Part shown: positions 1-38,615 of the stretch, piece by piece
How positions within the stretch are numbered: the first letter of the stretch is position 1
How the letters are laid out: each line of letters opens with the position of its first letter
Source of the DNA: Minisyncoccota bacterium
GTDB lineage: Bacteria; Patescibacteriota; Minisyncoccia; Phycocordibacterales; WO2-35-19
Direction of reading: 5' to 3'
Length of the DNA stretch: 38,615 nucleotides
NCBI GenBank assembly: GCA_036517255.1
Contig: DATDXE010000014.1
Location: 75,994 to 114,608 of the forward strand
Translations under genes and position numbers: made by a program
The notes under the pieces: model-generated
What the model saw: the letters and a program-made list of their open reading frames with translations, nothing else
Databases searched by the model: none
Told to the model about the DNA's origin: nothing

Positions 1-20
1 ACTATGCTATCATTATACTA

Positions 21-121
21 GGTGAAGCCCTTGGCCCCGGTAAAAAGACCAGCTAGGCGCCTTTCTTGGATTGCTCGAAGTTTCAGGTCCAGGAAAATTA
101 GGACTGGGCGGTTGCTTCACC
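21..121 (+). promoter_or_regulatory. Structured leader or small RNA candidate upstream of ileS; class not identified
   Basis: An 8-bp closing helix joins ggtgaagc (21-28) and gcttcacc (114-121). An internal hairpin pairs ggtcc (86-90) with ggact (101-105). A TATACT -10-like hexamer lies at 14-19. A strong terminator follows directly, and ileS starts at 193. Confidence 0.35.
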
Positions 122-125
122 TACT

Positions 126-159
126 AGCGCGTTCCTTCGGGAGCGCGCTTATCTTTTTT
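126..159 (+). terminator. Rho-independent terminator or attenuator hairpin ahead of ileS
   Basis: A 10-bp stem pairs agcgcgttcc (126-135) with ggagcgcgct (140-149), including one G-U pair. The loop is a UUCG tetraloop (136-139). A T-run follows at 154-159. Confidence 0.75.
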
Positions 160-192
160 GTAAAAAGCCTTTAAAACTGTTATATTTTTGGA

Positions 193-3100
193 ATGTCAGA
201 AGAGTCTAAAGCCAAAAGCAAAATAGCTGAACGAGAAGAAAAAATACTGAAATTCTGGAAGGAGAATAAAATTTTTGAGAAGTCTTTAGAGAAAGTAGCT
301 CCTCATGGGAAGTTTGTGTTTTATGATGGTCCGCCGTTTGCCACTGGTTTGCCTCATGCCGGAAGTTTACTTGGATCAATAATAAAAGATGTCATCCCTC
401 GTTATAAAACTATGCAGGGTTATAATGTGCGCCGTCGTTGGGGTTGGGATTGCCACGGCCTACCGATTGAATCTCTTGTAGAGAAAAAGCTCGAGCTAAA
501 AACTAAGAAGGATATTGAAACCTTGGGAGTAAGTAAATTCAACAAAGAAGCGAGAAATACCGTTCTTCAGTATGCCAAAGATTGGGAGCAATATATTGAA
601 CGCATAGGTCGCTGGGTTGAGTTCGAGAATGCCTACAAAACTATGGACAATTCGTATATCGAATCCGTCTGGTGGGCGCTTTCTCAAATGAATGAAAAGG
701 ATTTGCTTTACGAAGGCAGGAAAGTTTTGATGTACTGTCCGCATTGTGAGACGCCACTCGCCAAAGCTGAAATCGCTATGGACAATTCGTACAAAGATAT
801 TACCGAAGAAGCAGTTACTATTAAATTTCATCTAAAATCTGGTCAAAAGATTGGAGATTTTACTTCAGATGAAAATACTTATCTTCTTGCCTGGACTACC
901 ACACCATGGACTCTTCCAGCGAATGTTGCTTTGGCGGTTGGAGAGAATATTTTATATCGCAGGATTCACGATGCGCCTTTGAGTAAATTTTATTTTGTAG
1001 CGGATGGTTTAGTCACAAGTGTTTTTGGAGAGGATCCAAGATATCTAAAGGCTGAAGTAATAACAGGTGCTGAATTAGCTGGTTTGGAATACGAGCCATT
1101 ATTTGACGTGCCGAAAGTAGGGCAGTCAGATAAAGCATACAAAGTTTATCTAGCCGATTTCGTAAATACAGAAGAAGGTACCGGTGTCGTCCACACGGCT
1201 GTGATTTATGGAGAGGATGATTATCAACTTGGTTTGAAGGAGGGGCTTCCTATGGTGCCACTACTTAACGCTGGAGGTAAATACAACGATGACGCTCCAG
1301 AATTTCTGCGAGGCAAATTTATAAAAAAGGCTGAAAATGAAATAAAAGAAGATTTGGAAAATAGAGGATTACTTTTTGAACGCAAGAATAATACGCACTC
1401 TTACCCACACTGTTATCGTTGCGGTACAGCTCTTATCTACAACGCCGTTTCTTCTTGGTTTATAAATATTCAGAAAATAAAAGAAAAACTTCTGAAATTA
1501 AATGAAAAAATAAATTGGGTACCTGAGCATTTAAAACATGGGCGTTTTCAAAACATAGTTGAGAATGCTCCTGATTGGACGATATCTCGCAATCGTTATT
1601 GGGCCTCACCTTTACCTATTTGGAAAAATGAAAAAGGAGAGAAAATAGTGATCGGCTCGATCGAAGAATTAAAAAAGCACACAAAGAAAAGTGGTAACAA
1701 ATATTTCGTCATGCGTCATGGGCGAGCGCAGAACAATGAGCTCAATATCGCAAGTGGGAAGGCAACAAATTTGCATCATCTCACTGACGATGGCAGAGAA
1801 GCTGTTTTAAAAAATTCTCAAAAATTTAAAGAAAAGGTGGATCTTATCTTTGTCTCACCATTTGTACGTACCAAAGAAACTGCAGAGATAATTCGAGAGT
1901 CCTTGGGCTTGCCAACAGAAGCCGTCATTGAAGATGTCCGCTTGTCAGAATTAAATTTCGGTGAATTTGAAGGCAAGACCATTGATGAGTATCAAAAGTG
2001 TTACCCCAATACGCCAGAGCTTTTCGATAAACACCCAAGCGGCGGAGAAAATGAATTAGATGTTAAGAAGCGAGTAGGAGATTTTCTCTATGAGATTGAA
2101 AGTAAGTTCACGAACAAAAATATTCTCATTATTTCTCATGGAGATCCTGTGTGGATGGCTCAGGCTATAGCCGAAGGGGCAAGTATTCCCAGCATGCTTT
2201 GGATTCTTGAAGAACATTATCCAAAATACGCTGAGATAAATGAACTTAAATTTGTTCCACTCCCTCACAACGAAAATTATGAGCTCGATCTGCACAAGCC
2301 TTATATAGACGAAGTGGAACTTGTGGATGAGAAGGGGAATGAATTGAAGAGGATACCCGAAGTTGTTGATTGTTGGGTCGAATCAGGCTCAATGCCGTTT
2401 GCCGAATTGCATTATCCTTCAGAAAATAAAGAAGAATTCAAATCGCGTTTCCCGGGAGATTTTATTGCAGAATATATCGCTCAAACGCGAACATGGTTTT
2501 ACTATATGCACGTTTTAGGAGTAGCTCTTTTTGATTCGGTTTCCTTTAAAAATGTAGTAACAACAGGCACTATTCTTGCCGCTGATGGCAGTAAAATGTC
2601 GAAATCGAAGTCTAACTATACCGATCCACTAGTTAATCTTGATAAATTCTCAGCTGATGCTTTTAGGTTTTATCTTATGAGTAGCGTGGTGATGCAAGCT
2701 GAAGATCTAAATTTTAGAGATGAAGAGTTGAGAGAAGCTCATAATAGAGTAGTAAATATTTTATGGAACTGCCTTAGTTTTTTTGAAATGTATAAAGGAA
2801 GTTCTGAAGAAGATGTTCAAAAAATAAAAATCAAAGAAAGTGTTTTGGACAGATGGGTTATTTCAAGATTGAACCAGACGATAAAAGAGACTACGGATTC
2901 GCTCGATAGTTTTAATACAGCTAAGGCGTGTCGGGCGATGAGAGATTTTATTGAAGATTTTTCTACCTGGTATTTGAGGCGTTCTCGGGATCGTTTTAAA
3001 AGTGAGAATGCGGAAGAGAGAGGACAAGTGATTCAAACAGGAAAGTTTGTGTTGGGCGAATTTTCCAAAATCATCGCTCCTATAATCCCTTTCATCGCCG

Positions 3101-3663
3101 AACACATACATCAATCGCTCGGTGGCCACGGCGAGAGCGTGCATCTTACCTCATGGCCTAAAGTGGGTGAGATTGATGAAAAATTAATTTCAGATATGGA
3201 GCTGACTCGCGAAGTTGTTTCTGAGGCACTCATGGCTCGCAATGCTGCAGGCATAAAAGTTCGTCAACCTTTGCAGACCCTTAAAATTCAAGATGATAGA
3301 TTGAAAGATAAAAATGAGTTTATTGAATTGATAAAAGATGAATTAAATATTAAAGAAGTTATTTTTGATCGAAATTTAGAAAACGGCTTTTGGCTTGATA
3401 CGACTATTACTCCTGAACTTGCCAGGGAAGGCCATGTGCGGGAATTTATTCGTGCGGTGCAGGATTTGCGTAAAGAGAAGGGCCTGACTCCAGATCAGAA
3501 GGTAGTTTTGCAAGTGGAAACTTCTGCCGAAGGTCAAATTTTCATCGAATCTGCCAAATCCGAAATCTCCAAACCGACCAACCTATCAGAAATAGTTTTC
3601 CAAAACAACGACGGCCCAGAATTGAAAATCGAAAATTATGAATTGAAAATTAAAATTGGGTAA
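193..3663 (+). CDS. ileS: Isoleucyl-tRNA synthetase, type 2 (eukaryote-like), with a nested extra domain
   Basis: FYDGPPFATGLPHAGS forms the HIGH region and GSKMSKSKSNY the KMSKS motif. TTTPWTLPANVALAV is the CP1 editing block. WTISRNRYWASPLPIW and DCWVESGSMPFAELHYP are also present. The 1156-aa ORF is uninterrupted. Confidence 0.95.
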   Translation: MSEESKAKSKIAEREEKILKFWKENKIFEKSLEKVAPHGKFVFYDGPPFATGLPHAGSLLGSIIKDVIPRYKTMQGYNVRRRWGWDCHGLPIESLVEKKLELKTKKDIETLGVSKFNKEARNTVLQYAKDWEQYIERIGRWVEFENAYKTMDNSYIESVWWALSQMNEKDLLYEGRKVLMYCPHCETPLAKAEIAMDNSYKDITEEAVTIKFHLKSGQKIGDFTSDENTYLLAWTTTPWTLPANVALAVGENILYRRIHDAPLSKFYFVADGLVTSVFGEDPRYLKAEVITGAELAGLEYEPLFDVPKVGQSDKAYKVYLADFVNTEEGTGVVHTAVIYGEDDYQLGLKEGLPMVPLLNAGGKYNDDAPEFLRGKFIKKAENEIKEDLENRGLLFERKNNTHSYPHCYRCGTALIYNAVSSWFINIQKIKEKLLKLNEKINWVPEHLKHGRFQNIVENAPDWTISRNRYWASPLPIWKNEKGEKIVIGSIEELKKHTKKSGNKYFVMRHGRAQNNELNIASGKATNLHHLTDDGREAVLKNSQKFKEKVDLIFVSPFVRTKETAEIIRESLGLPTEAVIEDVRLSELNFGEFEGKTIDEYQKCYPNTPELFDKHPSGGENELDVKKRVGDFLYEIESKFTNKNILIISHGDPVWMAQAIAEGASIPSMLWILEEHYPKYAEINELKFVPLPHNENYELDLHKPYIDEVELVDEKGNELKRIPEVVDCWVESGSMPFAELHYPSENKEEFKSRFPGDFIAEYIAQTRTWFYYMHVLGVALFDSVSFKNVVTTGTILAADGSKMSKSKSNYTDPLVNLDKFSADAFRFYLMSSVVMQAEDLNFRDEELREAHNRVVNILWNCLSFFEMYKGSSEEDVQKIKIKESVLDRWVISRLNQTIKETTDSLDSFNTAKACRAMRDFIEDFSTWYLRRSRDRFKSENAEERGQVIQTGKFVLGEFSKIIAPIIPFIAEHIHQSLGGHGESVHLTSWPKVGEIDEKLISDMELTREVVSEALMARNAAGIKVRQPLQTLKIQDDRLKDKNEFIELIKDELNIKEVIFDRNLENGFWLDTTITPELAREGHVREFIRAVQDLRKEKGLTPDQKVVLQVETSAEGQIFIESAKSEISKPTNLSEIVFQNNDGPELKIENYELKIKIG
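1696..2286 (+). other. Histidine phosphatase (PGM-like, branch 1) domain nested in IleRS
   Basis: FVMRHGRAQNN, SPFVRTKETA, LSELNFGEFEGKT and IISHGDPV match the RHG / Arg / Glu / second-His catalytic pattern. The segment lies between the IleRS blocks IGSIEELKK and DLHKPYIDEV. Confidence 0.7.
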
Positions 3664-3674
3664 CCTCAATTTTC

Positions 3675-4217
3675 ATGTATCACAAATACAACACCGAAGG
3701 CATAGTGATGCGGGGCAGTGAAAGAGGCGAGGCGAGTAGAAGTGTAAATATTTTCACAAAGGAGTTTGGTATTATTTATGCCAGTGTCCAAAGTGCTCGC
3801 AGTATCAATTCCAAGTTACGCTCTTCTACCACTGATTTTGCGGAGGGTAACATTACTCTTTTGCGAGGTAGGAATGAATGGAAGGTGGTCGGCGCGGAAA
3901 ATAGGAAGAACCTTTTTTATACTCTAGATTCTTCTCAAAAGAGAGCCATCGCTTCTCGAGTATTTCTTTTGCTTTCCAAAATTACAGGCGAAGAAAAAAA
4001 TACGGATTTGTATGAAATAGTTTCTGATTTTCTTCTCTCTCTTGAAAAGTCGAGTGAGCAGGCAGTCGACGCTGTCGAGCGACTGGGAGTTTTGAAAATT
4101 TTAAAAAACCAAGGGCTTGTGAGTGAAAGCGAGGAGGAATTGGAGCAAATCTCCAAAGATGCAAAACGAGCAATAGTCGTTATAAATAACTCGCTTAAGG
4201 CTGTGTACGAGTCGTGA
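3675..4217 (+). CDS. recO: Short RecO-like DNA repair protein
   Basis: The N-terminal OB-fold pattern TEGIVMRGSERGEASRSVNIFTKEFGIIYASVQSARS resembles the RecO consensus (GE..R, FT.E.G, A.GAR). At 180 aa it is shorter than classical RecO. Confidence 0.55.
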   Translation: MYHKYNTEGIVMRGSERGEASRSVNIFTKEFGIIYASVQSARSINSKLRSSTTDFAEGNITLLRGRNEWKVVGAENRKNLFYTLDSSQKRAIASRVFLLLSKITGEEKNTDLYEIVSDFLLSLEKSSEQAVDAVERLGVLKILKNQGLVSESEEELEQISKDAKRAIVVINNSLKAVYES

Positions 4218-4230
4218 TATAATCGTATTA

Positions 4231-6162
4231 ATGGAAGATTTCAAACACAACGAGCCCTTGGATAGGCTCAAAAGAGGTATATACTCGAGGAAAACTCCTG
4301 ATATTATCGATACTCCACGTTCTCAATTCAAAAAGGAGGAATTTGAAACTCCTCAAAGTTGGGATAGTAAAGGCAACAGCAAGTTCGACGCTCTAGCTTC
4401 TCGCTTTGCCCATGTAGCGGAAAAGCGTCACACTTTTGCCAAGAAATTTCTCACTATTACTGCCTCTCTTTTCGTCATCGCTGTCGCTGTTGCCGTCTAT
4501 GTTTTCTCCGGCGGGGTGAACACCATCTCCTCTAAAAATGTCGATATCGAAGTGGTCGGCCCGGTTTCCGTGGGCGGCGGTCAAAATGTCAGCTTCGATA
4601 TCAAAGCTATCAATAAAAATAATACCGACCTCGAAGCAGTAAAACTGACAGTCGAATACCCTACTGGTGCGAGAAGTATCGACGATCTTTCCAAAGAGCT
4701 CACTAGTCAGAGTTTCAACTTAGGCACAGTAGAATCTGGCGATGAGGGAGTGCAATCAGTCAGCCTTTTTCTTTTTGGTGAAAAGGAGGAAGTCAAAAAG
4801 TTCAACATCGTGGTCGAGTATCGAGTGAAAAACTCCAGTGCTCTTTTTTATAAAGAGAAGTCACATGAGATTTCTATCAGCTCTGCTCCTGTCATAGTCA
4901 CTTCCACTTATCCCAAGGAAATAAATTCAAATCAAAATATTAATTTCTCTGTCGAAGTGGCTTCCAATTCAAACGAAAACATCGAGGATTTTCTTTTGAA
5001 TGTCGAATATCCTTTCGGTTTCACTTTCACTAATGCTTCTCCTAGCCCATCATTCAATAACAATACTTGGAAAATGAGTTTTAAAAGTGGGGAGAAAAGG
5101 GTCATTCGTATTTCTGGCGTTTTGGCTGGCGTCGACAATGAGGAAAGAGTATTCAAAGTCAGTTCTGGTACCGCGAGTCCCGATGACGAAAGGAAAATAG
5201 GTGTCCTCTTTACCTCCACCAACGAATCGATTGTTGTAGAGAAACCTTTTGTCGGCATTGATCTCACGGTCGGCTCTTCTTCAGGTGAGCCGGTAGTTAC
5301 GGGTGTCAGTACAGTGAATGGGGAACTTTCAATAATAAATAATTTGTCCAGCAGACTTTTCAACGTGGGTGTAGAAGCCGCTCTTTCCGGAGGAGCTTTT
5401 TCAGAGAGCTCGGTCTACGCTGGGAATGGCGGCTTTTTCCGTTCAGTCGATGACACTATTTTGTGGGATGCGAGGTCGCTTTCAGAACTAGGTAGCCTCG
5501 CTCCGGGCGAAGATGTCGATTTGAATTTTCGTTTCAATCCTATCGCGTACCAAAGCATTCCTGCTGGTACCTTGTCTCAAATAAAAGTAAAAATAAAAGT
5601 AGTGGGGGAGCGAGTGCTCGATTCCGGCGAGCCCGAGAAAATAGAATTGACCTTGGAAAAAATAGTGCGTCTTGGTACAGAACTTTCTCTCGTTCCCAAA
5701 GTAGTGCGAGTGGAAGGCAATATTGAAAATACTGGCCCCATCCCTCCGAGAGTGGATCAGAAAACTACTTACGCCATCGTTTGGTCACTTGCCAATACTT
5801 TCAATGCCGCCACCGGTGTGGAAGTCATTGCCACTCTGCCTTCATATGTGGAGTGGACAGGGGCCAAAAGTCCGGGGACAGAGGATATAGTGTTTGATCC
5901 TATCTCTCACCAAGTCATATGGAGGGTGCCGCAGATTGTGGCTGGGGCAGGGTACAAAGGTCCTGCAAAACAAGTCGCTTTTCAAGTCGCTCTTTTACCG
6001 AGCGTCAGTCAGGTAGGTACCAATCCTGAAATAATCGGCCCAGTGACAGTGCGAGCTAAAGATAAAATTACGACTATCGATATTTTCTCAAACGCCTCGG
6101 CTCTCACCACTCGCTTCACTGACTCGAGCTTTAAAGAGGGTTATGATAAGGTAGTTCAGTAA
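4231..6162 (+). CDS. Membrane-anchored extracytoplasmic hypothetical protein
   Basis: There is a single TM segment (FLTITASLFVIAVAVAVYVF) after a polar N-terminus. A long beta-rich region follows. No catalytic motif was recognised. Confidence 0.5.
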   Translation: MEDFKHNEPLDRLKRGIYSRKTPDIIDTPRSQFKKEEFETPQSWDSKGNSKFDALASRFAHVAEKRHTFAKKFLTITASLFVIAVAVAVYVFSGGVNTISSKNVDIEVVGPVSVGGGQNVSFDIKAINKNNTDLEAVKLTVEYPTGARSIDDLSKELTSQSFNLGTVESGDEGVQSVSLFLFGEKEEVKKFNIVVEYRVKNSSALFYKEKSHEISISSAPVIVTSTYPKEINSNQNINFSVEVASNSNENIEDFLLNVEYPFGFTFTNASPSPSFNNNTWKMSFKSGEKRVIRISGVLAGVDNEERVFKVSSGTASPDDERKIGVLFTSTNESIVVEKPFVGIDLTVGSSSGEPVVTGVSTVNGELSIINNLSSRLFNVGVEAALSGGAFSESSVYAGNGGFFRSVDDTILWDARSLSELGSLAPGEDVDLNFRFNPIAYQSIPAGTLSQIKVKIKVVGERVLDSGEPEKIELTLEKIVRLGTELSLVPKVVRVEGNIENTGPIPPRVDQKTTYAIVWSLANTFNAATGVEVIATLPSYVEWTGAKSPGTEDIVFDPISHQVIWRVPQIVAGAGYKGPAKQVAFQVALLPSVSQVGTNPEIIGPVTVRAKDKITTIDIFSNASALTTRFTDSSFKEGYDKVVQ

Positions 6163-6203
6163 ATTTAAAGAAGTAAAGATTTAAAGAAGGAAAAATTAAA
6201 AAA

Positions 6204-7538
6204 ATGAAAGAAGAGGATAAATTAAGTAAGATAGTGGCGCTTTGTAAGAGGAGGGGGTTTATTTTTCCTGGCTCCGAAATCTACGGTGGCCTTTCCGGTA
6301 CTTGGGATTATGGTCCGTATGGAGCTGAAATGGCAAACAACATAAAAAATCTCTGGTGGAAAATGTTCGTGACGGATAGAGAGGATATGTATGGGGTTGA
6401 TGCCGCTATCATCATGAATCCTAAAGCATGGGAAGCCTCTGGTCATGTTTCTGGCTTTTCTGATCCGCTTGTCGAATGCGAAAAATGCCACCATCGTTTT
6501 CGAGCCGATCATTTAGAAGACAAAAATACCTGTCCTGATTGTGGCGGAAAATTAGGAGGTGAGAAGCAGTTTAATATGATGTTTAAAACTTTTGTAGGGG
6601 CTACGGAAGACGAAAATTCTGTTTCCTATTTGAGGCCGGAAACTGCTGGTGGCATGTTTGTAAATTTCAAAAACGTGGTGGACAGTATGCATCCCAAAAT
6701 TCCGTTTGGCTTAGCTCAAATTGGTAAAGCATTTAGAAACGAAATAGCTCCGCGAGATTTTATTTTTCGTTCTCGTGAATTTAGGCAGATGGAAGTGGAG
6801 TATTTTGTTCGCCCTGAAGAATGGGAGAAATCTTTTGAAGAGTGGAGAATGGTGATACATTCTTGGATGGAGGCAATTGGTTTAGATAAATCTCACATTC
6901 ACGAATTGGAAGTGAAAGATGAAGATCGGGCACACTATTCAAAAAGAACTATCGATTTTGAATTCGACTATCCATTCGGCAGGAAAGAGTTGTACGGGTT
7001 GGCTTATAGGACCGACTTTGATTTGAAAGCCCATGCCGCCGCTTCCGGTATTGATCTGTCATATTTTGACGAAGATCCGCCAGCCGGCGGAAAAGAGCGT
7101 TTTGTGCCACATGTTATTGAGCCGTCTCTTGGAGTAGACAGGACTATTCTTGCTGTCCTTTCCGATGCTTATACTGAAGATGATCCGCCAGCCGGCGGAG
7201 AAGGAGTAAGAGAATATTTGAAACTGAAACCTGCTATCGCTCCGGTGAAAGTCGCTGTGTTCCCACTTTTGAAAAATAAGCCGGAGCTTGTAGCCAAAGC
7301 CAGAGAAATTTATAAAAGTTTGAAAAAAGAATTTGGGGCAGTGGAGTTCGACGACAATGGCAACATCGGTAAGCGTTATCGCCGCCAAGATGAAATCGGC
7401 ACACCATTTTGCATTACTGTCGATTTCGATACTCTTGAGAAAAATGGAGGCGTCACTGTTCGCGATCGCGACACTGGAAAACAAGAAAGGGTTGCCGAAT
7501 CAGAACTCGTACAATTTTTGAAAGGCAAGTTATCTTAA
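6204..7538 (+). CDS. glyQS: Glycyl-tRNA synthetase (dimeric class II, GlyQS type)
   Basis: RGFIFPGSEIYGGLSGTWDYGPYG, RPETAGGMFVNF, FRSREFRQMEVEYFV (motif 2), VIEPSLGVDR (motif 3) and a C-terminal anticodon-binding domain are present. Confidence 0.95.
   Translation: MKEEDKLSKIVALCKRRGFIFPGSEIYGGLSGTWDYGPYGAEMANNIKNLWWKMFVTDREDMYGVDAAIIMNPKAWEASGHVSGFSDPLVECEKCHHRFRADHLEDKNTCPDCGGKLGGEKQFNMMFKTFVGATEDENSVSYLRPETAGGMFVNFKNVVDSMHPKIPFGLAQIGKAFRNEIAPRDFIFRSREFRQMEVEYFVRPEEWEKSFEEWRMVIHSWMEAIGLDKSHIHELEVKDEDRAHYSKRTIDFEFDYPFGRKELYGLAYRTDFDLKAHAAASGIDLSYFDEDPPAGGKERFVPHVIEPSLGVDRTILAVLSDAYTEDDPPAGGEGVREYLKLKPAIAPVKVAVFPLLKNKPELVAKAREIYKSLKKEFGAVEFDDNGNIGKRYRRQDEIGTPFCITVDFDTLEKNGGVTVRDRDTGKQERVAESELVQFLKGKLS
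7075..7091 (+). repeat. Family B mini-palindrome, copy B1, in-frame in glyQS (encodes DPPAGG)
   Basis: The sequence is atccgccagccggcgga. The same 17-mer recurs at 7183-7199 and 16109-16125, and with one substitution at 35605-35621. Confidence 0.8.
7183..7199 (+). repeat. Family B mini-palindrome, copy B2, in-frame in glyQS (encodes DPPAGG)
   Basis: It is identical to B1 and lies 108 nt downstream in the same reading frame. Confidence 0.8.
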
Positions 7539-7589
7539 AAATTATACTTGTGATAATATCGGAGCAGAACCTTAGAAAGGAGGTTTGCC

Positions 7590-9005
7590 ATGAGAAAAGC
7601 TCGAGTTGTATCAATCGATGAGTTCCGGGATCCGGAGCTTGTCGAAGAAGTTGAAACAGAGCCAATTTCAGACGAGCCACCTCTAGAGGAGCTCTTCGAA
7701 ATTGAACAAGAGACTGATCTTGAAGAAGAAGTCTCTACGCTAGATGAACCTGACAATGACATTGTGCGAAAGTACCTTGTCAGCATTGGTGGGTGGAAGA
7801 TCCTGAAAATGGAGGACGAAGCTCGTCTTGGCAAGAGAATACTGAAAGGTGACCTTTCTGCCAGGAATGAACTTGTCGAGCACAACCTCCGTCTTGTCAT
7901 AGCAGTTGCTAAGAAATATACAAGATGGAGCGGTATGGATTTTCTGGACTTGATTCAGGAAGGCAATGTCGGCCTGATGAAAGGTGCAAAGAAGTTCGAC
8001 TATCGTAAAGGGTTTAAGTTCTCGACCTGCGCCATGTGGTGGATCCGTCAGCAAATCACGAGGGCCATTGCCGACAAGTCGCGGACCATTCGAGTTCCCG
8101 TACACATGAATGGAGTCTTGAGTAATGTCCGCAAGGCAATCCGTAAAATTGCTGCCGGTGAATCCATTGACCAACTCCTTGTTTCCCCAGAAGCTATCAT
8201 GGCTGAAACGGGAAAGTCCAGACAAGAAATTCTCAGGGCTTTGGATATCATGAAGAGATGTGATGTTTACTCTCTCGAACATCCAGTAGGTTATTCGAAA
8301 GGAGTCTCTTTTGAGGATTCTAATTTGGGTGATCTTGTCAAGGACGACAAACCCGATGCCGTGCTTGTTTCTCAAGCCGCGAAGGAGTTGAGGAATCTCG
8401 TTTGTGACCATTCGAACTTCCTCTCTAGCTTGAGGAAAATCGTGAGTAAAAAGGTTTTCATAGCCTTTTGCTTGCGATACGGCATGAACGATGGCTCGCT
8501 CGAGCACAAGATCCTAGAAGAAATAGGCGACCTCTTGAATTTCACCCGTGAGATGGCACGCCAGTCGATCGAAAGTGTTTGGTTTAAACACGGTCCCTCT
8601 TGTGGGTATGTTCGAATCGAATTCGAGGAGGAGCTTGCTAGACGATCTGCGCTTATGGAAATACTTTTAGGTTACGGTTTTCAAACTCCTAAACCAAAAG
8701 TGTTTTTCAAGACTCTTGATCTAGTGCTGAAGTTGATCGTTAGGCGTACCCGCCTCACTTTTAATTTCACCCTTCAAGAATTCGTCACGCTTTATGCATC
8801 ATCCCCCGCCAAACAAGCAGCAGTTTTTGCTATGAGGCAGAGGGGCGTCGATTTCAATGAGATCTGCGCAGTCTGCATGATTTCCAAGGAACAAGCACAA
8901 GCAGCATTCATGATGGCCGACATGGAGCAGGAAAAGAATCCGAATTTCAGGGAAAAGCTCCAGTCCATAGCAAGGCCTATTGGTGCCGATATGTCTAGAT
9001 CGTGA
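7590..9005 (+). CDS. rpoD: Sigma-70 family (primary-like) RNA polymerase sigma factor with an extra C-terminal HTH domain
   Basis: The N-terminus is acidic. Region 1.2/2 reads DIVRKYL...NLRLVIAVAKKYTRWSGMDFLDLIQEGNVGLMKGAKKFDYRKGFKFSTCAMWWIRQQITRAIAD. Region 3 contains RTIRVPVHM. Region 4.2-like sequence is ILEEIGDLLNFTREMARQSIESV. An AGGAGG RBS precedes the ATG. About 130 extra C-terminal residues follow. Confidence 0.85.
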   Translation: MRKARVVSIDEFRDPELVEEVETEPISDEPPLEELFEIEQETDLEEEVSTLDEPDNDIVRKYLVSIGGWKILKMEDEARLGKRILKGDLSARNELVEHNLRLVIAVAKKYTRWSGMDFLDLIQEGNVGLMKGAKKFDYRKGFKFSTCAMWWIRQQITRAIADKSRTIRVPVHMNGVLSNVRKAIRKIAAGESIDQLLVSPEAIMAETGKSRQEILRALDIMKRCDVYSLEHPVGYSKGVSFEDSNLGDLVKDDKPDAVLVSQAAKELRNLVCDHSNFLSSLRKIVSKKVFIAFCLRYGMNDGSLEHKILEEIGDLLNFTREMARQSIESVWFKHGPSCGYVRIEFEEELARRSALMEILLGYGFQTPKPKVFFKTLDLVLKLIVRRTRLTFNFTLQEFVTLYASSPAKQAAVFAMRQRGVDFNEICAVCMISKEQAQAAFMMADMEQEKNPNFREKLQSIARPIGADMSRS

Positions 9006-9007
9006 GG

Positions 9008-9041
9008 GGGCATTTGCATGTTTGTGTGCGAATGCCCTTTT
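9008..9041 (+). terminator. Terminator hairpin after the sigma gene
   Basis: gggcatttgca (9008-9018) pairs with tgcgaatgccc (9027-9037), with one wobble pair. TTTT follows. Confidence 0.6.
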
Positions 9042-9070
9042 GATTTATGAATGCAGTTAGTGTGTTTTGA

Positions 9071-9098
9071 TTGACTTTATTTTAAATAAATTTATACT
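9071..9098 (+). promoter_or_regulatory. Putative sigma-70 promoter for the 9130 gene
   Basis: TTGACT (9071-9076), a 16-nt spacer, then TATACT (9093-9098). Confidence 0.45.
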
Positions 9099-9129
9099 TC
9101 TGCTGGGTTTGTAAATTGAAGGAGGCCTT

Positions 9130-9903
9130 GTGGCGCAAGATTTTTTGGCTACTACCGCAGAGGCTTGGTGGAAAAGGAAGGCAGAGGGATTTACTGGTGG
9201 GATGATCTCTGCCAGTGCCGCTTCTGCCCTTGCAAGAGAGTTAGCGAATAAAATTGACTGCGACGTTCCTACGGCTCTGCTTTATGCGGCGTCGTCGGGG
9301 GTCATAGGCGAATCTCTTGAATCACCACCACTCGGCGCGGGAGGGGTAAAACCCGAAGCGTCGAAACCGAAACCGGAGCCGCTACCGGTTCCACAACCAG
9401 GGAGTGATTCCCCGGAAGAAGATCCAGACTTCGAAGAAGAAGATGATGATCAGGGGATCCCTGATCCAGAAGGAGAGAATCCGATGCCGACACATCCCGA
9501 CGCTGGCCTAAGCGTCAAAGATTTCATCAGGAAGTATTCAGCCGAGTGTGATGGGGGTGACGTTAATCTGCTCCTGGAAAAGAGCACGAAGCTCGGCCGC
9601 AATACAAGCAAGCCGAGCATGGCTTCGGCCAAGTCACTGCTCAAGAAGGAGGGATTCAAATTCTCCTCCAAGTCCAAAGACTCGCCTCCGCCTCCACCAC
9701 CCGAATCTCCCAAAGTTCCGGGGGGAAGGGGCCGTGCTTCTGGCAAAGCTGGGAAAAAAGGTGGGTCGGAGGAATCTATCGACACTCTGATCGCCCGGCT
9801 CCAGGGGGACATCGTCGCCCTGCAGTCCAAGCTCAACGCCACAGAAGCTGATCTTCTTGCCGCTAAGAGAACCAAAGATCTCATCGGCAGTAAGCTCGGT
9901 TGA
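9130..9903 (+). CDS. Low-complexity acidic/proline-rich hypothetical protein with a C-terminal coiled coil
   Basis: A GTG start follows GAAGGAGG. Low-complexity tracts include PKPEPLPVPQP, EEDPDFEEEDDDQG and PPPPPPESP. The C-terminus reads IDTLIARLQGDIVALQSKLNATEADLLAAK. No homolog was recognised. Confidence 0.5.
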   Translation: MAQDFLATTAEAWWKRKAEGFTGGMISASAASALARELANKIDCDVPTALLYAASSGVIGESLESPPLGAGGVKPEASKPKPEPLPVPQPGSDSPEEDPDFEEEDDDQGIPDPEGENPMPTHPDAGLSVKDFIRKYSAECDGGDVNLLLEKSTKLGRNTSKPSMASAKSLLKKEGFKFSSKSKDSPPPPPPESPKVPGGRGRASGKAGKKGGSEESIDTLIARLQGDIVALQSKLNATEADLLAAKRTKDLIGSKLG

Positions 9904-9931
9904 GGCAAGTAGTTCGTCCCCACGCCCGTCC

Positions 9932-9969
9932 GCAACATAAAGCCCGTTGCGAGACGGGCTTTATGTTGC
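9932..9969 (+). terminator. Perfect 16-bp hairpin after the 9130 gene, with no U-tract
   Basis: gcaacataaagcccgt (9932-9947) pairs with acgggctttatgttgc (9954-9969). The loop is tgcgag. Confidence 0.5.
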
Positions 9970-10054
9970 AGGCATGGTTGACACGTAACAATTTTAATGT
10001 TAGCTTCACGCACAGATTGTTCCAAGCTGTAAAATAAAACCAAGGAGCGGAAGC

Positions 10055-10729
10055 ATGAAGAAAAGTAAAATCCTACTTCCGTATCCCACGGGAGTAACAC
10101 TCATTGTCGTACCAGTTTTCTATCTATTCAGTGACAGGGAGCTTCGGCACCCTTCCACTGTTTGGCTGAATCTTTACCAACTCTACTCCCTCTGTTCTAT
10201 GAAGGGGGATGAAGACGCTTCCATGCTGAAGGAGTTCATTGACCCGGCCGACATTTCTCAGGTCCTTACTTATCTTCCCGTGTTAGCCCAAACGGAAGAA
10301 AAGTACCTGCAGTACGAACAGTACATCCGGTCTCAGGGCTTCGTCCATTCTCGCAGAATTCAACATGAATTTGCGTTGCACACGTGGTGCGCTGGTTTGC
10401 CAGATCATGAGGCAGAAAAAGCACCTGTGGTGCTGAGCGATAACGATAAACCTAGCAACATTTTCGCAAAGAACGTCTGCAAGATTTTTTCCATGACGTT
10501 GCAGGAGTTCTTTGAAGCCCCATCTACCTCTCCTGGTAAGCAAGCCCTCGTCCTTGCCATGCGACGTAAGGGTATTGATTTCAAACAGATCTGCGCCATC
10601 TGTCTCATCTCTAGACAGCAGGCCCAGATAGCTGCCATGCAAGCTGACATCGAGCAAAGCAAGAATCCAAAGTTCAAAGAGAAGCTCGAGCGACTGGAAC
10701 AGCTCTTGGGGGAACACCCCACAACTTGA
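10055..10729 (+). CDS. Hypothetical protein with a C-terminal sigma-region-4/LuxR-like HTH, paralogous to the sigma C-terminal extension
   Basis: An AAGGAGCGG RBS is present. By eye, C-terminal residues 147-212 (MTLQEFFEAPSTSPGKQALVLAMRRKGIDFKQICAICLISRQQAQIAAMQADIEQSKNPKFKEKLE) are ~60% identical to sigma residues 393-458. Confidence 0.6.
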   Translation: MKKSKILLPYPTGVTLIVVPVFYLFSDRELRHPSTVWLNLYQLYSLCSMKGDEDASMLKEFIDPADISQVLTYLPVLAQTEEKYLQYEQYIRSQGFVHSRRIQHEFALHTWCAGLPDHEAEKAPVVLSDNDKPSNIFAKNVCKIFSMTLQEFFEAPSTSPGKQALVLAMRRKGIDFKQICAICLISRQQAQIAAMQADIEQSKNPKFKEKLERLEQLLGEHPTT

Positions 10730-10784
10730 GGGCTTACTGATGCACCCTGTGTGTCGGTAGGTCCTTTTTGGTTTTGGGTTTTAA

Positions 10785-10818
10785 CCCTCTCCTTTGCAAG
10801 GAGAGGGTTGGGTGAGGT
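10785..10818 (+). repeat. Family A palindromic element, copy A1 (intergenic)
   Basis: The sequence is ccctctcctttgcaaggagagggttgggtgaggt. It has 10-bp arms, a 3-nt loop and a G-rich tail. Near-identical copies lie at 13894-13931 and 16047-16081. Confidence 0.85.
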
Positions 10819-10830
10819 AGAGTATTGTTT

Positions 10831-12105
10831 ATGAATTATCAAAAGAAAGTTTTAGAAAATGGTATGAGGATCGTCGTGGTACCAGTGCCGGGTGCGCCTT
10901 CGCTCACTGTCGCCGCTATGGTTGAGGCTGGTTCAAAGTATGAAAGTAGGAAGGAGAATGGCATCTCCCATTTCCTAGAGCATATGTTTTTCAAAGGCAC
11001 TAAAAATAGGCCGACTACTCTTGCTATCACCAAGGAATTCGATGGCTTAGGAGCGGAAAACAATGCCTCTACTAGTCAAGAATCGACCTACTACTATGCC
11101 AAGTCGCACCCAAAACATTTTGATCAAATGCTCGATGTTATTTCCGACATCTATCAAAACTCCTCTCTACCAGGAGCTGAAATCGAAAAAGAAAAAGGGG
11201 TAGTGATCGAGGAAATGAATATGTATAAAGATTTACCTCAGGAAATTGTCGGCGAAATTTTTCAAGAACTCTTGTACGGTGATACTCCAGCTGGTCGAGA
11301 AATATTGGGTACTGAAGAAAACGTAAAATCTTTCACCCGTGAAAATATTTCAGATTATATGCAAAAACATTATGTCGCTTCTGCTACTACTGTGGTAGTC
11401 GCAGGCGATATTTCTCCAGCAACTGCTTTTGAAAAAGTGACAAAGGCTTTTGAGAATATAAAAATAGGCGAAAAGATAGAAAAAGAAAAGGTAATCGAAA
11501 AACAAGCAGAGCCAAGAGTGAAACTAAAATTCAAAGAGACGGATCAGTCACATATTATTATTGGTGTAAGGGCTTTCGATATGTACAATCCTCGTTCCCG
11601 AACTTTAAATCTGCTCGGGGTCGTTCTCGGCCAAGGTATGAGCTCTAGGCTTTTTCAAAAAATGCGGGAAGAACTTGGCATTTGCTACTACATCGGAGCG
11701 GGTGCTCGTAAACTGACCGATCATGGATTTTTTGCTATCTCTGCTGGAGTAGATAAAAAGCGTATCGAAGAAGCGGTGAAGGAAATCCTGAAGGAAATGA
11801 AAAAGATTAGGGATGAGGAGGTGGGAGAGGAGGAATTGCGCAAGGCCAAGGATTATATGCTGGGCCATTTGTATCTTGGCCTCGAGTCCTCCGATTCTTT
11901 AGCAGAGTTTTATGGTTTTCAAGAGTTATTTAAAAAAGAGATAAAAACTCCGAAGGATATCGAGGAGGAAGTGGAAAAAATAACGGCGCAAGATTTGCAA
12001 AAAGTAGCTAGGGATATCATGAGGAACGAGGGCCTCAACATGGCGGTAGTCGGTAATTATGGAGAAAAGGATTTAGAAAATTTTATTAAAATACTGACAT
12101 TGTGA
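10831..12105 (+). CDS. M16 family (pitrilysin/insulinase-like) zinc peptidase
   Basis: HFLEHMFFKGT carries the HxxEH zinc motif, and the length is typical for a two-domain M16 protein. ATG 10831 is preferred over the TTG at 10825 given in the ORF track. Confidence 0.85.
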   Translation: MNYQKKVLENGMRIVVVPVPGAPSLTVAAMVEAGSKYESRKENGISHFLEHMFFKGTKNRPTTLAITKEFDGLGAENNASTSQESTYYYAKSHPKHFDQMLDVISDIYQNSSLPGAEIEKEKGVVIEEMNMYKDLPQEIVGEIFQELLYGDTPAGREILGTEENVKSFTRENISDYMQKHYVASATTVVVAGDISPATAFEKVTKAFENIKIGEKIEKEKVIEKQAEPRVKLKFKETDQSHIIIGVRAFDMYNPRSRTLNLLGVVLGQGMSSRLFQKMREELGICYYIGAGARKLTDHGFFAISAGVDKKRIEEAVKEILKEMKKIRDEEVGEEELRKAKDYMLGHLYLGLESSDSLAEFYGFQELFKKEIKTPKDIEEEVEKITAQDLQKVARDIMRNEGLNMAVVGNYGEKDLENFIKILTL

Positions 12106-12117
12106 TATAATCTATTC

Positions 12118-13170
12118 ATGGCTGTTTCTTCTCCCAAAATGACGAACATTGCTACGAGCACCATGTTTAGGGCTGTGCTGGTACTTCTTTTCTTTGGAGC
12201 TCTCTTCTACTTACGTGACATTGTGCTTGTGGTTATTCTCTCTATCGTGGTCGCTTCGGCTATCGAGCCGGGTACTCGCTTCTTGTCACGGCGTAATGTG
12301 CCGAGGCTTCTCTCTGTCATCTTGATGTATCTCCTCCTTATCGCTTTGCTTGCTGGCGTTTTTTACTTCCTTTTCTTACCGATTCTAAGCGAAACCTTAG
12401 GTTTTCTCTCTAGTTTACCTGGCTACTTGGGCGATCTTAAAGTGTGGAATCCACTTGAATCTTCTGGTTTTCTTGCTGACAGTCCTCTCCAAGAAATTAC
12501 TAAAAGTTTTTCTCTGGTTGATATCGTCAGTCAGCTCGATACCGTTATCAATAAATTTTCTGGTGGCTTCTTCTCTACCGCCAGCGCTATTTTTGGTGGC
12601 ATCTTTTCTTTCGTTCTGGTCATTGTTCTTTCCTTTTATTTATCGGTTGAGGAAGATGGTGTCGCTAGTTTTCTCAAAATTGTCATTCCTAAAAAGCAGG
12701 AGGCCTATATCATCGATTTGTGGCGCCGCTCTCAGCATAAAATAGGTTTATGGATGCAAGGTCAGCTGGTGCTAGCAGTCATTGTCGCTGTATTAGTTTT
12801 CCTTGGCCTCACCTTGCTTCGAGTGGAAAACGCCTTGCTTCTTGCTGTCGTGGCGGGATTGTTTGAAATAATTCCTGTATTTGGTCCTATTCTTGCTGCC
12901 ATTCCTGCTGTCGCTATATCGATAGTGAGCGGTGGCATCGCTCCAGCTCTCCTTGTCATTGGTCTTTATGTCATCATCCAACAGTTTGAAAACCAACTTA
13001 TTTATCCTCTGGTGGTCAAAAAAGTCATAGGCGTGCCGCCTATTGTTTCCATCCTGGCCATTATTATAGGTGGCAAGCTGGCCGGTTTTATGGGTGTTAT
13101 TATTTCAGTTCCTATCGCCGCCGCTCTTATGGAATTCCTTTCTGATGTCGAAAAAAGTAAAAGTGCCTAA
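12118..13170 (+). CDS. AI-2E family transporter (PerM/UPF0118) permease
   Basis: The protein is polytopic with roughly 8 TM segments. The layout is typical, with LFEIIPVFGPILAAIPAV and a C-terminal GVPP...IIGGKLAGFMGV block. Confidence 0.75.
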   Translation: MAVSSPKMTNIATSTMFRAVLVLLFFGALFYLRDIVLVVILSIVVASAIEPGTRFLSRRNVPRLLSVILMYLLLIALLAGVFYFLFLPILSETLGFLSSLPGYLGDLKVWNPLESSGFLADSPLQEITKSFSLVDIVSQLDTVINKFSGGFFSTASAIFGGIFSFVLVIVLSFYLSVEEDGVASFLKIVIPKKQEAYIIDLWRRSQHKIGLWMQGQLVLAVIVAVLVFLGLTLLRVENALLLAVVAGLFEIIPVFGPILAAIPAVAISIVSGGIAPALLVIGLYVIIQQFENQLIYPLVVKKVIGVPPIVSILAIIIGGKLAGFMGVIISVPIAAALMEFLSDVEKSKSA

Positions 13171-14626
13171 ACCATTTTACATCACTACTACTCTGCCTTA
13201 TGTAAATGCTGATCCGCATGTTGGTTTTGCCGCTGAAATTATTCGAGCTGATGCCGTTGCTAGATACAGGAAGCTTGTAGGACAGGAAATATTTTTTAAC
13301 ACAGGTACCGATGAACATGGTCAGAAAGTTTGGACTGAAGCTGGGAAACAAAACAAAAATCCTCAAGAATATGTCGACGAATATGCTCAAAAATTTATCG
13401 ACTTGCTTCGAGTTCTCGATATTTCCGAAGAAGTACACTTTACTCGTACCACGAGTGAAGCTCACAAAAAAGCTGCTCAATATTTTTGGAAAGTATGTGC
13501 TGATAAAGGTGATATTTATAAAAAAGAATATAAAATAAAATACTGTGTTGGTTGTGAGCTTGAGAAGCAAGATTCTGATTTGGATGAAGGGGATAAGTGT
13601 TTAGTCCACCCACACTTGGAACTAGAAATCCGTGAAGAGGAAAATTATTTCTTTAAATTTTCAAACTATCAGAAGCCTCTTTTAGAGTTATATGAAAAGA
13701 ATCCGAACTTAGTCATTCCCGATTTTCGTTTTAATGAAATAAAAAAGTTTGTCGAAATGGGTCTGCATGATTTTTCTATCTCTCGTCTCAAGTCAAAAAT
13801 GCCATGGGGAGTGGAAGTTCCAGGTGACTCTGATCATGTTATGTATGTTTGGTTCGACGCCCTCGTAAATTACATTTCTTGTTTGGGGTGGCCCCCCTCT
13901 CCTTTACAAGGAGAGGGGTCGGGGGTGAGGTCATTCCAAAAATTTTGGCAGGAAGGAGAAACAGTTCAATACTGTGGTAAAGATAATTTACGCCAACAGT
14001 CCGCCATGTGGCAGGCCATGCTTTTGAGTGTTGGCCTCAAAAACACCGATCACATTGTCATCAATGGTTTTATAAATTCTGGTGGCCAAAAAATGAGTAA
14101 ATCTCTCGGCAATGTCATTTCTCCATTTGATCTGGTTTCTGAATACAGCACTGATGCTCTTCGTTATTATTCTCTTCGTGAACTCTCAAATTTTGAGGAT
14201 TCCGATATGACCATCGAAAAGTTTAAAGAAGCTTATAATGCTAATTTAGCCAATGGTTTGGGTAACTTGGCTTCTAGGGTTCTTACTCTTTCTCAAAAAT
14301 ATTTGGATAAATGTCCGGAAATTCCGGAGGAGTCCGATTTTGTCGAATACTTCAAATTCTACGAGAATTTTGATTTAAATGGAGCCACTAATTATGTTTG
14401 GAATGAAATAGGTAAACTAGATAAATTTATTCAAGAAACTGAGCCATTTAAAGTAGTGAAAGTGGATGAGGTGAAGGGCAGGGAACTTATCTCTAAAATG
14501 GTGCAGGATCTTTATACTATTGCTAGGATGCTAAATCCTATAATGCCAGCGACCAATGTTTTGCTCAAAAAATTAATCAAAGAAAACAAAGCTCCCGAAA
14601 CTCCGCTCTTTCCTAGGAAAAACTAG
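13145..14626 (+). CDS. metG: Methionyl-tRNA synthetase
   Basis: PYVNADPHVGF (HIGH region), KMSKSLGN (KMSKS), ISRLKSKMPWGVEVP and WFDALVNY are present. The ATG at 13145 (MSKKVKVPKPFYITT) is preferred, and it overlaps the permease stop by 26 nt. Confidence 0.93.
   Translation: MSKKVKVPKPFYITTTLPYVNADPHVGFAAEIIRADAVARYRKLVGQEIFFNTGTDEHGQKVWTEAGKQNKNPQEYVDEYAQKFIDLLRVLDISEEVHFTRTTSEAHKKAAQYFWKVCADKGDIYKKEYKIKYCVGCELEKQDSDLDEGDKCLVHPHLELEIREEENYFFKFSNYQKPLLELYEKNPNLVIPDFRFNEIKKFVEMGLHDFSISRLKSKMPWGVEVPGDSDHVMYVWFDALVNYISCLGWPPSPLQGEGSGVRSFQKFWQEGETVQYCGKDNLRQQSAMWQAMLLSVGLKNTDHIVINGFINSGGQKMSKSLGNVISPFDLVSEYSTDALRYYSLRELSNFEDSDMTIEKFKEAYNANLANGLGNLASRVLTLSQKYLDKCPEIPEESDFVEYFKFYENFDLNGATNYVWNEIGKLDKFIQETEPFKVVKVDEVKGRELISKMVQDLYTIARMLNPIMPATNVLLKKLIKENKAPETPLFPRKN
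13894..13931 (+). repeat. Family A palindromic element, copy A2, in-frame inside metG (encodes PSPLQGEGSGVRS)
   Basis: The sequence is cccctctcctttacaaggagaggggtcgggggtgaggt, with 11-bp arms and a 3-nt loop. Confidence 0.85.
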
Positions 14627-14659
14627 GTAACTCCTAATATTAGGGTCTTTTTAGAATAC

Positions 14660-14688
14660 TTGCTTTTCTATGGTATATATGCTACAAT
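14660..14688 (+). promoter_or_regulatory. Putative sigma-70 promoter
   Basis: TTGCTT (14660-14665), a 17-nt spacer, then TACAAT (14683-14688). An AGGAGG RBS and the ATG at 14706 follow. Confidence 0.45.
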
Positions 14689-14705
14689 GTATACTAGGAG
14701 GCTGT

Positions 14706-15056
14706 ATGAGACTAGTGGTGTTTGCTCTGATTTTGATGGCAGGAGCCGGAGGCTTCTACCTTTACCAAAATCGCGAGGAGGTGTATGGTCAGTCGTCCGA
14801 CCTGCCTCGCGGTTGTGTCGGGGAGATAGAAAACCCCGATAAGACATTGCTTTGTGACGAGGCCCACAAGGTCTCGATGCGGGTAACGGACGGTGCGTGC
14901 CACAAGGTGCGACTGCACGTCGCAAAGCACGCTGAAATCTACACTCGTGTCCCCGGCGCTGTGGAGATGGTGCGCGTTGTCAAAGGTGATGGCACTCAGG
15001 TTTGTGCGCGAGGGCCTCATCCGATCATAGAAGTTTGGGCCAAAGCGATTCCATAG
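14706..15056 (+). CDS. Small Cys-containing secreted or membrane-anchored hypothetical protein
   Basis: The AGGAGG RBS lies 4 nt upstream of the ATG. The N-terminal hydrophobic segment is MRLVVFALILMAGAGGFYLY. There are 5 Cys residues, and the sequence looks G+C-richer than its neighbours. Confidence 0.5.
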   Translation: MRLVVFALILMAGAGGFYLYQNREEVYGQSSDLPRGCVGEIENPDKTLLCDEAHKVSMRVTDGACHKVRLHVAKHAEIYTRVPGAVEMVRVVKGDGTQVCARGPHPIIEVWAKAIP

Positions 15057-15081
15057 CGCTAGCGCCATCCAGTAACTGCTT

Positions 15082-15111
15082 CCCCCTGAGCTCTTGGTTG
15101 AGCTTGGGGGG
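15082..15111 (+). terminator. Rho-independent terminator
   Basis: A 12-bp stem pairs ccccctgagctc with gagcttgggggg, including 2 wobble pairs. The loop is ttggtt. T-rich sequence follows. Confidence 0.65.
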
Positions 15112-15138
15112 ACTTTCTTTTTATCTGATATTTAAGGA

Positions 15139-15167
15139 TTGATTTTAAATATAGAAAGTGGCATATT
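15139..15167 (+). promoter_or_regulatory. Putative sigma-70 promoter
   Basis: TTGATT (15139-15144), a 17-nt spacer ending in TGG, then CATATT (15162-15167). Confidence 0.35.
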
Positions 15168-15215
15168 GTTCCCAGGTGCTCTTTTGCACTAGTCTAGTTT
15201 TGGAGGTCCTCCCCC

Positions 15216-15755
15216 GTGGTTACAATTGAAGGTATTTCTGTGGCAACTTCTTTAGCGGTTCCTCAGCCGCTCCTAGTGTTCGAGTCCAGCTTTTACATTC
15301 CAGCCCTCGATTCGAGTCTGTCCTCACATCGCTTTGGCAGGATCGAGGGTTTCCGTCGGGACCCAGATTTTCATCGCGTGGTTCCTACAAGAGAGGGCCC
15401 CACTTTTCGCAGGGAATGCCTGGCCTACACTCTAAACAAGGGTGGCTGTATCTCTCTGGATTTGGTCCTTGCCGCTTACGGTTCTCCCGAAGTGACCGCG
15501 GAAGAACTTTCCGCTCTAGCCATCGAGAAAGGCAGCCACCTTTCATTCAGGCAGATGGAGTGGATTCACGCTAACAGGCGGTCGCTCCTCATGGAGCGCG
15601 ACAATCTTTTCCTTGGTCGAAGCAAGGACGGAAGCATTATGATTTTCGGTCTACGCCAAGAAAGGGATAAGTGGCTTGTTGGGCCTTCCCCCCTTCGAGC
15701 CGGTGAAGTGTGGAATGCAGGCACATCCTTTTTCATGCTCGAGTCCTGGACGTAG
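15216..15755 (+). CDS. Hypothetical protein (orphan)
   Basis: A GTG start lies 9 nt after GGAGG (15202-15206). The ORF is 179 aa with no recognised motif. The sequence looks G+C-richer. Confidence 0.45.
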   Translation: MVTIEGISVATSLAVPQPLLVFESSFYIPALDSSLSSHRFGRIEGFRRDPDFHRVVPTREGPTFRRECLAYTLNKGGCISLDLVLAAYGSPEVTAEELSALAIEKGSHLSFRQMEWIHANRRSLLMERDNLFLGRSKDGSIMIFGLRQERDKWLVGPSPLRAGEVWNAGTSFFMLESWT

Positions 15756-15839
15756 TTCCTAGCGGCCAGTCCCGCCATCTTTTACAGGGTGGCGGGGCGG
15801 TTCTTTTACATTTTTTGTAGTTACCTATACTCTATTGTT

Positions 15840-16649
15840 ATGAATTTAAATTACATCGACATACACTGCCATCTTGATTCTCCTGATTACGGAGAGGAAT
15901 TACCCAAAGTTTTAGAAAGAATGAGAGAAAAAAATATTGGGGCGATCACCATTGGCACTGATCTGGAAAGCTCTCGCCGAGCGGTTCATATTGCGGAAGA
16001 AAACGAAAATATCTGGGCTTGCATCGGGGTGCATCCGATTCCGACTCCCTCTCCTTCGCAAGGAGAGGGTTGGGGTGAGGTCCAGCTTGAATTCGAAAAA
16101 TTAATCCAATCCGCCAGCCGGCGGACCAAAGTCGTCGCTATCGGTGAATGTGGCCTCGATTTTTTCAGAGTCGCCCCAGAGAATTTGGAAAAAGAAAAAG
16201 AAAGACAAACAGCACTTTTCAGAAAACAAATCGAGTTTGCTTTAAAGTACGACAAGCCACTGATGCTTCATTGTAGGCAGGCGTACGATGAGGTGCTTGA
16301 AATCCTGGAGGAGTATAGGGGAGCAAAGCTTAGGGGAGATTGTCATTTTTTTGCAGGGAATGTAGATCAAGCCAAAAGATTTGTTGAGTTGGGTTTCTCT
16401 TGCTCTTTCACTGGGGTCATTACATTTACTCATGATTACGATGAAGTTATAAAATCTTTGCCCCAAGATATGATTATGTCTGAAACCGATGCCCCTTTTG
16501 TCGCTCCAGTTCCTTATAGAGGCAAGAGGAATGAGCCAAGCTATGTCGCAGAAGTAGTAAAAAAGATGGCTGAAATAAGGGGAGAAGAGCTAGAAAATTT
16601 GGCAAAAGTGCTTGTGCACAATGCAGAAAGGCTTTTTGGTTTAAAATGA
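15840..16649 (+). CDS. tatD: TatD family metal-dependent deoxyribonuclease/hydrolase
   Basis: IDIHCHLD, VVAIGECGLDF, PLMLHCRQA, HFFAG and SETDAPF are present. ATG 15840 (MNLNYIDIHCH) is preferred over the upstream ORF-track start. Confidence 0.9.
   Translation: MNLNYIDIHCHLDSPDYGEELPKVLERMREKNIGAITIGTDLESSRRAVHIAEENENIWACIGVHPIPTPSPSQGEGWGEVQLEFEKLIQSASRRTKVVAIGECGLDFFRVAPENLEKEKERQTALFRKQIEFALKYDKPLMLHCRQAYDEVLEILEEYRGAKLRGDCHFFAGNVDQAKRFVELGFSCSFTGVITFTHDYDEVIKSLPQDMIMSETDAPFVAPVPYRGKRNEPSYVAEVVKKMAEIRGEELENLAKVLVHNAERLFGLK
16047..16081 (+). repeat. Family A palindromic element, copy A3, in-frame inside tatD (encodes PSPSQGEGWGEV)
   Basis: The sequence is ccctctccttcgcaaggagagggttggggtgaggt. 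Confidence 0.85.
16109..16125 (+). repeat. Family B mini-palindrome, copy B3, inside tatD (read as SASRR, a different frame from the glyQS copies)
   Basis: The sequence atccgccagccggcgga is identical to B1 and B2. Confidence 0.8.
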
Positions 16650-16664
16650 TAGAATGTCTATATC

Positions 16665-19154
16665 ATGAAAAAAAGCATTTTCTTTCTTATTTTGCTCACT
16701 CTCTTTCTGGTCCCGTCAACCGATAAAGCTGAAGCAGTCGGTTGTCCTGAAGGCTTAGATTTATTTTCCATCACTACGGGAGTCGCTTGTAGAAAAGTTT
16801 ATTTTCCAGGGGACACTTTGCCTCCAATGTGTAGAGAAGATCAGAAATATAATTTTATGGATATTTTTTGTCATTCTTACATGAAGACTAATCCTTTGTT
16901 GCCAGGACAGGAATTGGGGATGCCCGACCAATTTAATGTCAGACAATCAAATGGTGCTTTCCCAGCTGGTTATGGTTGGTTTAAGTATGGAAATTCTGTC
17001 GTTTGGAATGGACCTGGCCCTGAACCTTCTATCAAGCCAATAGCAGAAGATGGATCTCAGGTATGTGATGCCGTGAGATCTCTTATTGCCGGGAGAAATG
17101 TTTTTGAAACTAGGCCCAATAATGGCGTGGGTCTATTGGATTTCGGTGATGCGAGTAGTCGTTATGATTTTGAGGGAGCTCATGCTTGTAACTTGGAATG
17201 GACAGCAAGACAATGTGGTTTAACTATTCCTGATGTTGTCGCAAACAAGGTTTTTGATCCTTCTTACCTCGGTACTTCTTATCGCACTTCTTGCCAATCT
17301 GCGACTGATCCTGCGGGTGCCCCATCGAGTAGTTCTGGTGTCGGTAGTGGTAATCAGGTGCCGCCACCTAGCAGTAATCAGGTTTCTCCTCCATCTACCC
17401 AAACTCTGCCTCCTGTTTCTGGAGCGGGTGGCCCAAGCTCTTATGTGAGTGGGGCCTTGGGCATAGTAAATACTACCCTTGATCGGATTCTAAATCCGAA
17501 CAGAACTCCAGCTAATCAATCTCAGGGTACTAGCGTTACTATAAATGTAAATAAGCTCAACGTGCGATCTGCCTCGAATACGACTGCTCCTGTCGTAAGG
17601 CAGTTATCGAGTAACACTACCTATGTGCTTTCCTGTTACGTTTTAGGAGAAACAGTTGATGGTTCAAACAAGTGGTGGAAAACTGTTGATGGTAATTATG
17701 TTTGGGGTGGGGGGGTTATAGAAAGTTCGGGAGGAGCTACTCTCTGTGCCGGCGCAGTATCTGATGTTCCTGTAGTCCAAGCGCCACCTTCTAGTTTTGT
17801 CACACCTCCTTTAGTCAGTCTTCCTAATGCAGGACCATCGATAGATGCTGAGCCTCTTTCAACCAAATTTACGTCTGGTCAAAAAGTTCAAACAAATTCC
17901 AATTTAAATGTAAGAGGTAGCGCTTCTGTAAATGGGACTTTACTTGGATTACAAAATACAGGTTCGACAGGCACGGTGATAGGAGGTGGGTTATTTGTCG
18001 GCGGCTATTATTGGTGGAATATAAATTATGATAATGGTGTCGATGGCTGGAGTGCAGAAAGTTTCTTAAATATTTTCTCCGCATCTCCACCTGTGGCTGA
18101 TTCTACTCTTCCTCCACCTCCTCTTCCTAAAGATGTTCCACCTCCTGGAGCGAGTTCTGTTACGAATAGCAATATTGGAATTTATTTCTGGGGAGGTACT
18201 CTCGATAGTCCTGGTTCAAATATCATCCAAGCTGGAGCAAATTTAGTTAAAAATCTTGGAGTGGATAAAATACGTTTTGCGTTAAGTGTTAAGTCGGACA
18301 AAGATTATAGTGGAGGGGTTATGGTTAGTAATTTCTCTTTAGTCAACCTAGCCAAAAGAGATGATTTTACTTCCATCATATCCGATCCCCAGTTTAAGAC
18401 GATCATGATCACTGCTTACGATGGAGTTTCTTTACCGCACGAATATATCCCAAATCTGCTAGATCCAGCTTTTATGTCGGCAAGTAGTAATATTGAAAAA
18501 ATAAAGAATGAGTACAGAGATTTGGCCAACTACCTGAAGGGTTTTTCTGGAAAAACATTTATCATTTCAAACTGGGAGGGCGATAATACTGTCTACTGTG
18601 GTTCTTCTTACGACACTACTGCTGAAAAATGTCCCAATCATGCAAATAATATAGAAGCTTTCAGAAGGTGGGTAAACGCTTACGCCGATGGCATCAGGCT
18701 TGCGGGAGCGAGTAATGTTTTTAGCGCTGTCGAATTCAATCAAGTCAATCTTTTAAAAAATAAAGGTTTGCCGAGCATTCTCTACGATGTCGTACCACAA
18801 GTGAATACTGATTATGTTTCTTACTCTTCTTACGAATCACTTGACCCGATCATTTCTGGTAATGGTGGCAATACTCTTTCTACTGATATCGACACTATTA
18901 TTAGTGTTTCCGGTAGACCTCTAAGTAAAATTATAATTGGTGAATATGGATTTGCGCGTGGAACGGCCGAACAAAATAAAGGTTATCTGAAGGTTGCTAC
19001 CGAAACTATTCAAGCAAAAGGAGTTCCTAATTACTTTGTCTGGGCTCTTCTCGACTATCCTTCCGGTTTCGGTCTTGTTTATCCTTCAGGAGCAAAGACC
19101 CCTGCGGGTACATATGTATGTGAAGTAGCTGGCGGGGTAAACTGTAGTCAATAG
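16665..19154 (+). CDS. Secreted multidomain protein: Cys-rich N-domain, two SH3b-like domains, C-terminal TIM-barrel glycoside-hydrolase-like domain
   Basis: The signal peptide is MKKSIFFLILLTLFLVPSTDKAEA. P/S-rich linkers separate the domains. SH3b-like repeats are LNVRSASNTTAPVVRQL...WWKTVDGNYVWGG and LNVRGSASVNGTLLG...WWNINYDNGVDGWSAESFL. The C-terminal region has FIISNWEGDN and IIIGEYGF, resembling clan GH-A acid/base and nucleophile strands. Confidence 0.55.
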   Translation: MKKSIFFLILLTLFLVPSTDKAEAVGCPEGLDLFSITTGVACRKVYFPGDTLPPMCREDQKYNFMDIFCHSYMKTNPLLPGQELGMPDQFNVRQSNGAFPAGYGWFKYGNSVVWNGPGPEPSIKPIAEDGSQVCDAVRSLIAGRNVFETRPNNGVGLLDFGDASSRYDFEGAHACNLEWTARQCGLTIPDVVANKVFDPSYLGTSYRTSCQSATDPAGAPSSSSGVGSGNQVPPPSSNQVSPPSTQTLPPVSGAGGPSSYVSGALGIVNTTLDRILNPNRTPANQSQGTSVTINVNKLNVRSASNTTAPVVRQLSSNTTYVLSCYVLGETVDGSNKWWKTVDGNYVWGGGVIESSGGATLCAGAVSDVPVVQAPPSSFVTPPLVSLPNAGPSIDAEPLSTKFTSGQKVQTNSNLNVRGSASVNGTLLGLQNTGSTGTVIGGGLFVGGYYWWNINYDNGVDGWSAESFLNIFSASPPVADSTLPPPPLPKDVPPPGASSVTNSNIGIYFWGGTLDSPGSNIIQAGANLVKNLGVDKIRFALSVKSDKDYSGGVMVSNFSLVNLAKRDDFTSIISDPQFKTIMITAYDGVSLPHEYIPNLLDPAFMSASSNIEKIKNEYRDLANYLKGFSGKTFIISNWEGDNTVYCGSSYDTTAEKCPNHANNIEAFRRWVNAYADGIRLAGASNVFSAVEFNQVNLLKNKGLPSILYDVVPQVNTDYVSYSSYESLDPIISGNGGNTLSTDIDTIISVSGRPLSKIIIGEYGFARGTAEQNKGYLKVATETIQAKGVPNYFVWALLDYPSGFGLVYPSGAKTPAGTYVCEVAGGVNCSQ

Positions 19155-19173
19155 GATTTGGCGTACGCTGTTT

Positions 19174-19959
19174 TTATTTGAGAACTTTTTTTAGGGCTGG
19201 CTCTTGAATAATAAGGTGACCACTACCAAAAGCCACGAAGATACTTTTACCCTCATTCCAATATCTTTCGATTTCTGAAGCGACATTTGCATCTCTCAAA
19301 TCACTTTGAGCTCGTGCAATCTTATTTACAGCAGTTTCGGTTCTATTTGGATTTACTAAATCATTAAAATTGTCGTTTTGGTCAAATTCTTTTCCAATAT
19401 TTTCTTTATATAATTGTTTCATTCTTTCAAAAGAAGTGTCCATACCTTCCCAAATTTTTCTTTTATTTTGAGTTTCGAGCCAAGAAGAAGTATATTTTTC
19501 AAAATCAGGCTTTGGGTCAGATTGTCCTCTCCATTGATTCGCAAAACTTAAAAAATAATATAACAGAACAACCTCTTTTGAATTATTAGGAAGAAGTTTA
19601 ACTAAATCATTATCTATAATATCAGGACAGTCTACTGGTATATTGGCCTGGTGAGCAAAGAAGGTGACCAGTCCTGCTTCCGAATCTTCCTTAATCGCTT
19701 TTTCCTCGTTATTCGCAGGTCGTCGCAAACCACCCTCTACTAATACAATTCTGTCTCGGTCTTCCGTGGATTTTAAAAACTTATTCCAATATTTACGAAG
19801 TACTGAATATTGAGAGTCATTTGGATCTCTTGAATGATTCGCTCCAAAATAAAAAAGTAATTGTTTATAATTCTCGATCTCAAACATAAATGGTGCCCGG
19901 CCATGTTTTTTATGGACCTCGCGGTATTGTTCTCTGGGAAGTAAAAGGGATATATCCAT
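19174..19959 (-). CDS. Hypothetical protein, possibly of the TraB/GumN/TIKI-like superfamily
   Basis: LFYFGANHS (GxxH), VLVEGG and FVAFGSGHLI (GxGHL) resemble TraB/GumN signature positions. This is a weak, motif-only call. Confidence 0.35.
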   Translation of the reverse strand: MDISLLLPREQYREVHKKHGRAPFMFEIENYKQLLFYFGANHSRDPNDSQYSVLRKYWNKFLKSTEDRDRIVLVEGGLRRPANNEEKAIKEDSEAGLVTFFAHQANIPVDCPDIIDNDLVKLLPNNSKEVVLLYYFLSFANQWRGQSDPKPDFEKYTSSWLETQNKRKIWEGMDTSFERMKQLYKENIGKEFDQNDNFNDLVNPNRTETAVNKIARAQSDLRDANVASEIERYWNEGKSIFVAFGSGHLIIQEPALKKVLK

Positions 19960-20146
19960 ATATATGTAGGTTACATATTATATCAGACAGATTGAAGTGC
20001 GACTTCCTCGCTGTATCATATTGTAAATATGCCAAATAAGTGTTAATGTGGCTTCTCGGGATCGAAGTGGCAATTTTATAATAACAACCATTTCTCCCTC
20101 TTATCATTTTTGCAGAAAGTGTTGAGGGGTCCCCCGAAATTAATAT

Positions 20147-20629
20147 ATGAAAGATACAGAAGCGAAGAGGGAAGTTTATGAAGTGAGTTTTCATTGTTTA
20201 CCGACTGCAGAGGAGGTAGGAGCAGTCGAGGTAGCTACAAAAATAAAGTCTGCCATAACTGAAAGGGGAGGGGAAGTAATTTCCCAAGGGGAGGTAGAGC
20301 CCATGACTCTCTCCTATGAGATGGTTAAAAAGATAGATTCCAAGAACCACACGTTTTCCAAATCTTATTTTGGGTGGGTGAAGTTTGAGTTGGATACAAA
20401 TCTCTTACAAGAGATCAAATCTCTTATTGAATCTCTTCCAGAAATTCTTCGTTATCTTCTAGTGAAAACGGTTAGAGAAAATACCATGCCATATCCTAAG
20501 GCTCCTTTAGCAAGGAGAGAAGTTCCAGAAATTAAGGAAGAAGTGTTGAGCGCTCCAATCGAAGTCGAGAAGAAAGAAATTTCCGAAGAGGAAATTGATA
20601 AAAGTATCGACGCTCTTGTTGTAAGTTAA
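20147..20629 (+). CDS. rpsF: 30S ribosomal protein S6 with a C-terminal extension
   Basis: YEVSF...MTLSYEM...GWVKFELD...RYLLVKT is the S6 pattern. The gene sits in the conserved rpsF-ssb-rpsR order. Confidence 0.85.
   Translation: MKDTEAKREVYEVSFHCLPTAEEVGAVEVATKIKSAITERGGEVISQGEVEPMTLSYEMVKKIDSKNHTFSKSYFGWVKFELDTNLLQEIKSLIESLPEILRYLLVKTVRENTMPYPKAPLARREVPEIKEEVLSAPIEVEKKEISEEEIDKSIDALVVS
20502..20519 (+). repeat. Degenerate family A-like palindrome inside the rpsF C-terminal extension
   Basis: ctcctttagcaaggagag differs from the A1 core ctcctttgcaaggagag by one inserted base. The outer arms and tail are absent. Confidence 0.45.
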
Positions 20630-20685
20630 ATGATTGAAAATTATACTTTATAAACATTTGACTTTATAACTTTAAAACTTAAATC

Positions 20686-21144
20686 ATGTACATCAACAAA
20701 GCAATCCTCTATGGCAACCTCACTCGCGATCCAGAGTTGCGCTCCCTTCCATCCGGTTCTCAAGTTACGGAGATAGGGGTGGCCACAAACAGAGTTTGGA
20801 AGGATAAGAACGGAGCTAAGCAGGAATCAGCTGAGTTCCACAATGTTGTCGCTTTCGGCAAGCAGGCAGAACTGATCGCTCAATATCTTCGTAAGGGTCA
20901 GCCCATCTTCCTCGAAGGCAGGATCCAAACTCGAAGTTGGGATGCCCAGGATGGTACCAAAAAGTACAGGACTGAAATCGTGCTTGATAATTTCCAGTTC
21001 GGGCCTAAGTCTATGGGTGGAGGAGCTTCGACTTACGATAAGTCAGCTTCAGCAGTTCCTGCTAAAAAAGAAGAGGATAAAAACAATAGTTCAGTGATCG
21101 ATTATCCAGAGGAAGAAGTAAATGCTGAGGATATCCCGTTTTAG
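20686..21144 (+). CDS. ssb: Single-stranded DNA-binding protein
   Basis: The OB-fold N-terminus reads NKAILYGNLTRDPELR...FHNVVAFGKQAE...FLEGRIQTRSW. The acidic C-terminal tip is EDIPF. Confidence 0.93.
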   Translation: MYINKAILYGNLTRDPELRSLPSGSQVTEIGVATNRVWKDKNGAKQESAEFHNVVAFGKQAELIAQYLRKGQPIFLEGRIQTRSWDAQDGTKKYRTEIVLDNFQFGPKSMGGGASTYDKSASAVPAKKEEDKNNSSVIDYPEEEVNAEDIPF

Positions 21145-21220
21145 AAACTAATTAAAAGAAGCAAAGATGGAAAAAAGAAAAAATTAATCTTTCCATCTTT
21201 AAATCTTTCCATCATTCAAT

Positions 21221-21427
21221 ATGAAATCAAATAACTGTTACTTCAAGCAGAATGGCATCAAATACATAGATTATAAAGATACGGAACTCTTGAAAAAGTT
21301 TCTCAACCCTCATGGCAGGATACTCTCTAGTAAGAGGACTGGTACGTCAGCCAAATATCAAAGACTTCTATCCGAATCTATAAAAAGAGCTAGATTCATG
21401 GGCTTGCTTCCATATATCAGTAGATAA
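21221..21427 (+). CDS. rpsR: 30S ribosomal protein S18
   Basis: [50 protein letters not shown] is the S18 pattern. Confidence 0.93.
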
Positions 21428-21448
21428 GAAGGGTGTTATCATTAATGA

Positions 21449-21808
21449 ATGAGAGAAAAGCTTCAGCTTAAGAAGATAATCTTAGCCGCTCTTTTTGTTG
21501 CTCTAGGCATTTTGATTTTGAAATTCTTACCCATGATTATTTGGGGCAAGGGAATACTTTTCGATGCTTCCCTACATATCGCCACTGCTTGTCTTGCCCT
21601 ATACATTATTTGGTTTTTTGTCGATCAGAATGAAGAGTGGCACTTACCGTTTTTTGTCTTCAGTGCTCTTATCCTCTTTGTTATATCTGTTCAGCGCATT
21701 ATAGCCGATGCTCATAACGACATTGGCCTCCTCCTCGGCTTGCTTATTGCAGTTGGTTCCGTTGCTATTGTCGAAAGGAAAAATTTGAAAGGGAAGGTTA
21801 AGTTTTGA
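21449..21808 (+). CDS. Small polytopic membrane protein (weak PAP2-like C2/C3 motif resemblance)
   Basis: There are about four hydrophobic segments. ASLH and QRIIADAHND loosely resemble the PAP2 motifs PSGH and SRxxxxxHxxxD. Confidence 0.4.
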   Translation: MREKLQLKKIILAALFVALGILILKFLPMIIWGKGILFDASLHIATACLALYIIWFFVDQNEEWHLPFFVFSALILFVISVQRIIADAHNDIGLLLGLLIAVGSVAIVERKNLKGKVKF

Positions 21809-21820
21809 TCATACTCGTCC

Positions 21821-21846
21821 GCCCTTCGGCCTGCTGGCCTCAGGAT
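21821..21846 (-). repeat. Family C intergenic motif, copy C3
   Basis: The reverse complement atcctgaggccagcaggccgaagggc shares the ATCCTGAG...GAAGGGC flanks with 31353-31374 and 35662-35695. Confidence 0.6.
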
Positions 21847-21855
21847 CTCACTCGT

Positions 21856-22416
21856 CTACACTCGTTCGACGTACTCTCCAGTTTCCGTGTTGATTCTTAT
21901 GATGTCACCTTCGTTTACGAATAGGGGAGTATTGACCGAAGCACCACCTTCTACTGTTACTACTTTGTTACCACCTTGAGCGGTATTGCCCTTAGTCGAA
22001 GGTGGCGCTTCGGTTACTTTCAATTCTACCTTGATCGGTAATTTCATTCCTATGATTTTTTCTTCAAAAATCAGCGCTTTAGCTACGGCATTTGTTTTTA
22101 AAAATTTGGCTCCTACGCCTACCTGCTCTTTTGTTAGAGGGAATCTTTTTGAAGCATCTTTTACTTCATTGAACCAGTATTCGCCCTTGGCTTCATAAAT
22201 AAATTTTATATCTTTACTCTCAAGCTCGGCTTCTTCGGCTTTTTCAGAAACATGAAAAGAGTTCTCTGTTATTCTTCCGGTAATCAAGTTTCGTAGTTTG
22301 GTAGCGTTCACAGGCTTCCTCTGTTGTTTTCTAAAAACATGGGCACTCAAAACCTCCCATGGCTCTCCATTAAAAATAATAAATTTCCCGACTGTAATTT
22401 CGTTGTATTCTAACAC
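21856..22416 (-). CDS. efp: Elongation factor P
   Basis: KFIIFNGEPWEVL, KPVNATKLRNLITGR and TPLFVNEGDIIRINTETGEYVERV are present. A GTG start at 22416 gives 186 aa, typical of EF-P. The longer ORF-track start adds a non-homologous N-terminus. Confidence 0.88.
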   Translation of the reverse strand: MLEYNEITVGKFIIFNGEPWEVLSAHVFRKQQRKPVNATKLRNLITGRITENSFHVSEKAEEAELESKDIKFIYEAKGEYWFNEVKDASKRFPLTKEQVGVGAKFLKTNAVAKALIFEEKIIGMKLPIKVELKVTEAPPSTKGNTAQGGNKVVTVEGGASVNTPLFVNEGDIIRINTETGEYVERV

Positions 22417-22452
22417 CTCAAAACTATAGCCTAAAATAAGGCCAATATACAC

Positions 22453-22481
22453 TTGACTAATATAGCAAAAAGGTGTATAAT
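22453..22481 (+). promoter_or_regulatory. Consensus sigma-70 promoter
   Basis: TTGACT (22453-22458), a 17-nt spacer ending in GGTG, then TATAAT (22476-22481). GAGGTGG and the ATG at 22498 follow. Confidence 0.6.
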
Positions 22482-22497
22482 TGAAGTAGAGGTGGTT

Positions 22498-22791
22498 ATG
22501 ACCCAAGAAGAGATTTTCGAGATGGTTTCTGATCTCTGGCGGGGACGAAAGTTGTCCTTGTCAGAACGTGAGTATTCGGCAATTACTGCCAATACTGCCG
22601 ACGCCAATGAGGCGGTTCGGAAAGCTTCGGTCTACTTTTCCGTAACTGAGGATGTTATATACGGGGAGGTAGAAAATGTACGAAGCAATACCCACGACCA
22701 GAGGCAGTGGATTAAGCAGTCAAGGCAGGAACGCCAGATGATTCTTTCTGGAGGAGTGCCTCCCTCTGTGTTTTATCAGAGATGGCGCTAA
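22498..22791 (+). CDS. Small orphan hypothetical protein (97 aa)
   Basis: The ATG follows a GAGGTGG RBS. The gene looks G+C-richer than its flanks and lies on the opposite strand to the genes on both sides. Confidence 0.45.
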   Translation: MTQEEIFEMVSDLWRGRKLSLSEREYSAITANTADANEAVRKASVYFSVTEDVIYGEVENVRSNTHDQRQWIKQSRQERQMILSGGVPPSVFYQRWR

Positions 22792-22838
22792 GAACAAACC
22801 GGCGAGAGCGGGAAACCAGCTCCACCGGTTTTCTGCTT

Positions 22839-23180
22839 TTATTTTATTCCAGCTTTATGTTCTAGGCGTGCTACTCTAGAATTAAGATTACGAATTTCAT
22901 TTTGCATGAGTGAGGAAACTCTCATAAGCGGCCCAAGTATTTTTTCAATAGCTTCCAATCTTTGATCCACAGTTCTTAATTTGTTATCAATATTGAATAA
23001 TGTTGTGTTTATTTCATCTTTGAAATCTCCAAACTCTGTTTTAGAAACCATATTGTCAAAACCATTTTTGGCAGAAATAGCCAAACTATCAACAGTATCA
23101 GAAACATCGTTGATAGATCCAAGGATTTCTCTCAAGGTAGGCTCTTTTGTTTTAACTGCTTTCTTTTTCATGATTGCCAA
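22839..23180 (-). CDS. Coiled-coil hypothetical protein, last gene of the ftsK-recA operon
   Basis: Heptad-like sequence runs through it (LRTVDQRLEAIEKILGPL..., NEIRNLNSRVARLEHK). It starts 13 nt after the recA stop. Confidence 0.5.
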   Translation of the reverse strand: MAIMKKKAVKTKEPTLREILGSINDVSDTVDSLAISAKNGFDNMVSKTEFGDFKDEINTTLFNIDNKLRTVDQRLEAIEKILGPLMRVSSLMQNEIRNLNSRVARLEHKAGIK

Positions 23181-23192
23181 TTATATCCTAAT

Positions 23193-24239
23193 CTAAACTT
23201 CCTTCAACTTTTCTCTTATCTCTTTTAATATCCCATCAGAAAGTTTCTTGTCTTCTTTTAGGAGTTGGCGGGCGGCGTCGTAGCCACGGCCGATGGTAGT
23301 TTCGCCGTATTTGTAAGAGTTACCCGATTTTTGAATAAGGCCATATTTTTCTCCGAGAGCTAGTATTTCTCCTTCGGTAGAAATACCCTCGTTATACATT
23401 AAGTCGAACTCGGTTTGGCGGAAAGGTGCAGCTACTTTATTTTTCACCACCTTTACTCTGCACCTACCTCCCATCACTTCCTCGCCTTTTTTGATTTGGG
23501 CGATCCTTCTTATGTCTAACCTTACAGAGGTATAGAACTTGAGAGCTTTGCCTCCCGGAGTCGTCTCTGGGTTGCCGAACATCACTCCGATTTGCATTCT
23601 TATCTGGTTTATAAATATAACAATGGTTTTCGATTTCGAAGTAATGGCTGTCAGTTTGCGTAAGGCTTGCGACATCAGCCTAGCCTGCTTTCCCATGTGT
23701 TGCTGGCCCATCTCACCTTCGATTTCATCTTTTGGAGTAAGAGCCGCGACTGAGTCGATCACGATCACATCTATTTTTGCTGAACGCACCAAGGACTCGA
23801 CTATCTCGAGAGCCTGCTCTCCAGTATCAGGTTGTGATACAAGTAGGTCGTCTATCTTTACACCTATTCTTTTGGCATATTCTGGGTCGAGGGCATGTTC
23901 TGCATCGATGAAGGCGCAGATACCTCCCTGTTTTTGAGCTTCAGCTATTACATGGAGAGATAGAGTAGTTTTCCCTGATGATTCAGGTCCAAATATTTCA
24001 ACTATCCTACCACGTGGTAAACCTCCTACACCGAGGGCGGCGTCGAGGCCGATCGAACCAGTAGGCACTACTCCTACATCTACTTTTGGTGCTTCGCCCA
24101 GTTTCATCATCGCCTCATCTCCAAATTTATTTTTTATTTCACGCAGGGCATCGTCGATTTTTGTCGATCTTGAACTTGTAGAGTCTGTTTTCTCTACTTT
24201 CTTTTCTGTCTTTTCTGATGTTTCTTTTTTTCTTAACAT
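23193..24239 (-). CDS. recA: Recombinase RecA
   Basis: [16 protein letters not shown] (Walker A), [38 protein letters not shown] and the L1/L2 loop regions are present. Confidence 0.97.
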
Positions 24240-24255
24240 ATTATTTTTGTTAGGA

Positions 24256-24651
24256 TTATTCTAATTCTGTTTCTGTGCTTGTGCTCACTTTATCGTTATT
24301 TTCTATCCACTCAGGAAAAGGCCCATTATAATAAAATTCTATCTTCTTTGATACACTTTCTCCAAACCGATCTTTCACTTCTAGTACCAGTACATTATAT
24401 CCCGGATAAGCCAAAATCTCTTCTGAAAAAATACCCTCTTCGTTGCTAAATATAGGGTAGTCATTCAGGGTTATAAAGGAGGCGTTATCTACGATTCCGG
24501 CTACTTTTATTGGGTTTTGGTTCAGTGTGGCTCCAGAAGAAGGCTCTATTATTTCGATGGTGGGTCCTGTCAAAAGGTTTCTGCCGCTCCACAGGCCATA
24601 AATGCCGATTATGATCAAAACTAGGACTCCTATTTTAGTTTTGTTTTTCAT
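24256..24651 (-). CDS. Membrane-anchored small hypothetical protein (Ig-like beta domain)
   Basis: The N-terminal TM segment is [15 protein letters not shown], followed by a beta-rich ectodomain. It overlaps the ftsK stop by 17 nt. Confidence 0.5.
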
Positions 24652-26830
24652 TTGCGGTTTCTTCGGTAGGGAATTCAGTATTTTCTGGCAGGGTACCCTC
24701 AGGCTTTATTAGTACATCTCTTGGCTTGGCTCCTTCTCCCGGACCTATTACTCCTCTTTCTTCCAGTATATCCATTAGTCTTGCTGCACGAGCATAACCG
24801 ACTCGTAATTTTCTTTGTAGATATGAAGTCGAAGCTTTACCCGCTTGGATCACTATTTCTTTAGCTTCACTATATAAATCATCCTCATCATCTCCGTCAG
24901 CGTCACTACCTATAGTAGAGGAAAAAACTGCATCAGCTTTTTTGGCCGCTTCCATATCGATCTCTCCCGGTAATTCATCTTCATATTGTTTTGCTAGGTA
25001 TTCCACTACATTTTTTACTTCCGTTTCTGAAATGTAAGGCGACTGTAAGCGGATAGGTTTCGACATCTCGCCTGAAAGGTAAAGCATATCTCCCGCTCCC
25101 AAGAGTTTCTCTGCTCCCGCCGCGTCGAGGATGGTGCGAGAGTCTATCTGTGAAGCCACCTGCAAGGCAATTCTGGATGGGATATTGGCTTTGATCAATC
25201 CGGTGATTACGTTGACGCTCGGTCTCTGAGTCGAAAGTATGAGGTGGATGCCGACGGCCCTACTCATCTGAGCCAGGCGTACGATAGCCGATTCCAGTTC
25301 TCTCGGGTAAGCCTGCATGATATCAGCAAGCTCGTCGATTATTACCACAATATAAGGCATAGTTTCTCCTCCTTCTATATTTTTATGGTATGAAGCGATG
25401 TCGCGCACCTTACTTTTCTCTAATATGTCATAACGTCGATCCATTTCTTTGGCTGCCCATTTCAGAGCCATGATAGCTTTCTTTGCGTCAGTTATTACCG
25501 GTGTAAGAAGGTGGGGGATTTTGTTATACAGAGTGAGCTCCACTCTTTTAGGATCGATCATTATAAATTTCAAATTGTCTGGAGTGTTTCTAAACAAGAG
25601 TGAATTGATGAGTACGTGTATGGTGACCGATTTTCCAGAACCAGTTGCTCCTGCGATAAGGAGGTGGGGCATTTTGGCTGTATTATCGAAATAACCGAGG
25701 CCGGAAATGCTTTTACCTAGAGCGATGAGTAAAGGTTTTTCCGAGTCCTGATAAGTTGGTTCCGAAAGTAGTGAACCTAGGCCTACTGTCGTTTTTGCGC
25801 TGTTTGGTATTTCTATACCGACAAGTGACTTACCTGGTATCGGGGCCTCTATCCTGACTGGGTGAGCAGCTAGAGCAAGCTCTAAATTATTTTGCAGCCC
25901 AAGTATTTTTGAGAGCTTCACTCCCTCAGCCGGTTTCAAGGTATAACGAGTGACTGATGGACCGATCGATATTTCGTCCATCTCAACTACGATACCGAAG
26001 TTCTGTAGAGTCCTCTTTATGATGTTGGCATTGGCTTTGATGTCCCCGACTCCTGGTTTGCCCCTGTCTTTTTCTAGGAGTGAAAGAGGTGGAGGACTGA
26101 AAGCTCCCTTTGAATATGTCTTAGAGTTCAGTCCAAGCTCACCAAATTCTTTGTCTCCCACTGTCTTCATAGGTTGGAGTGGTTTTTCTAGCTTCATGTC
26201 TGATTGGGCCTTATCGTCAGGTCGTATGGCGGCAAGTGATTCTTTCGATAATTTAAGTGGTTCGTCTTTATCTTTAGATGCCCCCTCTTCAGCATTCTTT
26301 TTCTTAAATAAGAATGAAAATATTTCTGATAGGCTAAATGCAAAATCGAGCATGGCTATAAGCGAAGCTACCGATATGGCTACGAGTATTATAGATGTGG
26401 CATATATGTCAAAAAGTTTTAAGAGTGGGGTAGAAAATAAGTTACCTACGACCCCTCCTTTTCCTGAAAGGCCTAAATTTATAAGAGAGAGCGATGAAAT
26501 AAAGAAAACTACCGCGGCTATTATCTGAGTCTTGCCTATGGGTTTTACTCTAGCTTTGGCATAAGCTCCTCCTTGGATCAAGAACAAAATTGGCAAAAGG
26601 AAATAACCTACTCCGAATAGGTAGTCGAATAAGGAAAAGACTCTGTCGCCAACGAATCCAGCTTTATGAATGGAGGCCAGTATAAAGAATAAGGTTAGGG
26701 TAAAGAAACATATGGCTATCATCCAACCGGTAGTTTCTTCTCGTAGGTTGACCTTAGAAACAATTCCATCTTCAACCTTTTCTTTCTTATTTCTACCCAT
26801 AGATGAATATAATATCACAGGAGTGTTCAC
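24635..26830 (-). CDS. ftsK: DNA translocase FtsK/SpoIIIE
   Basis: N-terminal TM helices are present. LLIAGATGSGKSV is Walker A and YIVVIIDELADI is Walker B. The C-terminal gamma wHTH reads STSYLQRKLRVGYARAARLMDILEERGVIGP. The start could instead be the internal Met at 26800. Confidence 0.93.
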   Translation of the reverse strand: MNTPVILYSSMGRNKKEKVEDGIVSKVNLREETTGWMIAICFFTLTLFFILASIHKAGFVGDRVFSLFDYLFGVGYFLLPILFLIQGGAYAKARVKPIGKTQIIAAVVFFISSLSLINLGLSGKGGVVGNLFSTPLLKLFDIYATSIILVAISVASLIAMLDFAFSLSEIFSFLFKKKNAEEGASKDKDEPLKLSKESLAAIRPDDKAQSDMKLEKPLQPMKTVGDKEFGELGLNSKTYSKGAFSPPPLSLLEKDRGKPGVGDIKANANIIKRTLQNFGIVVEMDEISIGPSVTRYTLKPAEGVKLSKILGLQNNLELALAAHPVRIEAPIPGKSLVGIEIPNSAKTTVGLGSLLSEPTYQDSEKPLLIALGKSISGLGYFDNTAKMPHLLIAGATGSGKSVTIHVLINSLLFRNTPDNLKFIMIDPKRVELTLYNKIPHLLTPVITDAKKAIMALKWAAKEMDRRYDILEKSKVRDIASYHKNIEGGETMPYIVVIIDELADIMQAYPRELESAIVRLAQMSRAVGIHLILSTQRPSVNVITGLIKANIPSRIALQVASQIDSRTILDAAGAEKLLGAGDMLYLSGEMSKPIRLQSPYISETEVKNVVEYLAKQYEDELPGEIDMEAAKKADAVFSSTIGSDADGDDEDDLYSEAKEIVIQAGKASTSYLQRKLRVGYARAARLMDILEERGVIGPGEGAKPRDVLIKPEGTLPENTEFPTEETANEKQN

Positions 26831-26953
26831 AAACTGCTTGCACTAAGGGCCGACCTGTATTATTGTCCTTTATGAGGGTTTTTAGGGACACTTGATTTTT
26901 AAAAGACAATATGATACAATATAAAAGACAGTTTACAATAAATATAAAATACG

Positions 26954-27610
26954 ATGTCTTTTATTAATGAGCTTTACATACACAACAGATCGGAAAAACT
27001 AGTAACGGCTATTTTTCTTGTACTCAAATTTATACCAGATTCAAATAAGTTAAAGCCTAAAATTGAAGATTTAGCCTTAGAATTAGTATCCAGCACTGCC
27101 TCTTTAAAGGACAATTTTTCTTATGAAAAATCTAAGGTTCTTTCTGTTATTGAGACAATATTGCTGCAACTTTCTTCTTTGATAAACATCTCTTCAGTAT
27201 CAGGTTTTGTCTCAGAGATGAACGCTTCAGTCTTAAAAACTGAATTTGACTCCCTGATTAAGACTGTAAACCAGTCGGTTAAAGATAATGATCTCAATAC
27301 TAGAATAGGTAATAATTTCTTTGAAAATAAAGAAGTAAATACTCTAAATCAAGTAAATCAAAAATATGCCTTGAATGTTCCAATAGAAAAGTCAGTAATA
27401 ATAAAAGACAAAAATACTAGAAGCGAAGCTAGGGAAAAAGCCATCATTGATACAGTTAGAGAAAGAGGTGAGATCAGTATAAAGGACATAGCTAAGAATA
27501 TCAGAGGTTGTAGTGAAAAAACAATACAGAGGAATCTGATTTCGCTTATAGAAAGTGGCGTTTTGAAAAGGACAGGCGAAAGAAGGTGGAGTAAGTATTC
27601 TATTGCATAA
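26954..27610 (+). CDS. Putative transcriptional regulator with a C-terminal DeoR-like winged helix
   Basis: The C-terminus reads ISIKDIAKNIRGCSEKTIQRNLISLIESGVLKRTGERRWSKYSI. Confidence 0.55.
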   Translation: MSFINELYIHNRSEKLVTAIFLVLKFIPDSNKLKPKIEDLALELVSSTASLKDNFSYEKSKVLSVIETILLQLSSLINISSVSGFVSEMNASVLKTEFDSLIKTVNQSVKDNDLNTRIGNNFFENKEVNTLNQVNQKYALNVPIEKSVIIKDKNTRSEAREKAIIDTVRERGEISIKDIAKNIRGCSEKTIQRNLISLIESGVLKRTGERRWSKYSIA

Positions 27611-27633
27611 GTAGTGAACTCCTAACCTTTAAA

Positions 27634-27662
27634 TTGACTATTTGCCTCAAAAATGCAATGAT
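27634..27662 (+). promoter_or_regulatory. Possible promoter far upstream of the surface protein gene
   Basis: TTGACT (27634-27639), a 17-nt spacer ending in TGC, then AATGAT (27657-27662). It would give a ~235-nt leader. Confidence 0.3.
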
Positions 27663-27804
27663 AGTAGCAATTACCTTTATTGGTACTTGAAGTTTCGTAG
27701 CCGTTATCCACAATGGTTTTTGCGATAACTTGTATCAATAAGGTATTATTTTACAGTCGAAACGGCTTTCTTGGCTTTTAATTTTTAATTAAAGTCAGGA
27801 AACC

Positions 27805-27834
27805 GAATTATAAAATGCAGAATTATAAAATGTA
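27805..27834 (+). repeat. Tandem 15-nt direct repeat upstream of the surface protein gene
   Basis: gaattataaaatgca is followed by gaattataaaatgta (14/15 identical). Confidence 0.8.
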
Positions 27835-27902
27835 GATTAAATTTTTTTATCTCACCAAACTTATTAAAATAAAAAGGTGATTTAAAAAATTCAAAAATTA
27901 GA

Positions 27903-29888
27903 ATGATATCAAAATCAAAAACCGCAAGAGTTGTCGCTGGGTTTGTAGGTATCGCTATGGCTTTGTCTTTTGCTGTTCCAGCAGGAGCACAGTCTGTAGC
28001 TGAACTTCAAGCTTTAGTAAACAGCCTTCTTGCACAAATAAATGCTCTTCAGGTACAGATTTCCGCTCAAGGTGGATCTATGGGAGGAGCATCATTTACT
28101 AGCGATCTTACTATCGGTTCAAAAGGAGCTGATGTAACTGCTCTTCAGACTTGGCTTGTAGCTAAAGGTTACTTGTCTATGCCTGCTGGTGTAGCTATGG
28201 GTTACTTCGGTGCTCTTACACAGTCAGCTGTTGCTAAGTTCCAAGCTGAAAACGGAATTTCTCCAGCAGCTGGATATTTTGGTCCTATCACTAGGGCTAA
28301 AGTAAACGGTATGGCTGGTACTGGAACAGGTACTGGTACTGGTACCGGAACTGGTACTGGAACAGGGATATCTACTCCTGGAGTAGAAGGAACAATCAGT
28401 GCTTCTTCAAACAGCGCTGGTCTAGCTTCGACTGCTTACGAGGGTGATAGCATGGCTCCTATCTTGGGTATCAAGGTAGAGGCTAAGAATTCAGACGTTG
28501 CTGTTCAAAGAATCAAGTTAAGAATGGATGAAACAACCAACGGTACTGACACCATGTTCTACAACAAGATATACAAGAAATTGTATGTAACTGATGGTAC
28601 AAATGTACTCGCTTCTGTTGACCTTAACTCTGGAACAGTTGTTAAGGACGGTAGCAACTACTACATCACTATCGCTGGTTTCAATCTTGTGATTCCTAAG
28701 AACAGCTCAAAGACTTTGGTCATAAAGGCTGATCTTCACTCATCGATTGACTCTGCTGATTACAGCAACGAAGTTTATCAACTCGGTCTTGCTGCAAACG
28801 GTATAAGAGGCGTTGATGGTGCTGGTATCGATCAATATGCTGGAGGTACTACTGATAACGGTATAGCTAGGACTACTACTATTGCTGCTACTCTAGTTGA
28901 CTCTGCATCTATCATCGTTACATTGAATACATCTTCACCTAGAGTGCAGGATGTTATCTGTGCCGGTGCTGCTACTGAAAACGAGTGTGATAAGCTCACT
29001 CTCCTTACCTTCGATGTGAAGGCTGAGAAGGATGCTGTTACATTGACTGATATAAACATCGCTATCGCTAAGACTGTTACTGGTGCTGCAGCTGCGAGTG
29101 CATCTTCTACTGTTTACCTTTTCGAAGGTTCTACAGAGCTTGATAATGCTACTCTTTCTGCAAACACTGCAGTATTCGGCGATTTCGATTACGTAGTTCC
29201 AAAGGATACAACCAAGACTTTCACAGTTAAGGCTGATATCCGAAGTGCTACTGCTGCTCGCGCAAGCTTCGTAGCATCAGCATCTTCAACTGGAATTACA
29301 GCTGAAAACTCTGTAGGAGACTCAGTCTCTACAAAGAGTGGTACAGCTACTGGTTATTCGATCGGTGTAAGAGATGTTGGTCCTGAGATCACATTGGTCT
29401 CGAAGAGTATCGTAGCTCAAGGTGCGCCTCAAGCTAACGGAGCTACCACAAACGTTTCAACCTCTACTCTCACAGCTACATTTAACGTAAAAGTTAAAGC
29501 TGTCGGAGGTGCGATTGAATTCGGTACCAACCAATCTACTACTAGTCCATTCGTGTCTAGTACTACTGGATTCGGTATTTACAGGAACGGTGCGGTTGTG
29601 ACAGACGTAGGTAGTAACTCTACATCTACTTCTATCACTATCCCTACGACCTGTTCTACTTCTGGATTTACCAACAGCTGTTCACTCGCTGAAGGTGCAG
29701 AAGTTACAGTACCTCTATCCTTCCAGTTCCAAGGCAGAACACTTCTTGGAGGTATCCTTACTAGCGGACTCTACTCGATTGATATTGCTCGTATCAACTG
29801 GATCAACCCAGCTGATGGCGTAAGCACTAACTCGACTTGGATGTCTGGTGAAGTTGACTGGAGAACTTCTGATGTAAGCTTCCCTTAA
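27903..29888 (+). CDS. Secreted cell-surface (S-layer-like) protein with a peptidoglycan-binding domain
   Basis: A signal peptide is present (VAGFVGIAMALSFAVPAGAQS). A coiled-coil segment follows. The PG_binding_1-like block reads GADVTALQTWLVAKGYL...YFGALTQSAVAKFQAENGI. A (GT)8 linker precedes a long T/S/A/V-rich beta region. Confidence 0.65.
   Translation: MISKSKTARVVAGFVGIAMALSFAVPAGAQSVAELQALVNSLLAQINALQVQISAQGGSMGGASFTSDLTIGSKGADVTALQTWLVAKGYLSMPAGVAMGYFGALTQSAVAKFQAENGISPAAGYFGPITRAKVNGMAGTGTGTGTGTGTGTGTGISTPGVEGTISASSNSAGLASTAYEGDSMAPILGIKVEAKNSDVAVQRIKLRMDETTNGTDTMFYNKIYKKLYVTDGTNVLASVDLNSGTVVKDGSNYYITIAGFNLVIPKNSSKTLVIKADLHSSIDSADYSNEVYQLGLAANGIRGVDGAGIDQYAGGTTDNGIARTTTIAATLVDSASIIVTLNTSSPRVQDVICAGAATENECDKLTLLTFDVKAEKDAVTLTDINIAIAKTVTGAAAASASSTVYLFEGSTELDNATLSANTAVFGDFDYVVPKDTTKTFTVKADIRSATAARASFVASASSTGITAENSVGDSVSTKSGTATGYSIGVRDVGPEITLVSKSIVAQGAPQANGATTNVSTSTLTATFNVKVKAVGGAIEFGTNQSTTSPFVSSTTGFGIYRNGAVVTDVGSNSTSTSITIPTTCSTSGFTNSCSLAEGAEVTVPLSFQFQGRTLLGGILTSGLYSIDIARINWINPADGVSTNSTWMSGEVDWRTSDVSFP
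28317..28364 (+). repeat. Imperfect hexanucleotide repeat encoding (Gly-Thr)8
   Basis: ggtact gga aca ggtact ggtact ggtacc ggaact ggtact ggaaca. Confidence 0.85.
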
Positions 29889-29927
29889 TCGGGTCTCTTA
29901 CTTCGCTTTCTCCTAGCTTCTGCTAGG

Positions 29928-29957
29928 GCAAAACCCCACCGTAAGGTGGGGTTTTGC
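29928..29957 (+). terminator. Rho-independent terminator
   Basis: A perfect 13-bp stem pairs gcaaaaccccacc with ggtggggttttgc. The loop is GTAA and TTT follows. Confidence 0.8.
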
Positions 29958-29993
29958 TTTGTGTCTATTTTTAACTTTGTATATAATTTACGT

Positions 29994-31331
29994 ATGAGAT
30001 TCTTTAATAAAACTTTCTTCAAGTTTACTTTAGGTTTTCTCTCCATTGTTTCTCTTAGTCTTCTTCTTTTGCTTGCTGTTTCCGTCTATGCCGCCGAAGT
30101 TTCAAAAATATCTTTTATTACAGAAGAAGTTTCTGTTAAGCCGAATGAAATTTCAGAAGCCATAACCATCCAAAGCCAGGACTCTTCAGGTGCTTCTTTG
30201 CAAACTCCAGAAACTATTGATCTGGAATTTCTTTCCACATCAAGTACTGGAGAATTTTTAAATTCTGCAGGCAATCCTGTGAGCAAAACCATGAGTAAAA
30301 ATACTGCTAACAGGACTTTTTATTATAAGGACTCTAACATAGGCACTCATACTTTATCGGTCAAAGCTGTCGGTAGGGATTCGCAGAGAGAGTGGAACAC
30401 TAGTCAAAAAATAACAGTTTCCTCTGGTGCCTCTACTCCTTCTGCGAATCAAAATCAAACTCAAAACCAAAACAACTCAAATTCCTCTGGTGAGGTTTTA
30501 GGTGAAGATTCTGAAGAGGATGGTTCAAGTCTGTCCTCTACTGGAGGACCTTCTTCTCCTCAATATGGTTCACAGGCTTCATCTCTCGAAGTTCTAGCTG
30601 GGCGTGACAGAGTCACTGCTCCAGGTAGTCCTCTCATGTTTCAGGCTTACGTGAAGAAAAATGTTAACTCAAACTCTTCTCTCGAATTCGACTGGTCGTT
30701 TGGCGATGGTAATGTCGGTCGTGGGGCTATGGTCTACCATACATATATCCATCCAGGGGATTATGCAGTTGTCCTAAATGTTAATTCAGGAAGTAATTTT
30801 TCTACTAGCAGATTGAAAGTGAAAGTAGTTTCTCCTAGGATGTCAGTCTCAGCCAAAGAAGGTTATGTAGAAGTTTCTAATGAAGGCAATACTGAAATCA
30901 ATTTGTTTAACTGGAGGCTAGAGAGCGATGGCAGGGGGTTCATTTTCCAGCCTGATACGATTATTTTGCCTCATTCCTCAGTCCGTTTTGAAAATTCTTT
31001 ATTGGGTATGAAATGGGCCGAGAGTGAGGGTACTGCCCTCCGGGATTCTTTCAATAGAGTATTGACTAGTGAGCCGGGCCTCTCTGCGCAGGTTGATAGG
31101 GATAAGGGTAACGATTTCCTACTAGAACTTGGATTAATCCGCAATCAGGCTATTTCTTTGAGAGATAAACTTTTAGCTCTATCGTTACCTACTCCTATTA
31201 CTGTGACCGATATTGCAGAAGAAATTCCTCAGGCTGAAGCCGCCGCTACGGTCCTTTATGAATCTGAATCCGATGAAAGGGAATCTGGCAAAGGATTGAC
31301 AAATTTTATAAAAAGTATATTCTCTGACTAA
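29994..31331 (+). CDS. Secreted or anchored protein with a PKD domain and a lamin-tail-like (LTD) domain
   Basis: The N-terminal signal/anchor is FLSIVSLSLLLLLAVSVYAAE. The PKD signature is FDWSFGDGNVGRGAMVYHTYIHPGDYAVVLNV. The LTD-like block is YVEVSNEGNTEINLFNWRLESDGRGFIFQPDTIILPHSSVRF. Confidence 0.6.
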   Translation: MRFFNKTFFKFTLGFLSIVSLSLLLLLAVSVYAAEVSKISFITEEVSVKPNEISEAITIQSQDSSGASLQTPETIDLEFLSTSSTGEFLNSAGNPVSKTMSKNTANRTFYYKDSNIGTHTLSVKAVGRDSQREWNTSQKITVSSGASTPSANQNQTQNQNNSNSSGEVLGEDSEEDGSSLSSTGGPSSPQYGSQASSLEVLAGRDRVTAPGSPLMFQAYVKKNVNSNSSLEFDWSFGDGNVGRGAMVYHTYIHPGDYAVVLNVNSGSNFSTSRLKVKVVSPRMSVSAKEGYVEVSNEGNTEINLFNWRLESDGRGFIFQPDTIILPHSSVRFENSLLGMKWAESEGTALRDSFNRVLTSEPGLSAQVDRDKGNDFLLELGLIRNQAISLRDKLLALSLPTPITVTDIAEEIPQAEAAATVLYESESDERESGKGLTNFIKSIFSD

Positions 31332-31352
31332 AGCTTCGAAGACCACTGGTTT

Positions 31353-31374
31353 ATCCTGAGCGTAAGCGAAGGGC
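31353..31374 (+). repeat. Family C intergenic motif, copy C1
   Basis: The sequence is atcctgagcgtaagcgaagggc. Confidence 0.6.
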
Positions 31375-31519
31375 TGTAAAATTTCCGGTGCAGTAGCAAA
31401 ACTATTTTTGCTTTTCTCGAGCTTGGTCGGTTCTAAGAATTTTCAGACTTTCTGTTTGAAAATTAAAAATTAAAAACCAGCCCGACGAAGTCATTCTGGC
31501 GGGTTGTAAACTAAAAATC

Positions 31520-32008
31520 GTGCCAATAAATAAAGAAAAAAAGAAGGAGATAGTTTCTGATCTTAAGAAAGCGATGGGTGACGCTAAGTCTATGGTGTTC
31601 GTGAATTTCCACGGTCTTTCTGTAGCTGATTCTAGTGTCATGAGGAAGGCTCTTAGAAAAGAAGATGTAAATTTTTCTGTCGCTAAGAAAACTTTGATCA
31701 AGATAGCTCTGGATGAAGTTGCCCCAGAAGGTGAGAGGCCGGAGTTCAAGGGTGAGCTTGCTCTCGCTTGGAGCGACGACCTGCTCGCTCCCGCAAGAGG
31801 CGTTTATGAATTCCAAAAGAAATTCGACGGTAAAATATCTATTCTTGGAGGAGTCTTTGAGAAGAAATATATGTCGGCTATCGAGATGCTAGGCATCGCT
31901 TCCATTCCTCCTCTTGATGCCCTGAGAGGGATGTTTGTAAATATTGTAAATTCACCGATACAGAGATTTGCAATAGCATTGGGTCAGATAGCAGAGAAGA
32001 AGAATTAA
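31520..32008 (+). CDS. rplJ: 50S ribosomal protein L10
   Basis: The start is [55 protein letters not shown] is the L10 pattern, and rplL follows. Confidence 0.9.
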
Positions 32009-32030
32009 AAGAAAAATTAATCTTAAAATT

Positions 32031-32438
32031 ATGTCAGAAGAAACAACAGAGATAAAAACAGAAGTAGTAGTGCCGGAAAAATTCAAAAAAATTGTAGAAG
32101 AAGTGGAAAAGATGTCTGTTCTTGATTTGAACGAACTTGTGAAAGTTTTTGAAGCTAAGTTTGGTGTTAGTGCGACTGCTGTTGCCGCCGCTGGTCCTGC
32201 CGCCGCTGGTCCTGCCGCTGAAGAGAAATCGACTTTCACTGTCGAGCTTGCCGATGGTGGTGCACAAAAGATTGCTGTTATCAAAGTAGTGAAGGAGCTT
32301 CTTGCTCTCGGCCTGAAGGATGCGAAGGATAAGGTTGATGGCGCTCCAATAGTACTTGTCGAAGGTATGAAAAAGGAGGAAGCCGAAGCCCTCAAGAAAG
32401 CGGTAGAGACGGCTGGAGGTAAAGTAAATTTGAAGTAA
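32031..32438 (+). CDS. rplL: 50S ribosomal protein L7/L12
   Basis: An N-terminal dimerisation helix and an Ala/Pro hinge are present. The C-terminal domain reads [52 protein letters not shown]. Confidence 0.95.
32184..32213 (+). repeat. Perfect 15-nt tandem duplication in the L7/L12 hinge (AAAGP x2)
   Basis: gccgccgctggtcct occurs twice in tandem. Confidence 0.85.
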
Positions 32439-32565
32439 GCGAAGCTTGCTGAAAGTAACTTTACCGAAGGCCGTAGTTTGATGAGGACGAAGGTGTCTGA
32501 GTCAGCAGACGAGGACAAGGATTTTCCTCCCCAGGCAAATTCTGCCAAGGAGGTAACTAACTACC

Positions 32566-32593
32566 AAAAAAGCCCTGTTTCAAGGGCTTTTTT
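32566..32593. terminator. Terminator with A-run and T-run flanks (bidirectional style)
   Basis: The sequence is aaaaaagccct gtttca agggctttttt. Confidence 0.7.
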
Positions 32594-32622
32594 GGTACCC
32601 ATATTTATCCCTATTTTTCTCC

Positions 32623-32651
32623 TTGACTTTATACCAGAATGGGTGTATAAT
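32623..32651 (+). promoter_or_regulatory. Consensus sigma-70 promoter
   Basis: TTGACT (32623-32628), a 17-nt spacer ending in GGTG, then TATAAT (32646-32651). It shares the 11-mer GGTGTATAATT with the promoter at 22453-22481. Confidence 0.6.
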
Positions 32652-32713
32652 TAAGAACAGAGATTAGTCCTAAGTTGTGCATTCTAAATTCAGAGGAAAG
32701 GATACGCAGAAAG

Positions 32714-33301
32714 ATGTTGCTGATAATCGAAGATACTTTGCGGCACCAGATGGCGGCCAAGACCCAGTTTCCGGAAGCCAAGGTCGTCAACTATGACGAG
32801 GCTTACAAGATTTTGGAGCAAGCTCAGCCGGGAGAAATTTCGGCTATTCTTACCGACCTGCATTTTAAGGTCGAGGTGAATCGAATCATTCCATCGGCTG
32901 GTTTCTACTACCCGGAGAACTTGGAGGCGATCGGTAAGCAATTGCCTTTCGGTCTCGCCTTCGTACTGAAGGGGATCGAGCTCCAGACGCCGGTAGTACT
33001 CTACAGCGATACCGATCATCATTCAGACCTCGTGACGGGGCTTATGGATATGTTCGGTCGCAATGACCAGATTTCCGATCCAAAGTTCTTGCTCCTACGC
33101 GATGGCGGATGTGAGATGGCCAAGGACATGTACTGGGACGGGAAAGGGATCGTCTGCGAGGAGCTGCCATCTTGTGCGGGAGGTTCCCATGAGATTTGGG
33201 AACAGTATCATGAGAAGATGAAGGGCAAAGAGAAAGTCAAGGACTGGCGACACGCTCTCAATCAACTCTCGGAACTGACGCAGAAATCCGCACCGGCCTG
33301 A
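32714..33301 (+). CDS. Orphan protein with a possible CheY-like receiver (flavodoxin-like) N-terminal fold
   Basis: MLLIIEDT, ISAILTDLHF and VVLYSDT resemble the REC beta1/beta3/beta4 acidic and Ser/Thr positions, with an insertion between them. There is no output domain. The ATG at 32714 after GAGGAAAGG is preferred over the TTG at 32675. Confidence 0.4.
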   Translation: MLLIIEDTLRHQMAAKTQFPEAKVVNYDEAYKILEQAQPGEISAILTDLHFKVEVNRIIPSAGFYYPENLEAIGKQLPFGLAFVLKGIELQTPVVLYSDTDHHSDLVTGLMDMFGRNDQISDPKFLLLRDGGCEMAKDMYWDGKGIVCEELPSCAGGSHEIWEQYHEKMKGKEKVKDWRHALNQLSELTQKSAPA

Positions 33302-33324
33302 CCAGCCACTCCCAATGGTCGACG

Positions 33325-33344
33325 GGCCCCACTTCGGTGGGGCC
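33325..33344 (+). terminator. Terminator hairpin
   Basis: ggccccac pairs with gtggggcc around a UUCG tetraloop. TTT follows. Confidence 0.65.
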
Positions 33345-33409
33345 TTTACTTAATAATCCTAAGGTTTCTCCTTAGGAAATTTTTGTAAAAGTGTTTTTGA
33401 TTTGATACA

Positions 33410-33637
33410 ATGGGAAACATGTTGACTACTAGTCTAAAAGGCATAAGAAATATAAAGAAAGTCGGTGATTTGCCGGCAGTCATTATTTCTTTGTCTGAAT
33501 ATGAAAATATGAGGGAAGATTTGGACGTACTTCACTCTAAGACTTTAGAAAGAAGTATAGAAAAAACTAGAAAGGAAATAAAAGAGGGCGGAGTAATTTC
33601 TCTGAAAGAAATAAAAAAAAGATTAAAGATCAAATAA
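33410..33637 (+). CDS. Type II antitoxin (Phd/YefM-like)
   Basis: The 75-aa protein contains LPAVIISLSEYENMREDLDVL. It ends 3 nt before the toxin gene. Confidence 0.7.
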   Translation: MGNMLTTSLKGIRNIKKVGDLPAVIISLSEYENMREDLDVLHSKTLERSIEKTRKEIKEGGVISLKEIKKRLKIK

Positions 33638-33640
33638 TTT

Positions 33641-33892
33641 ATGAAAGTTGAGTTTTCTAAATCAGCTTTCCGTGAATTAAAGAAGTTTCCGAAGGATATT
33701 CAGAAAAGAGTTATTAATAAAATTGAATTTTACTCTGAACAGAGTGATCCTCTGAAATTGGCAGAGCGTATGATTGATGTAAAGTTTGGGAGCTATAGAT
33801 TTAGAATTGGAGATTATCGGGTGATTTTTGATATTATAAAAGGTAATATTTTTGTTCTCAAAATAGGAAACAGAAAGGATATTTATAAGTAA
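33641..33892 (+). CDS. Type II toxin, RelE/ParE superfamily
   Basis: The 83-aa protein has a FRELKKFPKDIQKRVINKI N-terminus and YRFRIGDYRVIFDIIKGNIFVLKIGNRKDIY, the classic RelE/ParE C-terminal pattern. Confidence 0.85.
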   Translation: MKVEFSKSAFRELKKFPKDIQKRVINKIEFYSEQSDPLKLAERMIDVKFGSYRFRIGDYRVIFDIIKGNIFVLKIGNRKDIYK

Positions 33893-33894
33893 AA

Positions 33895-33920
33895 ACAAAA
33901 TCCCCAGATGGGGATTTTGT
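33895..33920 (+). terminator. Rho-independent terminator
   Basis: An 11-bp stem pairs acaaaatcccc with ggggattttgt. The loop is agat and TTT follows. Confidence 0.75.
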
Positions 33921-33952
33921 TTTAGGAGGTAAAGTGTGTAGAATGCACCCCT

Positions 33953-34531
33953 ATGCCAGAAGAGTTAGAAAGAATTTTTGGGAGTGGGGTAAGAGTAAAA
34001 TTGCTCAAGTTATTTTTGTTTAATCCTAATTCTTCATATTCTGGAGCAGAGGTGGCTGATAGATCCAAATCCACAATAAACTCAGTAAGGAGAGAAATGG
34101 GAAATTTAGAAAAGTCTGGATTGATTAGAAAATCTAAGATTTTGAAGAAAGGTAGTAGCACCTGGTCTCTCAATCAGAAGTTCCTATACATCAAAGCGCT
34201 AAACGATTTCTTCTCGTCCTCTGAACTTTTGGGTAATAAGCAGATAGTTTCTAAAATATCTAAGGTGGGGAAAGTGCAACTCCTTTTGATTTCAGGTATT
34301 TTTATCAAAAATCCTGAATCACGAGTCGATATTTTTATTGTCGGTGACAATTTCAAAAAAGGAGCGTTATCGAAAGTTATTGGTATTATCGAATCTGAAA
34401 TGGGTAGAGAAATACGCTATGCCTTTTTTACTACAAATGATTTTAAGTATCGTTTTGCCATGTTCGACAAGCTTATCCGCGATGTTTTGGATTATCCTCA
34501 TGAAAAAGTAGTAAACAAACTTAATATTTAA
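33953..34531 (+). CDS. Winged-helix (ArsR/MarR-like) DNA-binding protein with an uncharacterised C-terminal domain
   Basis: The N-terminus reads VRVKLLKLFLFNPNSSYSGAEVADRSKSTINSVRREMGNLEKSGLIRK. Confidence 0.5.
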   Translation: MPEELERIFGSGVRVKLLKLFLFNPNSSYSGAEVADRSKSTINSVRREMGNLEKSGLIRKSKILKKGSSTWSLNQKFLYIKALNDFFSSSELLGNKQIVSKISKVGKVQLLLISGIFIKNPESRVDIFIVGDNFKKGALSKVIGIIESEMGREIRYAFFTTNDFKYRFAMFDKLIRDVLDYPHEKVVNKLNI

Positions 34532-34632
34532 GCTTATCTCTTCTCAGATAAGGTATCCACATATTTTATTGCGTAAGTGTTCAAAAGGGCTATATTTTAT
34601 TGTGTAATTATAAGTAATTAATAATAATAGAT

Positions 34633-35319
34633 ATGACAGTAACAACATGGAGCCAAGTCCTAACCGATTCTTTTCAGGACTTATGGGTAGGGGTAATCGG
34701 TTTCGTTCCTAATCTTGTCGTTGCGATTCTCATTGCCGTTATTGGCTGGGCTATCGCCGCTATTTTAGGAAAGGTAGTTTCTCAAATTATCAAGTCTCTA
34801 AAGCTTGATGATGGTTTGCGTAAGGCGGGCGTAGAGGATTTTCTTACTCGTGGAGGTATAAGCCTAAACTCAGGTTCCTTCCTTGGGGGCCTAGTAAAAT
34901 GGTTTATTTTCCTAGTTTTCCTTGTCGCCGCTCTCGATGTTCTTAGTCTTGATCAGGTCACTGATTTCCTACGCAATATTCTTGACTACATTCCTCAGGT
35001 AGTCGTCGCTGTTCTTATTCTTCTTGCGGCTGGGATCATCGGTGATGTTTTGAAGAATATCGTTGTTTCCTCAGCAAGGAGTGCGGATGTAAAGTCTGCA
35101 GGATTCTTAGGTAGCGTTACCAAATGGTCTATCTGGATTTTCGCTATTCTTGTCGCTCTGACCCAACTTGGTATTGCCCCTATGATCATCAATACCTTGT
35201 TTACCGGATTTGTAGTCGCTCTCTCACTTGCTTTCGGTCTTGCTTTTGGCCTTGGTGGTCAGGAAGTAGCAGGTAAAGCAGTAGAAAAAATGAGCAAAGA
35301 ACTAGCTCATAAAGACTAA
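34633..35319 (+). CDS. Membrane protein with conserved TM-helix repeats (MscS-N-terminal-like)
   Basis: The unit (V/I)P(N/Q)(L/V)V.A(I/V)LI....G...A is repeated, there are four or more TM segments, and the tail is charged. Confidence 0.55.
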   Translation: MTVTTWSQVLTDSFQDLWVGVIGFVPNLVVAILIAVIGWAIAAILGKVVSQIIKSLKLDDGLRKAGVEDFLTRGGISLNSGSFLGGLVKWFIFLVFLVAALDVLSLDQVTDFLRNILDYIPQVVVAVLILLAAGIIGDVLKNIVVSSARSADVKSAGFLGSVTKWSIWIFAILVALTQLGIAPMIINTLFTGFVVALSLAFGLAFGLGGQEVAGKAVEKMSKELAHKD

Positions 35320-35350
35320 TAAGTATCTTTAATTTCCTTTAATTTAAAGA

Positions 35351-35384
35351 CCAAAAATCCCTTGAAAACTCAAGGGATTTTTGG
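35351..35384 (+). terminator. Perfect 15-bp hairpin terminator
   Basis: ccaaaaatcccttga pairs with tcaagggatttttgg. The loop is aaac. Confidence 0.7.
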
Positions 35385-35419
35385 TATCCACAGGATTTCC
35401 CCATAAATTAGCGCTAGAT

Positions 35420-35447
35420 TTGACAGGCTATTTTATATAAGTATACT
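35420..35447 (+). promoter_or_regulatory. Putative rRNA promoter
   Basis: TTGACA (35420-35425), a 16-nt spacer, then TATACT (35442-35447). It lies ~365 nt upstream of the mature 23S 5' end. Confidence 0.5.
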
Positions 35448-35523
35448 TGTTCCTGTACTTATGATGAATATAAAAAGGCTCAAACGGGATAAAAGATAGA
35501 AAACTATCGCGTTTTCTCTTAGT

Positions 35524-35549
35524 CCCGCGAAAGCGGGTTTTTTGTTCTC
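35524..35549 (+). promoter_or_regulatory. Hairpin plus T-run in the rRNA leader: either a terminator or a boxB-boxA-like antitermination element
   Basis: cccgc pairs with gcggg around a GAAA loop (35524-35537). TTTTTT follows, then TGTTCTC (35543-35549), which resembles rrn boxA (UGUUCUU...). Confidence 0.4.
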
Positions 35550-35604
35550 ATCGTAGGCACTGAACTTTGACAATAGCATGCCATCGCAATACGACTTTCT
35601 CCTA

Positions 35605-35621
35605 ATCCGCCAGCTGGCGGA
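35605..35621 (+). repeat. Family B mini-palindrome, copy B4, in the 23S leader
   Basis: atccgccagctggcgga has a perfectly palindromic core and differs by one C-to-T change from B1-B3. Half-arms resembling family A flank it (tttctcct ... gagagggagaggggtc). Confidence 0.7.
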
Positions 35622-35661
35622 GAGGGAGAGGGGTCTTTTCAGTATTGTAGGTGGATTGAAA

Positions 35662-35695
35662 ATCCTGATCCCGAACGTAAGTGAGGGAGAAGGGC
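35662..35695 (+). repeat. Family C intergenic motif, copy C2, in the 23S leader
   Basis: atcctgatcccgaacgtaagtgagggagaagggc shares the ATCCTGA...CGTAAG...GAAGGGC pattern with C1. Confidence 0.55.
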
Positions 35696-36073
35696 TAAGA
35701 AAATGTAAGAAAATGTAGGTTGCCGTATGGTTTCATACGGCAGGATAAAATAAAAAATCCCGCCTAGCTCGCAAGAGCGAAGTGGGAGAGGTTTTTAAAT
35801 TTCCTAATAGGAAATTTAAGGGCGTATGGTGGATGCCTTGGCTCCAATAAGGCGATGAAGGACGTAGCTTGTCTGCGATAAGCTTCGGGGAGGTGACTAG
35901 CAACCTGTGATCCGAAGATTTCCGAATGGGGAAACCCATCCTGACGTAAGTCAGGATATTTTACACTTGATGTAAAATGCGCACCCGGGGAAGTAAAACA
36001 TTTCATTACCCGGAGGAAAATAAAACAAAAGTTATTCCGTGAGTAGCGGCGAGCGAAAGCGGAGAAGCTCAAA

Positions 36074-36178
36074 CCCCCACTTCACTGTGTGCTTCGCACG
36101 ACAGTTTCGCGGGGCAAGCTCTTAAATTTAAGGGCCTGCCCCGCGGAACTCGAAGCGGAGCGTAGAGTGAAGTGGGGG
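36074..36178 (+). other. ~105-nt hairpin insertion/expansion in 23S domain I
   Basis: A 13-bp closing helix pairs cccccacttcact (36074-36086) with agtgaagtggggg (36166-36178). An inner helix pairs cgcggggcag with ctgccccgcg. The E. coli sequence as I recall it has no counterpart at this point (after GCGAGCGAA...). Confidence 0.7.
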
Positions 36179-36385
36179 GGTTGTAAGGCAGAGACGTTGT
36201 GTTTACACAAGAGAAGTTAAAAAATTATTTGTTAGAAGAATTTGCTGGAAAGCAAAGCCCCAGAGGGTAATAGCCCCGTAGTCGAAAATAAATAATCTTC
36301 TTTGTCTCTGTTCTTGAGTACCTCGAGACACGAGTAGCTCGGGGGAATCTGCCGGAACTAACCGGTAAGGCTAAATACTTATGGA

Positions 36386-36425
<40 letters not shown>

Positions 36426-37679
36426 TAGCCCGATGAGGGCGGTGAAATAGACCTGAAACCATATGCCTACAAGGAGTCGGAGCGGACGCGCAAGCGTTCC
36501 GTCACGGCGTGCCTATTGAAGAATCAGCCAACGAGTTAATGTATGCGGTTGCCTAAGGAGTGAACCTCTGGAGGCACAGTGAAAGCGAGCGTGAATAGCG
36601 CGAACTAAAATCGTATATATTAGACCCGAAGCCAGGTGAGCTTGCCATGAGCAGGGTGAAATGACTCGAAAGAGTCATGGAGGCCCGAACCCGTTCGTCG
36701 TTCAACGCGTTGGGATGACTTGTGGTAAGGAGTGAAAAGCTAATCGAACCTGGTAATAGCTGGTTCTCTCCGAAAGAGCTTTTGGGTTTGCGTCATATGT
36801 TCCCTTTGGGGGTAGAGCACTGGAAGGTCTGGACAGGGCGAAAGCTCGCTAGACCTATCAAACTCCGAATACCAAAGGTTAAAGTATGGCAGTTAGACGG
36901 TGGGGGCTAAGCTCCACTCGTCAAAAGGGAAACAGCCCGGATCTCAATTTAAGGTCCCTAAATCATAGCTAAGTGCACTCAAGGTGGTGGAATTTCAGAG
37001 ACAATGAGGAGGTTGGCTTAGAAGCAGCCACCCTTAAAAGAAAGCGTAACAGCTCACTCATTCAGAGATTCTGCGCCGAAGATAATCGGGGCTAAGCTAT
37101 GTACCGAAACTGAGGGCTTCTTTGTTCTTAGGAACGAAGGAGCGGTAGGAGAGTATTCCGCTCTGTTGTGAAGGCAAAGGGGTGACCCATGCTGGAACGT
37201 GCGGAAGTAAGAATGTTGGCACAAGTAACCGCAATGCAGGTGAAAGCCCTGCACGCCGAAAGACTAAGGTTTCCTTCGCGATGTCAATCAGCGAAGGGTT
37301 AGTCGGGCCTAAACCGATGGCGAAAGCCGAAGGTGATGGACAGTGGGTTAATATTCCCACACCTATATATGTAGTGATGGAGTGACGAAGTGCAGTATGC
37401 GAGGCGCATTATTGGATTTGACGTTCATGTTGTCAGAATACGATTCAGGAAAATCCGAGTCGTTCCGTTTAATCGGGCATTCAAGCAATGTGGCAATCCG
37501 GAGCTTCGGCAAAGGAGAGTTCGCAAAGCGCGCTTTCAAGAAAAACTTCTAAACTTATACATATATAGACCGTACCGTAAACCGAAACAGGTAGTCAGGT
37601 CGAGAAGACCAAGGCGAACGAGTGAGAGGTCCCCAAGGAACTCGGCAAAAAAGCGACCGTAACTTCGGGATAAGGTCTG

Positions 37680-37785
37680 CCCCCACCACTTTGGATGTTT
37701 CTAAAGTGGAGGGAGAGCAAGAAGAATCGAGACAAAATTAAAGCTCTCTATCACTAAAAGCACGAAGTGTCTAAAGTGGTGGGGG
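37680..37785 (+). other. ~106-nt hairpin at the variable helix (H63-like) of 23S domain IV, expanded relative to E. coli
   Basis: A 13-bp closing helix pairs cccccaccacttt (37680-37692) with aaagtggtggggg (37773-37785). The internal repeat ctaaagtgg occurs twice. Confidence 0.65.
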
Positions 37786-38615
37786 CCGCAGCTAAAGTAT
37801 CTCTGGCGACTGTTTACCAAAAACACAGCTCCCTGCGAACACGTAAGTGGATGTATAGGGGGTGACACCTGACCAATGCCAGAAGGTCAAACATCGACGT
37901 CTTTTTGTCGCAAGATGAAGAGGTGATTGATGTAAGCCCTGGTGAATGTCGGCGATAACTATAATCGTCCTAAGGTAGCGAAATTCCTTGTGTGGTAAGT
38001 TCACACGCGCACGAATGGTGTAACGACTGGAGAACTGTCTCGGGGACCCGCTCGGTGAAAATACAATACCGGTGAAGATGCCGGTTTCCTGCAGTTAGAC
38101 GAAAAGACCCCAGAAGCTTTACTGCAACTTGGCATTGAGGGTATGTTTTTACTGCGTAGCATAGGTGGCAGAGGTTATGTGCATGGTTTCGGCTGTGTAA
38201 TACTCGTCAGTGAAATACCACTCTGTATTGACATACTTTCTAACCTCCGCGGAAAAAACGCGAAGAGACAGTGCCTGGTGGGCAGTTTTAGTGGGGCGCT
38301 ATCCTCCTAAAAAGTAACGGAGGAGTCTATTAAGGTCAGCTAGCCGTGAATGGAAACCATGGCGATAGTGTATAGGCACAAGCTGGCTTAACTGCGAGGC
38401 GTGAGTGCCGAGCAGATGCGAAAGCAGAGCTAAGTGATCCGATCGTACGCGTTAGACGCGGCGAAAGCTCATCTGACAAAAGCTACTCTGGGGATAACAG
38501 GCTGGTACCGCCTAAGCGTCCATAGCGACGGCGGTGTTCGGCACCTCGATGTCGGCTCACCTTATCCCGGGGGTGGAGAAGCTCCCAAGGGTTTGGCTGT
38601 TCGCCAATTAAAAAG

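Follow-up and report, generated by a model that had tools for sequence, protein, structure and literature searches.

The window, a stretch of 38,615 nucleotides from a Minisyncoccota bacterium, carries an isoleucyl-tRNA synthetase (IleRS) gene, ileS, with a phosphatase domain nested in its reading frame. The locus comprises the following features.

193..3663, + strand: ileS, encoding a type-2 IleRS with nested phosphatase; single open reading frame (ORF), 1156 aa
193..1683, + strand: N-terminal part of IleRS, aa 1-497, comprising Rossmann half 1, the CP1 editing domain, and Rossmann half 2 up to the helix IEELKK
355..366, + strand: class I signature, read from the translation as a noncanonical H-A-G-S (fourth His replaced by Ser)
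1684..1713, + strand: entry segment KKSGNKYFVM, in which S-G-N-x-Y is near-invariant
1696..2274, + strand: histidine phosphatase (His_Phos_1) domain, aa 502-694, placed by Pfam, AF2, and fold matches
1714..1722, + strand: R508-H509-G510, phosphate-binding Arg and nucleophile His, placed by alignment to the RHG of PhoE
1735..1737, + strand: N515, active-site Asn, 97% conserved
1867..1869, + strand: R559, second phosphate-binding Arg, in an S-P-x-x-R-T motif, invariant in homologues
1948..1950, + strand: E586, general acid, 27 residues past R559, 99-100% conserved
2137..2139, + strand: H649, second active-site His, in I-S-H-G-D-P, invariant in homologues
2251..2286, + strand: exit segment FVPLPHNENYEL, through which the chain returns to IleRS; highly conserved in the homologue alignment
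2287..3660, + strand: C-terminal part of IleRS with DLHKPYID, DCWVESGSMPF, KMSKS, the anticodon-binding domain, and DUF5915, placed by Pfam and by alignment to 8C8U residues 483-902
2593-2607, + strand: KMSKS motif, intact; KMSK is invariant in homologues
3675..6162, + strand: recO-like and DUF11 genes downstream of ileS, placed by Pfam and part of a conserved neighborhood

The reading frame of ileS is continuous, as the preliminary description had stated, and its product scored 844.8 bits against the NCBIfam ileS profile TIGR00392 (cut-off, 621.4). The DUF5915 C terminus and a best PDB match to IleRS2 (8C8U) assign the protein to type 2. Its whole body could be aligned with the type-2 enzymes of P. 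megaterium (8C8U) and T. thermophilus (1ILE) at 714 bits, with a fold TM of about 0.8 on target, and it shares with them KMSKS, the CP1 editing block, and the type-2 C terminus. It differs from these references in carrying 197 residues in place of a 4-residue linker and in its HIGH motif, which reads HAGS. The flanking synthetase motifs had been described as intact, which holds for KMSKS and the CP1 editing block but not for HIGH; among homologues, this motif takes the forms HxGS, HxGH, and GxHH. Scores against the exception models for mupirocin-resistant MupA and MupB were 674 to 706, below the cut-off of 1900. The whole-protein AF2 model was of high confidence (pLDDT 89.5; pTM 0.82).

Pfam divided tRNA-synt_1 of this protein into two stretches, the first of which covers aa 17-500 (profile positions 1-270). 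As the preliminary description had expected of a profile search, His_Phos_1 (PF00300) was found between them, at aa 505-668 (E 1.7e-28, 100 bits; cut-off, 21.7), with Anticodon_1 and then DUF5915 following it. In the alignment to the closest solved IleRS, P. megaterium IleRS2, query residues 7-497 correspond to 8C8U residues 6-478 and query residues 695-1108 to residues 483-902. Thus, as had been proposed, a block of about 197 aa (498-694) stands in for about four residues of a short surface linker; insert-less IleRS relatives have seven residues at this position. The loop, which lies between the helix IEELKK and DLHKPYID, is probably the CP3 element.

The junctions of the insert are conserved and confidently modeled. 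Within the entry segment, S500 (98%), G501 (96%), N502 (100%), and Y504 (99%) are conserved, and the NKYF of this segment is also the N terminus of free-standing homologues (alignment with the phosphatases of loci L084 and L088). Within the exit segment, conservation reached 92% at F687, 87% at P689, 98% at P691, and 92% at N693. In the whole-protein model, pLDDT was 90 to 97 in the blocks of the insert, about 91 to 95 at the two junctions, and about 93 in the exit segment. The GC content of the insert (0.401) is nearly equal to that of the rest of ileS (0.391); thus, there is no compositional break.

The nested block is a branch-1 histidine phosphatase. When searched alone, the 197-aa block matched His_Phos_1 with an E of 5.2e-30 (100 to 105 bits over both searches), and its AF2 model (pLDDT 93.6) has the alpha/beta/alpha fold of the family, with matches to PspA (4IJ6, TM 0.79) and PhoE (1H2E, TM 0.76). 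PhoE/YhfR of Geobacillus (1EBB/1H2E) and PspA of Hydrogenobacter (4IJ5/4IJ6) resemble the insert in fold and in their size of about 200 aa (TM 0.76 to 0.79; rmsd, 2.1 to 2.5 Å), although identity to the insert is only 23 to 25%. The catalytic residues of both enzymes are in register with those of the insert: R508, H509, R559, E586, and H649 all coincide with PhoE motifs, and E586 aligns with the Glu of the PhoE motif RLREIHLG. The translation and this alignment therefore place the catalytic signatures where the preliminary description had put them. R508 and H509 were invariant in two sets of homologues (121 and 68 sequences), and of 314 embedded domains, 291 have the full R-H-N-R-E-H set and 313 retain R, H, R, and H. 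Some of the free-standing forms have Gln at the position of N515. As judged from these alignments, the catalytic residues are under strong purifying selection.

The best fold matches of the insert, namely PspA, PhoE, GpgP, ARPP phosphatase, CobC, and TIGAR, make up a small-molecule neighborhood, and the median pI of the nested domains is acidic, at 5.7 (net charge of the window copy, −9). Several specific identities were considered and rejected. Scores were 67.9 for dPGM_arch (cut-off, 225) and 23.8 for pgm_1 (cut-off, 81.7), 34 for gpmB (cut-off, 261), 72.1 for the alpha-ribazole phosphatase CobC (TIGR03162; cut-off, 162.9), and 58.7 for the phosphoserine phosphatase PspA (NF045917; cut-off, 350). 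The phosphohistidine phosphatase SixA (TIGR00249) scored 37.2 against a cut-off of 74.5 and matched the first 74 residues only. Because the scores of all curated phosphatase equivalogs were far below cut-off, substrate specificity cannot be read from homology. PADLOC anti-phage defense models matched neither the insert nor its free-standing relatives.

In species-representative Patescibacteria genomes, at least 415 stretches hold the nested architecture as one uninterrupted gene, and all of the best 120 database matches carry the nested phosphatase; the rarity implied by the preliminary description was thus not borne out. Across 80 independent assemblies, a single ORF of more than 1100 aa was present in 67. 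The ORF was interrupted in 3 of the 80 related loci (L041, L065, and L067), and a few fragments were seen on long contigs. Since at least 415 uninterrupted genes occur in other genome stretches, the nested architecture is not a chimera. None of the 80 loci had an extra free-standing phosphatase within about 4 kb of the nested ileS, and MetRS and one class II synthetase, both encoded in the window, are without the phosphatase domain.

Nesting is recurrent, involving three to four different loops and two to four copies. In some IleRS proteins, two to three phosphatase copies sit at other loops, and four are present in one ValRS fragment, a single protein found on two metagenome contigs; a pattern scan of species-representative genomes found no close relative of a ValRS with nested phosphatases. 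In one IleRS (P0437), which is without His_Phos, one of these loops holds an unrelated phosphatase of the HAD type. Other IleRS relatives have added GNAT, P-loop kinase, or hydrolase domains: GNAT lies at a nearby loop in P0331 and P0460, and a P-loop AAA_33 kinase is nested together with the phosphatase in P0454, P0460, and P0438. Mobile-type domains (Y1 transposase and DUF559) are also co-nested in related IleRS proteins, as is a serine hydrolase cargo.

Free-standing relatives of the insert, of about 190 aa, share with it the N-terminal NKYF-RHG and ISHGDP-W motifs. In a search with an eight-sequence alignment of free-standing forms, 56 species genomes could be evaluated; in 48 of these, the phosphatase gene immediately precedes an insert-less ileS on the same strand, and 47 of the 48 were within about 40 nt of ileS, abutting or overlapping it. 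Ca. Microsyncoccus archaeolyticus PMX.50 (L107) has such a gene pair. The remaining free-standing copies (8/56) lay away from ileS. Synteny counts and the gene tables of loci L084-L089 gave a gene order, argS-[phosphatase]-ileS-recO-DUF11, that is common to the nested and adjacent forms. No regulatory RNA or tRNA was found near ileS, the only Rfam match in the window being a 23S rRNA at its far end. Rough neighbor-joining trees with short internal branches, which were not relied on, suggest several transitions between the nested and adjacent forms (at least six by parsimony). Since the same phosphatase lies inside IleRS or in a gene directly before ileS in hundreds of Patescibacteria, the two probably work together.

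We propose that the insert is an active phosphomonoesterase and a dedicated partner of IleRS. The analysis establishes the fold, the catalytic residues, their conservation, and the genetic coupling, whereas activity, partnership, and substrate class are inferred; we consider this reading evenly balanced between right and wrong. The block is a whole PhoE/PspA/CobC-like histidine phosphatase, which in sister Patescibacteria is a separate gene of about 190 aa ending at the ileS start and which in the lineage of the window would have entered, with the frame kept, a loop on the surface of the synthetase's catalytic body. IleRS would remain a working synthetase despite the nested domain, and the phosphatase would fold independently while being rigidly docked on its host. 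Hydrolysis of a phosphomonoester is predicted to proceed via a phospho-His509 intermediate, with the phosphate held by R508, R559, and H649 and with E586 acting as the acid. The phosphatase would be an IleRS accessory made in a fixed 1:1 amount. As its substrate class we favor small, soluble phosphomonoesters that resemble nucleotides or amino acids and that may be tied to the IleRS reaction or compete at the IleRS active site, and its role would be that of a local clearing or detoxifying enzyme. The functional tie to IleRS is supported by the operon-linked free-standing homologues and by the HAD replacement; a small-molecule substrate is favored over direct RNA binding because the domain is acidic and its closest folds are small-molecule phosphatases. 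To our knowledge, there is no phosphorylated metabolite or inhibitor specific to IleRS, which counts against this explanation, as do the 8 of 56 free-standing copies that lie apart from ileS and the tolerance of the loops for varied cargo.

A broader and more tentative reading, which we hold possible but doubtful, is that the IleRS of Patescibacteria acts as scaffold to a kit, built into it, for protection or quality control. The core of this kit would be a phosphatase of either of two unrelated folds, nested or next door, with kinase, acetyltransferase, and hydrolase as optional parts, and its task would be repair or detoxification of a specific threat to isoleucine charging. Damage to the end of tRNA(Ile) or an inhibitor mimicking Ile-AMP would be examples of such a threat.

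It is unlikely, but deserves weight, that the domain is instead an ordinary housekeeping phosphatase, for example of the sugar-phosphate or amino-acid-phosphate type, which is without a mechanistic link to IleRS, is co-expressed with ileS, and is tolerated in permissive loops of streamlined genomes. Many loops accept the phosphatase, and the same loops hold GNAT, kinase, serine hydrolase, DUF559, and Y1 transposase domains; the varied insertion sites and co-nested mobile-type domains indicate that these loops tolerate cargo, so that part of the association may reflect permissiveness and not function. The free copies located elsewhere and the similarity to the broad-specificity PhoE point the same way. 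However, tightly abutting or overlapping gene pairs in 47 species-level genomes argue against mere hitch-hiking, as do the repeated and independent gain of nesting, the use of a HAD phosphatase as a substitute, the presence of up to four active-looking copies in one synthetase, and the conservation of both junction segments.

Healing of tRNA ends, in which a 2′/3′-phosphate, an opened cyclic phosphate, or a pyrophosphate would be removed from the 3′ CCA end of the tRNA(Ile) held by IleRS and a chargeable end thereby restored, we judge to be quite unlikely. IleRS needs a free 2′/3′-OH at A76, and some toxins are known to attach pyrophosphate to the CCA ends of tRNA. The co-nested AAA_33 kinases and the HAD phosphatase of P0437 also favor it; a kinase paired with a HAD phosphatase recalls T4 polynucleotide kinase-phosphatase. 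Yet such damage would strike all tRNAs, whereas the domain is found only in IleRS and rarely in ValRS and is missing from the other synthetases of the window noted above. Further, the domain occurs on its own as a small protein that has no RNA-binding module, its acidity and closest folds fit small molecules, the window IleRS is without a kinase, and we know of no branch-1 histidine phosphatase that acts on RNA ends.

That the domain is a protein phosphatase taking a regulatory or toxin-imposed phosphate off IleRS itself, for example from the KMSKS loop, is improbable. The insertion lies about 100 residues ahead of KMSKS in sequence, the protein phosphatases SixA, PGAM5, and Sts-1 belong to branch 1, and the class I synthetases GltX and TrpS are targets of HipA-type kinases, which phosphorylate them in the KMSKS region. 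Against this stand the partial, sub-threshold match to SixA, closest folds that are small-molecule enzymes, and insertion sites too variable for a precise geometry; no IleRS-targeting kinase is known to us. Very improbable is a noncatalytic module, retained solely for its fold, as a structural spacer or as a phosphate- or tRNA-binding pad: conserved and confidently modeled junctions would suit it, but E586 and the nucleophile His are retained in essentially all copies, including the free-standing ones, and the domain is acidic. An assembly chimera or decaying pseudogene, to which the few interrupted loci and fragments might point, is refuted by identical junctions recurring across independent assemblies, by the long ORF at most loci, by the even GC content, and by the invariant functional residues.

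The proposed IleRS-phosphatase partnership can be set beside several known systems. PhoE and PspA are free-standing, whereas the domain described here lies inside a synthetase in the window and is coupled to ileS in sister genomes. A curated precedent for an IleRS with an extra enzymatic domain is NF040702, [quoted passage not shown]; the window IleRS scored 315 against its cut-off of 1999 and has no GNAT match, its extra domain being a phosphatase. The Rv2228c-type fusion of RNase H to a CobC-like acid phosphatase (NF005567), among the best NCBIfam matches to the insert (71 bits, below the cut-off of 326), likewise joins a branch-1 histidine phosphatase to a nucleic-acid enzyme, but end to end and with a different partner, whereas the window domain is nested. 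P-loop kinase and phosphatase pairs are known from 6-phosphofructo-2-kinase/fructose-2,6-bisphosphatase and T4 polynucleotide kinase-phosphatase, and this pairing recurs in some relatives of the window IleRS (AAA_33 with His_Phos, or HAD). The window protein itself differs in having a synthetase as host and no kinase detected by Pfam, which places it outside the polynucleotide kinase-phosphatases. In class Ia synthetases, the CP1 editing domain and the leucine-specific domain are likewise whole domains placed in Rossmann loops with catalysis unbroken; they are ancient, synthetase-specific, and act on aminoacyl-tRNA. Unlike these, the insert is a generic metabolic-type phosphatase that is also found as a separate gene.

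The IleRS with nested phosphatase is a real, conserved, and undescribed variant. A literature search that included IleRS papers found no description of a phosphatase in IleRS, so the novelty put forward earlier stands as far as publications are concerned; automated annotation, however, already flags the domains, and NCBI curates only the related model of IleRS with GNAT. Aminoacyl-tRNA synthetases are among the best-studied enzymes, and their known nested domains serve editing or tRNA binding; no described case of a conserved phosphatase, intact-looking in its catalytic residues, inside the catalytic body of a synthetase was found in the literature. Current reaction models do not call for a phosphatase activity at isoleucine charging, but the operon-partner copy in sister genomes and the unrelated phosphatase fold elsewhere point to a selected phosphatase activity attached to this step. 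Metabolic reconstructions may miscount the domain as a "probable phosphoglycerate mutase," and the loops that hold it are natural permissive sites for domain engineering in class I synthetases. If IleRS does carry a protective kit, it would represent a repair or resistance system of a new, synthetase-coupled class. The nested phosphatase thus offers a testable handle on undescribed biology of candidate-phyla-radiation bacteria.

Profile searches bore out the preliminary description, which had placed a phosphatase block with continuous frame inside an isoleucyl-tRNA synthetase (IleRS). The principal features, all on the + strand, were as follows.

193-3663, +: ileS with nested phosphatase, one uninterrupted ORF of 1156 aa
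355-366, +: class I HIGH motif, HAGS in translation
1714-1722, +: RHG motif (R508-H509-G510), aligned to the PhoE catalytic residues
N515, R559, E586 and H649, +: catalytic residues of the insert, aligned to the PhoE catalytic residues

The ORF scored 844.8 bits against the NCBIfam ileS model TIGR00392 (cut-off 621.4). In Pfam, the tRNA-synt_1 match of the whole protein was interrupted by His_Phos_1 at aa 505-668 (E 1.7e-28), the nesting that had been expected, and the 197-aa block at 1696-2286 matched His_Phos_1 when searched alone (E 5.2e-30). Alignment with 8C8U, the Priestia megaterium IleRS2 and the closest solved IleRS, paired window residues 7-497 with 6-478 and 695-1108 with 483-902; thus, the insert takes the place of a linker of ~4 residues. 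GC content was alike in the insert (0.401) and the remainder of ileS (0.391), and a structure search with the whole-protein model recovered IleRS structures only. The window protein is a type-2 IleRS plus a branch 1 histidine phosphatase.

The insert lies between a strand/helix at 476-496 (PIW...IEELKK) and DLHKPYID (helix 704-707), ahead of DCWVESGSMPF and KMSKS. Its junction segments were near-invariant among 121 full-length homologues (entry S-G-N-x-Y, exit F-V-P-L-P-H-N). The connective peptides of yeast IleRS comprise CP core, CP1/editing, CP2 and CP3 (PMC11685878), and the insert-bearing loop is probably CP3. AlphaFold2 modeled the whole protein with pLDDT 89.5 and pTM 0.82 (insert blocks 90-97, both junctions ~91-95) and the insert alone with pLDDT 93.6. 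These data show that the phosphatase holds a rigid position within a type-2 IleRS that is complete in all other respects.

The flanking class I motifs, previously considered intact, proved so only in part: KMSKS is present, but HIGH is the non-canonical HAGS. Within the phosphatase-bearing clade (L001-L080, P0114-P0233), HxGS/N/T occurred in the closest relatives of the window protein, canonical HYGH was also present, and G-[IVM]-H-H was found in ~36 of 68 species loci, with A-x-H-H in 3 more. The swapped form, G/AxHH, has been reported to make IleRS2 hyper-resistant to mupirocin (PMC10485003). Two further synthetase genes in the window, at 6204-7538 and 13070-14626 (class II with an HGTP anticodon domain, and MetRS), carried no inserted domain. 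As listed, the MetRS ORF shares ~100 nt with the transporter ORF that precedes it; the actual MetRS start therefore probably lies some way downstream. At its 3' end the window breaks off within a bacterial 23S rRNA gene (35806-38615), and no tRNA genes were detected across the 38.6 kb.

The signature residues lay where the preliminary description had assigned them, in register with the catalytic residues of PhoE. R508, H509, R559 and H649 were invariant in the 121 full-length homologues, with E586 at 99% and N515 at 97%, and conservation was the same across 68 species-level loci. The full R-H-N-R-E-H set was retained in 291 of 314 near-complete synthetase-embedded domains, and R, H, R, H in 313. 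Across the species-level loci, mean pairwise identity was 41% for the insert, 51-61% for the IleRS core and 40% for the IleRS C-terminal domain; the insert has diverged somewhat more quickly than the core, and about as quickly as the C-terminal domain. Collectively, these results demonstrate that the phosphatase in IleRS is complete and its active site conserved; it looks active. The top structural matches of the insert model, all ~200-aa small-molecule phosphatases, were PspA (TM 0.79) and PhoE, followed by glucosyl-3-phosphoglycerate phosphatase, a riboflavin-pathway phosphatase, CobC and TIGAR. Assignment as dPGM, CobC, PspA, GpmB or SixA was rejected, the insert scoring below every curated NCBIfam equivalog cut-off; judged by these profiles, it falls outside all characterised phosphatase subfamilies.

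The architecture is not rare, contrary to what the preliminary description implied. Searching GTDB (one genome per species) with the insert and its IleRS flanks identified at least 415 stretches encoding a relative, and both junctions were spanned in all of the best 80, every one labelled as a Patescibacteria/Parcubacteria-type MAG. Nested ileS was a single ORF of >1100 aa in 67 of these loci, was cut by contig ends in 10 and was interrupted in 3. PF00300 was present in 120 of the 120 best full-length database matches (54-65% identity, 1115-1218 aa), which bore generic names such as 'class I tRNA ligase family protein' and 'isoleucine-tRNA ligase'. An exhaustive representative search with the insert gave 8992 matches below E 1e-3, of which 868 were also below E 1e-10; nearly all long matches carried the domain at the window's site. 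Recurrence of the same junctions across independent assemblies virtually eliminates an assembly artefact.

Some nested genes departed from this form. Nested ileS was interrupted, or called as short fragments on long contigs, in L041, L065, L067, P0010, P0021 and P0026, with some breaks within the phosphatase domain; either frameshift errors or genuine splits could account for them. In a Berkelbacteria-labelled MAG (L064, ORF 969-4799), a partial internal duplication has placed an extra 55-residue piece of the phosphatase N-terminus ahead of the complete nested domain. Locus L144 (CAYUUM010000002.1, ~3000-9300) holds two tandem ileS genes; both contain a nested phosphatase, and the second copy is very divergent.

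Free-standing relatives of ~190 aa were 35-39% identical to the insert and aligned with it end to end, sharing the NKYF-x-x-RHG N-terminus and ISHGDP-W. The gene for one (P0044) lies 1 nt upstream of an insert-less ileS (1015 aa); for another (P0052), a second phosphatase gene stands next in tandem, and an ileS of 989 aa comes after the two. A scan with eight free-standing sequences recovered 483 relatives in species genomes.

Forms of the phosphatase among the best 80 of the 483 relatives
Nested in IleRS: 21/80
Free-standing, ileS directly downstream on the same strand: 48/80 (in 47, ileS starts within ~40 nt of the phosphatase stop, and the genes often overlap)
Free-standing, no ileS within 4.5 kb downstream: 8/80
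Free-standing, locus end precludes evaluation: 3/80

No second phosphatase was found within ~4 kb of nested ileS in 80 nested loci or the window. Both forms shared an argS-[phosphatase]-ileS-recO-DUF11 neighbourhood, and Ca. Microsyncoccus archaeolyticus PMX.50 (L107) is one operon-form genome. These data show that the phosphatase is genetically coupled to ileS, fused and unfused alike. In L084-L086 (3072-4841), toxin-antitoxin-type genes (HEPN + nucleotidyltransferase; AbiEii + DUF6922) lie between argS and the phosphatase-ileS pair. In L099 (3740-4492) and L100 (3753-4508), the phosphatase is not next to ileS and overlaps the end of a putative sugar-phosphate nucleotidyltransferase gene, so read by eye from sequence.

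Other nested shapes were also found. In three IleRS (P0294, P0341, P0357), phosphatase domains numbered two or three and occupied other loops, namely those that follow DLHKxxVD and HYPFxN and one ahead of the anticodon domain. A ValRS fragment on two metagenome contigs (P0279; L082/L083, 366-3851) held histidine phosphatase domains in four copies: the first follows the QWF motif, and the others form a tandem run of three behind IPVWY. RHG, R, E and H are retained throughout, save that the ORF ends within the last copy, short of its second His; no close relative of this ValRS was found in species-representative genomes. Searching with P0357 revealed another large group, its members labelled Gracilibacteria, Peregrinibacteria or Peribacteria, with PF00300 in ~107 of the 120 best matches. 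Many of its members bear extra nested domains, drawn from GNAT, AAA_33/zeta-like P-loop kinase, serine hydrolase, DUF559 and Y1 transposase. Eight IleRS of 1370-1860 aa labelled Gracilibacteria/Peregrinibacteria (P0454, P0460, P0437, P0427, P0438, P0389, P0331, P0376) bore several nested domains at three or four loops: His_Phos, HAD phosphatase, GNAT, AAA_33/zeta-like kinase, serine hydrolase, DUF559 endonuclease and, inside CP1, an IS200-like Y1 transposase. In P0437, one such loop is occupied by a HAD-type phosphatase, and the protein lacks a histidine phosphatase. That one host has taken up two unrelated phosphatase folds argues for selection on phosphatase activity as such; from the mobile-type cargo, the loops are also plainly tolerant of insertions.

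With moderate confidence, we favor an active phosphomonoesterase serving IleRS; activity and service are the parts that we infer. The phosphatase would hydrolyse a phosphomonoester on behalf of IleRS, and the substrate would be a small soluble molecule, because its nearest structural neighbours act on small molecules, the domain has an acidic character (median pI 5.7 for embedded domains; net charge -9 for the window copy), it is a separate small protein in sister genomes and many insertion sites are tolerated. An unrelated housekeeping phosphatase hitch-hiking on ileS is unlikely, given how tight and recurrent the coupling is. Healing of a phosphorylated tRNA(Ile) 3' end would fit the kinase and HAD pairings in relatives, but the IleRS specificity and acidic charge of the domain make it quite unlikely. 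A protein phosphatase acting on IleRS itself is highly improbable, as no kinase is known to target IleRS, and a non-catalytic module, at odds with the retained catalytic residues, is slightly less probable still.

Nested domains are known in class Ia synthetases, CP1 editing being an example. The curated NCBI model NF040702 ('IleRS with GNAT domain') differs in that the window protein fails it. The suggestion that the architecture is undescribed held for the literature, where full-text searches, IleRS papers included, returned no description of a phosphatase within or beside IleRS, but not for automatic annotation: JGI names some relatives 'isoleucyl-tRNA synthetase/phosphohistidine phosphatase SixA/...GNAT'. 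The association of this phosphatase with IleRS is real, widespread and conserved.

Follow-up and report, generated by a model that had tools for sequence, protein, structure and literature searches.

A probable BoxC-kind DNA repeat with a mirror third arm, read in frame within the methionyl-tRNA synthetase gene of a CPR bacterium

The analysed stretch of DNA (the window; 38,615 nt of contig DATDXE010000014.1 from a Minisyncoccota bacterium) carries on its + strand metG (13145-14626), encoding a methionyl-tRNA synthetase (MetRS) of 493 aa (PDB matches at E=8.5e-90), and tatD (15840-16649), encoding a TatD-family hydrolase of 269 aa (PDB matches at E=2e-41). Inside metG, at 13894-13931 (+ strand), lies a 38-nt element consisting of a C-rich arm (13894-13904, CCCCTCTCCTT), a loop (13905-13907, TAC), a first G-rich arm (13908-13918, AAGGAGAGGGG), a second loop (13919-13920, TC) and a second G-rich arm (13921-13931, GGGGGTGAGGT); the 11-bp perfect arms, 3-nt loop and G-rich tail reported by an earlier reading of the letters alone (the sequence-only reading) are all present. 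The two further copies that it had named were also found, all three copies being on the + strand and sharing the layout CCCTCTCCTT-N3-AAGGAGAGGG followed by a G-rich tail: one within tatD at 16047-16081 (C arm 16047-16056, loop 16057-16059 CGC, G arm 1 16060-16069, loop 2 16070-16071 TT, G arm 2 16072-16081 GGGGTGAGGT), and one at 10785-10818 (C arm 10785-10794, loop TGC, G arm 1 10798-10807, loop 2 TT, G arm 2 10810-10818) in the spacer between a terminator-like hairpin (10728-10766, followed by a T run) and the start of an M16 peptidase gene (ATG at 10831). The core pattern CCCTCTCCTTNNNAAGGAGAGGG occurred three times in the window with no mismatches, the metG copy being an exact match; under dinucleotide-preserving shuffling the chance expectation was a mean of 0.01, and three matches were reached in 0 of 100 shuffles. 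The RNA hairpin of the metG copy was estimated at about -21 to -32 kcal/mol (ViennaRNA, which folds the hairpin only). No Rfam family covered the element (gathering threshold across the whole window; E up to 1 over 10700-16200), two weak Rfam matches located away from it were dismissed as chance, and a tRNA scan of the window detected no tRNA genes.

Within MetRS the element corresponds to residues 251-263 and is read in frame as PSPLQGEGSGVRS, between WFDALVNYISCLGWP and FQKFW...YCGKDNLR, as the sequence-only reading had it. Here it occupies the segment for a short variable linker and replaces the usual 4-5 codons with the frame intact: i) most of the best 120 MetRS orthologs bridge this stretch with just 4-5 residues (GWP-x4-5-FEKFW), and the same peptide was not found in MetRS from unrelated phyla; ii) solved MetRS structures are without the 9-13 residues here, a gap standing opposite the insert in the PDB alignments; iii) the MetRS of a relative (L244; 81% identical, alignment A1) has no insert. 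The insert is lineage-specific, as had been proposed. Without it, MetRS would read GWP-FQKFW, shorter than every ortholog compared, so a deletion or replacement came with the insertion. An AlphaFold2 model agreed with the earlier suggestion that the insert is tolerated as a loop: a low-confidence coil (246-258) flanked by helices (235-245 and 259-269) takes up most of it, and the mean pLDDT was 53 for block 251-260 versus 89 overall. Because the frame is preserved and MetRS is essential, we infer that the 38 nt pass into the mRNA and contribute 13 amino acids to the protein as a flexible surface loop.

Four further assemblies of this genome (L246-L249) match the metG, tatD and spacer segments letter for letter, and a fifth (L250) contained the metG and tatD segments but not the spacer segment; the 493-aa metG gene was called in all five. 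An assembly of the same population (L001), on the other hand, shows 14 unrelated-looking bases in place of window positions 13871-13932, as might be seen if the insert were an assembly or scaffolding artefact of a GC-rich hairpin region. Such an artefact is hardly credible, given that an identical 75-nt metG segment was recovered in the five other assemblies (ENA, Logan and JGI data) and that the reading frame is preserved across the insert. Moreover, L001 is without the nearly invariant GWP motif (W249 and P250 are invariant, G248 nearly so) and is therefore the aberrant version. L001 was also rejected as an empty site: it carries a 48-nt in-frame deletion that takes GWP with it and six substitutions directly upstream, and the five other assemblies contradict it. 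No precise empty-site allele of the element was found; a scan of JGI metagenome contigs gave 0 matches to the empty-site allele and also 0 to the filled allele used as positive control, so that collection is without the locus and the negative is uninformative there.

The tatD copy is read as PSPSQGEGWGEV, again with the frame kept, at a position where the Thermotoga maritima TatD structure is without 9 aa. The ATG-start TatD protein (P0121) is recorded, with an identical protein on 13-18 contigs, and an exact look-up returned no record of the GTG-start form. According to the sequence-only reading, the two coding copies differ by 3 nt and use the same element frame; this stood for the hairpin but not for the tail, since TGAGGT lies 2 nt closer to the stem in one gene than in the other and the tail is consequently read as G-V-R-S in metG and as W-G-E-V in tatD. 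The 3-nt difference arises because the metG copy has one extra C:G pair at the foot of the stem, and from nothing else. Among relatives, the TatD ortholog of L002 has no insert, and those of L254 and L255 carry it with identical arms; the host tatD genes are 66-72% identical in nucleotides, whereas substitutions in the element are limited to 1-2 of its 35 positions, all of them in loops. Instead of constraint, several separate insertions into orthologous TatD sites might account for these identical arms. At the site matching the intergenic copy, the spacers of L244 and L245 contain ordinary terminator hairpins and not the element. An unrelated 16-nt palindrome is present in one copy within tatD (16110-16125).

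The MetRS of L002 carries the same element in the same loop in reverse orientation, where it is read as TSPPTPLLAKERG. That the inserts are ordinary protein sequence, namely a Pro/Gly-rich linker, ancestral to the lineage or convergent, in which the palindrome is incidental, might seem plausible from the naturally variable MetRS loop, where some other orthologs have longer linkers ending EENL, and from PSPLQGEGWGEV, which is common to the TatD orthologs of several species. Yet the spacer copy and the inverted copy already contradict such an origin, which we regard as extremely improbable: a non-coding spacer contains this 34-38-nt sequence as well, the inverted copy yields a different peptide, the element is read in at least three frames in unrelated proteins and occurs across phyla, the tail frames differ between metG and tatD, and not a nucleotide of the arms has changed between host genes of ~70% identity. 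The proposal that a nucleotide-level repeat has invaded coding DNA was upheld, and the element is such a repeat, occurring in coding and non-coding DNA, in both orientations, in several frames and in many phyla.

The sequence-only reading took the element for a palindrome and missed both its mirror third arm and its cross-phylum identity of the BoxC kind. What was called a G-rich tail is the third arm of a potential intrastrand triplex, the mirror of the G-rich stem arm, covarying as purine-motif triads require. Each window copy contains 9-10 valid triads (C:G*G, T:A*A, T:A*T; 10 of 11 in the metG copy), as does the L002 MetRS copy, and the ITxF rules (loops 1-6 nt, stem 6-15, at most one mismatch) recognise in the element a pyrimidine arm, a complementary purine arm and a mirror purine arm. 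Among copies of the repeat, a C:G at the 8th pair was accompanied by a third-strand G in 96 of 100 cases, while a T:A there was accompanied by T in 17 of 18 and by G in none (p=9e-18; p=7e-5 within contigs below 50% GC). CGG and TAA classes could be distinguished, the covariation fitting the triad rules; the TatD site showed a three-way switch from T:A*A to C:G*G, and the G-run length of the third arm covaried with stem length. Given a C-rich arm, its complement and a mirror G-rich arm, a single strand can fold as a hairpin or, in DNA, as an intrastrand purine-motif triplex, although even for E. coli there is no proof that such triplexes form in living cells (PMC4666352). A canonical G-quadruplex was rejected for the window copies, which offer a two-tetrad pattern at most: G-tracts of only 2 at both ends make a three-tetrad quadruplex impossible.

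By its architecture and shared words, the element seems to belong, as a variant of low GC content, to a repeat already known across phyla, whose E. coli names are BoxC, PIT element, TMECO triplex motif and HPGQ. BoxC/PIT/TMECO was described by Holder et al. 2015 (PMC4666352), where earlier work of Bergler, Bachellier, Hoyne and Maher is cited, and the G-quadruplex-hairpin-duplex switch motif HPGQ (Kaplan et al. 2016, PMC5100583) is that element of E. coli viewed from its G-rich side, as four G-tracts preceded by a complementary C-rich flank. The window element, BoxC/TMECO (PMC4666352) and HPGQ (PMC5100583) have in common the C-rich arm, the G-rich complement and the mirror G-rich arm, together with the words CCTCTCC, GGAGAGG and GGGTGAGG; also BoxC-like are the size (~35 nt), the dispersed and multicopy occurrence in both orientations, the constant arms with variable loops and the lack of associated mobility genes. 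On the other hand, the inner stem of the window element closes with T:A where BoxC/TMECO has C:G, and a T stands at the end of the third arm, forming the matching T:A*T triad, and loop 2 is 1-2 nt long versus 3 nt in BoxC/TMECO. The strict TMECO consensus (CCCTCNCCC N3-6 GGGNGAGGG N3 GGGNGAGGG), applied as a regular expression, matched an enterobacterial copy but none of the window copies, which depart from it only at the ends of the arms and in loop 2 length; likewise the four G-tracts of at least 3 with loops of 1-7 that define an HPGQ are absent from the window copies. Host and location differ as well: the window element resides in a CPR bacterium with 2 of the 3 window copies in protein-coding genes, whereas BoxC resides in E. 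coli and other Proteobacteria with all 23 E. coli K-12 copies intergenic (PMC4666352), and HPGQs all lie between ORFs (PMC5100583). Most probably the 38 nt represent a member of the dispersed, non-coding-type BoxC/PIT/TMECO repeats that is tolerated in frame in metG.

Such repeats are widespread. A flexible pattern gave at least 120 matching stretches in viral contigs of 33-73% GC, and the exact low-GC variant gave at least 120 in GTDB genomes, the hosts among the matches listed being Cyanobacteria (with many matches in Nostoc, Rivularia and Calothrix), Ignavibacteria, Bacteroidota, Armatimonadota, Chloroflexi and many CPR lineages; the enterobacterial version was found in 4305 of 5426 E. coli genomes. 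CPR copies lie inside genes for Dus, FemAB, UvrD, MgsA, UvrC, IF-2, UvrA, GluRS, PheRS-beta and a radical SAM protein, and ORFs of at least 150 aa contained 9 of 18 CPR copies versus 10 of 88 (11%) in other phyla (p=5.5e-4). In keeping with the remark in the sequence-only reading of having seen no such description for a streamlined CPR-like genome, the literature searched contained no report linking these repeats to CPR or describing in-frame insertion of BoxC. Against that literature, four features appear to be new: i) the repeat inside conserved housekeeping genes of many CPR lineages; ii) the residence of about half of the CPR copies in long ORFs; iii) the inverted element in the same MetRS loop of a relative; iv) the sequence identity of the TatD arms despite divergence of the host genes. 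Known in E. coli for thirty years with its function and means of spread unexplained, and described there as strictly intergenic, the BoxC/triplex-motif repeat is not confined to spacers, as ultra-small CPR bacteria carry a near base-for-base equivalent within their IF-2, aminoacyl-tRNA synthetases and repair enzymes.

Rickettsia palindromic elements (RPEs), to which the sequence-only reading had likened the element, were reportedly described by Ogata and colleagues in 2000 as palindromic selfish DNA lying in frame in conserved Rickettsia genes and translated as surface segments. They are 100-150 bp long and have no mirror third arm, and we know of none outside Rickettsia. The analogy held for the outcome, since in both cases a reduced genome has the element lying in frame within conserved protein genes, but membership of the RPE family was rejected on the length of the window element (34-38 nt), which is also cross-phylum where RPEs are limited to one lineage; the resemblance therefore appears to be one of outcome, not of family. 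The small dispersed repeats of filamentous cyanobacteria, which Elhai and colleagues are said to have described in 2008 as hairpins of 21-27 nt that spread within genomes and may land in genes, resemble the window element in being very short hairpins for which intragenic landing is possible.

A further possibility is a non-autonomous REP/REPIN- or MITE-type element moved by a RAYT or IS200/IS605-type Y1 enzyme encoded elsewhere and targeting loop sequence. REP/REPIN elements with RAYT (e.g. PMC3116915) are likewise hairpins of 20-40 nt with conserved arms, high copy number and no target duplications. Here, too, a short hairpin with constant arms and free loops occurs in both orientations and many copies; target duplications were absent from the flanks at all four insertion sites compared, as for IS200/IS605; the same MetRS and TatD loops were struck repeatedly; and GGGGTG lies directly 5' of both coding copies. 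However, the GTAG/GTGG head of REPs was absent from the flanks of all copies, no paired REPIN arrangement was seen in the window, REPs are extragenic by definition, and the terminal inverted repeats and target-site duplication of MITEs were both lacking. When the ten unassigned ORFs of the window were scanned, four had no Pfam match and six matched no transposase or Y1/HUH family; no such gene appeared in the gene tables of related contigs, and Holder et al. found no transposase or mobile-element gene association in E. coli (PMC4666352). The hot spots could also be explained by selection sparing only permissive sites. Movement by such an enzyme is conceivable but rather unlikely.

For a BoxC-kind repeat tolerated in metG, several steps can be proposed. 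Three features would make it tolerable: the MetRS loop would be permissive, a fixed stop codon (TGA) occurs in only one of the six element frames, and the other five encode peptide rich in Pro, Ser, Gly and Glu. Where genes are packed as densely as in CPR genomes, a copy would survive in few places other than permissive loops of housekeeping genes, and repeated hits in the same loops may follow from this. The constancy of the arms would be due to a nucleotide-level process and not to the protein: the folded three-arm structure may be selected for or recognised, or other copies may re-seed the arms. Least certain is how new copies arise: a trans-acting, structure-specific process on single-stranded DNA with REP/RAYT-like logic is a tentative suggestion, weakened by the lack of transposase association in the window and in E. 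coli; no enzyme for such copying was seen in the window.

The metG copy might instead have been co-opted at its site, for instance as an mRNA hairpin pacing translation or stabilising the transcript, or as a DNA structure affecting replication or recombination at the locus. This would suit the strong hairpin, the conservation of the arms far beyond the host gene at orthologous TatD sites, the link of such motifs to local genome rearrangement drawn by Holder et al. (PMC4666352), and the 48-nt deletion and clustered substitutions of L001 exactly at the element. We consider it improbable, as site-specific evidence is absent, the same gene order is kept in L244, the closest relative without the MetRS insert, and, as relayed in PMC4666352, Maher's group saw no promoter, terminator or polymerase effects of the E. 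coli element in vivo.

More speculatively, a sequence-conserved, triplex-capable element common to Proteobacteria, Cyanobacteria, Bacteroidota, Ignavibacteria and CPR may be actively propagated, or actively maintained for its three-strand fold, and in CPR may repeatedly colonise the same permissive loops of essential enzymes, though we consider this rather unlikely. Were it so, part of the CPR proteome would have been written by selfish structured DNA, and the three-way covariation would be comparative-genomic evidence that intrastrand triplexes matter in vivo. With filled, empty and inverted sites available among orthologs, insertions could be dated, and selection on a non-B DNA structure tested, in natural sequences. 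For annotation and structure modelling, many odd Pro/Gly-rich loops of CPR proteins may be repeat-derived and not functional features; in MetRS, the tryptic peptide covering the insert would end ...ISCLGWPPSPLQGEGSGVR.

A known kind of dispersed DNA repeat sits in permissive, linker-coding stretches of metG and tatD and leaves both genes in frame. The metG copy (13894-13931, + strand) reads CCCCTCTCCTT-TAC-AAGGAGAGGGG-TC-GGGGGTGAGGT, in agreement with the 11-bp perfect arms, 3-nt loop and G-rich tail described in the sequence-only reading, and lies within a 493-aa ORF (13145-14626, + strand) matching solved methionyl-tRNA synthetases (MetRS; E=8.5e-90), where it is translated as PSPLQGEGSGVRS between ...WFDALVNYISCLGWP and FQKFW. 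The core CCCTCTCCTTNNNAAGGAGAGGG has three perfect matches in the window, all on the + strand, versus 0.01 expected, and the further copies proposed in that reading were found inside a TatD-family gene (16047-16081, + strand; peptide PSPSQGEGWGEV) and in a spacer (10785-10818, + strand; exact core match). The proposal that metG and tatD use the same element frame held for the hairpin but not for the tail: the two genes have stem-to-TGAGGT spacings 2 nt apart, and the tail accordingly yields G-V-R-S from metG but W-G-E-V from tatD, a frame difference that is evidence for DNA, rather than peptide, as the probable repeat unit.

The kind of element is itself already known. Two reports, found by searching text for GGGTGAGGG and GGGAGAGGG, describe it: i) Holder et al. 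2015 (PMC4666352), in which the E. coli BoxC repeat, or PIT element, is the "TMECO" intrastrand triplex motif (consensus CCCTCNCCC N3-6 GGGNGAGGG N3 GGGNGAGGG), with 3610 copies counted across 262 proteobacterial genomes and, in MG1655, 23 copies, all intergenic and none associated with mobility genes; ii) Kaplan et al. 2016 (PMC5100583), in which the same E. coli element is a G-quadruplex-hairpin switch with no copy within an ORF. In three-arm layout and core words the window copies agree with TMECO, the supposed G-rich tail being a second G-rich arm that mirrors the first, and each holds 9-10 valid purine-motif triads under the published search rules. However, they depart from the strict TMECO consensus because they have T:A at the inner pairs of the stem and a T at the end of the third arm. 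Given the shared layout and triads and this departure, we file the window element as a low-GC variant of the BoxC/PIT/TMECO kind. A canonical three-tetrad quadruplex is impossible for the window copies. The enterobacterial version is present in 4305 of 5426 complete E. coli genomes, and a viral-contig scan with a flexible pattern (CCTCTCC, gap, GGAGAGG, gap, GGGTGAGG) returned at least 120 stretches, on contigs of 33-73% GC.

Covariation was analyzed in 150 distinct copies, at positions left free by the search pattern. An eighth stem pair of C:G was accompanied by third-arm G in 96 of 100 copies, while T:A was accompanied by T in 17 of 18 and by G in none (Fisher p=9e-18; p=7e-5 within contigs of <50% GC). 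Moreover, the lengths of the stem C/G foot and of the third-arm G-run vary together. At the TatD site, the relatives L244 and L245 carry CCCTCCCC / GGGGAGGG / GGGTGGGG and the window CCCTCTCC / GGAGAGGG / GGGTGAGG, a coordinated switch from T:A*A to C:G*G. As read from these sequences, the arms follow three-strand covariation consistent with purine-motif triplex triad rules; a triplex in the cell is putative. That a copy has been co-opted locally as an mRNA hairpin or DNA structure is possible but unsupported.

An assembly artefact as the source of the metG insert is excluded because five other assemblies of the same genome (L246-L250; ENA, Logan and JGI data) are concordant: all carry identical metG and tatD segments and in all a 493-aa MetRS was called. 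L246-L249 also contain the spacer segment; in L250 it was not found. The sole discordant scaffold, L001 from the same population, lacks 48 nt in frame (L001 982-995, corresponding to window 13871-13932), a loss that takes out the element and GWP, a motif nearly invariant in MetRS, with six substitutions clustered in the 15 nt upstream and 100% identity to the window elsewhere. Either the scaffold is misassembled here or the allele is real and unstable, in which case it may exemplify the local instability associated with TMECO-type motifs (Holder et al. 2015; PMC4666352).

As had been anticipated, the MetRS insert is lineage-specific. Most of the 120 closest orthologs, all CPR/Paceibacteria-like, have 4-5 residues at this position (e.g., GWP-ENTEQ-FEKFW), and the insert is absent from L244, the closest relative recovered (syntenic, MetRS 81% identical in alignment A1). 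Solved structures are likewise shorter (Aquifex and Thermus MetRS without 13 and 9 residues, respectively; Thermotoga TatD without 9 at the tatD insert). Subtracting the element from the window MetRS leaves GWP-FQKFW, shorter than every ortholog; the element thus takes the native linker's place and does more than lengthen it. An AlphaFold2 model (39 sequences, mean pLDDT 89.4) places residues 246-258 in a coil flanked by helices 235-245 and 259-269, with the lowest internal confidence in block 251-260 (mean pLDDT 53). In this model most of the insert, foreseen earlier as a surface loop, is a low-confidence coil, from which surface exposure is predicted.

Both loops appear to be used repeatedly. 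In L002 (GCA_964392285.1), a syntenic relative with 73% identical MetRS, the same element sits in the same MetRS loop in opposite orientation, which makes it an event independent of the window's. This inverted copy, together with the spacer copy and the frame differences, excludes an ancestral or convergent origin of the insert as protein sequence. Other palindrome-like peptides occupy the same MetRS loop in further orthologs, and the TatD loop after GVHP holds at least four kinds of element-derived peptide across Paceibacteria, many orthologs having none. The TatD copies of the window and of the orthologs in L254 and L255 differ at 1-2 of 35 positions, all in the 3-nt loop, while the genes share 66-72% nucleotide identity; the right junction is fixed and the left variable. 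Such arm constancy could reflect selection on folded arms, factor recognition or re-seeding from other copies. Peptides resembling other palindromic-repeat translations (PPLNLRGGERSEGV, PSLVIREG, EKPQGENLKKTQGLSLG, SAQDLRPFDSAQDLRP) were also seen after GWP or GVHP in orthologs P0007, P0019, P0022, P0041, P0115, P0132, P0140, P0148, P0139 and others; the DNA-level check of these covers L244, whose TatD has a second hairpin-like insert adjoining the element (SSPLSRGRN, TCCCCCTTGAGCAGGGGGA).

A GTDB scan for the low-GC variant in its exact form, with 28 bases specified, returned at least 120 stretches, and the matches listed included Nostoc, Rivularia, Calothrix and Scytonema; Melioribacter and other Ignavibacteria, Bacteroidota, Chthonomonadaceae, Chloroflexi and a Bdellovibrionales MAG; and, within CPR, Nomura-, Moran-, Uhr-, Falkow- and Kerfeldbacteria, Saccharibacteria, Gracilibacteria and Paceibacterota. 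Among these matches, copies overall avoid ORFs (23% spanned by an ORF of at least 150 aa versus 72% of random positions), but CPR copies depart from this, as 9 of 18 lie in long ORFs versus 10 of 88 elsewhere (p=5.5e-4). Conserved CPR hosts are Dus, FemAB, UvrD, MgsA, UvrC, IF-2, UvrA, GluRS, a radical SAM enzyme and PheRS-beta. The coding copies use several reading frames, sense (PSPxxGEGxGEV and PLLxKERxGVR) as well as antisense (TSPPTPLLxKERG, TSPQPSPYKGEG and xPHPxPLLxKERG), only one of the six element frames having a fixed stop codon. Adjacent element-derived segments (KPHPNPLLEK-KPHPSPLLGKERE) also occur in ORFs of ~1800 aa in Rivularia and a cyanobacterial MAG (L145 and L151), so coding copies are not exclusive to CPR. 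In a Moraniibacteriota MAG, the UvrD helicase (L165 833-4228) contains an intein (Intein_splicing and Hint domains; residues 277-643) as well as the element, which lies near residue 92.

Selfish palindromic DNA read in frame is an outcome already known from Rickettsia. We suggest that the element is translated as a flexible loop and would survive since the loop is tolerant and the element nearly stop-free; in gene-dense CPR genomes, permissive loops may offer some of the few sites where a copy can land neutrally, and this would account for both coding enrichment and recurrence at the same loops. No target duplication was seen at insertions, no GTAG head at the flanks and no transposase-family match in ten otherwise unassigned window ORFs scanned; that a trans-acting, structure-specific single-strand DNA mechanism makes new copies is a tentative and rather doubtful idea. 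Within the library searched, we found no report of BoxC/TMECO-kind repeats in CPR bacteria, of their frequent residence inside housekeeping genes, of inverted re-use of one MetRS loop or of comparative three-way covariation.

Other features were also observed. An unrelated 16-nt palindrome (TCCGCCAGCCGGCGGA) has four copies in the window versus 0 expected (7076-7091, 7184-7199, 16110-16125 and 35606-35621): two in frame in GlyRS (DPPAGG; 4 and 3 residues longer than in four orthologs), one in TatD (SASRRT; +4 residues) and one upstream of the 23S rRNA. In L245, the stretch directly upstream of metG and overlapping its start (4386-5763) encodes a reverse transcriptase (RVT_1) together with a bAvd-like protein, the hallmark pair of a diversity-generating retroelement. 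Upstream of the 23S rRNA within the window, neither a 16S nor a tRNA gene was found. The 23S match (35806-38615) covers model positions 1-2595 across 2810 nt, and the ~215 nt beyond the model may represent an inserted segment such as those described from CPR rRNAs.
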